DNA from: Octopus sinensis
Taxonomy: Eukaryota
Direction of reading: 5' to 3'
Assembly: GCF_006345805.1 (NCBI RefSeq)
Contig: NC_042997.1
Span: 76,198,001 to 76,262,000 of the forward strand
DNA length: 64,000 nt
In this document: positions 1-64,000 of the stretch, one piece after another
How positions within the stretch are numbered: position 1 is the stretch's first letter
How the letters are laid out: the number at the start of each line of letters is the position of its first letter
Translations under genes and position numbers: made by a program
The notes under the pieces: generated by a model
Told to the model about the DNA's origin: nothing
Database searches by the model: none
Seen by the model: the letters and a program-made list of their open reading frames with translations, nothing else

Positions 1-2700
1 TGATGCACTGCCGTTTTGCTACACTGTTATTACTAGGAGCCTCCTCTAATATGTGGCACTTGATGAAGAATGGAGTTTGATATAGCTACCCTCATTTGCA
101 CCTCTTGCCGTGATGTAGGCTCATCTGGGACTCTCGACAGGAAGAGGTCCAGCTTTGATAAAAAAAACCTACATCTACTTTGTGCAAGTTCCTCAGATTC
201 TTTGGGAGAATATTAAAAAGCTGTGGGCCCTTGAAACCCAGGCTGTTGCAGTAACTGGTCCTGAAGCGTGATGGCATTGCTGGGATCTTTGGCACCATGC
301 AGTGTCATCACGTTCTGGCATTGGTGTAGCTTTCAATGCCAAAATTTGGCACAATTCCTTCCAGGATCTTCCAGATATATATTACTGCATACTTCTCCCA
401 TCTTCTCTCCAGGGAGTAGAGTCTTTCCCAGTAGCTGAGCTGTTGCAGAGAGACAATCTTCTTTGTGAATCTTCTCTGGATTGCTTCAAGGTCTGCTGGT
501 GGGTGACCATAGCTGTGAGCAGTAATCCAGGCGGCTGAGGACGAATGTCCGCCAGAGGATCATCATGGTTTCCTTATCTCTGGTTCTGAATGTTCTTAGG
601 ATCCACCCAGCCAGTCATCTGCACTTTGTCGCCATCCTGGTAATGTGCACTTGGAAAGAGGTATCATCACTCATGTCGATACCCAGGTCCCTCAGTGACT
701 TAGGCTCTGGGATTGAAATTCCCTGTGGACAGGTGTACCCTGTAGGTTTAATATTCAGTTTTGGATGCTGGTAGTGCAGGGCCTGGAATTTTTTAGCATT
801 AAACTGCATATTATTATCCTCAGCCCATCTGTAAATTGAGTCCAAATCCTGCTGCAGGTGTGCAACATTGCTGGGGTTCTGTATTTTCTGCGAGACTTTC
901 GTATCATCTGCATAGCTTGCCAGAGTGGCTATCTGGGCATTTGAGGGCATATCTGAGAGGGCCACTATAAAAAGCAGTGGTCCCAAGACAGTGCCCTGTG
1001 GAACAACGCTCACTACTTGTGTGTTCATAGAGGTGGCTCCATTAGCCACTACTGCCTGACTCCTATTTTTCAGGAAGTCATGTAACCGCATTCCAAGTTT
1101 TCCAGCTATGCCGATGTCACGCAGTTTGTGGCATATCATACCATGATACACTTTGTCAAAAGCTTTTGCAAAATCATGGTATATTACATCCACATTTGAT
1201 TTGTTGAGTAACTACCTCAACACCCAGTCATAATGCTGTAAGAGCTATGTCAGGCAGCTCCTACCTGGTCGAAAACCATGTTGGGTATCACTCAGCAAGT
1301 TATTTTTTTCAAGGAATGCGATTAGTTTCCCTCTGACTATCCATTCCATGACTTTGCTGATGTGTGAAGTCAGAGAGATAGGCCTATAGTTTTTGGCATC
1401 TGCTCTACTTCCCACTTTATGTATTGGGCATATTATTCACTCCTTCAGCTTGCTTGGCAGTTTGCCATTTGTAAGAAAGCTCTGGAAGAGAATCTTGAGG
1501 GAGTTTTGCCAAAGCATGTTTACATGATTTGAAGAGGATTGCTGGGAAACCATCAGGACCAGCAGTTGAGTTTGTGTCCACTTCATCTATGGCTAGTAGT
1601 ACATCTTCTTCGCTAATGTCAATGTTTTCTATTGTAACTGCCTCGCTGGTTATAGGTGAGGTGGCAAAGAAGTCCACTAGTTCGTTCACGTGTCTGTGTT
1701 CCAACGGGGTGGTAAAGACACTTTTGAACTGGTCATTCAGTATCTCACTGATCTTAGTTGGACTGTCTGTGAGAGAGTCATCCTTTTGGAGGAGGGGTCC
1801 TATCTTGTAGAGCACTGAGGCTGTTTCTTTCGCGTAATGGGTTTGACTTAATGTTTTTTATAACCCAGGCGTCTTTGTCTGCTCTCTCCCTCACATAGGA
1901 TTGTTGCAGCCTTTTTTCGATCTCTATCAGCATTGTTTTTAGGTGGGACGTTTCGCTACTTTTGGGATGCTGGTTGAGTCGATTTGCAACCTTCATCCGT
2001 CATCTCATGAGGATCTTCCTATCTCTTGGAATCTTGCTCCAATTTGTTTTGGCCTTGTGCTCCAGGACATATTTCTGGCATATGGCTTGCACAGAAGACA
2101 TGAAACATTCTAGTTTCATGTCAATGTCTGGTGTGGAGAGAAATTTCGGCCAGTCCTCTCTGAGGATCTCTTTTTGGATCGATTTCCAATCTGTTTTGTG
2201 GAAGTTCAGATTGGAGAGATTTCGGGTGCTTCCTTTAGGCTGTATATCTCTGGTTACTTTCGGCCCAAGCATAGACAGCTCTATTATGTTGTGATCCAAG
2301 ACTAATGTCGGTGTCACTTTCACATCATGAATGATGCCCATATTGTTCCTGAAGCAGAGATCCAGAATGTTATTCGCCCGAGTTGGTTTGAGTACAACTT
2401 GCTCCATGAATAAGGCATTGGTGAGGTTGAGCAGGGACTCCACCTGTGCTTGTTTGCAATGAGTCATTCCTGAGAGTATGAGACCTTCGGGCCATTTGAC
2501 GTTGGGGAAGTTGAAATCACCCATAAGAAATATGGTCACGTGGTGTTCCAGATTCATGAGGATTTCTTTAATTCTTGTGAGGCAATCTTCAAACTTGCCT
2601 ATGTGGTTTGGAGCATCCGGTGGGCAACATGTATTGCATATGACTATATTATGTTGTCTTATGTATACAATTAGAGAGTCACATACCGAATTTAGCAATA
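1..2700 (-). mobile_element. Degenerate CR1-clade LINE ORF2 (APE endonuclease + reverse transcriptase), multiple stops and frameshifts
   Basis: ORF pieces give GDFNFP..W, NILDL and DHN (endonuclease; 2000-2794), GPDGFP (1417-1815), and DFAKAFDKV, PQGTVLGP, YADD, DLG (615-1193). Confidence 0.85.
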
Positions 2701-2749
2701 ATAAATATATAGCAATAATAAATATATAGCAATAATAAATATAGCCATA

Positions 2750-2791
<42 letters not shown>

Positions 2792-2965
2792 CAAATAATT
2801 AGAAAATAGAAAGAAATAGGTTCACCAGTACATTGATAGAACCATATTTAAAGCAAGACATAACAAAGCTAACAGCCATTTCTGATCAGATGCCCAGAAT
2901 GCAGTCTATACATAACTGCGAGAGTAAAATTTTTCACTTCAATAGGGCACTTGGATATGTATGTG

Positions 2966-3005
<40 letters not shown>

Positions 3006-3359
3006 GCCAGAAGATATCGTTCAGATAAGGAATCTTGTTTTTTTCAACACAGTACATCTATCACTTCTATTTCAGTGCAGATCATAATACCCTCTTAGTT
3101 CTGTAAACATAGTTTTTGTCTTCTGTCTTAGAAACACACGTAAGTTCACATGAGTACCCTTATCGCAACTTATTCATGCATCTATTTACTTTTGTCACCT
3201 TGTCAATTATTCATTTCTCTAATTTTGTCACAGATTCGCTGACTGAAAATTCTAAGAGTTTTAAATTCTATCTACTATTACTATGCTATTCCTAACACCA
3301 GCATTGCTAAATTCTATCTACTATTAATATGCCATTCCTAACACCCGTATTGCTGTTTT

Positions 3360-6300
3360 GTGGTTCACCCGCCCTCCCACACCCACCACCAGTACTAGAA
3401 GTCCCTATCCTCTCACCCCCACCATGAGTCCCATAAGTCCTTATCTTTTGACAGCATTTCGTTGTCTCCCATCAACACACCTAAAGGATTAATGCTATCC
3501 CCACCCCTATCTTAGGATCTACCTCCTATGTAAGGTTGTGATCATATAGCGCATAAAAATGATATAGAGTAGTGTATGCAGGTTGAAGGCTGTTGTTTGT
3601 TTATGAATTCTGCCAAATGTGAACTTTCTTTTCGGGTACATGATACTGCTGTCCCCCATCCCAGGGTCACACGGGCCCACACCTCCCACACCCTCAGGGT
3701 TGGCACACTGAAAGGTAGGTCTGGTGAGATTGTTGAGATGCTTGAACAGAGATGTGTAGATTTGTGCTGCATCCATGAAGTAAGGTGGAGAGGAGGTCCT
3801 GCTAGGTTCCTCACAAGCAAAGAACATAGGTAGAAGATTTTCTGGGCAGGGAACACTGACAGGGTCGGGGGGGTGGGTATACTCTTCGCAGAGAAATGGG
3901 TTCTTAAGGTGATCGAGGTAGTCAGAGTCTGCAATAGAATACTTACGATTAGATTAGTCCTACATTATGGGTTAGCAACCATTACGAGGGACATTCAATA
4001 AGTAATGCCCGTGACCTACTTGCAGTTGTTTGATCTAGCTGAAATTTTGCATGTACAATTATTTATATCTCTATAGATTAGGTGGCAGATTACAGCTCTG
4101 AACTAATTGTGGTTACTGATTTACAGGTGTTTGAACTGAGTCAAATGTGAAATGGAGCCTGTTGAGTGTCGAGCAGTGATCCGGTTTTTGTATTTGAAAG
4201 GACGCACACCACGGAAGACTTTTGATGAAATGAAAGTAACTTATGGTGATGATGCCCCATCATATGACCTTGTAAAACGCTGGCATCATGAATTCAAACA
4301 TGGTCGGAACTCTGTGGAAACAGCTCCCAGATCTGGTCGCCCCCCCCTTCTGCCATTGATGAGGCATCTGTCCATCAAGTTGAGGCTGCCATTTTGGAAG
4401 ATCGACGCATAACTATTCGCCAAATAGCCCATGAGGTCAAGATTAGTACTGGGTCTGTGGAAACTATCATTCATGACCATTTGCATATGCAAAAGATGTC
4501 TGCCAGATGGATTCCCAGGTTGCTCACACCTTTCCAGAAGCAAGAACGCGTTGAGTGCTCGAGGATGAATTTGGAGATGTGCCAAGAAGATGAGTCAAAA
4601 TTTTTCAAAAGACTGATTACATAGGATGAAACCTGAGTCCATCACTATGATCCAGAGACCAAAGCCCAGTCAATGCAGTGGAAGCACCGTGACTTACCTC
4701 CTCCAAAGAAGGCAAGGGTGCAGCCCTCCACTGGCAAGGTCATGCTCACAGTCTTCTGGGACCAGGACGGAGTAGTGATGACAGATTACCTGGCAAAGGG
4801 TACGACAATTGCAGGACCCTATTATACTTCACTTTTGAGGAAATTAATAGAAGCTATCAAAATCAAGAGGCAGAGCAAGATCAGCAAAGGCATCCTCCTC
4901 CTGCAGGACAACGCTCCGGTCCACAACTCGCGTGTCGCCAGATCAGAAGAACATGCGTGTGGCTATGAACTCCTTCCCCATCCCCCTACTCTCCTGACCT
5001 TGCACCCTCTGATTTTCACCACTTCCCAGCCATGAAGCTGTTTTTGAAAGGAAAGCGTTTCCCAGATGATGCAGCCTTGATTTCTGAAGTCACGTCGTGG
5101 TTGGAGGACCAAGCTAGGGTCTTCTACAAAAACGAACTCCAGAGCTGCATCAAATGATGGGAGAAATGCATAACTCTGGGTGGTTCCTATGTAGAAAAAG
5201 ACTAATAACTGTGCCAAGTTTCATTGCTCTACTGCTATGGGAAGTGAGTCAGGGGCATTACTTATTGAACGCCCTTCGTATCTCGCCCTATGCCCCTCAG
5301 CTGAGGGTACCTGATGGACAGAAAGACCATTTTAAGACAACCTCTTGCTGACTACCTCGTCAACGAATGACAGAGACCTTCTCTTTTTGACTGGTGATTT
5401 CAATGGACATGTTGGACAACATGTCAGGGGCTTCCATGGCATACATGGAGGCTACAGTTTTGGTTCTGGCAATGAGGAGGGAACCAGGCTGCTGGAGTTC
5501 TGCGATACAAATGATCTTATGGTTTGCGATACTAACTTCAGGAAACCTGCCAGTCACCTAGTCAGCTACTGATCTGGCAGACAAACTTGTCAGATTGACT
5601 ACATCCTCAAGAGGAAAAGGGAAGGAGGGTTACTTATAAATGCCAAAACCTTCCCAGGCAAAGAATGTACCACACAACATAGACTAGTACTTAGCGACTT
5701 CAGGATCAGGGCTAAATGGATGCCCAGAAGATGACCAGCATGGATGAGAAGGGTCTGGAGGCTTAAAGATCCTACAAATAGACAGAGATTTAGAGACGGA
5801 TTACTCGAAGCTTTTGACGAAATAGAGGGGGATATAGCATCATGTGACATGGAAGACAACTGGAGGCTTCTGCGGGACAACCTGCTGAGGGCCACTGACC
5901 AGATTTGTGGATAGTGCAAAGTCCCCTCTTGACCCAAGGTAAGGTGGTGGTGGAACAATGTTGTTCACAGGGCCATTAGGGAAAAGACACAGGCTTTGAA
6001 GGACTGGAAGAACGGTGGTAGCAGGGAATCGTATCAACTGCCGCAAGGGAAGCTAGGAGACAGGTTTATTTAGCCAGGGGGGAAGCAGATGAGAAAAAAT
6101 TTGCCAATGTTCCATGCCATAAAGACTAAAGACTTGAAGACAATGTGTGAGAGAGAATCATAATGTCATAGGAGAGAAATGTGTTCGTGTGGATGATGGT
6201 TCAGTTGCATTAAACAAGGTTGCAAAGAGAGAGGTATGGAGACGCCACTATGAAAGGTTGAAGAATAAAGAGAATGAATGGGAGAAAGAGAGCCTGCTGA

Positions 6301-8530
6301 ATGCCAACTCAATACAGGGACCAGCTATCCAAATTGACAGTGCCTTGGCAAAGCAATTAAGGGTATGAAGACAGGGAAAGCCCCCGGCCCATCAGGAATC
6401 ACCGCAGAGATGCTCAAAATATCTGGCAGTGTCGGCTATAACCTAGTCACCCATATAGTCAACCAGGTTATACATGAAGGAGTCATACCCAATGACTGGT
6501 GTAGCTGCACCATAGTCTACTGCTACAAAAGTAAAGGTGACATGCTAGATACAAATAATTACAGAGGTATCAAGCTGTTGAATCAGGTAATGAAAGTCAT
6601 GGAGAGGGTTGTACTCCAACAAATTAGGGAGAGGGTCAGTCTAGACGAGATGCATTTGGGTTTGTGTCAGGGAAAAGCACCACTGATGCTATATTTCTGG
6701 TAAGACAGCTGCAGGAGAAATACCGAGCCAAAGATAAACCTCTGTATCAGGCTTTCGTTGACATGGAGAAAGCCTTTGACAGGCTCCCCCAATCCCTTAT
6801 TTGGTGGTGAATGAGGAAACTAGGGATAGAAGAATGGTTAGTGAGAGCTGTGCAAGCCATGTACAGGGATGCTGACAGTAAGTTAAGGGTTGGCAATGAG
6901 TACAGTGAAGAATTCCAGGTAGACATAGGGGTCCACCAAGGTTCAGTCCTCAGCCCCCTCCTATTTATCATAGTCCACGAGGCAGTAACAGAGGAATTCA
7001 AGACAGGATGCCCCTGGGAGCTCCTCTATGCTGATGACCTTGCTCTAATTGCTGAGTCCCTATCAGAACTAGAGGAGAAGTTTCAGGTGTGGAAGCAAAG
7101 ATTAGAATTGAAGGGCCGTAGCTAAAATCAAAGTCTTAATAAGTAGGAAGGCAGACAAATCGCAAATCCCTTCAGGTAGATGGCCCTGCTCAATCTGTAG
7201 AAAAGGTGTAGGCAGAAACTTTATAAGATGTACCCAGTGTAAGCTATGGACACATAAGAGGTGCAGCAATATCAAAGGAAGGCTAACTGGAAAGATAGTT
7301 TTTGTATGTGGCAGATGCTCAGGAGCAATAAAGACTAGAAATGTGCAGAGAACAATTTCCGCCACATTCCAGGGAGAAAAACTAGAAGTAGTTGACAGGT
7401 TACCTAGATGACCAAAACAGTAGTGGGGGTGGATGCTCTGAAAGTGTAGCCGCTAGAATAAGAGTAACCTGGGCAAAGTTCAGAGAGCTCCTACCTCTGC
7501 TAGTGACAAAGGAGCTCTCGCTCAGGGTAAAAGATAGACTGTATGATGCATGTGTACGAACAGCCATGCTACACGGCAGTGAAACATGGGCTGTGACTGC
7601 TGAGGACATGCATAAACTTGCAAGGAATGAAGGCAGTATGCTCTGCGGGATGTGTAATACACGACAGAGTGTAAGTGCCTTGAGAGAAAAGTTGGACTTA
7701 AGAAGCATCATATGTGGTGTGCAAGAGAGACATCTGCGCTGGTATGGACATGTGGTGCGTATGGATGAGGACAGCTGTGTGAAAAATATCACACCCTAGC
7801 AGTTGAGGCAATCTTTGGAAGAGGTAGAACCAGGAAGACCTGGGATAAGATGGTGAAGCATGATCTTCGAACACTGGGCCTCAATGAGGCAATGACTAGT
7901 GACTGAGACCTTTGGATAATATGCTGTGCATGAGATGGCCCAGCAAGCCAAGTGAGACCATAACCTGTGGCCTATGCCAGTGGTGTAACCAGCCTACTTA
8001 TGCATTGCTTGCAAAAAACCTGTTGAGGCAAGTGAAATCACAATTAAAATCGCTGATGTGGCCGATAACAGTACTGCCTAATTGGCACCCATGCCAGTAG
8101 AATATTAAAAGCACTATCCAAGCATGATGTTGCCAAGGCCACTGACTGGCTCCTGTTTCGGTGGCACATAAAAAGCACCATTCGAGCATGATCGCTACCA
8201 GTGTCGCCTTACTAGCACTTGTGCCAGTGGCATGTGAAAAACAACATTCGAGCAAGGTCGTTGCCAGTGCCGCTGGACTGGTCCCTGTGCAGGTGGCACA
8301 TATAAAACACAATTTGAGCGTGGCCATCGCCAGTACCACCTGACTCGCCCTCGTGCCAGTGGCACATAAAATCACCCACTACACTCTCAGAGTTTTGGCA
8401 TTAGGAAGGGCATCCAGCTGTACAAACTCTGCCAGATCACATTGGAGCCTGGTGCAGCCATCTGGCTCGCCAGTCCTCAGTCAAACTGTCCAACCCATGC
8501 CAGCATGGAAAGCGGATGGTAGACGATGAT
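3360..8530 (+). mobile_element. Near full-length degenerate RTE-clade LINE, interrupted by a mariner
   Basis: Endonuclease (LRVGTL, GDFNGHVG), RT (HQGSVLSP, YADD), RWYGHV C-terminus, GTGCC-repeat 3'UTR and (GAT)n tail. Collinear with the copy at 17448-21300. Confidence 0.9.
3985..5278 (+). mobile_element. Full-length (1294 bp) mariner transposon with TIRs and TA target-site duplication; transposase disrupted
   Basis: TA|CGAGGGACATTCAATAAGTAATGCCC ... GGGCATTACTTATTGAACGCCCTTCG|TA. Motifs WIPRLL and QDNA, plus a frameshifted YSPDLAPSDFH-type motif. Removing the element restores the RTE sequence GCAACCATTATCTC. Confidence 0.95.
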
Positions 8531-8584
8531 AAATATATGTGTGTATCTATGTATGTATATATGTATACATGTGTGTGTGTATAA

Positions 8585-8841
8585 AATAAATAAATGCGCC
8601 CTTTTAAAGCCTAGCCAGGCTCATGGGCCCGGTTTCCTGGTTTCAATGGTGTATGTGTTCCCTAACTGGACGGGATGCCAGTCCATCGTAGCGTTACTCA
8701 TTTTTGCCAGCTGAGTGGAACTAGAACAACGTGAAATGAAGTGTTTTGCTCAAGAACACAACGCGTCACCCAGTCCAGATATCGAAACCCCAATCTTATG
8801 ATCATGATGCTGACACCCTAACCACTAAGCCACACGCCTCC
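8585..8841 (-). mobile_element. tRNA-derived SINE
   Basis: The minus strand reads GGAGGCGTGTGGCTTAGTGGTTAGG (box A), GGTTTCGATAT (box B-like), then a TGTGTTCTTGAGCAAAACACTT central domain and an AT-rich tail. Confidence 0.75.
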
Positions 8842-9059
8842 ACATGTGTATATATACAAATATAAAAGGAGCGAAAATACTGGGGAATCAGTATACACCA
8901 TGTGGCAAAATTATGAAGTGAAAATATGTGGAATACATATATAAAAAGTGGAAGAGAAATGACTTTGTTTCACATAATTTAATATCTTTTAATTAAAAAA
9001 AAAAAATTTCATATATATATATGCATATTTTATGCATGGTAAGAGTCTCATAAAATGTG

Positions 9060-9105
9060 ATATCTAACTAGTTTTCGCTATTTAAATTAGCTTTTCAAGG
9101 GACAT
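9060..9105 (-). ncRNA. Degenerate type-I hammerhead ribozyme motif (Penelope pLTR-type)
   Basis: ATGTCCC-TTGAAAA-GCTA(ATTTAAA)TAGC-GAAA-ACTAGT-TAGATAT. Stem II and a palindromic stem III are present but the core is mutated. Lies next to a Penelope RT fragment. Confidence 0.4.
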
Positions 9106-9129
9106 TGTGAAGTAATCATTTCTTGTGAC

Positions 9130-10050
9130 AAAGGAGTCTTGCCAATGAAATTAAAGATAATATTGCAGAATTCTGTAGAAAACTTCGATTGATAGAAGCA
9201 CTAACCAACTACAACAACGATGACAAATCACTAGTGAAAAACACAAGTAATTATCTACCACCGAAAGGAAGGAATAAAACACTAGACAACTTCTGCAACT
9301 GTATCCAGAATTTTCCTCACAGTCTCTATAAACCAAACTTCAACAACCTACAATGGAAGCACCTACTACAACTAAAAAAGGACAAAGACCTGACAATCAA
9401 AGATGCAGACAAAGGTAGTACTGTCGTACTAATGGACACAAAATATTATAAAAATCTAACATTGTCCATATAAGAAAATGACTCCTTTTATGAAAAAGTT
9501 GCAAATTATAGGCAGCAAAAAATATTAAAAGATCTTGTATCTTTAATACTCAAACATGGAAAAGGCTTCACAGAAAAAGAAAAAGACTTTATCACAAACT
9601 TTAAACGCAAACCAAGCCTTTTCTATGGCCTCTCTCAAATCCACAAGAGTCAAATAATTACTAATGCCTGCAAATCAAATCCAGATCTATACATTAATAT
9701 CAAAACACCAGAAGACTTAAAATTAAGGCTGATTATAGTGAGCCCAGCCTGTGAAACACACCGCCTAAGCAACTTTCTAGATATATTAAAAGTTTTATTA
9801 CAGACGATCTGGATATGTTAGAGCAACTACCAAAAGCCACCAACGAAGCACTATTAATCTCCTTCGATGTCATCAACCTCTGCACCAACATTCCACATTA
9901 CGGAATAGAGGCAATAAAATTCTGGTTAGAAAAATACACCGAAGTTCTCCCAGACCTCATAAACCAGATTTTTGTCATTGAATCTCTGAAGTTCATCCTA
10001 CAAAACAATTACTTCCTATTTGATGAACAATGCTACTGCTCCATTTAGCA
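9130..10050 (+). mobile_element. Penelope-like element RT fragment
   Basis: LTIKDADKGSTVVLMD, FYGL..IHK, LRLI, and SFDVINLCTNIP ... FILQNNYFLF are typical PLE RT motifs. Confidence 0.85.
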
Positions 10051-10129
10051 GGCACAAATTTTTATCATTGCATGAACAGCTGGTTTCATTTTGTTGTTTT
10101 TGTGTGTTGTGTGCAATTATATTTTTAAA

Positions 10130-10566
10130 ATTAGTTTTAGCTCAACTACTAATTTTAAAAATATAATTGCACACAACATGCAAAAACGACAAAATGAAAC
10201 CAGCTGTTCATGCAGGGATAAAAATTTCTGCCCACTAAATGGAGCTTGCATGTCCAAGACCATCATTTATGAAGCCACCGTAGATTCTACAACAACTAAG
10301 GACATAGTTTCATCAAAGAGATATGTGGGTCTCACAGAGGGGAATTTCAAAGTCAGGTTCAGCAATCGCACCTTGAGCTTCAGACACTGTCGACTATAAT
10401 ATCCATTGGAAGATCTTAGCCAAGTGTAAGCCTTACACCAACGGCAGTGGAGAGTACGGTCTTTGTGATATGGAAAGATGGCTCATCTGGAAAAGCAGCT
10501 TAGACCCTGCTACATGTATAAATTCAAGAACTGAACTTTTTGGATCATGTCCACACATAGCTAAAT
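10130..10566 (+). mobile_element. Penelope-like GIY-YIG endonuclease fragment; its 3' end resumes at about 15660
   Basis: CSCRDKNFCPLNGACMSKTIIYEATV..YVGLTEGNFKVRF and INSRTELFGSCPHIAKF. The reading LLTNYSK* continues after the Tx1 insertion. Confidence 0.8.
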
Positions 10567-13500
10567 TTTTTTTTTCCTTCTTTTTTTTTCCGGCTTACCT
10601 CGCATTCATGAGGGTCCTTTTACTCACAACATTCTTCCATCTTTCATCGAATACTTTCTTACTCAGGCCCCTCCTCTCTAGTTCTATTTGTCTTTTTAGG
10701 TGGAATTTTAAATATTCCACCAGACTAGAACCAAAGATGAAGTTGCCTGCTATCACCCCTTTCATCCTCGTCTTCCATACTGCCGGTTCCGCAATTGAAA
10801 CCGCAGAGAGAAAACAATTCTTAACTTCTTTCGTTAAGAAATCCGGTGGGTCAATTTTTACAATGGATTTAGTCGATAGCTGTACTCTTCCTCCACTTGA
10901 CAACAGTTGTTCGGCAAAAACCCACATGTCTGCCACCTCCGAGCACTGCACGACCGCGTGCGAGACGGTTTCCCTGTCTCGCCCACACCTCGGACAGGTC
11001 GGGCTGACTTGGCCACCGTGCCTTGTGAGTTTATCCCGAAGAGGTAAGGCTCCTCGGTAACACTGCCAAGCTAAGGACTTCTGAAAATTATCCAGGGTCC
11101 TCGGCCCAAATGTACGTTGGAACAGACTGGCCAGCTGATTATCGTCGAAACCTAGGGTTTCCCCTAACGTATCATCGCAACCGGCCTCTACAAACCCTCT
11201 ATAGAAAACAGCGGTAGAACCACTGCCGCAGGCATTGCCCGAGCGACGGAATAGTCGGAGTGCCTTGCGACACTCCGTATACCATGTATCCAACTTCGAT
11301 CTGCGTTATACCAGGCTTCCCATCCACCAAAACTGGTGAACTTGAGAAACATCTGTTTCGCCAACGGAGACCACACCCGTTCACCATCCAGATGGAGCCA
11401 CAGATGCCTTAACCTCAGCGCATTTCTGCGCATCATTAGCCACGGCATCCCTAGTCCACCCTTTAACGGTTTTTGACAACAAACAGAGCGTCTCACAAGT
11501 GGTTTCGAGCTCTTCCACAAAAAGTGAAAGAGCTGTCTTTCCAACTTGGTCAACCACGAATCCGGGCAAGGTACGACGGTAAGGCGATCACCAATGCGAT
11601 AAACACATTGGCTACCTCTGCCCTACCTTTCAGGGATAACCACTGCCAAGACCAGGTCTTGGCTACTGCAGCCACCCTGCTCGATACCTCGCTCCAGTTC
11701 TTCTCTATTTGGAGGTCTGGTCCGAACCAAACCCGAGCAACTTAATCGGACCCTCCGTCCAACGTCCCACGACGCTGTCTGAAGGCATCGACTTGCTTCT
11801 CCAGGTGCCGAGCTGCAAGCCGACTGACTTTTCGCGATTAACTTTTGCTCCTGTCACCGTCTCGTAAACCTCTATGGCCTTGCCTACTTTACGTAGGAGG
11901 TCCACTTCAGTCACAATGATAGTGATGTCATCCGCGTACGCCGAAACCGACATTCCACGACCTGGCTGCCCCGAGATGCCACTCAGTTTTCGCAGCAGTG
12001 GCTCAAGAGCCACTACATACAAAAGCGGGGAGAGTGGGCATCCTTGACGAACTGAGCATTTGACTATGAACGGCTTAGAAATAAAGCCGTTCACCCGAAC
12101 TACCAAGTCAACGTTATCGTACATTTCGATGATCCACCTGAGGAAGCCAAGACCCAGGCTGAACTGAGCCAGAACAGACACCAGGTAATGATGATCGACG
12201 CTATCAAAAGCTTTTGATTGGTCTAAATGGACCACTGCCCCTCCCTTGCCGGGATCGCTATTAATTCCCTCTATAGTGTATCTAATTAAATGGAGATTAT
12301 CCTGAATGGACCTGCCAAGTACGGCACACGTTTGTGCCTTCCCTATTAGTCCATCCTCCTATCCGGTCCGCCGCTCCCCCCAAAGAGCTGGGCGAAGTGG
12401 TCCTGAAAAGCTTCACACATCTCCTCGGGTCCGTCTATCAACTTACCTTGTTGGTTCGTCAAAGACACGCGCCAATCTGTTTGATAACACTTTGGCCAAA
12501 ATCTTCAGCTCTGCGTTAAGCAGAGTGATGGGCCTAAAATTATCAATGACATCCCCCTTGTCCAGGTCCTTCCTGATTAGTGTCACCACTCTCCGGTGCA
12601 CAGTGGTCCAGTTCACGTAGACGTTCGCCAGTAAGTCCCCGAACAAGTCCGGCATACTTTTATAAAGCTCGTAGGGTAGACCATCCAGTCCTGGCGCCTT
12701 ACCCGCGCCGCAGTCAGCCATGGCCTCTATTACTTCCCCAGGCGTGATCGGTTCCTCACTACACTTCGCGTCCTGCTCCGAGAGGCGCGGCAGCCCGTCG
12801 AGGAGGTCCTTTAGGCCCCTCCTCCTATCCGGTCCGCCGCTCCCCCCAAAGAGCTGCGCGAAGTGGTCCTGAAAAGCTTCACACATCTCCTCGGGTCCGT
12901 CTATCAACTTACCTTTTTGGTTCGTCAAAGATCGAATTGTGGCATCGTTGCCACGTAGGGCTTCCACCACTCGGGCCCATCTCGCGACATTAATTCCTTC
13001 GCTCCCCATTGCACGTTGTCTAGCCCTGACAATGCAACCTATGTGTTTGGCTTTGAGGTGCTGGTTTAAAACCAGTCTCTTGACCTTCACCTGGGCTGCC
13101 GTGCCAGTTCGCATTGCTTCCTCTAAGTCCTTAACTATTGCTGATTCCCTTCTAGCCTCTCTAGCTACTAGATCTATACTATATCTAATGGACTCATATC
13201 TGATGGCTCGCTTGAGGGCATACTACCATTTGTTGTTAATTATGGTTCCGGTCAAAGCCCTCTGAATCATTAACCTTATCCTGTCACTGTACTCCTTAAT
13301 CGTCAAAAGGGACGTATTAAGTTTCCAGTAACCAGGACCTCTATTCGTCTTATCTATGTCTAACCTACAGGTGACCATCTTGTGGTCACTGTAGCTGACC
13401 ATGTGGAGCTGTGGACTCCTAGCTAGTTTCTTATCTACTTTTCTAATTAATATCCTGTATATGTACGACTTGATAGATCCGTCGATGTTTGACCATGTCC

Positions 13501-15660
13501 ACAATGGAGCGTTCGAATGTTCCAGTCTATATGGATCTACCAGCTCGAAACGTCTTAGTAGATCCTGGAAGCAAGCATTTCCTTTCCTATCTGTTCGCGA
13601 GTCCTCACAGTCTACCCGCACATCGTAGACTGTGTTGAAGTCTCCTAAAACAACTAAAGGATGCGATGTACTCAGAAACTTTCCAAGGTTCCAAAAATAA
13701 TCACTTTGTTCCCCTTGACTGTGGGGTGCGTAAGCCGCAACCAGCCTGATTGTCTTACGACTAGAGAACGTCAAATCAACAACGACCAGTCTACCTTCTG
13801 GATCTGAAAAAAATCAACTTTTTCTCAGAAACCCGGTCCTTTTTACACAGGACCAACACCCCGCTTCCGCCGGACAGACGGCTCGGAGAGATAATTCTCT
13901 CGTAACCGCTGAACAGCAGGAGCAGATCTCTTGGCCCCTTTAACCAGGTTTCTGTGGCAACAACATCTAAATCCCGTGACCTGATGTCATTTAGGAGGCA
14001 CCCTTGCTTCTAGTTCGTCACCAGGCCACGCACATTTATGCACCCTACATGAATATGAGCCATCACCTACCTTTTAGTAGGTTTTCCTTTTTTCCGTTTG
14101 TCGTGGGGGGAAGTCCGCATTATACAACGACTCGTGCAAGTCGAGATGCGTACCTCTGATGTCTTTTGGGTATTCATCATGTATAATGTTGTAATTTAAC
14201 CTGTCGATCTTACACACTTCTACATTTTTGGGCAATACCCTGTAAGTTTGAATTTTTTCCGCTGTTGGGGCTTCATTAATAAGTTTCACCAACCTATCAT
14301 TATCTTTGTTTATTGAGATGTACACCATCTCTAAACTTTCCATTTTTTTCTTTGGGCTTTGTGGGGGTGATGGGGGGGACGGCGGGGAGTAGTTTGGGAG
14401 GGGAGGTGGTTTGGGGGTGGGGGGTTGTTCGGGTTGGGTTGGGGGGGTCTTCTCTTTTTATTTTCTTTTGTGGGGAACCGTTTGTTTTCTCTTCCACCGT
14501 CTCTTTTTTCCTCTTCTCCTCTGCTTCCGTCCTTTTTCTCTCTTCTTCCTTGCGGGTGGGGCAGTCTATACGGATGTGGCCTTTCTCACCACATCCGTAG
14601 CATCGAGGCTTTCGCCCCTCCACCACCACCCGCAAATTTATTTCATCGCTGAAATTGATATTTTCTGCGACCTCCTCCAATGTCTCTGGGGCCGCCTGTA
14701 CTGTCACTTGAAGAGTTTGACCTCTCCAGTTTTCCATCCTGATCTTTGTTATCTCTATAACACTTATTTTTTCTTCCAGCCCTATTAGTAAGGCTGGAAG
14801 CAACCACTTTACCTCGATTTATGGAGGTATGTCCTCGATTTTTATTTTGGCGGACCTCCGCCCCAAATAGGAAGGCAAGAGAACAATATCACTCGCCTTA
14901 ATTGGGGTTAGCGAGTGCTTTCTTGCCATTTGCTCGCTCTTAAAATATACCATTATTGTGGCGTACTTTTTGCCCCATGTCACGAAATCTATGTCTTGCC
15001 ATATTGGTTGCAGGCACTTCTCTGCCTGTTCTTTTGTTACTCTTTCGATTCTTTTCTCTTTTATTACAAATGATTTGTAAATCACTATCCTTCTTTGTGT
15101 TTCATTTTTAATTTCTTCTGGGAGGGTGGCTTTTATATTATTCCCCTCCCTTACAAACATATTTTTATATTTTTCGTATTCTATGTCCTCCATTTTAATC
15201 TCTTCCGTCTTCCGTCCAGCGGCAGCTGCAAAGTTGTACATTTTAGTTTGTTTTCCTTTCGAAGGTGAACCTTCAATAATTTTAGCTGCAGACACAGCTA
15301 CACTTGAAGGCGAACCTTCAATAACTTTAGCTGCAGACACAGTTACACTTGAAGGCGAACCTTCGATGACTTTAACTGCAGGCAAACCTGCTTCACTTGA
15401 AGGCGAACCTTCGTCACTTGAAGCGGACAGTGTTTCCACTTCAAACATTTTTTTTGACTTCATGTCTTTTTTGATCATTTTTTTCAAATGTATTGTTCAT
15501 TTTTTTTTTTTTCACAAATGTAATGTTATTTTTTTTTTTTTTTGGTATGTAATGTGTAGTACTTTTCCCCTCCTTACAGGGGAGAAAAACAGTATTTTTC
15601 GGTATCAAACCAGACGTTCAAAGTTCAAACAAAACAACAATTTAACCAACGCTAAATAGT
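10567..15660 (-). mobile_element. Full-length degenerate Tx1/L1-clade LINE (ORF1 with CCHC knuckle; ORF2 with endonuclease, RT and CCHC)
   Basis: ORF1 15487-14074 has CYGCGEKGHIRIDC. ORF2 has GDFN, SDH, GPGYWKLN, APGLDGLP, FRPITLLN, DQSKAFD, RQGCPLSP, YADD and CPRC-x8-H-x4-C, followed by an A-rich tail at 10567-10590. Confidence 0.92.
15255..15425 (-). repeat. About 45-bp in-frame tandem repeat in Tx1 ORF1 (KVIEGSPSSVxVSAA units)
   Basis: GAAGGCGAACCTTC-type units recur at about 45-48 bp spacing. Confidence 0.85.
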
Positions 15661-16089
15661 TACTTACAAATTACTCAAAGTAAATCCACGCTTCAAAGAC
15701 GGGAAAAATTAGACATCAATGAAAAATGGATTTGTTAGCTCTTCTTATTTCTCTACATTGTATACTTTATAGACAATAGTCTTTTCTTTAATTTAATTTT
15801 TTATTATCCATCTGGACTATTCCATTTCTGCACGCTAATTATATTTTTAATTTATTCCCATTCATGTGAAACCACTTATTCAAGTTCAAATCATTGATGC
15901 AATTTTATACCAATTGCTATTTTTACTTTTGTATGTTACGATTATATTATACTTTAGTTTGATTTTAATTATTACTTACTACATATAATTCAATTGTTAT
16001 TATTATTTTTATTGTTAAAGTGAAAGCATCTGACATAAAATAGAGAAATATTTTTGTTTCACTTTTAACACATAATACTGAAATAGTGG

Positions 16090-16278
16090 AGAAGATATGA
16101 TATTGCTATGGGCTCGCTCTAGGCAAGAAGTTGAACATTTTTTTTTGCCCATGAAACTACATGGACCCTAAGTAAGGCATGTGTAAAATTTGACTGAAAT
16201 TGGTTGTGTAGTTCTCAAGTTTTAGGGAAACACACAGACAGACAGACACACATTCTCAGTTCTATATATATAAAGATG
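16090..16278 (-). mobile_element. Non-autonomous Helitron-like element, 5' part
   Basis: The minus strand starts ATCTTTATATATATAG, followed by (TGTC)n and an AACCAATTTCAGTCAAATTTTAC motif typical of such elements. Confidence 0.5.
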
Positions 16279-16289
16279 TATCTGTCATT

Positions 16290-16503
16290 CAAAATGTGAC
16301 CGCGTGTGTACCATTGGCGATTTTTTTTCCTCCGTCTTCCCTTCTCTGGATCTTTCCCTTTCCTATGTTTCTGATGAAGAGCTCCACTCGAAACGTTTAA
16401 CCCTCCTTCTTCCCTTCCTTCCTGAGCGTCCAATAATACTAAATTTGTTCCACGTCCTCGCTTTATTGTGTTTTCTCTTTGTGTTTTCATGTTTGGATTA
16501 ACT
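16290..16503 (+). repeat. pLTR-like interspersed repeat carrying a minimal hammerhead; second copy at 24935-25123
   Basis: The two copies align over about 190 bp and both end in (TA)n. Confidence 0.8.
16367..16401 (+). ncRNA. Minimal type-I hammerhead ribozyme motif
   Basis: GTTT-CTGATGA-A-GAGC(TCC)ACTC-GAAA-CG-TT-TAAC. Intact CUGAUGA and GAAA boxes, palindromic ACGT stem III. Confidence 0.65.
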
Positions 16504-16579
16504 TTATATATATATATATGTAACTATATATATTTGTTGTGCAAGATTTTTTATGTGAAATCGTGTGTTGAAACAGATA

Positions 16580-17332
16580 TTGTTGTATTTCAGAATGGTC
16601 CTTTTGCCAGTTTAGCCAATAAAAACACACGCACTATATATTTGGTGTTACTTTGCTTCAGCGTTATTTATTTTTTACATTAATCTTATTTCGGCCAGAG
16701 TTCTTTCGTCACACTCCTGTGACCGCATTATAAACTGGTTACAATATAAACAAAACTGAAAACATAATAAAATAAAATACACAGATAAATAAACAAATGG
16801 AAGTAAATAACTATATACAATTTTTGTTTTTTTTTTAATTTTAATTTTTTTTTTCATTATTACTAGTATTGTTGTTATACATACATACATACCAGCATAC
16901 GTAATAATAATGATGATGATGATGATAATAATAATAATAATAAGTGGGTGTAAACACATGAACAAAATAAGAATAAACAAAAACAAATTACACGAACATA
17001 TATAAACAGAAGATACAAATATTACAGGCATTTCCCCACACACAGACACTAATTAAACATAGACACATAGAGATATACACATGCGCAAATGAAGACACAT
17101 ACAATACAAATACAGAATGGCTGACGGCTAGTAAGGAGAGACACACAAATAAGAAAGAAGAAAGCAAAGGACCACTTATGCAGTCACAGGAGTGTGACAA
17201 AAGAACTCTGGCCAAAATAAGATTAAGATTAATGTAAAAAAGAAATAAAGCTGAAGCAAAGTAACACCAAATATATAGTGCGTGTGTTTTTATTGACTAA
17301 ACTGGCAACATGACCATTCCGAAATACAACAA
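16580..17332. repeat. Inverted repeat pair of about 150 bp (16580-16729 and 17176-17332) flanked by (TA)n
   Basis: The arms match directly as reverse complements; the ORF track shows the same peptide NKNTRTIYLVLLCFS on both strands. Confidence 0.85.
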
Positions 17333-17345
17333 AATATATATATAC

Positions 17346-17378
<33 letters not shown>

Positions 17379-17402
17379 ATATATATATATATATATTATA
17401 TA

Positions 17403-17435
<33 letters not shown>

Positions 17436-17447
17436 ATATATATATAT

Positions 17448-20400
17448 CATCATCATCATCATTTAGCGTCCGTTTTCCATGCTAGCATGGGTTGGACGGT
17501 TCAACTGGGGTCTGTGAAGCCGGAAGGCTTCATCAGGCCTAGTCAGATCTGGCAGTGTTTCTACGGCTGGATGCCCTTCCTAACGCCAACCACTCCGTGA
17601 GTGTAGTGGGTGCTTTTTACGTGCCACCCACACAGGTGCCAGACAGAGCTGGCAAACGGCCACGAACGGATGGTGCTTTTTATGTGCCACCGGCACGGGG
17701 GCCAGGCTAAGCTGGGAATGGAAACGAACGGATGGTGCTTTTTACGTGCCACCGGCACGAGACCAGTCAGGGCGGCGCTGGCAACGGTCACGAACGGATG
17801 GTTCTCTTACATGCCACCGGCACTGGTAACACATCTGCAATTTCCATTCATTGATTTCAATTCAGATCCTTACTTGCCTCAACAGGTCTTCACAAGTAGA
17901 GTTTTGTGTCCCAAGAAGGGAAGGTATGCATATGTAGGCTGGCTCCATCCCATGTAGAAGGCCACGGGTTATGGTCTCACTTGTCCTGCCGGGTCTTCTC
18001 GCGCACAGCACACTTCCAGAGGTCTCGGTCTCTAGTCATTTCCTCAGTGAGACCTAAAGTTCGAAGGTTGTGCTTCACCACCTCGTCCCAGGTTTTCCTG
18101 GGTCTGCCTCTTCCACAGGTTCCCTCAACTGCTAGGGTGTGGCACTTTTTCACACAACTATCTTCATCCATTCTCGCCACATGACCATACCAGTGCAAAC
18201 GTCTCTCTTGCACACCACAACTGATGCTTCTTAGGTCCAACTTTTCTCTCAAGGTACTTACACTCTGCCGAGTATGAGTACTGACATTACACATCCATCG
18301 GAGCATACTGGCTTCATTTCTTGCGAGCTTACGCATATCCTCAGCAGTCACAGCCCATGTTTCACTGCCATGTAGCATGGCTGTTCGTACACACGCATCA
18401 TATAGTCTGCCTTTTACTCTGTGCGAGAGGCCTTTTGTCACCAGCAGAGGTAAGAGCTCTCTGAACTTTGCCCAAGCTATTCTTACTCTAACAGTTACAC
18501 TTTCAACACACCCGCCCCCGCTGCTGACTTGGTCACCTAGGTAACGGAAACTATCAACTATTTCTAGTTTTTCTCCCTGGAAAGTGACGGAAGTTGGTCT
18601 CAGAGCATTTTCAGTGTTTATTGTTCCTGAGCATCTGCCACATACAAAAACCATCTTCCTAGTTAGCCTTCCTTTGACATTGCTGCACCTCTTATGTGTC
18701 CATAGCTTACACTTGGTGCATCTTATAGAGTTTCTACCTACACCTTTTCTACAGATCGAGCAGGGCCTTCTACCTGAAGGCGTTTGTGGTTTGTCTACCT
18801 TCCTACTGATTACAACTTTGGTTTTAGCTAGATTGACTCTGAGGCCCTTCGATTCTAATCCTTGTTTCCACACCTGAAACTTCTCCTCCAGTTCTGATAG
18901 TGACTCAGCAATTAGAGCAAAGTCATCAGCATAGAGGAGCTCCCAAGGGCATCCTGTCTTGAATTCCTCCATTATTGCCTGGAGGACTATGATAAATAGG
19001 AGGGGGCTGAGGACTGAGCCTTGGTGGACCCCTACCTCTATCCGGAATTCTTCACTGTACTCATTGCCAACCCTCACCTTACTAGCAGCGTCCCTGTACA
19101 TGGCCCGCACAGCTCTCACTAACCATTCATCTATCCCTAGTTTCCTCATTGACCACCAGATAAGGGATCGGGGGCCCCTGTTGAAGGCTTTCTCCATGTC
19201 AACAAAAGCCAGGTACAGGGGCTTATCTTTGGCTAGGTATTTCTCCTGCAGCTGTCTTACCAGGAATATAGCATCAGTGGTACTTTTCCCTGGCACAAAC
19301 CCAAACTGCATCTCATCTAAGCTAACTCTCTCTCTAATTAATTGGGCTATGACCCTCTCCGTAACCTTCATCACCTGATCCAACAGCTTGATACCTCCGT
19401 AATTATTTGTATCTAGGGCGTCACCTTTACCTTTGTAGCAGTTGACTATTATGCTGCTACACCAGTCATTGGGTGTGACTCCTTTGTGTATCACCTGATT
19501 AACTATACAGGTGACTAGGCTATAGCTAACACTACCAGACATTTTGAGCATCTCTGCAGTGATTCCTGATGGGCCTGGGGCTTTCCCTGTCTTCATGCTT
19601 CTAATTGCCTTAACTACCAAGGAACTATCAACTCGGATAGTTGCTCCCTCTGTTGGGTCGACATTCGGCAGACTCTCTTTATCCCATTCATTTTCTTTAT
19701 TCAGCAACCTTTCATAGTGGCGTCTCCAAACCTCTCTCTTTGCATCCTCATTTAGCGCAAGTGACCCATCTTCCATGCGAACACACTTCTCTCCTACCAC
19801 ATCACGATTCTCTCTCACACACTGTCTTGCAACGCGAAACACCTCCAGTCTTTGGTCCTCACGGCGCAGAACATTGGCAAATTTTTTCTTATCTGCTTCC
19901 CCTCTGGCTAAATAAACCTGTCTCCTAGCTTCTCTTTTGGCAGTCTGATACAATTCCCTGCTACCCCCATTTTTCCAGACCTTCCAAGCCTGTCTCTTTT
20001 CTCTAATAGCCCTGTCTACAATATTGTTCCACCACCACGTTATTCTAGGTCGAGAGGGGACTTTGCACCAGCCACAGATCTGGTCAGTGGCTCTCAGCAG
20101 GTTGTCCCTAAGAAACGTCCAGTTGTCTTCTACCCCCTGTGATGCTCTATCCCCTTCTACTTCGTCAAAGGCTTCAAGTAATATGTCCCTAAATCTCTGT
20201 CCATTTGCAGGATCTTTAAGCTTCCAGATCCTTCTTCTCCATATTGGTCGTCTTCTGGTTGTCCTCCTAGTCCTGATCCTAAAGTCACTGACTACAAGTC
20301 TATGTTGTGGGGTACATTCTTCGCCTGGAAAGGTTTTGGCATTTATAAGCAGCCATCTCTCCCTTTGCCTGGCAAAGATGTAGTCAATTTGGCTGGTATG

Positions 20401-21300
20401 TTGGCCCGATCGGTAGGTGACTAGGTGGCTGGTAGGTTTCCTGAAGTTAGTGTTGCAAATCATAAGATTATTTGCATCGCAGAACTCCAGCAGCCTGGTT
20501 CCCTCCTCGTTGCGGGAGCCATAGCCATAGCCTCCATGTACGCCATGGAAGTCCCCAGCATGTCGTCCAACGTGACCATTGAAGTCACCAGCCACAAAGA
20601 GAAGGTCTCTGTCGTTCGTCAACGAGGTAGTCTGCAGTAGAGTGTCATAGAAAACAGTCTTTCTGTCCATCGGGTAGCCCTGACTGAGGAGCATAGGCTG
20701 ATATAATGGTTGCTAAGCTATGATGAAGCACTAATCTAATCTTAAGTATTCTGTCACATACTCTGATTACCTCAATTACTTTATCTACCCATTTCTCAGC
20801 GATAAGTATACCCACGCCACCAACCCCGTCAGTGTTCCCTGCCCAGAAAATCTTGTACCTGCATTCCCTGCCTGTGAGGAACCTAGCAGATCCTCCTCTC
20901 CACCTTATTTCTTGCATGCAACATATATCCACACATCTCCGTTCAAGCATCTCGACTATCTCACCAGACCTACTTACCAGTGTGCCAACGTTGAGGGTGC
21001 CAACCCTGAGGGTGTGAGAGGCATGGGCTCTAGAGACCATGGGACGGTGGACAGTAGCTTCGTGTACCTGAAAAGAAAGCTCGCATTTGGCAGAATTCAT
21101 GTGCAAGTAATAAAGTAGCCTTCAGTACAACCTGCATAACACTAGCCTTTCATATTTTGCACTGCATGAACATTACCTTACATAGGTCGTGACTAGGGGT
21201 AGGGATGGTGAAAGAGCATTTGCAGTCTTCATGGGAAGCAACCCCGAGATGGCAAAGAATAGGAACTTCCGGCATGTGTGGAGGGGGTGGGAGGACGGGT
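17448..21300 (-). mobile_element. Near-intact RTE-clade LINE
   Basis: ORFs 20645-21106 and 17977-20694 overlap at a single frameshift near 20652. The 3'UTR has GTGCCACCGGCAC repeats, a CCATGCTAGCATGG palindrome and an (ATG)n tail. Confidence 0.95.
17977..21106 (-). pseudogene. RTE polyprotein (APE endonuclease + RT with internal PHD-like C4HC3 finger), one frameshift
   Basis: GTLNV, QE, GVGI, AYAP, GDFNGHVG, QIDY, DMEKAF, HQGSVLSP, YADD, CSIC..CTKC..HKRC..CGRC, FRYLG, RGRGRPRKTW. Confidence 0.92.
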
Positions 21301-22118
21301 GCACCGTAACTTAGAAAGAGATTCTGTTAATCATGTGAGCTAGAAAATAGGTTTGAAAAATCAGAGGGAATGAGAATTTTTATGGGAAAAATAAGTGGCT
21401 ATGAACCGGGAGACAAGACTAAACGAAAAAAAATGTTTGAGCTAGACAGGGTAATGAGGGAATACTGAAAGAATGAGGAACAATACAATGAGATAGTAAT
21501 CGAAGAATAGTGAAAGAATAATGATGATACGTGCAAAGATAGAAGGTAGTTGAAGCAAGGCTGAAAGAGTCACTTAGCTTTAGCCATTCATGATCTGTGC
21601 GTATTTCTTCTTTAGATATTTGGAAGCGAGTGGGGTTAACGATAATGCGATCGCTCTTTTATATATGGTGATGATGGTTATGGAAAGGGGGGGGGAACAT
21701 AGAGAAACATAGGGAGAGAGATAGGGTTAGTTAGAGAGGGGTGGAGAGAGGTGGTCGAGGAACACGTGGGAATAAAGCAGTGTGAGGAAATTTGACTAGC
21801 ATAGTTGAAAGGGGACGGCATTGTCGATAATAATCATTATTTGATAACTAATATAGACTTGGGGCAAAACAGGTAAAATCTGAGTTCGTCAGGCAACATA
21901 CAAAAGTAAAAATAGCAATTGGTATAAAATTGCATCAATGATTTGAACTTGAATAAGTGGTTTCACATGAATGGGAATAAATTAAAAATATAATTAGCGT
22001 GCAGAAATGGAATAGTCCAGATGGATAATAAAAAATTAAATTAAAAAAAAGACTATTGTCTATAAAGTATACATGAAGTATATATATGTATGTATATATG
22101 TATCCATATATATATATG

Positions 22119-22179
<61 letters not shown>

Positions 22180-22185
22180 CTATAT

Positions 22186-22390
22186 ATCTATAATATAAAT
22201 TGGACATAGGCAATCGTTGTATTCTTTCTTGTCTTGAGGTTCACAGCCAAACGGCTGAGTGGATTTGGGTGAAAAATGGCACACATTTGGAGACGGGTGC
22301 ATACATTGGAATGTGGTTTGTATTTTTAACCTAGCCCCCATACTTACCAAGAAAATTGATTAAAACTTTTTCTAATGGAATTCCCGTTTG
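22186..22390 (+). mobile_element. Non-autonomous Helitron-like fragment
   Basis: Starts ATCTATAATATAAA and carries a CCAAACGGCTGAGTGGATTTGGGTGAAAAATGGCACAC motif. Confidence 0.45.
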
Positions 22391-22551
22391 TTCCACAATT
22401 AAAACAACCAGTTGCTCACACAGCTGGCATATACCATTTCGATAGCAACAAGGCGAGTACAGGATGACAGTCAGCCAAAACATTCACTATGCTGTATCTC
22501 TTCTTCTCTCTCATATACACATGCTTAAGCATGCATGCACACAAACATGCG

Positions 22552-22621
<70 letters not shown>

Positions 22622-22915
22622 CATTTCATATATCTTCTTTCAGTTTCTGTTCTCTGCAAATAAAATTTTTTACGAATACAGCTGTTTACAAAAATTGGGA
22701 TTAATGTATAATTTCTTTCCATGTTCATAATTAAATCAATGTTTTAATGATTTTAATGATTTCACAGAGGTCCAATACAATAGTTCTCAGAATTTGGCAT
22801 TGTCTGCGATACCTGAGTTCTGGTGGATCAAGTATTTGGAGGCCATAGGTTTGGCATAGTACGAATGAAGGATTCAGGTTTTATTATTCTCAGTTTCTAG
22901 CCAGAGTTCAATATT

Positions 22916-23431
22916 TTGATGGCAGACCTCGTCAGAATAATGCAAAATGTGTCCCGCATGTGTGAGCCTACAGAGTTAAAGAGACACATACAACATTTCG
23001 TTCACCGCATGCAGTTCTCAGGTTACAGCCATAAAGAAAGGATCAGAGTATACAAAGGAGCTATGAAGAAATTTAATACTATCTTATGTAATGATAGCAA
23101 TGGGATTGAAAAGACAAAGAAGAAAATAGGGAAAGCCAACTCTTGGTATGATAGCCACAAATACCAGAGTGTCATGTTCGTCGACACCACCCCTAGAGGT
23201 GAACTGGCGTACCGCTTTAAAAGGACCCTAGACAAATTTAAGCTAAGGATTAAGGTTGTTGAAAAGCCAGGCAACCCTATCAAATCCATAATCGGTAGAA
23301 CCTACCCTTTTAGTAGAACCCCCTGTATGGATAGGTACTGTACTGTGTGTAGATTTAGCCCACAAACAAACTGTAAAGCCAGAAATGTAGTCTATAGTAT
23401 AAGATGTATAGAGGGACGATGCAGAACATAA
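22916..23431 (+). mobile_element. Penelope-like element fragment (RT thumb to start of GIY-YIG)
   Basis: RMQFSGY, SVMFVDTTP.GEL, IKVVEKPG, C..C..C...CKARNVVYSIRC. Confidence 0.75.
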
Positions 23432-23594
23432 CATGGAAAAAATAGATAAATAATTACCAGGGTAGCAAAAAATTACACAAAGAAGTTTTAACTCCTTGTT
23501 TTTAAAAGTAGAAACTTCGGGTTTATGTGGAACTTTTTGTATAATATATAAATAAATAAATGGTGTTTAACGCAGGTATAAATCAAATACTTTT

Positions 23595-23679
23595 ACTTTC
23601 AACACGTTTCAAAGATTTCACTGATATTATTCAAATGAATAAATGGTATAAAACAACGCAATCTTCTCTTCAGGGAAGT
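23595..23679 (-). ncRNA. Type-I hammerhead ribozyme motif with long stem II (partly decayed)
   Basis: ACTTCC-CTGAAGA-GAAGATT-(about 45 nt)-AATCTTT-GAAA-CGTG-TT-GAAAGT. Stems I, II and III are each recoverable with single transitions. Confidence 0.6.
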
Positions 23680-24175
23680 GAAAAAACGAAACTCGTCAAT
23701 AAGACATTTAACAGAAAATGATGGATATGTATAGTGATTTACTGAACGCTATTAATATTGTTTGAAAAACATTATATGATCTAATGTCAGAAGTAACCTA
23801 TAGAAAGAGGAGGGATATTTATAGTGAATATTAAATATAAAGGAAATTAATGTTTAAATTATACATAATGATAGGGATTACTTATATGAACTAAAGGTGT
23901 GTTTTTGCCAATGTTTACATCGGTATGCACACTCTATAACCGTGTTTACTAGGGGATTTTTAGAAAAAATAATGATAAATAGTTCAGAATTACAGAAAAG
24001 ATAGAATTCCTTGCCTTTGTCATAAGGTATCGAGATTGAGAGAATCAACCATTCTAAATTAAATTATTCATTGTGGTCTTTTAGATCCCAAATTAATTTA
24101 CTGAGTCCAGTACTGTTACATTTATTCCTATCCCTTCAAAAGTAAAAGTATTTGATTTATACCTGTGTTAAAATC

Positions 24176-24214
<39 letters not shown>

Positions 24215-24344
24215 GCCTGTGGGGTTGGCTTTGTTTCGGGCGTATGTCGGTGCATATGTGTGTGCCTGTGGATTCGCATGCGCCCACACCGGAAGAGTTT
24301 TTTTCCATCAGTCTTTCAGTTGTGAAGTGTGTCCTTGCATACAT

Positions 24345-24740
24345 ATATATACACACATATAAACATATAAACACATATATAAACCCCTACATTTGTACAC
24401 AAATGCACATACATACATACATTCACTCCCACGCACGTAATCACACACGCACATTTACATATATATACAATACACGCACACACACATACAAACACACACA
24501 TACACACATACAAACACACACTAATTCACATACACACCAACACATATACATACACACAACATATACCTACACGCGTATGCACACATACACATACGTACAC
24601 ACATATAAGCACAGACGTTAAGCACAGTTACTCGCCACACACCCAAACTCCACGCATACACACAAAAAACGCACACGTATACACACACATACTACAAACA
24701 AAACACACACACGATACATATACATGCACACACACACCTC
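24345..24740. repeat. Degenerate (CA)/(CATA) microsatellite field
   Basis: Direct reading. Similar fields at 22080-22190, 22560-22618, 35035-36000 and 56440-56710. Confidence 0.9.
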
Positions 24741-24994
24741 CCTGTTTTTGACCTGCTAGTGTACCCACACACCACTCCTTTATTCTACTTCTAGCCTGCT
24801 ACTGTGTTGCTCGCCATACACACACACACACTCACACTTGTCATCTTCGCACACCTTCTTTACCATTCCGTCTTTGATATAGCTCTTCTGTTTTTTAAAA
24901 ACATTTTCTTCTACCCTGACCACTTCCGTCTTTTAGTATGTGACCTCGTCTGTATCACTAGCGATTTTTTTTCCTCTGTCTTCCCTTCTCCTAT

Positions 24995-25029
24995 GTTTCC
25001 GACGAAGAGCTCCGCTCGAAACGTCAAAC
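24995..25029 (+). ncRNA. Minimal type-I hammerhead ribozyme motif (same family as 16367)
   Basis: GTTT-CCGACGA-A-GAGC(TCC)GCTC-GAAA-CG-TC-AAAC. Perfect stems I and II, GUC triplet, one U4>C core change. Confidence 0.65.
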
Positions 25030-25119
25030 CCTCCTTCTTCCCTTCTTTCCTGAGTGTCCAATAATACTTTATTTGTTCCACGTCCTTGCGTTGTTGTCTT
25101 TTGGTTTTCTTGTTTGGAT

Positions 25120-25165
<46 letters not shown>

Positions 25166-25339
25166 CAACTTACAAATAAGGGCAAACGAAAAAATTTCTA
25201 ATGCCAAATATGCCGAAATTAGACACCCTGTCCATAACCATATAATTTTTCACAATACGCACGCTACTCAAAAAAATATATATATATATCGGTAGCCACT
25301 ACACACATTTTTTTTCTCTCCTTGTTTTTTTCTGTGTCC

Positions 25340-25375
25340 CTTTCTGTAGAAGAGTGTAGGCTCGAAACATATAAG
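25340..25375 (+). ncRNA. Degenerate minimal hammerhead motif in a related pLTR-like repeat
   Basis: CTTT-CTGTAGA-A-GAGT(GTAG)GCTC-GAAA-CA-TA-TAAG. Confidence 0.4.
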
Positions 25376-25793
25376 ACTTTTTCTATTCCTGAGCGTTATA
25401 CTAATACATCTGTTTGTTTTCTACACCACCTGTCTTTGTCTTTTGTTTTTTTCGTGAACTCTCCTATATATATATTTATATATATGTATGTATATATTCA
25501 TACAAACATAAGATCCCTTTGCTCAATCACATTTTCTCTCTTTCTCCTCTCTTTCATGCTCATTTATTATCATCACTTATTCATTCATTTATCTAATTTT
25601 GCCACAGATTGGCTGACCGAAAACTCTTAGTTAAAGCTCTAGTTAAGATTTTCAAATGCTCAATTCTATCTCGCTATTATCATAATATTCTCTAACACCA
25701 GCAGCCTTAGTCTCTGCTGTTTCATTAAATTATGTTACACTAAATCCCAAAAATATTTTCTCCCTAATGTTCTCTCTTTGACCAGCCTAACTC

Positions 25794-25835
<42 letters not shown>

Positions 25836-26269
25836 CGATAACCACTTGCTTCCCCAACACTTACCCCACCCTATATAAACTAGCTCACTCACATTCCCCT
25901 ACCTAATTTTGATCACCTCACCAAAAGTGTAGAACACCATATGTTCTGATAAGCAATCTTGTTCTTTCAGTCTAGTACATCTAATCCTTTTCCTTCAGTG
26001 CAGATTGTCATAATTACTTTATTAGTTCATTTTACTATTCTATTTCATTACCTATGTAAACATAGTTTCTCCATGCTGTATGTTTAAAAAAAAAAACACA
26101 AACACAAACTTAAGATCCCTTTGCTCAATCCATCATCACTTATTCATTCATTTATTGGCTGACCGAAAACTTTTGGTTATAGCTCTAATTAAGATTTTTC
26201 AGATGCTCAATTCTATCTCACTATTCTCATAATATTCTCTAGACACCGGAAGCTTGAGTCACTACTGTT

Positions 26270-27045
26270 TCGCAGCGCACGCACCCTCCCACCCCCACCC
26301 CCTGTACCGGAGGTTTCTATTCTCTGACCTCTATCGGATGTCTCCCATGAACACTTCTAAAGGCTTAATGCCTCCCACCCATCCCTACTTAGGGTTTACC
26401 TCCTAAATAAGGTAGTGAACATGTAGCACATAAAAATGATGGTATGGTGTATGCAGGTTGAAGACTACTGCACGTACATGAGTTCTGTCAAATGCGAGCT
26501 TTCTTTTCAGGTACATGATGCTGCTGTCCCACATCTCCCATACCCTCAGGGTTGGCACACTGAAAGATAGGTCTGGTGAGATTGTTGAATGGAGACGTAG
26601 ATTTGTGCTGCATCCAAGAAGTAAGGTGGAGAGGAGGTTCTGCGAGGTTCCTCACAGGCAAAGAACATAGGTAGATTTTCTGGGCAAGGAACACCGACAG
26701 GGTTGGGGGGCGTGGGTATACTTCTTGCAGAGAAATGGGTTGAAAAGTTAATCGAGGTAGTCGGAGTCTGCGATAGAATACTTAAGATTAGATAAGAGAT
26801 GCATCAGGGGTTAGCAACCATTATCTCAACCGATGCCCCTCAGCCGGGGCCACCTGATGGACAGAAAAACAGATTTTATGACACCCTCTTGCAGACTACC
26901 TCATCAACGAATGACAGGGACCTATTCTTTGTGGCTGGTGACTTCAATGGGCATGTTGGACAACATGCAGGGGGCTTCCATGGCATACATGGAGGCTATG
27001 GTTTTGATTCTTGCAATGAGGAGGGAACCAGGCTGCTGGAGTCAA
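26270..27045 (+). mobile_element. RTE LINE 5' fragment (5'UTR + endonuclease)
   Basis: PDGQKNRFYDTLLQTT..GDFNGHVG..EEGTRLLE; matches the other RTE copies. Confidence 0.9.
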
Positions 27046-27916
27046 TAACAAAGAAATAAACATATCACATGTTTATATGAAAATATATATAAGTTTGTGT
27101 ATTATTGTTATAATTATTATATAATTATAATGATATGAACTACTGCATTAATCCTCCCTTCTAAACACATCTAATACGTGTGTACCTATGAGTATGTAAT
27201 AAGTACATATTACCAAATAGTCATTAAGTGTCATGACCTGAACTACATCCCCATCAAATTCCAGACCATGTCATCACGCTTGACCAGCATCAAAGGATTT
27301 TATATACTTTATCGTGGGTTTTATTTGAAAGTTAGTTTATACTTTTCTTTGTTTCTTTATTCTTAGTATTGTACTTTTGTATCAAGTACTTCCTTTCTGT
27401 ATCTCTAGCCCAGCAAACCATACCTCATTCAACAGTCATTCTTCATTCATCATCAATGTATTTGAGACACGACTACTACCAACACGATCTAGGTGAACCT
27501 CTGAGCGAAATGTTACTTATGTAACTTGAAACCGTGTTACGTCACCTGAAGAGGCACTTCTGCACTGCGGGTTGTCTTGACTTAGGTAATATTGTCACTG
27601 TCCTTAAGAGATATCCAATTCAGATAGAGAAATTTGGGGAGGGGTAACTGCAAGGCACCAAAGGAAATTTTTTATGTAATTATAGTCACATACAAGAGTA
27701 GCACCTCTTGATTTCTTTACAAGACTTTACTGTGCATTCCCATGAATTTTCGTGTTTTCATCCAAAAGGCAGACAAAAACCATTCCTCCATGTGATTGGA
27801 TTGGAAAATTAAGGTATTTTCTTAACATGAAACCAATGGTAGCCTCAATATAGAAATAAAAAAATTTTAGCCACCAATGCAGTGTTGAGCACACATTCAC
27901 ATTGTCTGACATTTAC

Positions 27917-27955
<39 letters not shown>

Positions 27956-27956
<1 letters not shown>

Positions 27957-28160
27957 TAGCAGAGATACCCAGCGTTGCCAGTGTTACAGGCAATTGAAGA
28001 ATTAGACTTTTCTGTTATATTTTCTGTAATGAACTGGAATATCTATGTTTCGAATTTCATCAAAATTGCAGATGAGGGTTATTTCCCTCGTTACACACCC
28101 TAAAAAAATTGTAATCGTGCCAAATGTATCCCATACTACTGATTTTTATGTGCATATTTT
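27956..28160 (-). mobile_element. Helitron-like 3' end
   Basis: ACTAGCAGAGATACCCAGCGTTGCC corresponds to a subterminal hairpin plus CTAG terminus on the minus strand. A similar end lies at 58230-58271. Confidence 0.45.
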
Positions 28161-29270
28161 AAAATTCCAGTCTTATTGAACCTGTTAAAAAGATTTTGCT
28201 CCTGAATAATGAAGGTCATGGAACTCTAAAATGTGAGAGTGAAGGCCTCTGTTTGGGGTGGACATCTTAATGTCAACCAGAGAAATTGAATTGTTAAGAA
28301 TCTTTTTAACTTGGGTCTTATATCTATTGTTTGAATTTCTTTGAAATAGGAAATATATGTTCATTGGGTTTGTAAAAGAGAGCAAAGCTACAGGAAACCA
28401 AAAGACAAATGATCACAGAAGCAGTCAGCTACCCTACCCTAGTCATTACCACTCCCAATGTAGGATTCCTCACCATCCAGGTGACAGGCACAGCAGTAAG
28501 ATGCATTATGAATCTATAGTAATTGGAAGAGCTTGACCCAACTGAAATAAACATAAACAACTGTGTGATGTGAGGGCTAAAGAGAAATGAAAGTGTCACC
28601 TCTAGAGTTTGCAAATGACCACTATACAGATACGTAACTGGACAGAATAAATTTACAATCTATAAATGTCTTTGAATAACCAGTCACTCATCTGGGAAGG
28701 CCTCGAAATCAATGTTACCATCTGAGGACTACGCGTGACCCAGTGATGATAAAAAGACTGAAGGGAGGTCTGCAATCAAATAACTTTACTCAACACTTTG
28801 CAACTGAATCAGTGGAGGCAAAGATGCCTCTCATTTACTTGACAATTTATGCACCACATTGCAGAAATCACAATGTAAGTGTATGTCAAAGCAAACTGTT
28901 ACACTGTTGTACCACTGAATTACAAATAATGCTCATCTTTTATGCTCGGGTAACCCTACAGCTCCCAAGAGCACAACTGTATTCGTTTTTGCTTAGATAA
29001 AATGACAAAATTGTGGGTGTTAAGTCATCATGGAGGGGTCTTTCTAACTTGTAAGAAGATGAAATTTTATAAATATTACTTCATTTGTGTCTAATATCTA
29101 TGGTTAAAATTTCATCAACAGCAAAAATATATGAATTGTCATGGGGGTTATGGCCCTTATACATAGAATATAATTTCCAAATTTCATAAAGATCCATTCA
29201 GTACTTTTGACCTAGTTTTGGATCATAAAAGAAATGACTAAAATTTGGGAGTTAAGGCCCCCATTAGGGT

Positions 29271-29305
<35 letters not shown>

Positions 29306-29309
29306 GCTA

Positions 29310-29780
29310 TTAAATGCCTTCCATCAGGCCCTTACTCTCCGTGAGATCTCCTTTTTGATATCTCGGCACATATTCACTACCTGTCCCAGGTAGACATATT
29401 CCTTTACCTCTTCTATTTCATCACTGCCGATCACCATTTGAGACATTGCCTAGTGCTTTTTTTTTTTGATAATCCTGGTACTTCTTGGGAAACTAGGGGA
29501 TGTAAATGAATGAACACCAGAGTATACACGCAGCAAGTTTAGATGGGCTGGACACGTCACCCGGCTCACCAATAATCAGTAGACCCATGCAGTTGTTGAG
29601 TGGCACCCGCGCAAGCGGAAACGACCACCCAGAAGGCCTCCAGAATGGTGGAGTTACGATTTCAGGAGGACGATTGGGATCATGTGGATGAGAAAGGTGC
29701 GATCCAGAGAGGAGTGGACAGCGTGGTGTGACCAGCAGTGTCAAATGGACACCCAACGGACTGGTCGGTCAAGGTGAAGG
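29310..29780. mobile_element. Fragment of a second RTE family, with one part inverted
   Basis: The minus strand at about 29315-29445 reads IEEVKEYVYLGQ..KKEISRRVRA*WK. The plus strand at about 29525-29780 reads KFRWAGHVTR..VVEWHPRKRKRP. Confidence 0.7.
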
Positions 29781-29807
29781 TGATATATATATATATATAT
29801 ATGTATA

Positions 29808-32330
29808 TCATCATCATCATTTAATGTCCGTTTTCCGCGCTAGCATGGGTTGGACGGTTCGACCGGGGTCTGGGAAGCCAGGGGCTGCACCAGGCTCCAG
29901 TCTGATCTGGCAGTGTTTCTACAGCTGGATGCCCTTCCTAATGCCAACCACTCAGCGAGTGTAGTGGGTGCTTTTTACGTGCCACCTGCACAGGTGCCAG
30001 AGGGGTCTGGCATCGGCCACGATCGGTTGGTGTTTTTATGTGCCACCGGCACAGGAGCCAGTCGAGGCGGGGTTGGCATCGGCCACGTTCGGATGGTGCT
30101 TTTTATGTGCCACCGGCACAGAAGCCAGTCGAGGCAGCACTGGCAACGGCCACGTTCGGATGGTGCTTTTTACGTGCCACCTGCACAGGTGCCAGAGGGG
30201 TCTGGCATCGGCCACGATTGGTTGGTGCTTTTTACGTGCCACCGGCACAGAAGCCAGTCGAGGCGGGGCTGGCATCGGCCACGTTTGGATGGTGCTTTTT
30301 ATGTGCCACCGGCACAGAAGCCATTCGAGGCGGGGTTGGCATCGGTCACGTTCGGATGGTGCTTTTTATGTGCCACCGGCACAGAAGCCAGTCGAGGCAA
30401 CACTGGCAACGGCCACGTTCGGATGGTGCTTTTTATGTGCCACTGGCACAGGTATCACTACTACTATTTCCATTGATATTTGTTTCGATGTTCATGTACA
30501 TGCACTGGACTCAACAGGTCTCCTCAAGCACAGCGAGATGTTCCGGGATCCAAGGTACTTTGAATGGGCAGGGGCTATGCGGAACTGGTGCCGGAAGCAT
30601 CCCGGGTCTTAGTAGTCACAACATATCTCCAGAGATCTCGGTCCTTCGCCATTGCCTCAGTGAGGCCCAACGCTCTGAGGTTATGCTTGACTACCTCATC
30701 CCATGTCTTCCTGGGTCTACCTCTCCCCCTGATACCTTCAACTGTTCGGGAGTGGCACTTCTTCACACATCTCTCCTCATCCATCCGCAGTACATGACCA
30801 TACCATCGCAAGCGTCGCTCTTGCACACCGCATCTGATGCTTCTTATGCCTAGCATTTCTCTCAGGGTGCTTACACTCTGTCGTGCATTCACACTGACAT
30901 TACACATCCAGCGGATCATGCTAGCTTCATTTCTTTCAAGTCTACGCATGTCCTCTGCAGTCACGGCCCATGTTTCACTGTCGTGAAGCATGGCAGTTCG
31001 CACACATGCATCATACAATCTACCTTTCACTCTGAGTGAGAGACCCTTTGTCGCCAGTAGGGGTAGGAGCTTTGTAAACTTTGCCCAGGCTATTCGTATT
31101 CTAGTGGTGACACTCTCTGAGCATCCACCCCCACTACTAACTTGGTCACCCAGGTAGCGGAAACTATCAACTACTTCTAGTTTCTTCCCCTGGAGTGTGA
31201 TGGAATCTGTTTTCTGAGTATTTGTGGTGTCTATTGTCCCTGTGCATCTGCCGCACATGAAAGCTATCTTATCAGTTAATTTCCCTTTGATGTTGCTGCA
31301 CCTCTTATGCGTCCATAGCTTACACTGGGTGCATCTTATGGAGTTTCTACCTACACCTTTCCTACAGCTCGAGCAGGGCCACCTGCCTGATGGGGTGTGT
31401 GCTGAGTTCGCCTTTCTGCTTACTATAACTTTGGTCTTCGCTACATTTACTCTAAGGCCCTTTGATTCTAACCCTTGTTTCCACACCCGAAATTTCTTTT
31501 TTAGTTCCGGTAGTGATTCTGCTATGAGGGCCAGGTCATCAGCATAGAGGAGCTCCCAGGGGAAACCTGTTTTGAATTCCTCTGTTATTTCCTGGAGGAC
31601 TATGATGAATAAAAGAGGACTGAGGGCTGAGCCTTGGTGTACACCTACTTCTACCCGGAATTCTTCACTATATTCGTTGCCAATCCTAACCTTGCTGACA
31701 ACCTCTCTGTATAGAGCCTGTACAGCCCTTATTAGCCATTCGTCAATCTCCAGTTTCCGCATCGACCACCAGATAAGGTATTGGGGAACCCTGTCAAAGG
31801 CTTTCTCCAAGTCCACAAAAGCTATGTAGAGGGGTTTATCTTTAGCTAGGTACTTCTCCTGCAGTTGTTGGACCAGGAATATAGCATCAGTGGTGCTTCT
31901 AGCACAAAACCGAACTGCATCTCATCTAAGCAAATTCTCTCCTTAATGAGATGGGTTATGACCCTCTCTGTGACCTTCATCACCTGATCCAACGGTTTAA
32001 TACCCCTGTAGTTATTTCTATCTAGAGCATCACCCTTACCCTTGTAGCAGTTGACTATGGTGCTGCTACGCCAGTCATTGGGTATGATTCCATTATGAAC
32101 TACCTGGTTAACAATACGGGTGACTAGGCCATAGCCCACATAACCAGCTGTTTTAAGCATCTCAGCAGTGATACCTGATGGGCCGGGGGCTTTACCTGGT
32201 TTCATACCCTTAATTGCCTTAACTACAAGGGAACTGTCTATTTGGATAGCTGGTCCCTCTACTGGGTCAATATTTGGCAGGCTCTCCTCCTCCCATTCAT
32301 TCTCCACATTCAGCAGTCTTTCATAAGGCT
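29808..32330 (-). mobile_element. 5'-truncated RTE LINE (diverged subfamily) with expanded 3'UTR array
   Basis: ORFs 31846-32337 and 30575-31816 encode RT with YADD and a PHD-like finger; (ATG)n tail. Confidence 0.92.
29968..30450. repeat. Eight-unit tandem array of 62-67 bp in the RTE 3'UTR
   Basis: GTGCTTTTTAYGTGCCACCKGCAC starts at about 29968, 30030, 30096, 30163, 30225, 30292, 30359 and 30425. Confidence 0.9.
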
Positions 32331-33269
32331 TATACATATATATACATATCTTCCTCTGCTGCTACCCCATTCTCATTCCTTGAATTTCTTCCTTGTCTCT
32401 TCTTGGCTTCATCTATAACCAGGATGATTCTGCTCTAACTTATGACTTGGCTATGCTAGCAACATATCCCTTCTCTTTTCTCCCTCTTCTCCTTACTTCC
32501 ACATATCTTCCTCTGCTGCTACCCCAGCCTTATATCGCAAATTCCTCCCTGCGTCTTCCTGGCTTCATCTATAACCAGCTCCTACCATCTTATAATTTCA
32601 AAATCTGCCCCTCTATTCCCTCTTTCCCTATCTCAACAGTCCACTTCCTCTGCTACCCCACCCCCATTTTGTACTTCATTCATTGTCTCATCCTTTAGTT
32701 TTCTATAGCCTCAATTTTCCTTGATCAATTAAAGGTCTTCGTATACCACTAACAGCATTTCCTTTCAGAATACTAACCTATTTCATCCCTTCCCTCCATC
32801 CTCGGACTCACCACTTTTACTTTTATTCAATTATCCTCCACCCCCAGATTACTTAACTCACCATCATATTTCTTATCTCTTCTTGCTCTTTATCTACTTC
32901 AACACTCCCCCTCCTTAAGTTGCCTGCATCCTCCCTCTACTTGCCTTTTACTCCTCTCTTCCTCTTCTCCCATTCAACCTTTAAATCTCTTGCACTATGA
33001 TGTGAACTGATATCTGCCAATTTCCCGCCTGACCAAGGAAGCTGATATTACAGTAGTCTCTGTGCACCCATCTACTGGTTGCATATCCATGGCATTTTGC
33101 ACATTTCATCTGCTAATTATGAAGATTACAACTATTATGTAATTCCAAACTCCCAGAAAAAGCTGTTGAATTAAAATACGATGCATTCCTTTATTTAGTT
33201 TTCTGTACTTTTTATACTCCATATAAAAATGAATTTATTTGTCAATATATTGCCAGTTTTATGTAAATG

Positions 33270-33500
33270 GCGCTTGTAAAATCGTAGCTGTGGCTATCGC
33301 TAGTGTCATGTAAATAGCATCCATGCTGGTAGCACATAAAAACACCCATTACACTCTTGGAGTGGTTGGCATTAAGAAGAGCATCCAGCCATAGAAACCA
33401 TGCCAAATCAGAGTGGAACCTGGCGCAGATCTCTGGCTTACCAGTTCCAGACAAACCATCAAACCCATCCCAGCGTGGAAACTGGACTTTAAATGGAATA
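33270..33500 (+). mobile_element. RTE 3' tail fragment
   Basis: GTTGGCATTAAGAAGAGCATCCAGCC..CCATCCCAGCGTGGAAA matches the 3' end of the RTE copies. Confidence 0.7.
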
Positions 33501-33555
33501 AACATCTTGTACATATGAATTTACCTTCTGAATATATTTAGTGTTTTTTTATCTA

Positions 33556-33613
<58 letters not shown>

Positions 33614-33743
33614 ATATATATATATATATATATACAAAAATTCAGGGTGAATACTTGATAACTGTAAGCACCTGTATATGCCAGTTAGTGGTGTAGGTGA
33701 TAGGGTATATTTATCAAAAGAAAAACAGGATGCAAAGGATTTA

Positions 33744-33830
33744 GCGGTACATATGTTTCTGGCTTTATTGGATAGTTTATATCAATGCATAATTGATGTA
33801 ACATGTATGTCAATAGCCTTCTTCAGCCGC
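33744..33830 (-). ncRNA. Type-I hammerhead ribozyme with extended stem II
   Basis: GCGG-CTGAAGA-AGGCTATTG...CAATAAAGCCA-GAAA-CATATG-TA-CCGC. Stem I is GCGG/CCGC, stem III is the palindrome ACATATGT, the triplet is GUA, and there is an inner hairpin ATCAAT/ATTGAT. Confidence 0.7.
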
Positions 33831-34370
33831 GCACAATTACCACACCAAAGACATGTATTACTTGGAGTGGAAGGGGGTGAATCTTTAATGAGTTTGGGAT
33901 CACAGAGTAAAAATATAAAAAAAGTAAAAATGTAAAGAAAGAGTAAAAATGTAGAAAAATCAGTGTATAAGTATATAAAGATACAAAGGATGTCATATGT
34001 CTGGTCTGAAGTTCTAGAGCTGTATTGTGACAGTGTAGATGTGGAAAATAACATGGAAATATAAATAAATAAAGATAAAGAGGTGAAAAAATAAAGACGA
34101 AAAATAAAAATATAAAGGGATAAAAAAATAAAAAGGTGGACATAAAGATAAAGTAAGGTACAGAAAAAAATATATGCCGGTTAGTGAAGCTTTAGGATGT
34201 ATTGGTGGGTGTCATAAATTAAAACTTAATTATCTGGGGAGCTGTATGAGAGCAGGCGGATGGTCAGTTTAAGTTGTCTGCTCCAAGTTGGTGTGTGTCT
34301 AAAAGTTTATCTGCTTTCTCATAAAAACCGGCTGGGACCATATTATTATCAGTCAACATATATATATATA

Positions 34371-35036
34371 TTGTTATCGCCATATTAATATGGCATTCTT
34401 ATAGATATAAGAATAATCGCTGCCATGGTCAGCTCCATGAGGCCACCGCCATCAAGATAGCTATTGATACACGATCTGTATCCATTATAACCTTCGAACA
34501 AGGGAGGTCAGCCGCTTCACACTGCCAATCCGACAGCTACAGATGCATTTCGGGGTATTGCCCCTTGTCAATGTAGCGCAGTCGGACCCGCAGGTGTCGC
34601 CACTGACGTCTCTGTTCGAAGGCTTATATTTACCTAGTTTCAGTGGAATACATCCACTTGTTTTCAATAATAGAAATATTAAAATTACTAAGTCTCTATA
34701 AAAGAGATTACGGCAACGTTTACTGGAAATTAATTGTTATCGCCATATTAATATGGCATTCTTATAGATATAAGAATAATCGCTGCCATGGTCAGCTCCA
34801 TGTAGCTGTCAGACTGGCAGTGTGAAGCGGCTGACCTCCCTTGTTCGAAGGTTATAATGGATACAGATCGTGTATCAATAGCTATCTTGATGGGGGTGGT
34901 CTCATGGAGCTGACCATGGCAGCGATTATTCTTATATCTATAAGAATGCCATATTAGTATGGCGATAACAATTAATTTCCAGTAAACGTTGCCGTAATCT
35001 CTTTTATAGAGACTTAGTAATTTTAATATTTCTATT
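34371..35036. mobile_element. Retrozyme-like 363-bp hammerhead-bearing repeat: 1.2 monomers (minus) joined head-to-head to a partial plus copy
   Basis: TTGTTATCGCCATATTAATATGGC occurs at 34371 and 34734 (period 363). 34801-35036 is an inverted copy. Both outer ends abut (TA)n. Confidence 0.75.
34536..34577 (-). ncRNA. Type-I hammerhead ribozyme motif (core mutated)
   Basis: GCTACA-TTGACAA-GGGG(CAATA)CCCC-GAAA-TGCA-TC^TGTAGC. 6-bp stem I, 4-bp stem II, palindromic ATGCAT stem III; the core is two transitions from CTGACGA. Confidence 0.7.
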
Positions 35037-35044
35037 ATATATAT

Positions 35045-35091
<47 letters not shown>

Positions 35092-36228
35092 CATACATGT
35101 ACACGCCCACGCACACACATATGCATGCATATATATATATACACACGCACACATATATATACATACATATACACCCGTATAAAGGTGCCGGCACGGATAC
35201 ACATATACATACATACCGCTACGCACAGATACCCAAACCCACACATAACTAAATACATATATACATACACATATCTATACATCTACACACGTATCCGTAT
35301 ACATATAAATACATACACACACATACATATATACGTGCCCGCATATAAACATACTCATATACGTACATACATATATATCTCAATATACACACACATACAC
35401 AAAAGCATATAGGTACGCATATACACACATGGAAAGAAGTGCATGCAGCTAGGTACAAGAACCCACGCACATACGTATATATGCACACACACGTGCATAC
35501 ACACATACATAAGTAAGCAAATCTCTATGCATATACACACATATGCGTATATGCATATATACATGTACACTCACACAAACACCCCCCAAAAAATATATAC
35601 TCGCACACATAGATACACCCACAGACATGTATATAGACATATGCGTACACATACATACACCTATACATACATATACATATATATATATATATATATATAA
35701 TACATATATATATATACATGTACACATATACGTATATATACCCATCCTTACACCCATATATACACATACACACACACATATATATATATGTGTACATATG
35801 CATACATATACATATGCATAAGCACATGTGTACACATATACAATGAAACCCATACATAAACAAACACATGCATACATCGACATGTATGCGTCCATAGAGG
35901 TTCATTCAAGTTCATGTGCACACACACCCGTTTATATATGCATATATACACACGTCCTCACGCGTGCATAAGTACACATAAATACATATATACAAACACA
36001 CCCAGATTCAAGAACATAGACATATGTACATATATCCCCACATGCACAGAAACAGGTATACCCATTCCCATGTCTACACACGTGCATATGTATCCTTATG
36101 CACTCGGACAAAGGGGTACTAGAAATGCGTATATGAGGATTTGCATCCCTAACGTAACTCGTCTTTTTCCCAAACTTCTCCTCAAACCTGCTATAATATA
36201 ATACATGTCTTTGGTGTGGTAATTGTGC

Positions 36229-36315
36229 ATGGCTGAAGAAGGCTATTGACATACATGTTACATCAATTATGCATTGATATAAACTGTCCAATAAAACCAG
36301 AAACATATGTACCGC
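36229..36315 (+). ncRNA. Type-I hammerhead motif, second copy of the 33744 family
   Basis: ATGG-CTGAAGA-AGGCT...AAACCA-GAAA-CATATG-TA-CCGC; stems I and II are slightly decayed. Confidence 0.6.
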
Positions 36316-36493
36316 TAAATCCTTTGCATTCTGTTTTTCTTTTGATAAATATATCTATATATATATATAAAAAGTTACTTGGAGAAAAGAAACGAAACGA
36401 CGCGAGGGCACTCAGTCATACAATAATTTAATAAATAAAATATATTGCATACATACATATATGTACGTACCTACATCTACATGTATATATACA

Positions 36494-36549
<56 letters not shown>

Positions 36550-37053
36550 TACAGGACACCACAAATAAACATAGAACTCGACGAAAAACGAAAACATAAA
36601 AACAAACTAGGAAACGGACTTTTTTTAACAACGCAAAAACAGAGTACAAGACAATCAATACAAGGAATATTCCCCTTTATCAGCTGTCCCTGGTTCGACT
36701 CAATGCGTGTTTCGAAGGTAAGGACAGAACACGATCCGGTCGAACCAGTCCTTCCTGCAAAATAATTAAATAAAATTCCTTTGCTAGGGGTAAAAACAAG
36801 GAACGAAAAAAATGTGACACATAACCTTCTACATTTAGAAGGCTTGCTGGATTAAATTTTTCTCCTTTAGATTAGAGAGTTTCTAATTTCATTTAGAATG
36901 AATGTAGTATAGGACTGAGAGATAGATGCTGTGTGGATTCATGGATTTTCTGGTAACAAATAAATACGCATTGCATGGGTCCTTCGGTAGGTAATATATG
37001 CTATTACCGTACCTGCAGGATTAACTAGACACAATTTGTAAATCAGTACTCAC

Positions 37054-37099
37054 CATATAAGAATTGTATGCATGATTAAACATCTCAAGAACTTGATCT
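37054..37099 (-). CDS. EDEM3: 46-nt internal coding exon of an ER degradation-enhancing alpha-mannosidase-like protein (GH47)
   Basis: ttttttgttttttag|A GAT CAA GTT CTT GAG ATG TTT AAT CAT GCA TAC AAT TCT TAT ATG|gtgagt gives DQVLEMFNHAYNSYM. Human EDEM3 has NQVLEMFDHAYGNYM (recalled from memory). Splice sites are canonical. Confidence 0.85.
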
Positions 37100-38053
37100 C
37101 TAAAAAACAAAAAATTGAAATATATTAGAAAATATTTAAAATAACATCTCATATTTACTTTCATTCACACAACAATATGCCAAATGCTTAAATTATATTC
37201 CTGGTAAAATGAAATAAGTGAAATAAACATCAGCAATACTTTAACCCATGCAGGAGCTGCAGGGGTTACTCCAAAGTGTTGTAAACTCTTCTAAATTCAA
37301 TTTCATTCATTATTGTTTTATCTGTCTTCCTTATAGTAATTTTGATTTGTTAGTTGTTCCAATATTTTGTCTTAATAATAGTTTTTGCTCATAATAACTA
37401 TCGCCTCACCCTAATTGGCTTCTTTTAGGATGATTGAGTTGTTCTTCAGTGTTAGTATAGCCCCTTTTTCTTTACAAATGTTTTCTTTGCATTTATGTGT
37501 ACTGAGAGGGAATCTGAAAACTGAATCTAAATGCTTGTCATTCCCCCAGACTCATCATTTACATTCTTATTGCCTAAGAATTTTATAAGGCAGAAGTATT
37601 GATTCAAATGTTCAATGTCTACTTTTAGTTCTATGAGGTTAGAAGCAGGTGTAAGAGTAAATGTGAAGCCTTTCAGTAAAAGATCAATATATTTTTGTTG
37701 AAGTTTCTTTACAATAAATTTATAACTTTAGGCTTTACATGTTCAGTGGATTTATTTAAAATTTTGTTTAATCAGATCTGGGGCCAAGTTGTAGTACATT
37801 TTCCCAAAACAGGAATTGTAATATTGTGTTTTTGTTTCCTGTTTCTGGGGTCAGTTCTTGTTTGGGCTCTCACATTAACAAATTACTCTCATAAGGTATA
37901 TAAGTGAATTATTCTTAAATTAGGGATAGAGAAAGGAAGGGCATCCAGCTATAAAGCAATACCTCAATAATATATTTATCTAAACCATGCTAGCATGGAA
38001 AAACAAGTCTGAAAGTTTAACAGCAGGTAGGCAGGACGACACACACACACGCG

Positions 38054-38093
<40 letters not shown>

Positions 38094-38599
38094 ATGATCT
38101 GCAGCATTAACTTCAGAAAACCAACCAGTCACCTGATCACCTAGCAATCTAGTGATCACACGAAACAAAACTACATTCTCACCAGAAAGTGGAAAAAACA
38201 GATGATCATAAATGCAAAGTCCTACCCAACATAAGTTTGTTACTGTTAAAAACTTTAGACTTTGAGCTACTCCTAGAAGCAAACTAGTCTGGAAAAAAAA
38301 GATAGCAATACAGGGCCACATCAGCTTCATATGTGAAGAAGTGATAGGAGAAATAGTGTAAGAAGGAAGAAGGAAAGAGTAATAGAATGAGGAAAAGGGG
38401 GCAAAGTTGAAAGTGAGATGAAAGGACAAAATAAGGTGAGAGAGGAGTTGAAGGCTTAGATAGGGTTCAAGGAATTAAGAGGAGGTGTAGGAGTAGAAGG
38501 GTAAACATTCATTTAAGCCTATTGATGATATGGTGCCAAGTTCAAATATAAAACATTACTTCTATTTCTTTCAGAATGTGGATCTATGGTGCAGGGCAT

Positions 38600-39150
38600 C
38601 ACCACATACTATTGTATTCAAGTGAAAGGTTGGCCAAGAAGACATAGTAATATGCATTGAATATGCTTTTGAAAGCAATCAGCAGGGTATTGGTCTGTTT
38701 CCCCAATGTAAAAGATACTGCAAAGTTTGCATATGATGCAACATACAAGGTTATATGATGCGCAACAGAAGTTCTGAGTAACATGATGTATTTTTTTAGG
38801 CCTAGTGATGGCAGTAGTATTGTTAATGCAGGGGCAAGTATTGCATTGTAGGCAAACATATTTAAAGTACCTGGTTGTGTGGGGCTGGACATTCTGGAGC
38901 TTCTTACTAGAATTCTGAGGTTCTTATTTTTTAAAGGCAAGGAGGTGGTGTAGGAAAGTAGGGGTCAGAAACTAGAATACGAAAGTTGTTGATGAGTTTA
39001 ACTTTCAATGGATGGAAGGTAAGAGCAAAGGGAATATAGTCTGTACAAGTGCATAAGGATAGTAGGTGAGTGGTAGTGCATTTGACGCCTGTGTCCAGTG
39101 GTGTTCTGAGTCCAAAACTAAGTGAGTATATCCTTAATTTAGGAAGAATT
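38600..39150 (-). mobile_element. Penelope-like GIY-YIG fragment
   Basis: The minus strand reads QNFCCASYNLVCCIICKLCSIFYIGETDQ..FQKH, preceded by C..C.C. Confidence 0.7.
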
Positions 39151-39345
39151 GTTGCATTATTTGGCACTTCCTTGCCACTTTCTTTTCAGAATCACTAAGT
39201 GTAAGTGTATCATCATCCATCCGTACACATTTCTACGACATGACAATTTTTCTCTGGCACACTATCTTACAATCCAGAAACCTCATGCTTCTGATTTTTG
39301 CACTGCAGAATATTGGCAAACCTCTTCCTTTCAGCTTCTACCCAG

Positions 39346-39590
39346 CTAAATAGACCTGTTGACTAACTTGACTTCTAGTTCTCTGCTACCCCAACTCTTC
39401 TGGTCTTTCTTTGCTTTTATCACTTTGTATACTACACTGCACCACCACCATGTTACCCTTAGTCTGGTTGGAACTTTGTACAAGCCACAGATTTGGTCTG
39501 TAGCGCTCAGTAGGTTGTCCTGTAGGAACTTCCAGTTGCCTTTTATGTTATACATCTCTATTTCCTCCTCCTCCTAGTCAAATGCCTCCA
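39346..39590 (-). mobile_element. RTE fragment
   Basis: NWKFLQDNLLSATDQICG..TWWW. Confidence 0.8.
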
Positions 39591-39599
39591 TTGTTTTTC

Positions 39600-40692
39600 T
39601 TCACCTCTTAGACATTTATGGAACGTTTTCCGTTAAGGACATTTTACATTCAGGGGAACAGAAAAAAGTTGCAAGTAGCAAGATCAGGCAAATAGGAAAG
39701 GTAGGTAAGCAAGGTCAGGCCATTTTTGGTAAAAACTGTCTCAAACTCTAGACGGTGTGCGCAGGTGCATTGTCATGATGAAACCACCACTTTCCACTTA
39801 GCCACAAGTTGAGGTATTTTCATCTCACTGTCCCACAAACGCTTCAGAACTGCCAGGTAAAATGACTGGTTAGCAGTTTGATCAGGAGGAATAAATTTTG
39901 CGGACAATTCCTTTTGCATCGATGAAAGAAATCAGCAGCATCTTGACATTGGACTTCACTTGACGTACTTTTGGGGACGTGGTGACATTGACTGCTTCCA
40001 CTGATTTGATTGCTGCTTCGTTTCCAGGTCGTAGCCGTAACACCAGCTTTTGTTACCTGTGATGACCTTCAGAAAAAGATTTGGATCAACTTCCAACTGT
40101 TCTTTCATTTCACAACATGCATTCAGTCATGACTGCTTTTCATTTTCCATGAGCAAACGAGGCACAATTTTGCTGCAACTCTTTTCATTCACAATTCCTT
40201 GCTCAAACCTCACTGGCAGGACCTCTAGGACACACTAATCTTATCAACAAATTCGTCGATTGTTCACTGACGATCCTTAAAGATCAGTTCACTAATTTTT
40301 GTGATGTTTTCATCCTGAACAAGGTTGGTCTTCAAGTGACAAGTGACCATTTCTTAAGAGTCAAACCCACTTGTAAACTTGTGCTTTGCTCATGGCAGCA
40401 TCTCTATGAGCAGTTTGAAGCATAACTGTTTCAGTCGCTGTTTTCCCCAGCTGAAAACAGTATTTCATGGAAGCATGCTGTTCCTTCATTTCAGCCATCA
40501 CAAAAATCAACAAACAGGGAGAAGCACTGCAAATCAAAGATGTACCACATGGCAGTGCAACTCCACTCAACAATGATAGCTGGCAGATTGATGCCTGAGA
40601 GTCACATCAAGTGGCTTATAGCAGCAGAAACCTGAACTACAACAGGCTTGTCCCACAGAGAATGTTTCCAGTTGCTTTTAAGTACCCCCTCA
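39600..40692 (-). mobile_element. Degenerate mariner transposon
   Basis: KYCFQLGKTATET..MSKAQVYKW (HTH) and VITGNKSWCYGYD..ETKQQS; TIR-like TA|TGAGGGGGTACTTAAAAG. Confidence 0.8.
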
Positions 40693-40800
40693 TATAATAA
40701 CATATAAATATATACATAGAATCACACACATATAAATATATACATACATATACACACATATATACATATAAATATCACACACACACACACACATATAGAG

Positions 40801-43752
40801 CAGGTGTCGGCAACCTATGGCACACGTGCCATGTGTGGCACATGGACCAGTTCGCAATGGCACTCATGCCCCTTGGCAAAAAATTATGTAAATTTTTGTT
40901 TATAACTATATTTCAGGAAGCGACATCATAATTAAAGTACATCGTTACATGTCTTTTTTTATGATCCACCTATTTGAACCTAAACTATCTGAAGGTAGCT
41001 GTATTACATTTCCTTAAAAATATAGTACTACTGAACACAAATAATTTTGACAATACCAAATTATAAATGTTAGCACAATTAACTTTCTGTTTGTAAGCTG
41101 GCACTGAAAGTATGTACTTTATTACTTAAGCCAGGAGCTAGAGCTGCAAACACCTATTTTTTTAAATTTAGCAGTGCAGATCATATGTTAAAATTAGTTA
41201 ACCACCTTACAGTGGCCATTCTAAATAAAGACACTCTTAAAAATGGGCTCCTACTTTGCGGATCATCTATAAGTAGATTCTTTTAAAATTATCATCTCAT
41301 TTTGAGGCCAGTTTTATATTAAATGGAAAGAAAAAGCAGTAGTGAGAAGGGTTTTCAAAGACAAACAAACATGAAAAGTCAAAAATTATACTTATTTTCT
41401 TTGGTTTCAATTTCTTCTTTGAGAGTCAACTTGTCTGATATTTTTAGTGTATTTCTTTTTTTTTCTGTTTATTCTTACCATTTATTTTAATCTAATTATT
41501 TTTATTATTACGAAAATTTATTCATTAAATTTATTTCATTTTTAAAAAAATTTTTACTATTTATTTTATTCTAATTATTTTTATTTAGTAATTTTTATTT
41601 GTAGAATCTGGTTTAAGGGTTTATACACCTGTTAATATTAATTATCAATATATAGCGCCCCAAGATGAATAACAAAAGATAAAAACTTGACGTTTGTCCA
41701 TTTCAAGATTTCTGGAGAACAGAATATGGATTTGTACAACAAAATGATCATGCTGTGTGTGCATTCTGCTGTGAATCTGTCATATGTTGTACAAAGACAC
41801 TATCAAACTAGACACCAGACTACATTTAAAAACTCTGATGATGGGCTATTTCTTTACCCCCAACTTCTGCTAATAGCTGCTGCAGCCGCAAGTTATTCGA
41901 ATACTTTTTTTGTCTACACTTTCTTTATAACTACCACCCCAAACGTTTTACCTTAAATTTTTGACGTACCCTAAGGGTCCTCGGACGCTACTTGCAAACT
42001 CTTGGTTTATTATAAACCGCTTTTGTCGTGTGCACCAAAAAAACCATTTCCATTCGTTTGCTCAGTTTGGTCACTTTTGACTTTTTCGTTGTTGTCACTC
42101 ACATTGCTGCCCGCTTTTTTGCCATTTTTGTACATTTTTATACATTTTGGGATACTTACCCCACGTGTTCCGAGAGTTAAAAAGGTCGAGTTGCGTCCCC
42201 TAGACAGTCTGTAGAAAATGTGTTGCATATAAAAAGCTTAGATTCTCGACCCATGTCGAATTTATCGATTTTTTTTCAGAACTGGGGGAACTTTTCATAA
42301 TTTTCGCTGCGTTAGTTTTGAATTATGACATTGGGCTATGTGTGTGTCAAGTTTCATCAGAATCGGTTGAAAGCCGTGGTCAGGGTGAGGGTACAACCTG
42401 ACAGACACACAGACACAATGACAGACAAACTGCCGTTTATATAGAGAGAGATTATGTTGATTCCTCTTACCAATACAATTACAGGACAGGATGTTCTGAT
42501 TGCATTTGTAAATTATTTCAAAAATCAAGCCATTAATATAAATAAAATATTTTGTATTACTACCAATGGTGCACGTGCAATGGTTTGAAAAGAAAAAGGA
42601 TTTGTTAAACTTCTTTAAAATCATACTGAACACAATGTAATAAGTTTTAATTGCATTATACATCAGGAAAATTTAGTTGGAAAAATTTTGTCACAAAGCT
42701 TGAGTTCTGTCATAGAGACTGTTGTTAAAATAGTTAACTTTATAGATGCTCTTCGCTGACTCACAGACAATTTAATTTCCTTCTGCAAGAATTGCGCAGC
42801 AAATATGCAGACCTCCCACTGCACAGTAGTGTCCGTTAGCTTAATCGGGATAATGTTTTGAACAGATTTGTGTCATGCTTTGTTAAAATTAGATATTTTT
42901 TGACATGATATACTTAGCAACACTTACAAATACTTTCCAAATGTATAAGCTTATTCAAATTGATTTAATGTTAATAGAAATGAACTTCAAAAATATATTG
43001 CAATGTTGAAAGAAGAATTTTCCAAGCAAGGTAAAGATTTCGAAACTTACACTCCTATATTTTCTTTTCTCATCAAACCCGACTTGATTGATTTGGAAAC
43101 AAATCCATTTGATCAATCACTTTTTGAGTGGATGCACGTTGATAGTTTTGAAATGGAAATGATTGAATTAACAACTTCAGAATTGTGGAAAACAAAATTT
43201 GTGGAATTACAAAAAACTCTTGGAAGAAGCTGCTTGGAGAAGTCTGTTGCCATCTTCAATTGCTGGATGTCATTGTTTGAAAGATTTAATTCTTTGAAGA
43301 AAATCTCATATGCCTTTGGTTCAACATATACATGCAAACAAATTTTTTCACATATGAAATCTGTTTTGAGTCCACAAAGAAGTTGTCTGACAATTCAACA
43401 TTTGGAAGCTTGCATAAAACTAAAAGTCACAAATTATGCACCTGATATTGAGAAATTAATCAAAAATGTACAGGGACAAGGTTCTCATTAATTTATAGAA
43501 ATCTAACATAACTAATGTTTATAACTTGTTTATAATATTGTTCTCTAGTTTATAATTTGAAAAATTTTTTTTAATTTTTTAAATAAAATTATATTTGTTT
43601 CCATGCAATTTGAATTATTAAAGGATTAATAAAATAGATTTCTGTTATAGCAAGTTTCAAAAGCATAAACTCTACTAATAAAAGTAGTAATATGAGGTTG
43701 ACACGTGCAATGCTTTTGGAAGCTATGTTTGGCATTCCATTGCCAATGTCTG
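40801..43752 (+). mobile_element. hAT (Charlie/SPIN-like) DNA transposon with 8-bp TSD ATATAGAG
   Basis: ATATAGAG|CAGGTGTCGGCAA ... TTGCCAATGTCTG|ATATAGAG. Transposase remnants CIIHQE and FGSTYTCKQIFSHMK..RSCLT (43003-43491). Confidence 0.88.
41850..42452 (-). mobile_element. Non-autonomous Helitron-like element nested in the hAT
   Basis: The minus strand starts ATCTCTCTATATAAACGGC, followed by TGTCTG repeats and AACCGATTCTGATGAAACTTG. Confidence 0.55.
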
Positions 43753-43788
43753 ATATAGAGGAATAAGACTCTAAATGCTATCCATTAA

Positions 43789-44842
43789 CCCTTTCGTTAC
43801 TATATTTCTGACCAATGTGTTTCAATTAATTTCTAACATAATCATAAATTTAGTCTGGTTTCATTAAACAACTATAACTTTTTTATTTATCAATATCTTA
43901 ATCTGATTTTTGGAAGATAATTTAATGAAAGGTTCTCAACCAATTCTATACTATAATTTTTGTCACAAAGTGACTCTAATTGCAGATAGATAAAGGTAAA
44001 TTCAACAAAATATAAAATTATTGTTCAAATATCGCTATAGAGAATGGGTTATTAGCTAATATTCAATTGGGTATACAACAAAATTTTACTATAGAATTTG
44101 TTATTCTGGATAACTTTCTGATACCCATAATAATATTTATGGCAAAATAGGCCTTAATTTCATTTAAGGTTGTGGGAAACCACAAACTATCCTTTCTTTC
44201 ACTTTGTTTACATTTAGCGTAACGGTTCGATTCCGCCGTAATGATTTCAAATAGGCTCATTCGAAAAAGTAAAAAGAAATAGTCTAAGGCTTTACTCTCC
44301 TGGGAAAGATTGTGGCTTGGTCCAGTTTCTTCAGAAAAATCACTGAAAGAAACAGTTTTTAAATTTTCACTCCATTCAGGTGCCAATTCATTTTCTTTAT
44401 TGCTGTCGGAGCTCTCGGATTCACTGCTTTCACTTTTGGAAAATGAAACATCGGATTCATTATCAAATACCACGTGCTTTTTTTTTTCAGTCATAGAGTT
44501 AGATTTATCAAGGTCTTCAGTAGAAAATCCTTCGAATTCTGACTCGCTGCTTGATAGAATGAAATTCGTATCCATTTTTTGTCAGAATTACAAATTTTTA
44601 AAACAATAGGAACAAATTTGGAAAAAAATCTCCCAAAATTCACGGAATTAAAATTACACATTGATCGTCGTACAAAACTGTAGATGAACTGTTTATGAAG
44701 TATAATCACGTGTTTTCACAAATGTACTAACAAGATTTGCTCTGATATTCTCATTTAAATATGAATAGGTAATTATGGGCAGTTTTGGGCAGCTTGGTCA
44801 CATGAACCAAAATTTTTTTCGGGCAGTTTGGTAACGAAAGGG
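43789..44842 (-). mobile_element. Internally deleted piggyBac element with TTAA TSD
   Basis: TTAA|CCCTTTCGTTAC ... GTAACGAAAGGG|TTAA. ORF 44063-44575 is the acidic N-terminus plus LDYFFLLF..ESNRYA..WFPTTLNEIKAYFAINIIMGI. Confidence 0.92.
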
Positions 44843-45239
44843 TTAACATACAAATTAATTAGTCAACATTTATATATTAAGCTCATGTGGTAGTGACACA
44901 AGATCACATAAAAGCTTCTCACCAGTGACTATGTCATATGCTAATTAGAAAAGAGATGGAAAAAGTGATATAATTGTTTACATAAAAGGGTTATAGATGA
45001 TTATTGTTTATTATACTGTAGAAGAATAATGTTATCAATTAGCACTAGCTCCTGCCCATGGAGTATGTTAAAACTTTTCCTTATGTTAAAAAGGTGTGGT
45101 GGGTACATACAATAATGAGGTGTGGAGTAAATAAAATAGATGACAGCTGCTACATGAATTTTGATTCTCTTAAGAATGAGCTCAAGTAAACATTCTACAA
45201 GATTCACAAGAAAAAAAAGAGACATGTGTTACTGATGTT

Positions 45240-46170
45240 TTTTATAGCCTGTTCAACAGTAGCATGTATCTTTTAATAAACAAACTTTCTTTATTAATAC
45301 TTGTTTGGTCTGGAGTACTGTATGCACAATGATAGAGTGGGAAAACAAGAAATTTGAGAGTTTTAATTTTCATGCATGTATCCAGATATTCAATAAGTGA
45401 AATTTGTCTTGTTTTGGGATCGTGTATTTGTTGATGGTGAATGTTTAATCTCATTCTTAAATTGAGTTTAGTCTGTCCGATATAGTCTTCCCTGCATCCA
45501 TTGCATATATTAAATATTTTGAAGAACAAGTAAAATGGTTGATTTAAATTTCTAAGTTGTGTCCTCAATAAGGTTCTCATGAGTTCTACAACTGGATCAG
45601 TCAGACTTTTTAACTTTTGGAGTTGAGTCTGTAGTTGGTAGTTTCACATTTGTAAGCACTATTTTTAGGGTTTTGGTTGATTTTTGCATTTGATTATTTT
45701 CAATGATTCAAGTACCTTTTACATTTTGGGGTCTTAGCTCAATAACAGTATATTCTGATGGATAATGTTGAATGTTTCTATGTTTCTTGGGTTGAGTGTT
45801 GTATTTAAAGATAGAGTTTATCTGAACTGCTTTTGGCTTTTTGTAATTCTTCAATGTCTATTGTTTTGGTGCATTTTATTTCATTCTTTTTTAGAGTAGA
45901 TGGGTACTTTCTTTCAGGTAGTGCCTGTTTTAATTCAAGGAGTCTTTTATTCTGAGCATCCAGATTGAAGGAAATTATTTGGATTCTTCTAGCTAGGTTA
46001 AATGGAATACTAGATCTGGGTATGTTTTGGGCAGCATGAAGAAAATAGTAGATACTATTTACAGTCTATTGGTTTGTAGTAGAGATCAGTTTCTATGTTT
46101 GTGTCATTCTTAATAATCAAAATGTCTAAGAAGGATAGTTGGTTATGGTTAAATTTCTTTATGTTCATTT
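45240..46170 (-). mobile_element. Penelope-like element 3' half (RT thumb + GIY-YIG)
   Basis: CNGCREDYIGQTKLNLRMRLNIH..KESLFIKRY..LN; upstream LSFLDILI..TDLYYKP and IPFNLARRI. Confidence 0.8.
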
Positions 46171-46444
46171 TCCTCTATTTTAATTTCATTATTGTGAATA
46201 CCATTTTCTGTATAGTCCTTATTATTAGAATTTATGTTTGGTTCATAGTACTTCAATTTTTGTTTGTATCTTTCTTCATGCCTATAGTTCCTATCATTAG
46301 AGTTATCCTTTGGTCCATAGTATTTTAATCTTTGCTTATATTCTGCCTCATTCAGTGCTATGTTATAACAGTCTACATTCTGTTTTAAAATTTCCTCATT
46401 TGCTGATTCGCGGTTGCTCTCGTCTAAACTTGCTGGTTTGAGGT

Positions 46445-48192
46445 ACGCCCCCACCCCCACTCCCTCCACCTTTACCGGAAGTTCCTATCCTCTGTCATCC
46501 TTGGTTGTCTCCCGCGAACACTTCTAAGGGTCTAATGCCATCCCCACCCCGACCTAGGGTTTGTTGAGCATATAGCGCATAAAAATAGTGCAGTGTATGC
46601 AGGTTGTAGTCTAGTGTTTGTTTATGAATTCTGCCAAATGCAAGCTTTCTTTTCAGGTACATGAGACCGCTGTCCCTAATTCCAAGGTCTCACAGGCCCA
46701 CACCTCCCACACCCTCAGAGTTGGCACACTGAAAGGTAGGTCTGGTAAGAGTGTTGAGATGCTTGAATGGAGATGTATAGATTTGTGCTGCATCTAAGAA
46801 GGTGGAGAGGACGTTTCGCTACGTTCGTGCAAAGAACACAGGTACAAGATTTTCTGGACAGGGAACACGGTCAGGGTCAGGGGCGTGTGTATACTTCTTG
46901 CGGAGAAATGGATTGATAAGGTAATCAAGGTAGTCAGAGTATGTGACAGAGTACTTAATATTAGATTAGTGCTTCACCACAGGGTAGCTACCATTATCTC
47001 GGCCTATGCCCTTCAACCAGGGTTACTGCATGGGCAGAAAGACCGATTTTATGACACCCTACTGCAGACTACCTCATGGACAAATGAAAGGGACCTTCTC
47101 TTTGTGACTGGTGATTTCAATGGACATGTTGGACAACATGCAGGGGGCTTCCATGACGCACATGGAGGCTATGGTTTTGGTTCCCGCAATGAGGAGGGAA
47201 CCAGACTGCTGGAGTTCTGCGATGCAAACGATCTTATGGTTTGCAATACCAACTTCGGGAAACCTACCTGTCACCTACCATTCTAGCTGACATACCAGCC
47301 AAATTGACTACATCCTCGCCAGAAAAAGGGAAAGAGGGCTGCTTATAAATGCCAAAACTTTCCCAGGCGAAGAATGTACACCGCAACATAGATTAGTTAG
47401 TGACTTTGGGATCAGGGCTAAATGGATGAGAAGGGTCTGGAAGCTTAAAGATCCTGCAAATGGACAGTGATGAATTATTTGAAGCCATCGATGAAATACA
47501 CGGGGATATAGCATCATATAATGTGGAAGACAACTGGAGGTTTCTATTGGACAACCTGCTGAGAACCACTGACAAGATTTGTGAATGGTGCAAAGTCCCC
47601 TCTCGACCCAAAATAGCGTGGTGTGGAACAATGTGGTTGACAGGGCTTTTAGACAAGAGACAGGCTTGGAACGACTGGAAGAACAGTGGTAGCAGGGAAT
47701 TGTATCAGACTGCCAGAAAGGAAGCTAAGAGACAGGTATATTTAGCCAGAGGGGAACCAAATAAGAAAAAATTTTCAAATGTTCTGCGCCGTGAGGACCA
47801 AAGACTCACAGTATTTTGTGTTACAAGACAGTGTGTAAGAAAGAATAGTGATGTCGTAGGTGAGAAATGTGTCCGCATGGATGATGGTTCACGTGCACTA
47901 AAGGAGGTTGCAAAGAGAGAGGTTTGGAGACGCCACTATGAAAGCCTGCTCAATAAAGAGAATAAATGGGAGAAACAGAGTCTGCCGAAAGTCGACGCAA
48001 CAGAGGGACCAGCTATCCAAATTGACAGTAACTTGGTAGATAAAGTAATCAAGAGTATGAGGACAGGGAAAGCGCTCGGCCCATCAGGAATCACTGCAGA
48101 AATGCTCAAAATATCTGGCAGTGCCGGCTATAGCCTAGTCACCTGCATAGTTAACCAGGTGATACCGAAGGAGTTATACCCAATGACTAGTG
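46445..48192 (+). mobile_element. RTE LINE 5' half running into the gap
   Basis: Endonuclease (46885-47286) and linker/RT start (47460-48192). Confidence 0.9.
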
Positions 48193-48292
48193 NNNNNNNN
48201 NNNNNNNNNNNNNNNNNNNNNNNNNNNNNNNNNNNNNNNNNNNNNNNNNNNNNNNNNNNNNNNNNNNNNNNNNNNNNNNNNNNNNNNNNNNN
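48193..48292. other. Assembly gap (100 N, probably a placeholder of unknown size)
   Basis: Run of exactly 100 N. Confidence 0.99.
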
Positions 48293-48999
48293 TATATATA
48301 TATATATATATATAAATGTGTGTGTGTATGTATATATACACGCACGAACACAGATATCGCTACAGGAAGCGGTTTGGTGTATTCGAAAGATGTATGTAGA
48401 TACATGAAAAAAATTATATTCTCTGAAGAAAAATTAATAACTATTGCTGAATATATTTTCTTGTTTTACTTCTGCAAATGTTTATATCATTTCGATGTAG
48501 TACTGGCGACATCAACAAAATAAAGCAAGTAAAAGAATTCTTTTTAATTGAATGTAATTAGTTTTTGATTGATCTGTGAAGGCGAGATATCGATAGCAGA
48601 GACATTGTCGCATCCCAGCAATCAATGATGCCAACATCAGATACAGCGGTATCAGTTGCAATTTAATCATTATTCCCATGTTCTATAGTACTGATTAAAA
48701 TATTCCACAAATAACAACAAATGATAGATATAATGTTATTTTTCACATTAATATTAATAACAAATGCCTAAGCGTAGGAGAAGCAATAATCTGAGAATTG
48801 TTCTGCCAGATTTCTGTGAGCAATCTCCCTTCGTCATACGTTATGTTTACAAGTGATATTGATAGATGGTTCTGGTGATAGATTTAGATTAGAACTACGT
48901 CCCTATAACTAGTCTTGAAAGCATGAGATAAATGAAAAAATATCAAAACTAAACAAAAATAAGTCACACCTAAAAGACAAATTTAATAAAAGTACTCAC

Positions 49000-49240
49000 C
49001 ATCTATAAGCCATTCGCAGTGTGTTTCCATGGGGTAATTACCAGGCCCATCAGTGATAATACCATAAGAAGCATTAAGTACTTTCCTACCACTACATTGT
49101 CTATAGTGATGAACAGGAAAGACTGGGCAAGTGAAAACTGATATTACCAATCCTATACCCCAGCACAAAACTGTCCAGAAACTTGGTGTGTGAGAACGTG
49201 TTGATATAGTAGCTTTCGCTTCCATCTCCAAGGTCGCCAT
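49000..49240 (-). CDS. MEGF8: First coding exon of a MEGF8-like gene (signal peptide + start of CUB domain)
   Basis: A hydrophobic leader is followed by CSGRKVLNASYGIITDGPGNYPMETHCEWLID, similar to human CKGQRQVLREAPGFVTDGAGNYSVNGNCEWLIE (recalled). Phase-1 donor G|GTGAGT at 49000/48999. A CUB directly after the leader favours MEGF8 over attractin. Confidence 0.8.
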
Positions 49241-49859
49241 CTCATTTCAAGTCTCTTGTTGAGGGACAACTTCAATAAAATAAACGTAACCTGTGTCCGC
49301 AGGCAACCAGTTTAATAGATTGCCCATAAATTTAGATATTTAAAGTATCCAGAAAACATTAGAAGCATGAATAACGACAAAATTTTACGATGGCTTTCAT
49401 GTATCAGAGTTAATATCCATCGCTGACATTGTCACTGACAAGTAGGTATAACTAAAACTGGGACTTTTCGGAACGAAAAACGAAATTTCATTTCGCTCTA
49501 AGAAAAATGAAATCCTTTTTCATCTTCTTTTTATCTTTTCGCTTTTCTGGCTTCTTAAGACACAACACTCAATGTTTCGGGGTATTTGAATCAAAATCAG
49601 TTTTTGGAATTCATTATTTGTAATTTTAAATTAATTTTATAATTTTCATTTTACTATTATCGTCTAAACTTCAATAAACCGTAGAGAAATAAAACAGCAA
49701 GCAATTCCCCATTTAATACAAGGATTATAATATATAATATTATTTACATAGTAGATGTAAGAATTTTATACGATACAACAATTTGGAAAAAAATTACCGA
49801 AGATGACAAGAAGGATAAGAAGAAAAAAAATATGAAAGGGGAGAATAAGAAAACCATAG

Positions 49860-50210
49860 AGAAAGTGGGTTGGGTACTGGTGTACACACTGAAGACTAAC
49901 TCGCAACGTAACCAGAGCGCATTGTAGATGCGACTGAAATCATAACACAAGGAAAACGAGTTTTTAGGGAGTAAAACCCAGATCAGCTCTGGTCGACTAT
50001 ACCTATGGCACGAAAGTAATCAACCCAACAATTAGGGGCAACCAACAGATCAGTTATAGATATATTATGCCTCTGTGTAGCCGAAGACAATGCTGCACAC
50101 TCCAATATGCAGTGATGAATCGAACTAGGTGCAGCATAACAATTTGGACATGTGTTATAATTTCCATTGGCCAATCTATTGCTGCGCGTATATTTTTGTG
50201 TAGTCCCCCG
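49860..50210 (-). mobile_element. 3' remnant of a non-LTR retrotransposon (C-terminal CCHC)
   Basis: CPNCYAAPSSIHHCILEC followed by ..DYFRAIG*, typical of LINE ORF2 C-termini. Confidence 0.5.
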
Positions 50211-50918
50211 TCGGCTCTGATCGAGTAGGCCTATGATCATTGATATTCCAATAGTGACCATTCCACCCATCTTTTCAGGAATAGTGCTCTCCATCCTACA
50301 TTAGCTGATGTGTTGTATTTAAGGCGGGAGGGTGTGATTTGGAGTAATTTATTTGTTATATTGACTAGGTCGAATGACCTCGTAGTAACTTGTTCGTTAA
50401 TTAATTGTTGTTAGAGGTGGCAGTGTTACTGTTGTTGCTCTAATTACTCAAGGTAGATAAAATAAGTACCTGGAAAGAATTTAACTCCTCAAAATGAGTT
50501 GAATAATGTACTTGGTGAGAGTAGCTCATTTTGTGTGACATGAATCTACTCTGATTTTTCGACTGTAGATTCAGTACCAGGAAAACGCACTTGTGTTGGG
50601 TTAAAGGGAAATTGGAGTATTTACCAGGTTTCCATGGTTCGAACAACCAAGACTTAAGTGAATTTCACCACCACAACCATCGTCATTGCTCTAAGCGCTT
50701 CCGTTTAAAATAGAAAGAAAAACATTAACAACAGAACAAAGAACCTAATAGACACACTTATACACATATACTTACTGTTTAACTAAATTAAACAAATAAT
50801 CGATTTGTTACTTGGCTATTTAACCAATTGAAGGAGCGGAATTGAATCAGTGTGTGTTAATAATTGGCATAATAACTCTTCCTAGACACAACAAAATACA
50901 TATATAATAATATATATA

Positions 50919-52651
50919 CAAAGGTGGGCACCGTTAATCGTAAATTAGTTAATCCTTTAAAAATGTAACGCAAGTTAACGTTAATCCGGTAATTTTTTTC
51001 CAATGTTTTTCACCAAAATCTTCAGAATGATATATAAGGCACCTTTCACGAAAAAAAAAAGGAAAAAATTTTTTTTAATTTTTGTTTTCACACCCACCAT
51101 CCCCTCACCACCCCAGTCGGCCATTTTTTTAATTTTTTTTTCACATGAGAGAAACATTTTCGGCTTTTAAAAAATTGTTAATAATTTCAGAGGAAAATGT
51201 GTAATTTAAGGGAATCTGGCTGTTGTTTCTAGCATATCCCCAAACCTCCCTACTCGTTTCTTTCTCACTCATCTATTGATATTTTTCTTCCCATAAACAA
51301 ATTTTATGGAATGATGATGTCAAAGTAACACACTTGTAGTCCCAACTGAGCGAGGCAATGTTATGTGTTCGTGTGTAAGAAAAAAAAACACCTAAAAACA
51401 TTTTTAGTGTTCATATGTAACACTTCTTCTGTCAAATGTAACGCTTCTTCGTTTGAATAATTCAGGTTCGAGAGAAGTGTCCAAAATATTTTCTTGTAAC
51501 TTCGTAAATTTTTTACTTACAGATTTGAAATTTTGTCAGTGGGTGCTTTATATACCACTGGTTTATTGTTATGTAATTTTAGCTGATCTTGCTGAGTAAA
51601 TCTAACTTTTATAGGCTGGTAAATTTAATTAACAAGTGTAAAAGCAACAACATTATGGATAAACACTAAAATTGAAATTCTTAATTCATCTTACCTGTTT
51701 GATTTGTTACTAAAATTATCCCAGATGGTAACCGACAAAAATTTTGCCACTTTTCAAGATAAGATACATTAATTTGAATTAACTAAAATACAGGTATAAT
51801 CAGTACAAGATTTTATTCTCTTGGTAAATATTTCGTACCTCAATATGGAATAATTTTTTCCACAGTTTTTTCGGGTGCATTCAACGTATCTAACCTCCAA
51901 ACCACTTTTTTCCAGAAAAGAAAGATGGAAGGGGTGGTGGGGACCTCGAAGTTTCCCACCAAGGGAATTTTGTTTCACGGGTCTTTTTTCTTTTCCAGGT
52001 TATTTTGCATGCTTTCATTAAATGTGACGTCGAAATCATGCATAATCGGCTCCTTTTTCCAAAAAAGGAAAGATTTAGCTGCTATTTCTAGCATGCCCTG
52101 CTACCACGTGACAGCTATTTGCATTCACACCGAAATATTTACCAACTTTTCTCCTTCCGTTTATTTTTCTACCTTATAGAAGTCATTTTCTTTGTTGACA
52201 TCCACCTCAGTTAATTTTGCTTTTCTCCCAGTTCTGTGCTTTCTGGAATAAAAACCCTCACCTTATCTCAAAGCTACGAGAATTTGTTTATTTGCTTATT
52301 TATTTAAAAGATTTCGCAGAGGAATTAGATACAATGGGCTTTGGCTGGTTTAAACACTAAAGGGTAAAACAAGCTGATTTCATAGTTTTAGTCTTTTTTT
52401 AGGTTTTTTAAAGGCTTTTAGAGCCAGAAAAGGGTAAAAAAAAAAAAGAATTCAAATGAAACACAATGTTGGAATTAAACTAAAAAAAAGTTTATTGATA
52501 AGGTGGTCATAAAAAAATAGAAAACATGTTATATACATAATTTAATCTTTCCTCTTCTTCTCTATTTTGTTGATGAGATTCATATTGCCCTTCATGAAAA
52601 TTTTCATCAGACAAGGATGATCTCTTGGCACTCAAGATATCCTTGCCCATG
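50919..52651 (-). mobile_element. 3' portion of a degenerate hAT element, probably with further insertions
   Basis: MGKDILSAKRSSLSDENF (hAT C-terminal dimerisation region) at 52651-52590; terminal CAAAGGTGGG with GTTAA subterminal repeats at 50919. Confidence 0.5.
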
Positions 52652-52660
52652 GATATATTA

Positions 52661-52850
52661 AGGCTGCGAGCTAGCAGAAACGTTAGCACACCGAGCGAAA
52701 TGCTTAGCGGTATTTCGTCTGCTGTTACGTTCTGAGTTCAAATTCCACCGAGGTCGACTTTGCCTTTCATCCTTTCAGGGTCGATTAAATAAGTACCAGT
52801 TACGCACTGGGGTCAATATAATCGACTTAATCCGTTTGTTTGTCCTCTCT
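52661..52850 (+). mobile_element. tRNA-derived SINE with conserved central domain, 3' truncated
   Basis: Box A-like GAGCTAGCAGAAACG, box B GAGTTCAAATTCC, and GCCTTTCATCCTTTCAGGGTCGATTAAATAAGTACCAG (Meta/Nin-type domain). Confidence 0.8.
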
Positions 52851-53637
52851 GCAGAATTGGCAATAAAGCTTAGTTCAAACTCATACAACAGTTCATCATC
52901 ATCTTCAACAACTTGGAAAGGTCCTTAAACTTGGAAAATTTTTGAATTGACATCTGCTCTTCTCTCCATTCTCATGAACTCATTTCACCCTTTTTGGATA
53001 GACTTGTGACTGGTGATGAAAAATAGATCTATCGAAATGTTAAACATTGTAAACAGTGGCTTGATAAAAGGGAAAAAGCTCAGCCACAACCGAGAAAGGA
53101 ACTTCATGGGAAAAAGGTTCTTCTCTCTATCTGATGGGACTGCAAAGGAGTAATTCACTTTGAATTGTTACCACCTAATGCAACAATCAATGCTCAAGTC
53201 TACTGTCAGCAATTAGAGCATTTGAACCAAGCTTTGAAGAAAAAGTGACCCGCTTTAGTGAATTGAAAAGGAATGATGTTTCATCAGGACAATGTGCAAC
53301 TCCACACTGCAAAGATCACATCACAGAAGATCGAAGAGCTTGGTTAGGAAAAAATTCCTCATCCACCTTATTCTCCTGAACTTGATCCTTCAGACTACCA
53401 TTTGTTTTGTAGTTAACTTTCGCAAGCCAGGAGGAGGTTGAAACTGACATTTCAGAGTTCTTCTCTTTGAAACAAAAAGAGTTTTACATTGATGGGATTA
53501 AAAAGCTTGTAAATAGATGGAAGGAAGTCATAGATAATCAGAGAAAGTACATTGATAATTAAATTTCAATAAGACATAACATTTGATCACTTGTTTTCTT
53601 TATTCAAAATTTGGACAGAACTTATGGGATGACCTGA
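52851..53637 (+). mobile_element. 5'-truncated mariner transposon
   Basis: LVTGDEK, HQDN, HPPYSPELDPSDYHLF; ends TTATGGGATGACCTGA|TA. Confidence 0.85.
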
Positions 53638-53787
53638 TATATATATATATATATATATACTTTATTAATAAAGCTGCAAAGACATCATAACATACTTTAT
53701 TAATAAAGCTTATTACTCTACTTCTGGTGTTTGAGTACTTATTTTTCCACTTTGTTTCACATTTATGTGCTTACTCTGGTATATATA

Positions 53788-55483
53788 TCATCATCATCGT
53801 TTAACGTCTGCTTTCCATGCTAGCATGGGTTGGACGATTTTGACTGAGGGCTGGCGAGCCAGATGGCTGCACCAGGCTCCAATCCTGATCTGGCAGAGTT
53901 TCTACAGCTGGATGCCCTTCCTAATGCAAACCACTCTGTGAGTGTAGTGGGTGCCAGTCAGGTGGCACTGGCAACGACCTCGCTTGAATCTTCTTACACG
54001 TGCCAGTGAAGCGACATTGGCAACGATGACGCTCGAATGGTGCCCTTTTACGTGCCACGGGTATGGAAGCCAGTTGGCTGCTCTGGCAGCGCTCACACTC
54101 GGATGGTGCTCTTGGCACCCTACTAGCACAGGCATAAAGTGCCAGTAAGGCGATGCTGGTAACGATCATACTTGAATAGCCGCTGTGTCAACAATCACAC
54201 TCGTATGGTGCTCTTTGCATCCCGCTAGCACGAATGCCAGTCATCAAATTGCTTTTGATTTCACTTGCCTCAACAGGTCTTCGCAAGCAGAGTTTAGTGA
54301 CCAAAGAAGGAAAGGTACACATAAGTGGGCTGGTTACGCTCCTGGCATAGGCCACAGGTTATGGTCTCATTTGGCTTGCCGAGTCTTCTCAAGCACAGCA
54401 TATTTCCAAAAGTCTCGGTAGCTAGTCATTTCCTTGGTGAGGCCTAATGTTCAAAGGTCATGCTTCACCACTTCATCCCAGGTCTTCCTGGGTCTACCTC
54501 TTCCACAGGTTCCCTCAACCGCTAGGGTGTGGCACTTTTTCACCCAGCTATCCTCATCCATTCTTGCCACATAACCATACCAGCGTAGTCGGTCCTCTTG
54601 TACACCACATCTAATGCTTCTTAGGTCCAACTTTTCTCTCAAGGTACTTACACTGACATTACACATCCATTGGAGCATACTGGCTTCATTCCTAGCAAGC
54701 TTACGCATGTCCTCAACAGTCACAGCCCATGTTTCACTGCGTGTAGCAAGGCTGTTAGTACACATGCATCATACAGTCTACCTTTTACTCTGAGCGAGAA
54801 GCCCTTTGTCATCAGCAGAGGTAAGAGGTCTCTGAACTTTGCCGAGGCTATTCTTATTCAGTGTTTATCGCTCCTGAGCATCTGCCACATACAAAAACTA
54901 TCTTCCCAGTCAGCCTTCCTTTGACATTACTGCACCTCTTATGTGTCCATAGCTTACATTGGGTACATCTCATAGAGTTTCTACCTACGCCTCTACTATA
55001 GATTGAGCAGGGCCATCTACCTGAAGGGATTTGTGGTTTGCCTGCCTTCCTACTTATTAGGACTTTGGTTTTAGCTAGGTTGATTTTAAGGCCCTTCGAG
55101 TCTAATCCTTGCTTCCACACTTGAAACTTCTCCTCTAGTTCTGATAGTGACTCAGCAATTAGAGCAAGGTCGTCAGCATAGAGGAGCTCCCAGGGGAATC
55201 GTGTCTTGAATTCCTCCGTTATTGCCTGGAGGACTATGATAAATAGGAGGGGGCTGAGGACTGAACCCTGGTGGACCCAACCGCTACCTTGAATTCTTCA
55301 GTGTACTCGTTGCCAACCCTTACCTTACTTACAGCGTCCCTGTACATGGCTTGCACAGCTCTCACTAACCATTCATCTATCCCTAGTTTCCTCATTGACC
55401 ACCAGATAAGGGATTGGAGGACCCTGTCAAAGGCTTTCTCCATGTCAACAAAAGCCAGGTACAGGGGCTTATCTTTGGCAAGG

Positions 55484-55487
<4 letters not shown>
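53788..55487 (-). mobile_element. 5'-truncated RTE LINE with internal deletions
   Basis: DMEKAFDRV, YADD, PHD-like finger, RWYG; (ATG)n tail. Confidence 0.9.
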
Positions 55488-55515
<28 letters not shown>

Positions 55516-55965
55516 CAACAGATGAGATGCAGCACGGACTTTGTCAGTGAACAGGTCGCGGATTTTAGCGACGAAAATATTTTGACAAATTAAACTTAAA
55601 TGTTGAAGTGAATCGAACGGCTTTTGTGTGTTTCTTAAATGGCTTATAAACACCTTCCACGCTGCAATTGTTTTCGTTTCAGCACACGATCTCAGATCAA
55701 ATTACTTGCTATGTGAGTACATCTCCGTAATATATATATATATTTACAAGATAAGGGCAGAATATCGGTTTATTTCGAGATGCATAAATTTAATGGTTAT
55801 CGACAATTTTTTTTGTTTCGGCGTATCTGGCATTAGAATTTTTCTTCTGCCTTTATCTTGTAAATTATGTATAAATTTTACCTTTAAAGGCATTTTTTGA
55901 TATGCTTGGCCATTGATAAAATTTTTTTCCCGAAAAAAATGTTATCCTATATCAATTATATATAT

Positions 55966-55999
<34 letters not shown>

Positions 56000-56440
56000 C
56001 AACAGATGAGATGCAGCACGGACTTTGTCAGTGAACAGGTCGCGGATTTTAGCGACGAAAATATTTTGACAAATTAAACTTAAATGTTGAAGTGAATCGA
56101 ACGGCTTTTGTGTGTTTCTTAAATGGCTTATAAACACCTTCCACGCTGCAATTGTTTTCGTTTCAGCACACGATCTCAGATCAAATTACTTGCTATGTGA
56201 GTACATCTCCGTAATATATATATATAATTTACAAGATAAGGGCAGAATATCGGTTTATTTCGAGATGCATAAATTTAATGGTTATCGACAATTTTTTTTG
56301 TTTCGGCGTATCTGGCATTAGAATTTTTCTTCTGCCTTTATCTTGTAAATTATGTATAAATTTTACCTTTAAAGGCATTTTTTGATATGCTTGGCCATTG
56401 ATAAAATTTTTTTCCCGAAAAAAATGTTATCCTATATCAA
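55516..56440. repeat. Near-perfect 484-bp tandem duplication bounded by (TA)n
   Basis: CAACAGATGAGATGCAGCACGG starts at 55516 and 56000; the copies differ essentially only in the TA tracts. Confidence 0.92.
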
Positions 56441-56583
56441 TTATATATATATATATAATATATATATATATATATACATACATACATACATACATATATA
56501 TATATACATACATATATATATATATATATACATACATACATACATACATATATATATATATACATACATATATATATATACAT

Positions 56584-56616
<33 letters not shown>

Positions 56617-56661
56617 CATACACACACACACACATACACACACACATATATATATATACAT

Positions 56662-56692
<31 letters not shown>

Positions 56693-56710
56693 CACATATA
56701 CATACATATA

Positions 56711-57358
56711 CAGAGCTGGGTGTAAGTCTGTTAAACTGCTAATCATTAATTAATGATGTTAACATTGTCATTAACAATTTAACTTTTAAGTTAACTTTGA
56801 AAATTATTATTGGACTAATTAACTTCTGTTACATTTAGCTTCTGTTAACTCAAGTCTGTTAATCCAAAACTTGTCTACTGCAGCCCATGGTCGACACAGT
56901 TTTGGCAGGCATCGCCAAAAGATTTGCAGCTCTCCTGGACGACGAGCAATGCTAACTAGCTGCTGCCTTTCACTCCAGGTTTTGCCTCATCTGGTTGGAT
57001 AGGTATGATAGCACCAAGTTCACCAGAGTGAGGAGAAGCATGGAGGATAAAGTCAAGGAGGCCATAAGGCAGCAATCTGAGGAAGTGAGCAACAACAGTG
57101 AAGGTAGCAATCAATGAAGAGGTGGAAGATTACTTCTTCAGTTGTGTCACCCAACAAAAAGAGAGCAGAAGCCACAGGTCACTGAAGGGCAAGGCCTAGA
57201 ATTTAGTAAAGACCTGGTTGGAGACTAACTCCAAAGATCTACTGACAGATGCTACCTTCTTGAGTGAGCAAGTGTTGGTGGACTTGTTCATCAATTCAAC
57301 ATAGCCACCCCTTCCAGTGCTGCAATTGAATGTCTATTTTTCATGGGCAAGGATATCT
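56711..57358 (+). mobile_element. hAT element 5' end plus transposase C-terminal remnant
   Basis: CAGAGCTGGG terminus with CTGTTAA subterminal repeats; FINSN/FN.ATPSSAAIECLF.MGKDI motif. Confidence 0.6.
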
Positions 57359-57459
57359 ATTTCTTTACTACCCACAAGTGTGGTGGAAGTTGTTCGCAAT
57401 AAACACTGAAAATATGCAGAGAATGACTTCTGCCATACACACATATATATATATACACA

Positions 57460-58212
57460 TATCATTATCATCACCATTTAATGTCTGTTATCCATGCTGG
57501 CATGGTTGGACAGTTTGACCAGGGCTGGCAATCTAGAAGGCTGGACCAGACTCCAGTTTGATTTGGCATGGTTTCTACAGATTGATACCCTTCCTGACAC
57601 CAACCACTCCAAATGTATAATGGGTATCTTTACATGCTACCGGCACATGTGACATCAGTATCTGCCACGACTACAATTTTACTTCTTTTCAAGCACAGCA
57701 TAATGTCAAAGATTTCGGTCATTCGTCATTGCCTCTGTGAGGCCCAACACTCAGAAGCTGCTTTTCATGTGTCCCCAGCATTGACCACCTTGCCTCTGTG
57801 AGGACCAACACTTGAAAGGTGCTTTTTACATCCCATCAACACAGGTGTCCAGCTATGTGACACCAGCATCGGCCACTACTACAGTTTCACTTGGCTTGAT
57901 GAATCTTCTCAAGCACAGCATATTGTCAAGCCTACGTGTGTCCTCGGCTGTCACAGCCCATGTTTCACTACCTTGTAGCATAGCTGTTTGCACACAGGCA
58001 TCTGCCTTTCACTCTGAACGAAAGGCCCTTTGTTGCCAACAGAGGTAGGAGCTCTCTGAACTTTGCCCAGCCTATTCTTTTTCTAGCAGCTATGCTCTTG
58101 GAGCATCCACCTCCACACTAACTTGGTCATCTAGATAAAGGAAGCTATCTACAACCTCTAGTTTCCCCACCTGGCAGTTGATGGAATCTATTTTCTGTAC
58201 ATTTTCAGTGTT
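57460..58212 (-). mobile_element. Old RTE 3' fragment
   Basis: LEVVDSFLYLDDQV..WAKFRELLPLL; 3'UTR and tail. Confidence 0.8.
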
Positions 58213-58494
58213 TATATATATATATATGTACTAGCATTAAAGACCCGTCGTTGCCGGGTCATAGTGCTAGTGCATGTATATATGTGTTTATATTACATGT
58301 GCATCTATATATATACATCTACACATAAAATACAAAATACAAAGTTATATCTTGATATCACTCAAAATATATAACAGACTGGAATTGTTAGCCCGTCTCT
58401 TGTAATTTCGATCAATTGTATCTTGTCCTCCCTCTTGTATAGAAGTATGGCTACAATCCAGCCTACCTCTACTTTGGGGGGGGGGGGGGGGCAT

Positions 58495-58694
58495 TTAAAA
58501 TTTTTTTCCGGGACGTCCTACGTCCCAGATATAAGGGTAATAATAAAATATTTCCACTTTGCAAGTTCGAGTCAAGTACTCCCTTGCATGCTCTGTTGAT
58601 TCGAACCTTGCTTCTATTGTGGCGAATTTACCGCATCTGATTAGATATCTTTCATAGTCCCACCAAGACACTTTTCGAAGGTGCTTTTCTCCAT
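58495..58694 (-). mobile_element. ORF1 fragment of an older Tx1/L1-like element
   Basis: RCGKFATIEARFESTEHAREY resembles RGKRYGTVEVRFTTEEIAKK and WGKKYATIMVYFKSEQMARK in the other ORF1s. Confidence 0.55.
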
Positions 58695-61600
58695 GTTGTT
58701 TTATTATTACCCACAAGGGGCAAACATAGATGGGACAATACAATCTGATGGTGGGGTCAGACACACGAATGGGTTTTACAATAAAACGAATTAAAAAATT
58801 TTCATGAAATTACAATAAATGGACAGAAATCGAATGATGTAACAGACCGGAAGACATTACGGGTGGAGTGGGTGCGGGTTTAGCTCGGACCCCACGAGCC
58901 CCGCCTCCCCACTGATACTTTTGGTTACGCTTGGTGTTACATTTATGTTGTATCATTCACTCGCAACTTTCGTGCTACATCTTTCCATCGTTCTTCATAC
59001 ACTCTCCTAGTCAGGCATATTCTCTCCAGCCCTATCTTCCTTTTCAGGTGAAAGATAAAATAATTCATCAAACCAGGGCCGGAGATGAACTTGCCTGACT
59101 GTAGACCTTTCATTCTCGTCTTCCATATCACCTCTTTCGCAATTGCTACTACAACGAGAAAACGAAACTTACCTTCATTCACGAGGAAATCCGGTGGGTC
59201 AATTTTTGTAATCGACTCAGTCGACAGCTGTACTCTTCGTGTACCTGACAACAGCTGTTCGGCATAAACCCACACCTCAGACACGCCCGGACAATGAACA
59301 ATAGCGTGTGGGACGGTTTCCCTATCCCGCCCGCATCTTGGACATATCGGACTGTCTTGGCCACCGTGCCTTGCGAGTTTATCCCGAACAGGTAGAGCTC
59401 CTCTGTAGCATTGCCATGCCAGAGACTTCTGGAAGTTGTCCAGTGTCCTCGGCTTGAACGTACGTCGGAACAGACTGGCCAGCTGATTATCGTCGAAACC
59501 TAGGGTTTCCCCTAAGGTATCTTCACATTCCGCCTCTACCAACCCTCTATAGAAGAATGTGGAGGAACCCCCACCGCAGGCGTTGCCCGAGCGACGGAAT
59601 AGCAGGAGAGCCTTGCGACACTCCATGTACCAAGTACCAAGTTTCGATCTACGATTCAGCCAGGTTTCCCATCCACCGAAACTAGTGAACTTGGGAAACA
59701 TCAGTTTTGCTAGCGAAGACCACACCCGTTCACCATCCAGGTAGAGCCACAGATGTCTTAACCTCAGCGCATGTCTGCGCATCATCAGCCAAGGCATTCC
59801 TAGCCCACCCATTAACGGTTGTTGACAGCAAGTAGAGCATTTCACAAGTGGTTTCCCGCCCTTCCACAAGAAGTAGAAGAGCTGTCTTTCCAACTTCATC
59901 AACCACGAATCAGGGCAAGGAACGACGGAAAGGCGGTAGGTGATAACCGATGCGATAAACACATTGGCCACCTCCGCCCTCCCTTTCAGGGATAGCCACC
60001 GCCAAGACTAGGTCTTGGCTACTGCAGCCACCTTGCTCGTTACCTCGCCCCAATTCTTCTCTATTTGGAGGTCTGGACCGAACCAGACCCCTAGCAATTT
60101 AATCGGACCCTCCGTCCAACATCCCACGACGCTGTCAGGAGGCATCGACTTGCCTCTCCAGGTGCCGAGTTGCAAGCCGACTGACTTTTCGCGATTAACT
60201 TTTGCTCCTGTCACCGTCTCGTAGACCTCTATGGCCTTGCCTACTTTACATAGGTGGTCCATTTCGGTTACGATGATGGTGATGTCATCCGCGTACGCTG
60301 ACACCGATTTTCCACTACCTGGCTGTCTCGGGATGCCGCTCAGTTTTCGCAGTAATGGCTCAAGAGCCATCACGTAGAAAAGCGGGGAGAGCGGGCACCC
60401 TTGACGAACCGAGCGCTTGATGTTGAACGGCTTCGACAAGAAGCCGTTCACCCGAACTACCGAGTCGATGTTATCATAAATTTGGATAATCCACCTGAGG
60501 AAGCCAAGGCTCAGCCCGAACTGTGCCAGGGCAGATACCAGGTAACGATGGTCGACCCTATCAAAAGCTTTAGATTGGTCTAAATGGACCAGTGCTCCAC
60601 CCTTGCCAGAATCACTATTAAACCCCTCTATAGTGTACCGCATTAGATGGAGATTGTCCTGAATGGTTCTGCCCGGAACGGCACATGTCTGTGCCTCCCC
60701 GATCAGACCATCCGCGACACGCGCCAATCTTTTCGATAACACTTTGGCCAAAATCTTCAACTCTGTGTTTAGCAGAGTGATGGGCCTGAAATTATCAATG
60801 CACTCCCCCTTGCTCGGGTCCTTTCTGACGAGAGTCACTACTCCCCGGCGCACAGATCTGGGTGTAAGCCCGTTCTGCTGCCAGTTCGCATAGACCTCCG
60901 CCAGTAGGTGCCCGAACAAGTCTGGCATACTCTTATATAACTCATAGGGTAGACCATCCAAACCCGGCGCCGCAGTCCGCCATTGCCTCAACCACTTCCT
61001 CAGGCGTGATTGGCAGTTCCATGAAGCCACTGTTACCTTTTCTATCTGAACGCGAGCCAACACAATCTACATCCGCTTTGCAAATCGTGTTAAAGTCTCC
61101 TAGCACAACTAATGAATGCGAAGTACCAAGAAAGTTTTCTAGTTCACGAAAATAATCACTTTGCCCTGTACTGTTGGGTGCGTAAATTGCAACCAGTCTG
61201 ATAACTTTACCGTTACTGAACGTCAAATCCATGACGACCAGCCTACCTTCTGGATCTGCAAAAATTAACTTTTTCTCAGAAACCCGGTTTCTTTTTATTA
61301 GGACCAACACCCCACTTCCGCCAGTAGGACTGCCAGGAGAGAAAAAACTCTCGTAGCCGTCAAACAGCGGGAGTAGACCTCTTGGTCCCTCTAACCGGGT
61401 TTCTGTAGCAACAATAACATCTAAATTACGCGACCTGATATCATGCAGGAAGCGACCTTGCTTCCAGCCTGCTCCCAGGCCGCGCACATTCAAACAACCA
61501 ACATAAATGTAATCCATTACTTACCTTTATATCAGTGGTTCGGTTTTCTCTTTCTCTTCTTTGTTTAACTCTTTTTCTGGGCCTCGTGGGGGAGTCTGAC

Positions 61601-63110
61601 GTAGGCCCTCGAATATATGTGGAGATGTCACATCCATTCTAAGTGGGCCTACGTCATGGAAGAATTCGGATTTTATCCGCCCGTAATCCTTCCGGCCTAT
61701 TCTGTAAACTACATAGTCGTTCTTTTTCCCTATTCTCTCCACTTTGGCCATAGCTGCCAATACGTTTCCAAGTCTGTTATTTGATGCCTTAACGGCCATA
61801 TACGAGTTCATCGACTCTCTTTTCTTTTTTAAGTTCACTCTGGGAGGGGTGGTTTCCGTTTTTCTTTTTTTTTTTCTGGTGATTTTTGCCCACCCCTCCT
61901 CATTTTTCTTTTCCTGGCTCTTATTTTCCTCCGCCGCTGGTTCTGCTGCCTTTTTCACCTCCACACCTTCAGTCGTCCCTTCTGGGCTGCCCGGCGCTGC
62001 TTCTGGTGACACTTTATCTTCTTTTTCACCTAGCTGAGGTGCTTCCTGCGGTTTGGGTTGGGGTTGGCATTCCGCCCTTACATGACCCTTCTTGCCGCAG
62101 CCGAAACACCTCGGCTTTCTGCCCTCCACGAAAACTGTTATTCTCTCGTCTTCACTAATTTTTAATGTTTCTGGTATTTCCTCCAGTGTTTGCACTTCCG
62201 CCTGAATGGCTATTACTATTTTCTGTCCTTTCTAAAATTCCTCTTCCTCCACTGTGGCCTGGAGGATGTTTATTTTTTCCTCCAGGCCTACCATCACTGC
62301 TGCCACCAGACATTCGGCATCTGCCTCTGGGGGAATGTTGTTCATCGTAATTCTCGATGTTCTTTTCCCTCTATACAAGGGGAGGAGAACAATGTTTTCC
62401 GCTTTAATCGGCTCCATAGATAGTTTTTTCGCTATCTCCTCTGTAGTGAAACGCACCTCCACTGTGCCGTATCTCTTTCCTCTGTTAATGTAAGTTATTT
62501 TGTCCATTAATGGTTTAAGACAGTTCTCTAATTTTTTTTCTTCAATTTTTTGGATCATTTTTGTTGTCGTGTTAAATGTCTTATAAATTATTCTTTTTTT
62601 TTCTATTTCATCGTGTTTTTGGATGTTTGTGACCACTGTCACTTCCGTGCCCTCTTTTTTTACACAGTCCGCATATTTTTCCAAATCTTCCACATTTATT
62701 TTTTTAATCTTTTTACCGGCCACTTCAGAGAATTTTTTCGCTGGAGCTGGTGCTGGGTTTTCCTTTTTCTTTGGTGGCGTCGCCTCTTTTTTCTTTGGCG
62801 ACACCGCCTCTTTTTTCCTTGGCGACATCGCCGGATACTCCTCTTCACTCGTCACGGGAGAATCAGAGAAGGGGGACTCCATCTTGAACAGTTGGCTTCA
62901 CAAGCCCTTGGTAACTTCAAGATAATTGATATTTTTCCCCCACGGAGGGGGGAACACCAACGCGAAGTCCTCGCGCGAAGGCTGACTTCGACAGTTAGAC
63001 AGCAATATACAAAACAGGTAGACAAACAGTAGAGAATAACAGAGATAATAATATGACAGCAAAAATATATCAACTTACAATAAACGCAAAAAAACACGAC
63101 CGCCGTGGTT
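58695..63110 (-). mobile_element. Tx1/L1-clade LINE with both ends and an internal deletion of about 0.8 kb in ORF2
   Basis: ORF1 62882-61527 (CFGCGKKGHVRAEC); ORF2 pieces 61517-60942, 61063-60008 and 59971-58943. The endonuclease is fused to the pre-RT linker at about 61020. Confidence 0.92.
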
Positions 63111-63112
63111 CA

Positions 63113-64000
63113 AATTGTTTCTTTATTATCCACAAGGGGCTAACGAAGAGGGGGACAATACATCATGATTTGTGGTCACGAGATACAGATGAAATTTACA
63201 TAAAATTGAGCTTTAAAAACGTTTACATGAAATTGCAAAAATTGAAGAAATCGAATGATACACAATGTTTTTAACAACAGTACGACATAAAAGGAACACA
63301 TGAAGTGGGAACACCAGGATTGCCGACCCCACGAGCCCTGTTTTTCCCACCGAAACTCGGCAGCCAACTTACAGCGTGTTCACGTGGCCCCTTTCACTCG
63401 CAGCAATCGTGCCACACGCTTCCATATTTTGTCGAACTCACACGCAGACAGACGCCTTTTCTCCAACTCCACCTTTCTTTTTAGGTGGAACCTGAAAAAG
63501 GTCACCAAGGCGGAATCAGAGATCATGGTGTCTGTCATTGCCGCTTTCATTCTAGTCTTCCATATACACTCCTTCGCTACTGCTACTGTACTGAGAAAGC
63601 AATGCTTACCTTCACTTGTCAAAAAGCTAGGCGAGTCAATTTTTATAATTGTCTCAGCCGATAGCTGTACTCTTCTTCCGTCCGACAACAGGTGTTCGGC
63701 ATATAGCCACACGTCCGAAACTTCCGGACACTGAACAATAGCATGCGAGACTGTTTCCAGATCCCGCTCGCATCTTGGGCAGTTCGATGGTCCACTCCAA
63801 CCATGCCTTGTGAGTTTATCCCGAACGGGTAAAGCTCCTCTGAAACATTGCCAGGTCGAAGACTTCTGGAAGTTATCCAATGTCTTCGTCCCGAACGTCC
63901 TTCGGAACAGGCTGTCTAACTGATTTCGATCGAGGCCCAAGGTCCTTCCTAAGGCATCGTCATTTCCGGCCTCTACCAACCTGCTATAAAAAGCTGCGGT
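63113..64000 (-). mobile_element. 3' end of a third Tx1/L1-clade LINE
   Basis: ORF 63380-63979 is homologous to the ORF2 C-termini (CPRC..H..C); its 3' tail resembles 58695-58745. Confidence 0.9.

What the first reader, a model, noticed from the sequence alone, without database searches (positions are those of the whole stretch)
34371..35036. 363-nt retrozyme-like repeat whose inverted copy starts exactly at its hammerhead cleavage site
Seen: a non-coding 363-bp unit, present 1.2 times (34371-34802), carries on the minus strand a type-I hammerhead fold GCTACA-TTGACAA-GGGG(CAATA)CCCC-GAAA-TGCA-TC^TGTAGC. The predicted cut is between 34542 and 34541. The inverted copy begins at 34801 with TGTAGCTGTC, the first base of the predicted 3' cleavage product, joined through a 2-nt TG microhomology. 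Both outer ends abut (TA)n. The unit is rich in hairpins (GCCATATTAATATGGC; ATTCTTATA-GA-TATAAGAAT). Known: animal non-LTR retrozymes are tandem hammerhead monomers of a few hundred nt that form circRNAs and are thought to use Penelope machinery. Inference: one cDNA ran through the cleavage site for more than one monomer (circular or multimeric template), and the other stopped at the ribozyme-made 5' end. That would be a genomic record of in vivo cleavage by a possibly undescribed cephalopod retrozyme family.
Basis: partly seen in the sequence, partly recalled or inferred. Interest (0 to 1): 0.85.

Follow-up and report, generated by a model that had tools for sequence, protein, structure and literature searches.

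The report
Hammerhead retrozyme inserted by double priming
This is one of over a thousand copies of a small non-coding jumping element with a predicted self-cutting RNA fold; its back-to-back copies almost always end at two fixed sites, which likely records a Penelope-type enzyme priming both DNA strands on one RNA, and a sister subfamily is the near-exclusive landing site of a LINE retrotransposon.

Summary
In detail: a 433-nt minus arm (34370-34802) and a 238-nt plus arm (34801-35038) of a 363-nt unit, joined by TG, with the plus arm starting at the predicted hammerhead cut.

The unit belongs to a high-copy non-LTR retrozyme family (3,101 exact 27-mer hits). UUGANAA is the consensus core, a U3-A8 swap. 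Stems I and III covary across three subfamilies.

The claim of a record of in vivo cleavage is weak. Junctions at +1 (12) are no commoner than at +3 (15) or +7 (12), and 1,455 places read straight through the cut. Only a broad 2-3x excess just 3' of the cut remains, and stronger stops lie elsewhere.

The strong signal is at the outer ends. In 116 of 119 classifiable inversions, one arm ends at site I (~+175) and the other at site II (~+238), mostly in (TA)n, and both arms share haplotype markers. This fits twin priming by a Penelope-type RT/EN dimer on one uncut, probably circular RNA.

Outside the window, a 5.36-kb L1/Tx1-type LINE sits almost only at one base of subfamily B (30 of 30 fetched 5' ends). 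Cleavage, circles and the autonomous partner were not shown.

The parts
34370..34802 (-). Arm I of the inverted insertion: 433 nt (1.19 units), unit positions +103 to +363 then +1 to +172; its 3' end is at priming site I
34801..35038 (+). Arm II: 238 nt, unit positions +1 to +238; its 5' end is the first base after the predicted cut and its 3' end is at priming site II
34536..34577 (-). Type I hammerhead fold: stem I, UUGACAA core (U3-A8), stem II, GAAA, short palindromic stem III, predicted cut between 34542 and 34541
   Evidence: covariation across subfamilies
34801..34802 (.). 2-nt TG microhomology at the head-to-head junction
   Evidence: overlaps of 2-6 nt at 62 of 103 junctions
34370..34732 (-). 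One full 363-nt unit (subfamily A), highly self-paired, non-coding
34973..35038 (+). The 66-nt 'tail' between priming sites I and II, present at one outer end only
34358..34369 (.). Left (TA)n target tract
35036..35095 (.). Right (TA)n target tract
33637..34358 (-). Neighbouring unrelated Penelope-type non-autonomous element (family N) with an RT-thumb-like remnant and its own hammerhead-like motif; the retrozyme sits in a TA tract next to or inside it
36199..36353 (+). Inverted arm of family N, ending about 70 nt short of the other arm's end (the same two-end pattern)

Best explanation
This is an insertion of a high-copy, non-coding 363-nt element with a predicted type I hammerhead ribozyme (a non-LTR retrozyme), likely copied into a (TA)n tract by a borrowed Penelope-type reverse transcriptase/endonuclease that would prime both nicked DNA strands at two fixed sites on one uncut, probably circular RNA. 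Steps: (1) inferred: tandem copies are transcribed, cut as dimers through the palindromic stem III and ligated to 363-nt circles; (2) shown as a genomic pattern: new copies end at site I (~+170-178) or site II (~+231-240), mostly in (TA)n, with 9-14 bp duplications where the target is not TA; (3) inferred: an RT/EN dimer nicks both strands and each subunit starts at one site, so an inversion has one arm of each kind; (4) shown: the arms usually run through the cut site and share haplotype markers; (5) inferred: the two cDNAs stop, often at stable stems, and are joined head to head through 2-6 nt of microhomology. The window's start at +1 is most likely one such stop that used a TG match, with a smaller chance that it marks a ribozyme-cut end.
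For: Copy number: 3,101 exact hits of a 27-mer. Core UUGANAA in subfamilies A and B, with N7 free to vary. Compensatory changes on both sides at 16 of 30 pairs, including 4 of 6 in stem I and the stem III palindrome; 0 of 500 shuffles reach this. One arm at I and one at II in 87 of 87 classifiable pairs (103 pairs in all), in 24 of 24 in the position-ordered subset, and in 116 of 119 with the loci added. In 42 of 87 pairs neither arm is contained in the other, which excludes fold-back on the first cDNA. Arms are of the same subfamily in 99 of 103 pairs and share 98 of 110 lineage markers. Read-through: 1,455 exact intact cut sites; arms up to 9.8 units; units differ by 5.6 changes within arrays and 13.5 between. 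L160 has three units with the same core-removing deletion, and both arms share a private 9-nt deletion; L174 has four units with a TC duplication at the cut; neither variant appears at another locus among the 97 rows. Two internal RT start sites, a tail, nicking of both strands and a predicted dimer are reported for the anole PLE (PMC11167929). Neptune-type PLE ORFs with open frames up to 675 aa exist in this genome.
Against: No cleavage, circle or transcript was shown. Three inversions break the rule (L090 and L333 II+II, L343 I+I), and 16 of 103 pairs had one unclassifiable end. No autonomous PLE with a homologous pLTR was found in 51 PLE-protein loci; the young Neptune family has a different hammerhead and end. 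The 9.8-unit arm L324 has a higher-order repeat (units 4=8, 5=9) and a variant shared by only some units, which points to DNA-level duplication or a mixed multimer template rather than a single circle. A ribozyme-dead unit (L160) cannot have made its own circle by self-cleavage. The covariation rests on essentially three related subfamilies, and the tool warns that relatedness alone can beat shuffles. Rfam found no hammerhead. In vitro, the anole PLE showed no difference in start site between strands and did not need hammerhead cleavage (PMC11167929).
Confidence: 0.72

Rival explanations
1. One reading: arm II stopped because the template was a linear RNA whose 5' end had been made by the hammerhead, so this junction records in vivo cleavage.
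For: In subfamily B, 57 junctions fall at +1..+12 against 14 at -6..-1; a microhomology-aware null expects 33% upstream (P=0.012). After rough efficiency correction the density is about 3x higher at +1..+12 than at -19..-7 or +22..+31 (hand tallies). B has 8 junctions at +1 against about 3 expected locally. Solo arms starting exactly at +1 exist (L134, L339). Both arms stop at +2..+10 in L102, L337 and L338.
Against: +3 (15) and +7 (12) equal or exceed +1 (12). The same partner ends (+103, +150) join either +1 or +7, both of which start with TG (L001, L012, L008, L090). In the position-ordered sample the hazard at +1..+21 is 1.5x the mean (5 events, 3.3 expected, P=0.23), against 5.6x at +37..+53 and 2.8x at +199..+213 (windows chosen after seeing the data). 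The excess lies in a GC-rich stem, where RT pausing would look the same.
Confidence: 0.3
2. The template is mainly a linear, uncleaved multimeric transcript of genomic arrays; the hammerhead is weak or idle in vivo, and long arrays grow further at the DNA level.
For: Higher-order repeat and mixed variants in L324. Tandem ribozyme-dead units in L160. The U3-A8 core and 2-bp stem III suggest low monomer activity (inference). Only 1 of 9 Xenopus retrozyme dimers cleaved in vitro (10.64898/2026.07.22.740005). Unprocessed RNA was the dominant substrate for the anole PLE (PMC11167929).
Against: No donor array with the L160 deletion or the L174 duplication appears among the 97 rows. Typical arrays are short (mean stop distance about 315 nt), so daughters of linear transcripts should keep shortening unless a circle resets length (inference). 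Stems I and III are kept by compensatory change, which implies selection on cleavage.
Confidence: 0.3
3. The inversions arise by fold-back (self-priming) of one cDNA or by priming on an antisense template, as proposed for rotifer Penelopes, with the tail cut by the endonuclease.
For: In 45 of 87 pairs one arm is contained in the other. A few junctions are perfect palindromes (L174, L332, L334). The model is in PMC3846280.
Against: In 42 of 87 pairs neither arm is contained in the other, the window among them, and 10 pairs have non-overlapping arms. Most junctions are asymmetric with short microhomology.
Confidence: 0.07
4. The unit is only the pseudo-LTR of a protein-coding Penelope element, left behind by 5' truncation.
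For: It has every PLE integration mark. An older relative (family C) abuts Neptune ORF remnants in L293 and L280. Xenopus retrozymes are sisters of pLTRs (10.64898/2026.07.22.740005).
Against: The unit repeats head to tail up to 9.8 times with no ORF between units. Arms longer than one unit continue into more units, never into an ORF. A tblastn with a Neptune ORF against the non-PLE loci hit only a few nearby fragments. The Neptune pLTRs seen are not homologous.
Confidence: 0.06

Closest known systems
Metazoan non-LTR retrozymes (Cervera and de la Pena 2020, PMC7229834; mussel units 350-390 nt, axolotl 330/350 nt)
   Same: Short non-coding tandem unit with one type I hammerhead, short palindromic stem III, strong self-pairing, thousands of dispersed copies, coexisting PLEs.
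   Different: U3-A8 core as the consensus. Copies are mostly short head-to-head inversions with two fixed 3' ends, not plain tandem arrays. Cleavage and circles are not shown here. The parts of that paper I read do not describe the integration signature.
Penelope-like elements (Poseidon PAc of Anolis, PMC11167929; Neptune/Naiad, PMC8557442; Adineta Penelopes, PMC3846280)
   Same: AT-rich or (TA)n targets, two internal RT start sites giving a tail at one end, head-to-head inverted copies, ~10-bp duplications, microhomology junctions, a hammerhead.
   Different: No ORF. The tail is about 63-66 nt rather than 30-40 nt. The start sites are themselves AT-rich and could pair with the target, whereas PAc starts in a non-homologous AC-rich stem loop. 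The near-obligate one-of-each pairing (116 of 119) is quantified here; the passages read call the tail optional or 'often at one end'.
L1 twin priming
   Same: Both target strands prime cDNA on one RNA, giving an inverted insertion joined by microhomology.
   Different: Here both priming sites are internal and fixed, and the two cDNAs often overlap and pass through several units.
Target-specific Tx1-clade LINEs (Tx1 into Tx1D, Keno into U2 snRNA genes; PMC4494074) and R2 in 28S rDNA
   Same: The 5.36-kb LINE has a zinc-knuckle ORF1 and an APE-RT-zf-RVT ORF2 and inserts at one base of a multicopy RNA-coding repeat, in fixed orientation, with a target duplication.
   Different: The target is a hammerhead retrozyme, 62 nt upstream of the next cut site. 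My searches found no paper with both 'retrozyme' and 'Tx1'. Tx1-clade membership was not tested with named references.

Membership tests
Non-LTR retrozyme | Short repeat unit (about 150-450 bp) in tandem copies | tested here: met
   363/362-nt units; arms of up to 9.8 units
Non-LTR retrozyme | Type I hammerhead in each unit with a conserved core | tested here: met
   UUGANAA...GAAA-CGCG-UC in 113 of 122 motifs collected; covariation in stems I and III; the 3-8 pair is U-A, not C-G; Rfam models did not score it
Non-LTR retrozyme | Non-coding; no ORF linked to the unit | tested here: met
   Long arms run unit into unit; tblastn with a Neptune ORF hit only incidental neighbours
Non-LTR retrozyme | Highly self-paired monomer | tested here: met
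   z -8.0 for the window unit; z -9.1 and -6.8 as circles for A and B
Non-LTR retrozyme | Self-cleavage of the transcript | not testable with these tools
   Needs an in vitro assay; the genomic 5'-end tally is ambiguous
Non-LTR retrozyme | Expressed as monomeric circular and linear RNA | tested here: inconclusive
   No holder is on record as RNA; contigs cannot show ends, strand or circles
PLE-mobilised element | Two internal start sites giving a tail at one end | tested here: met
   3' ends at +165-182 and +229-243; one of each in 116 of 119 inversions
PLE-mobilised element | Head-to-head inverted copies, AT-rich or (TA)n targets, ~10-bp target duplication | tested here: met
   103 pairs; TA tract on both flanks in 60, one in 31, none in 12; duplications by eye in 5 of 6 non-TA pairs and 13 bp at the C3 array
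PLE-mobilised element | Sequence shared with the pLTR of an autonomous partner | tested here: inconclusive
   None in 51 PLE-protein loci; only 150 of 6,980 candidates were scored
pLTR of a protein-coding PLE | Unit flanks an RT/GIY-YIG ORF | tested here: not met
   No A or B unit was followed or preceded in register by a PLE ORF in the loci read
Target-specific LINE (side finding) | Insertion at one base of a multicopy target with a duplication | tested here: met
   30 of 30 fetched 5' ends and 30 of 30 fetched in-register 3' ends at the target; 1 of 36 3' ends off target
Tx1 clade (side finding) | Phylogenetic placement of the RT among named Tx1 elements | not tested
   Domains fit and the best solved relative is human L1 ORF2p, but no named Tx1 sequence was available

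The most novel reading that the evidence does not exclude
A Penelope RT/EN dimer grips one hammerhead RNA circle between two fixed start sites and copies it from both nicked strands by rolling-circle synthesis, which would explain the inverted pLTRs and one-sided tail of all Penelope elements. The circle family is in turn parasitised by a site-specific LINE that sits 62 nt upstream of the hammerhead cut and uses the host's transcription and ribozyme to release its own RNA, as R2 does in rDNA. A small share of insertions, perhaps this one, stop at the ribozyme-cut end.
Probability: 0.3. Interest if true: 0.82.

Novelty: new variant of a known kind. Interest (0 to 1): 0.62.

Why it matters
How Penelope-like elements make inverted ends and a one-sided tail is an open question. 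Published ideas range from antisense self-priming (PMC3846280) to endonuclease resolution (PMC8557442), and the in vitro work stops at two start sites (PMC11167929). A young 363-nt family with over a thousand copies gives a countable rule (one arm per start site, one template) and a minimal RNA substrate to test it. It also ties animal retrozymes to PLE machinery by integration signature, which so far rested on co-occurrence and pLTR similarity. The LINE that homes into the retrozyme would be a new target class for sequence-specific retrotransposons.

Tried and rejected
Rfam scan: no hammerhead family at E<=5, only microsatellite-driven miRNA hits.

A sharp 5'-end peak at +1 was tested with four pattern searches and not found. 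Tallies were made by hand from printed rows; 100 of 117 rows listed, about 24 dropped as intact or duplicated; 34 of 34 rows, 10 dropped; 97 of 97 rows, about 23 intact or internal-deletion rows and 14 boundary rows dropped; 100 of 199 rows, 28 clear and 5 doubtful junctions kept. Efficiency corrections between searches are rough estimates.

Microhomology availability alone does not explain the excess 3' of the cut.

Fold-back as the general route was rejected.

Autonomous partner: a GIY-YIG protein search and 51 PLE loci gave no pLTR homology. Chimeric junctions of solo A/B arms with PLE ORFs were not seen. Pfam gave nothing for three window ORFs or for the Neptune-type ORF of L275, so its PLE label rests on motifs I recognise and on the CxxC description in PMC8557442.

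RNA: no RNA holder was listed. Runs guessed to be RNA hold the family as contigs, and one contig crosses the unit junction, which fits tandem and circle alike; this is not evidence either way. Four coded organism labels hold the stretch, of which A, B and D were laid.

Passenger copying of the LINE by the PLE as its main route is unlikely: no inversion junction inside the LINE was seen, two apparent truncations are assembly gaps, and LINE distances do not follow host haplotype (a poorly resolved tree with 6 of 31 branches starred).

Earlier scan findings: none returned.

Literature searches found no paper on this family, on twin priming in Penelope, or on a retrozyme-targeting LINE. The supplement of PMC7229834, file 1 of PMC4209133 and the bioRxiv supplements could not be read; they, or Repbase/Dfam, may list this family.

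Full report
Numbering. Unit positions count along the hammerhead strand from the first base after the predicted cut (+1 = window 34541 on the minus strand). The host is a 2.72-Gb genome, G000, which no tool named.

1. The observation. The repeat finder gives a 70-nt perfect direct repeat at spacing 363 and two inverted arm pairs. Alignment shows a minus arm of 433 nt (34370-34802; +103 to +363, then +1 to +172) and a plus arm of 238 nt (34801-35038; +1 to +238), overlapping by TG, each ending in (TA)n. The unit folds at -141.3 kcal/mol, z -8.0. Rfam lists no hammerhead family here.

2. The family. A DNA search found 2,110 candidates and scored 40. A 27-mer has 3,101 exact hits. Copies fall into subfamily A (363 nt, the window's) and B (362 nt), with 315 identical positions and about 1-2% divergence from their own majority sequence. 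An older, colinear family C has 2,208 candidates. The core is UUGACAA in A and UUGAAAA in B, so U3-A8 replaces C3-G8 and position 7 is free. A U3-A8 core is reported in Schistosoma PLE hammerheads (PMC4209133, part 1 of 4 read). Stem III is the palindrome ACGCGU, with a GUC triplet; the window copy has decayed to AUGCAU/AUC. In 17 natural copies of A, B and C, 16 of 30 named pairs change on both sides, among them 4 of 6 in stem I and the stem III palindrome (ACCGGU in C); 0 of 500 shuffles reach this, but the rows are related. Six C rows do not pair at the first stem II position and four have C3 with A8. The unit fits the sequence criteria for non-LTR retrozymes in PMC7229834 (parts 2-4 of 6 read).

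3. The outer ends: the strongest result. Across 212 loci, 3' ends cluster at site I (+165-182) and site II (+229-243). Of 103 distinct head-to-head pairs, 87 had both ends classifiable and all 87 were I+II; 16 had one end elsewhere. In the position-ordered subset (the first 100 hits) it was 24 of 24. Later loci added 29 more I+II pairs by hand count and three real exceptions: L090 and L333 are II+II and L343 is I+I. The total is 116 of 119. TA tracts flank both ends in 60 pairs, one in 31 and neither in 12. Where the target is not TA, 9-14 bp duplications are visible in 5 of 6 pairs. The two arms are of the same subfamily in 99 of 103 pairs and share 98 of 110 lineage markers; rare variants are mostly arm-specific (20 of 246 shared), as expected after insertion. 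In 42 of 87 pairs, the window among them, neither arm is contained in the other, so the second arm is not a fold-back copy of the first. The unrelated neighbour family N shows the same two-end pattern in the listing. The anole Penelope-like protein nicks and extends both strands, starts at two internal sites that define the tail, and is a predicted dimer (PMC11167929, parts 1-2 of 4 read). Inverted head-to-head copies, one-sided tails and 8-10 bp duplications are known PLE marks (passages of PMC8557442 and PMC3846280). I infer programmed twin priming: one subunit per start site, on one template.

4. I listed junctions around the cut with four genome-wide patterns and tallied them by hand. Leftmost positions: 12 at +1 (one more doubtful), 5 at +2, 15 at +3, 12 at +7. 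There is no single-base peak. Against this, 1,455 places carry an exact intact cut site. In the position-ordered sample of 71 arms, 51 passes reach +21 and 46 go on past -7. The stop rate at +1..+21 is 1.5x the mean (P=0.23), against 5.6x at +37..+53 and 2.8x at +199..+213 (windows picked after seeing the data). With rough corrections the region just 3' of the cut is about 3x denser than its flanks. This fits a minority of cleaved templates with some end loss, or RT pausing in a GC-rich stem. The same partner ends join +1 or +7, both TG starts. I put about 0.3 on this junction marking a cleaved end.

5. Circle or multimer. Arms reach 9.8 units. Units differ less within arrays (5.6 changes) than between them (13.5). 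L160 is a single I+II insertion in which both arms share a private 9-nt deletion and three units share a deletion of the ribozyme core. L174 has four units with a TC duplication exactly at the cut. Neither variant occurs at another locus among the 97 rows. That suits rolling-circle copying of one molecule. Against it, L324 has a higher-order repeat and mixed variants, and a dead ribozyme cannot circularise itself. No RNA evidence was obtained. I favour circles at about 0.6.

6. The partner. The genome holds Neptune-type PLEs (RT motifs, a CxxC motif, GIY-YIG) with open frames up to 675 aa. Their 3' repeats end in (TA)n and carry a different minimal hammerhead, with no homology to the unit. Family C abuts Neptune remnants twice, once head to head (L293, L280), which is only a hint. 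The partner is not identified. A 2026 preprint argues from co-occurrence and pLTR similarity that animal retrozymes derive from PLEs (10.64898/2026.07.22.740005, parts 1-3 of 5 read).

7. A LINE that homes into the retrozyme. L090 holds a 5,362-bp LINE with a zinc-knuckle ORF1 and an APE-RT-zf-RVT ORF2; its best solved relative is human L1 ORF2p. The genome has 33 exact 5' ends. Of 30 fetched, 28 follow position 317 of subfamily B and 2 follow another copy plus the 17-bp target duplication. Of 36 3' ends, 35 are in register with the target and 1 is not; 30 of 30 fetched in-register ends continue into the target. Orientation is always that of the hammerhead strand. Hosts are of several haplotypes and the LINE tree does not follow them, though it is poorly resolved. 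One 69-nt truncated copy has its own junction (L426). Six loci hold more than one copy; one 29-kb I+II insertion has a LINE in all five full target sites, which could be local re-insertion or copying of a composite unit. The LINE's 3' end lies 62 nt before the next cut, so it may use the host ribozyme as R2 uses co-transcription (inference). Tx1-clade LINEs are known to target another transposon and snRNA genes (passages of PMC4494074). The window's subfamily A differs at the target and was not among the hosts.

8. Setting. The insertion lies in a TA tract between two inverted arms of family N (33637-34358 and about 36120-36353), another high-copy Penelope-type element with 1,968 candidates.

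9. Verdict. The element is real and of a known kind. The new content is the near-obligate pairing of two start sites on one template, and the retrozyme-specific LINE. My searches found neither in print, but the library lacks most subscription papers and I could not see Repbase, Dfam or several supplements. L1 twin priming and the R2 ribozyme are recalled, not read. Interest 0.62.

Noticed in passing
L090:3148-8509 (G000:C1:12.343-12.349 Mb) and about 30 other loci: 5.36-kb L1/Tx1-type LINE inserted almost only after position 317 of retrozyme subfamily B, with a 17-bp duplication, nearly always full length; LINE-LINE tandems at two loci.
   Followed up: yes
G000:C3:72.50-72.53 Mb (L375-L377, L432): A single 29-kb inverted I+II insertion with a 13-bp duplication, in which all five full target sites hold a full-length LINE.
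   Followed up: partly
window 33637-34358 (-) and 36120-36353 (+): Family N: a separate high-copy Penelope-type non-autonomous element with an RT-thumb-like remnant, a hammerhead-like motif with a long stem II loop, and two fixed ends about 70 nt apart. The CA-rich tract 35095-36120 resembles its upstream part.
   Followed up: partly
L294-L323, L230:2137-2468, L236:923-1246: Older family C (about 350-nt tandem units; core CUGANAA or UUGANAA) and two further relatives share the site II end motif, so there is a wider clan of retrozymes in this genome.
   Followed up: partly
L293:6727-7900: A family C arm is joined head to head to a 5'-truncated Neptune-type PLE, possibly one insertion made from two different RNAs.
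   Followed up: partly
L174 (G000:C3:168.485 Mb): Four tandem units share a TC duplication exactly at the cleavage/ligation site; it could be a ligation scar of one circle.
   Followed up: partly
unit positions +37..+53 and +199..+213: Strong 5'-stop hotspots: at the entry to the long basal stem and in a hairpin between the two start sites, perhaps a protein footprint.
   Followed up: partly
window 38618-38923 (-): Decayed Neptune-type GIY-YIG remnant with an upstream CxxC motif.
   Followed up: partly
window 30575-32361 (-): LINE ORF2 remnant (448-aa and 171-aa frames with RT motifs).
   Followed up: no
window 30000-30451: 67-bp GC-rich tandem repeat, 6.8 copies.
   Followed up: no
window 40361-40606 (-): Short frame resembling the N-terminus of a mariner transposase (recalled likeness, not tested).
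   Followed up: no
L274, L275, L278, L285 3' ends: The young Neptune-type family has a minimal hammerhead-like motif with a CCGACGA core (position 4 C) and ends in (TA)n.
   Followed up: no
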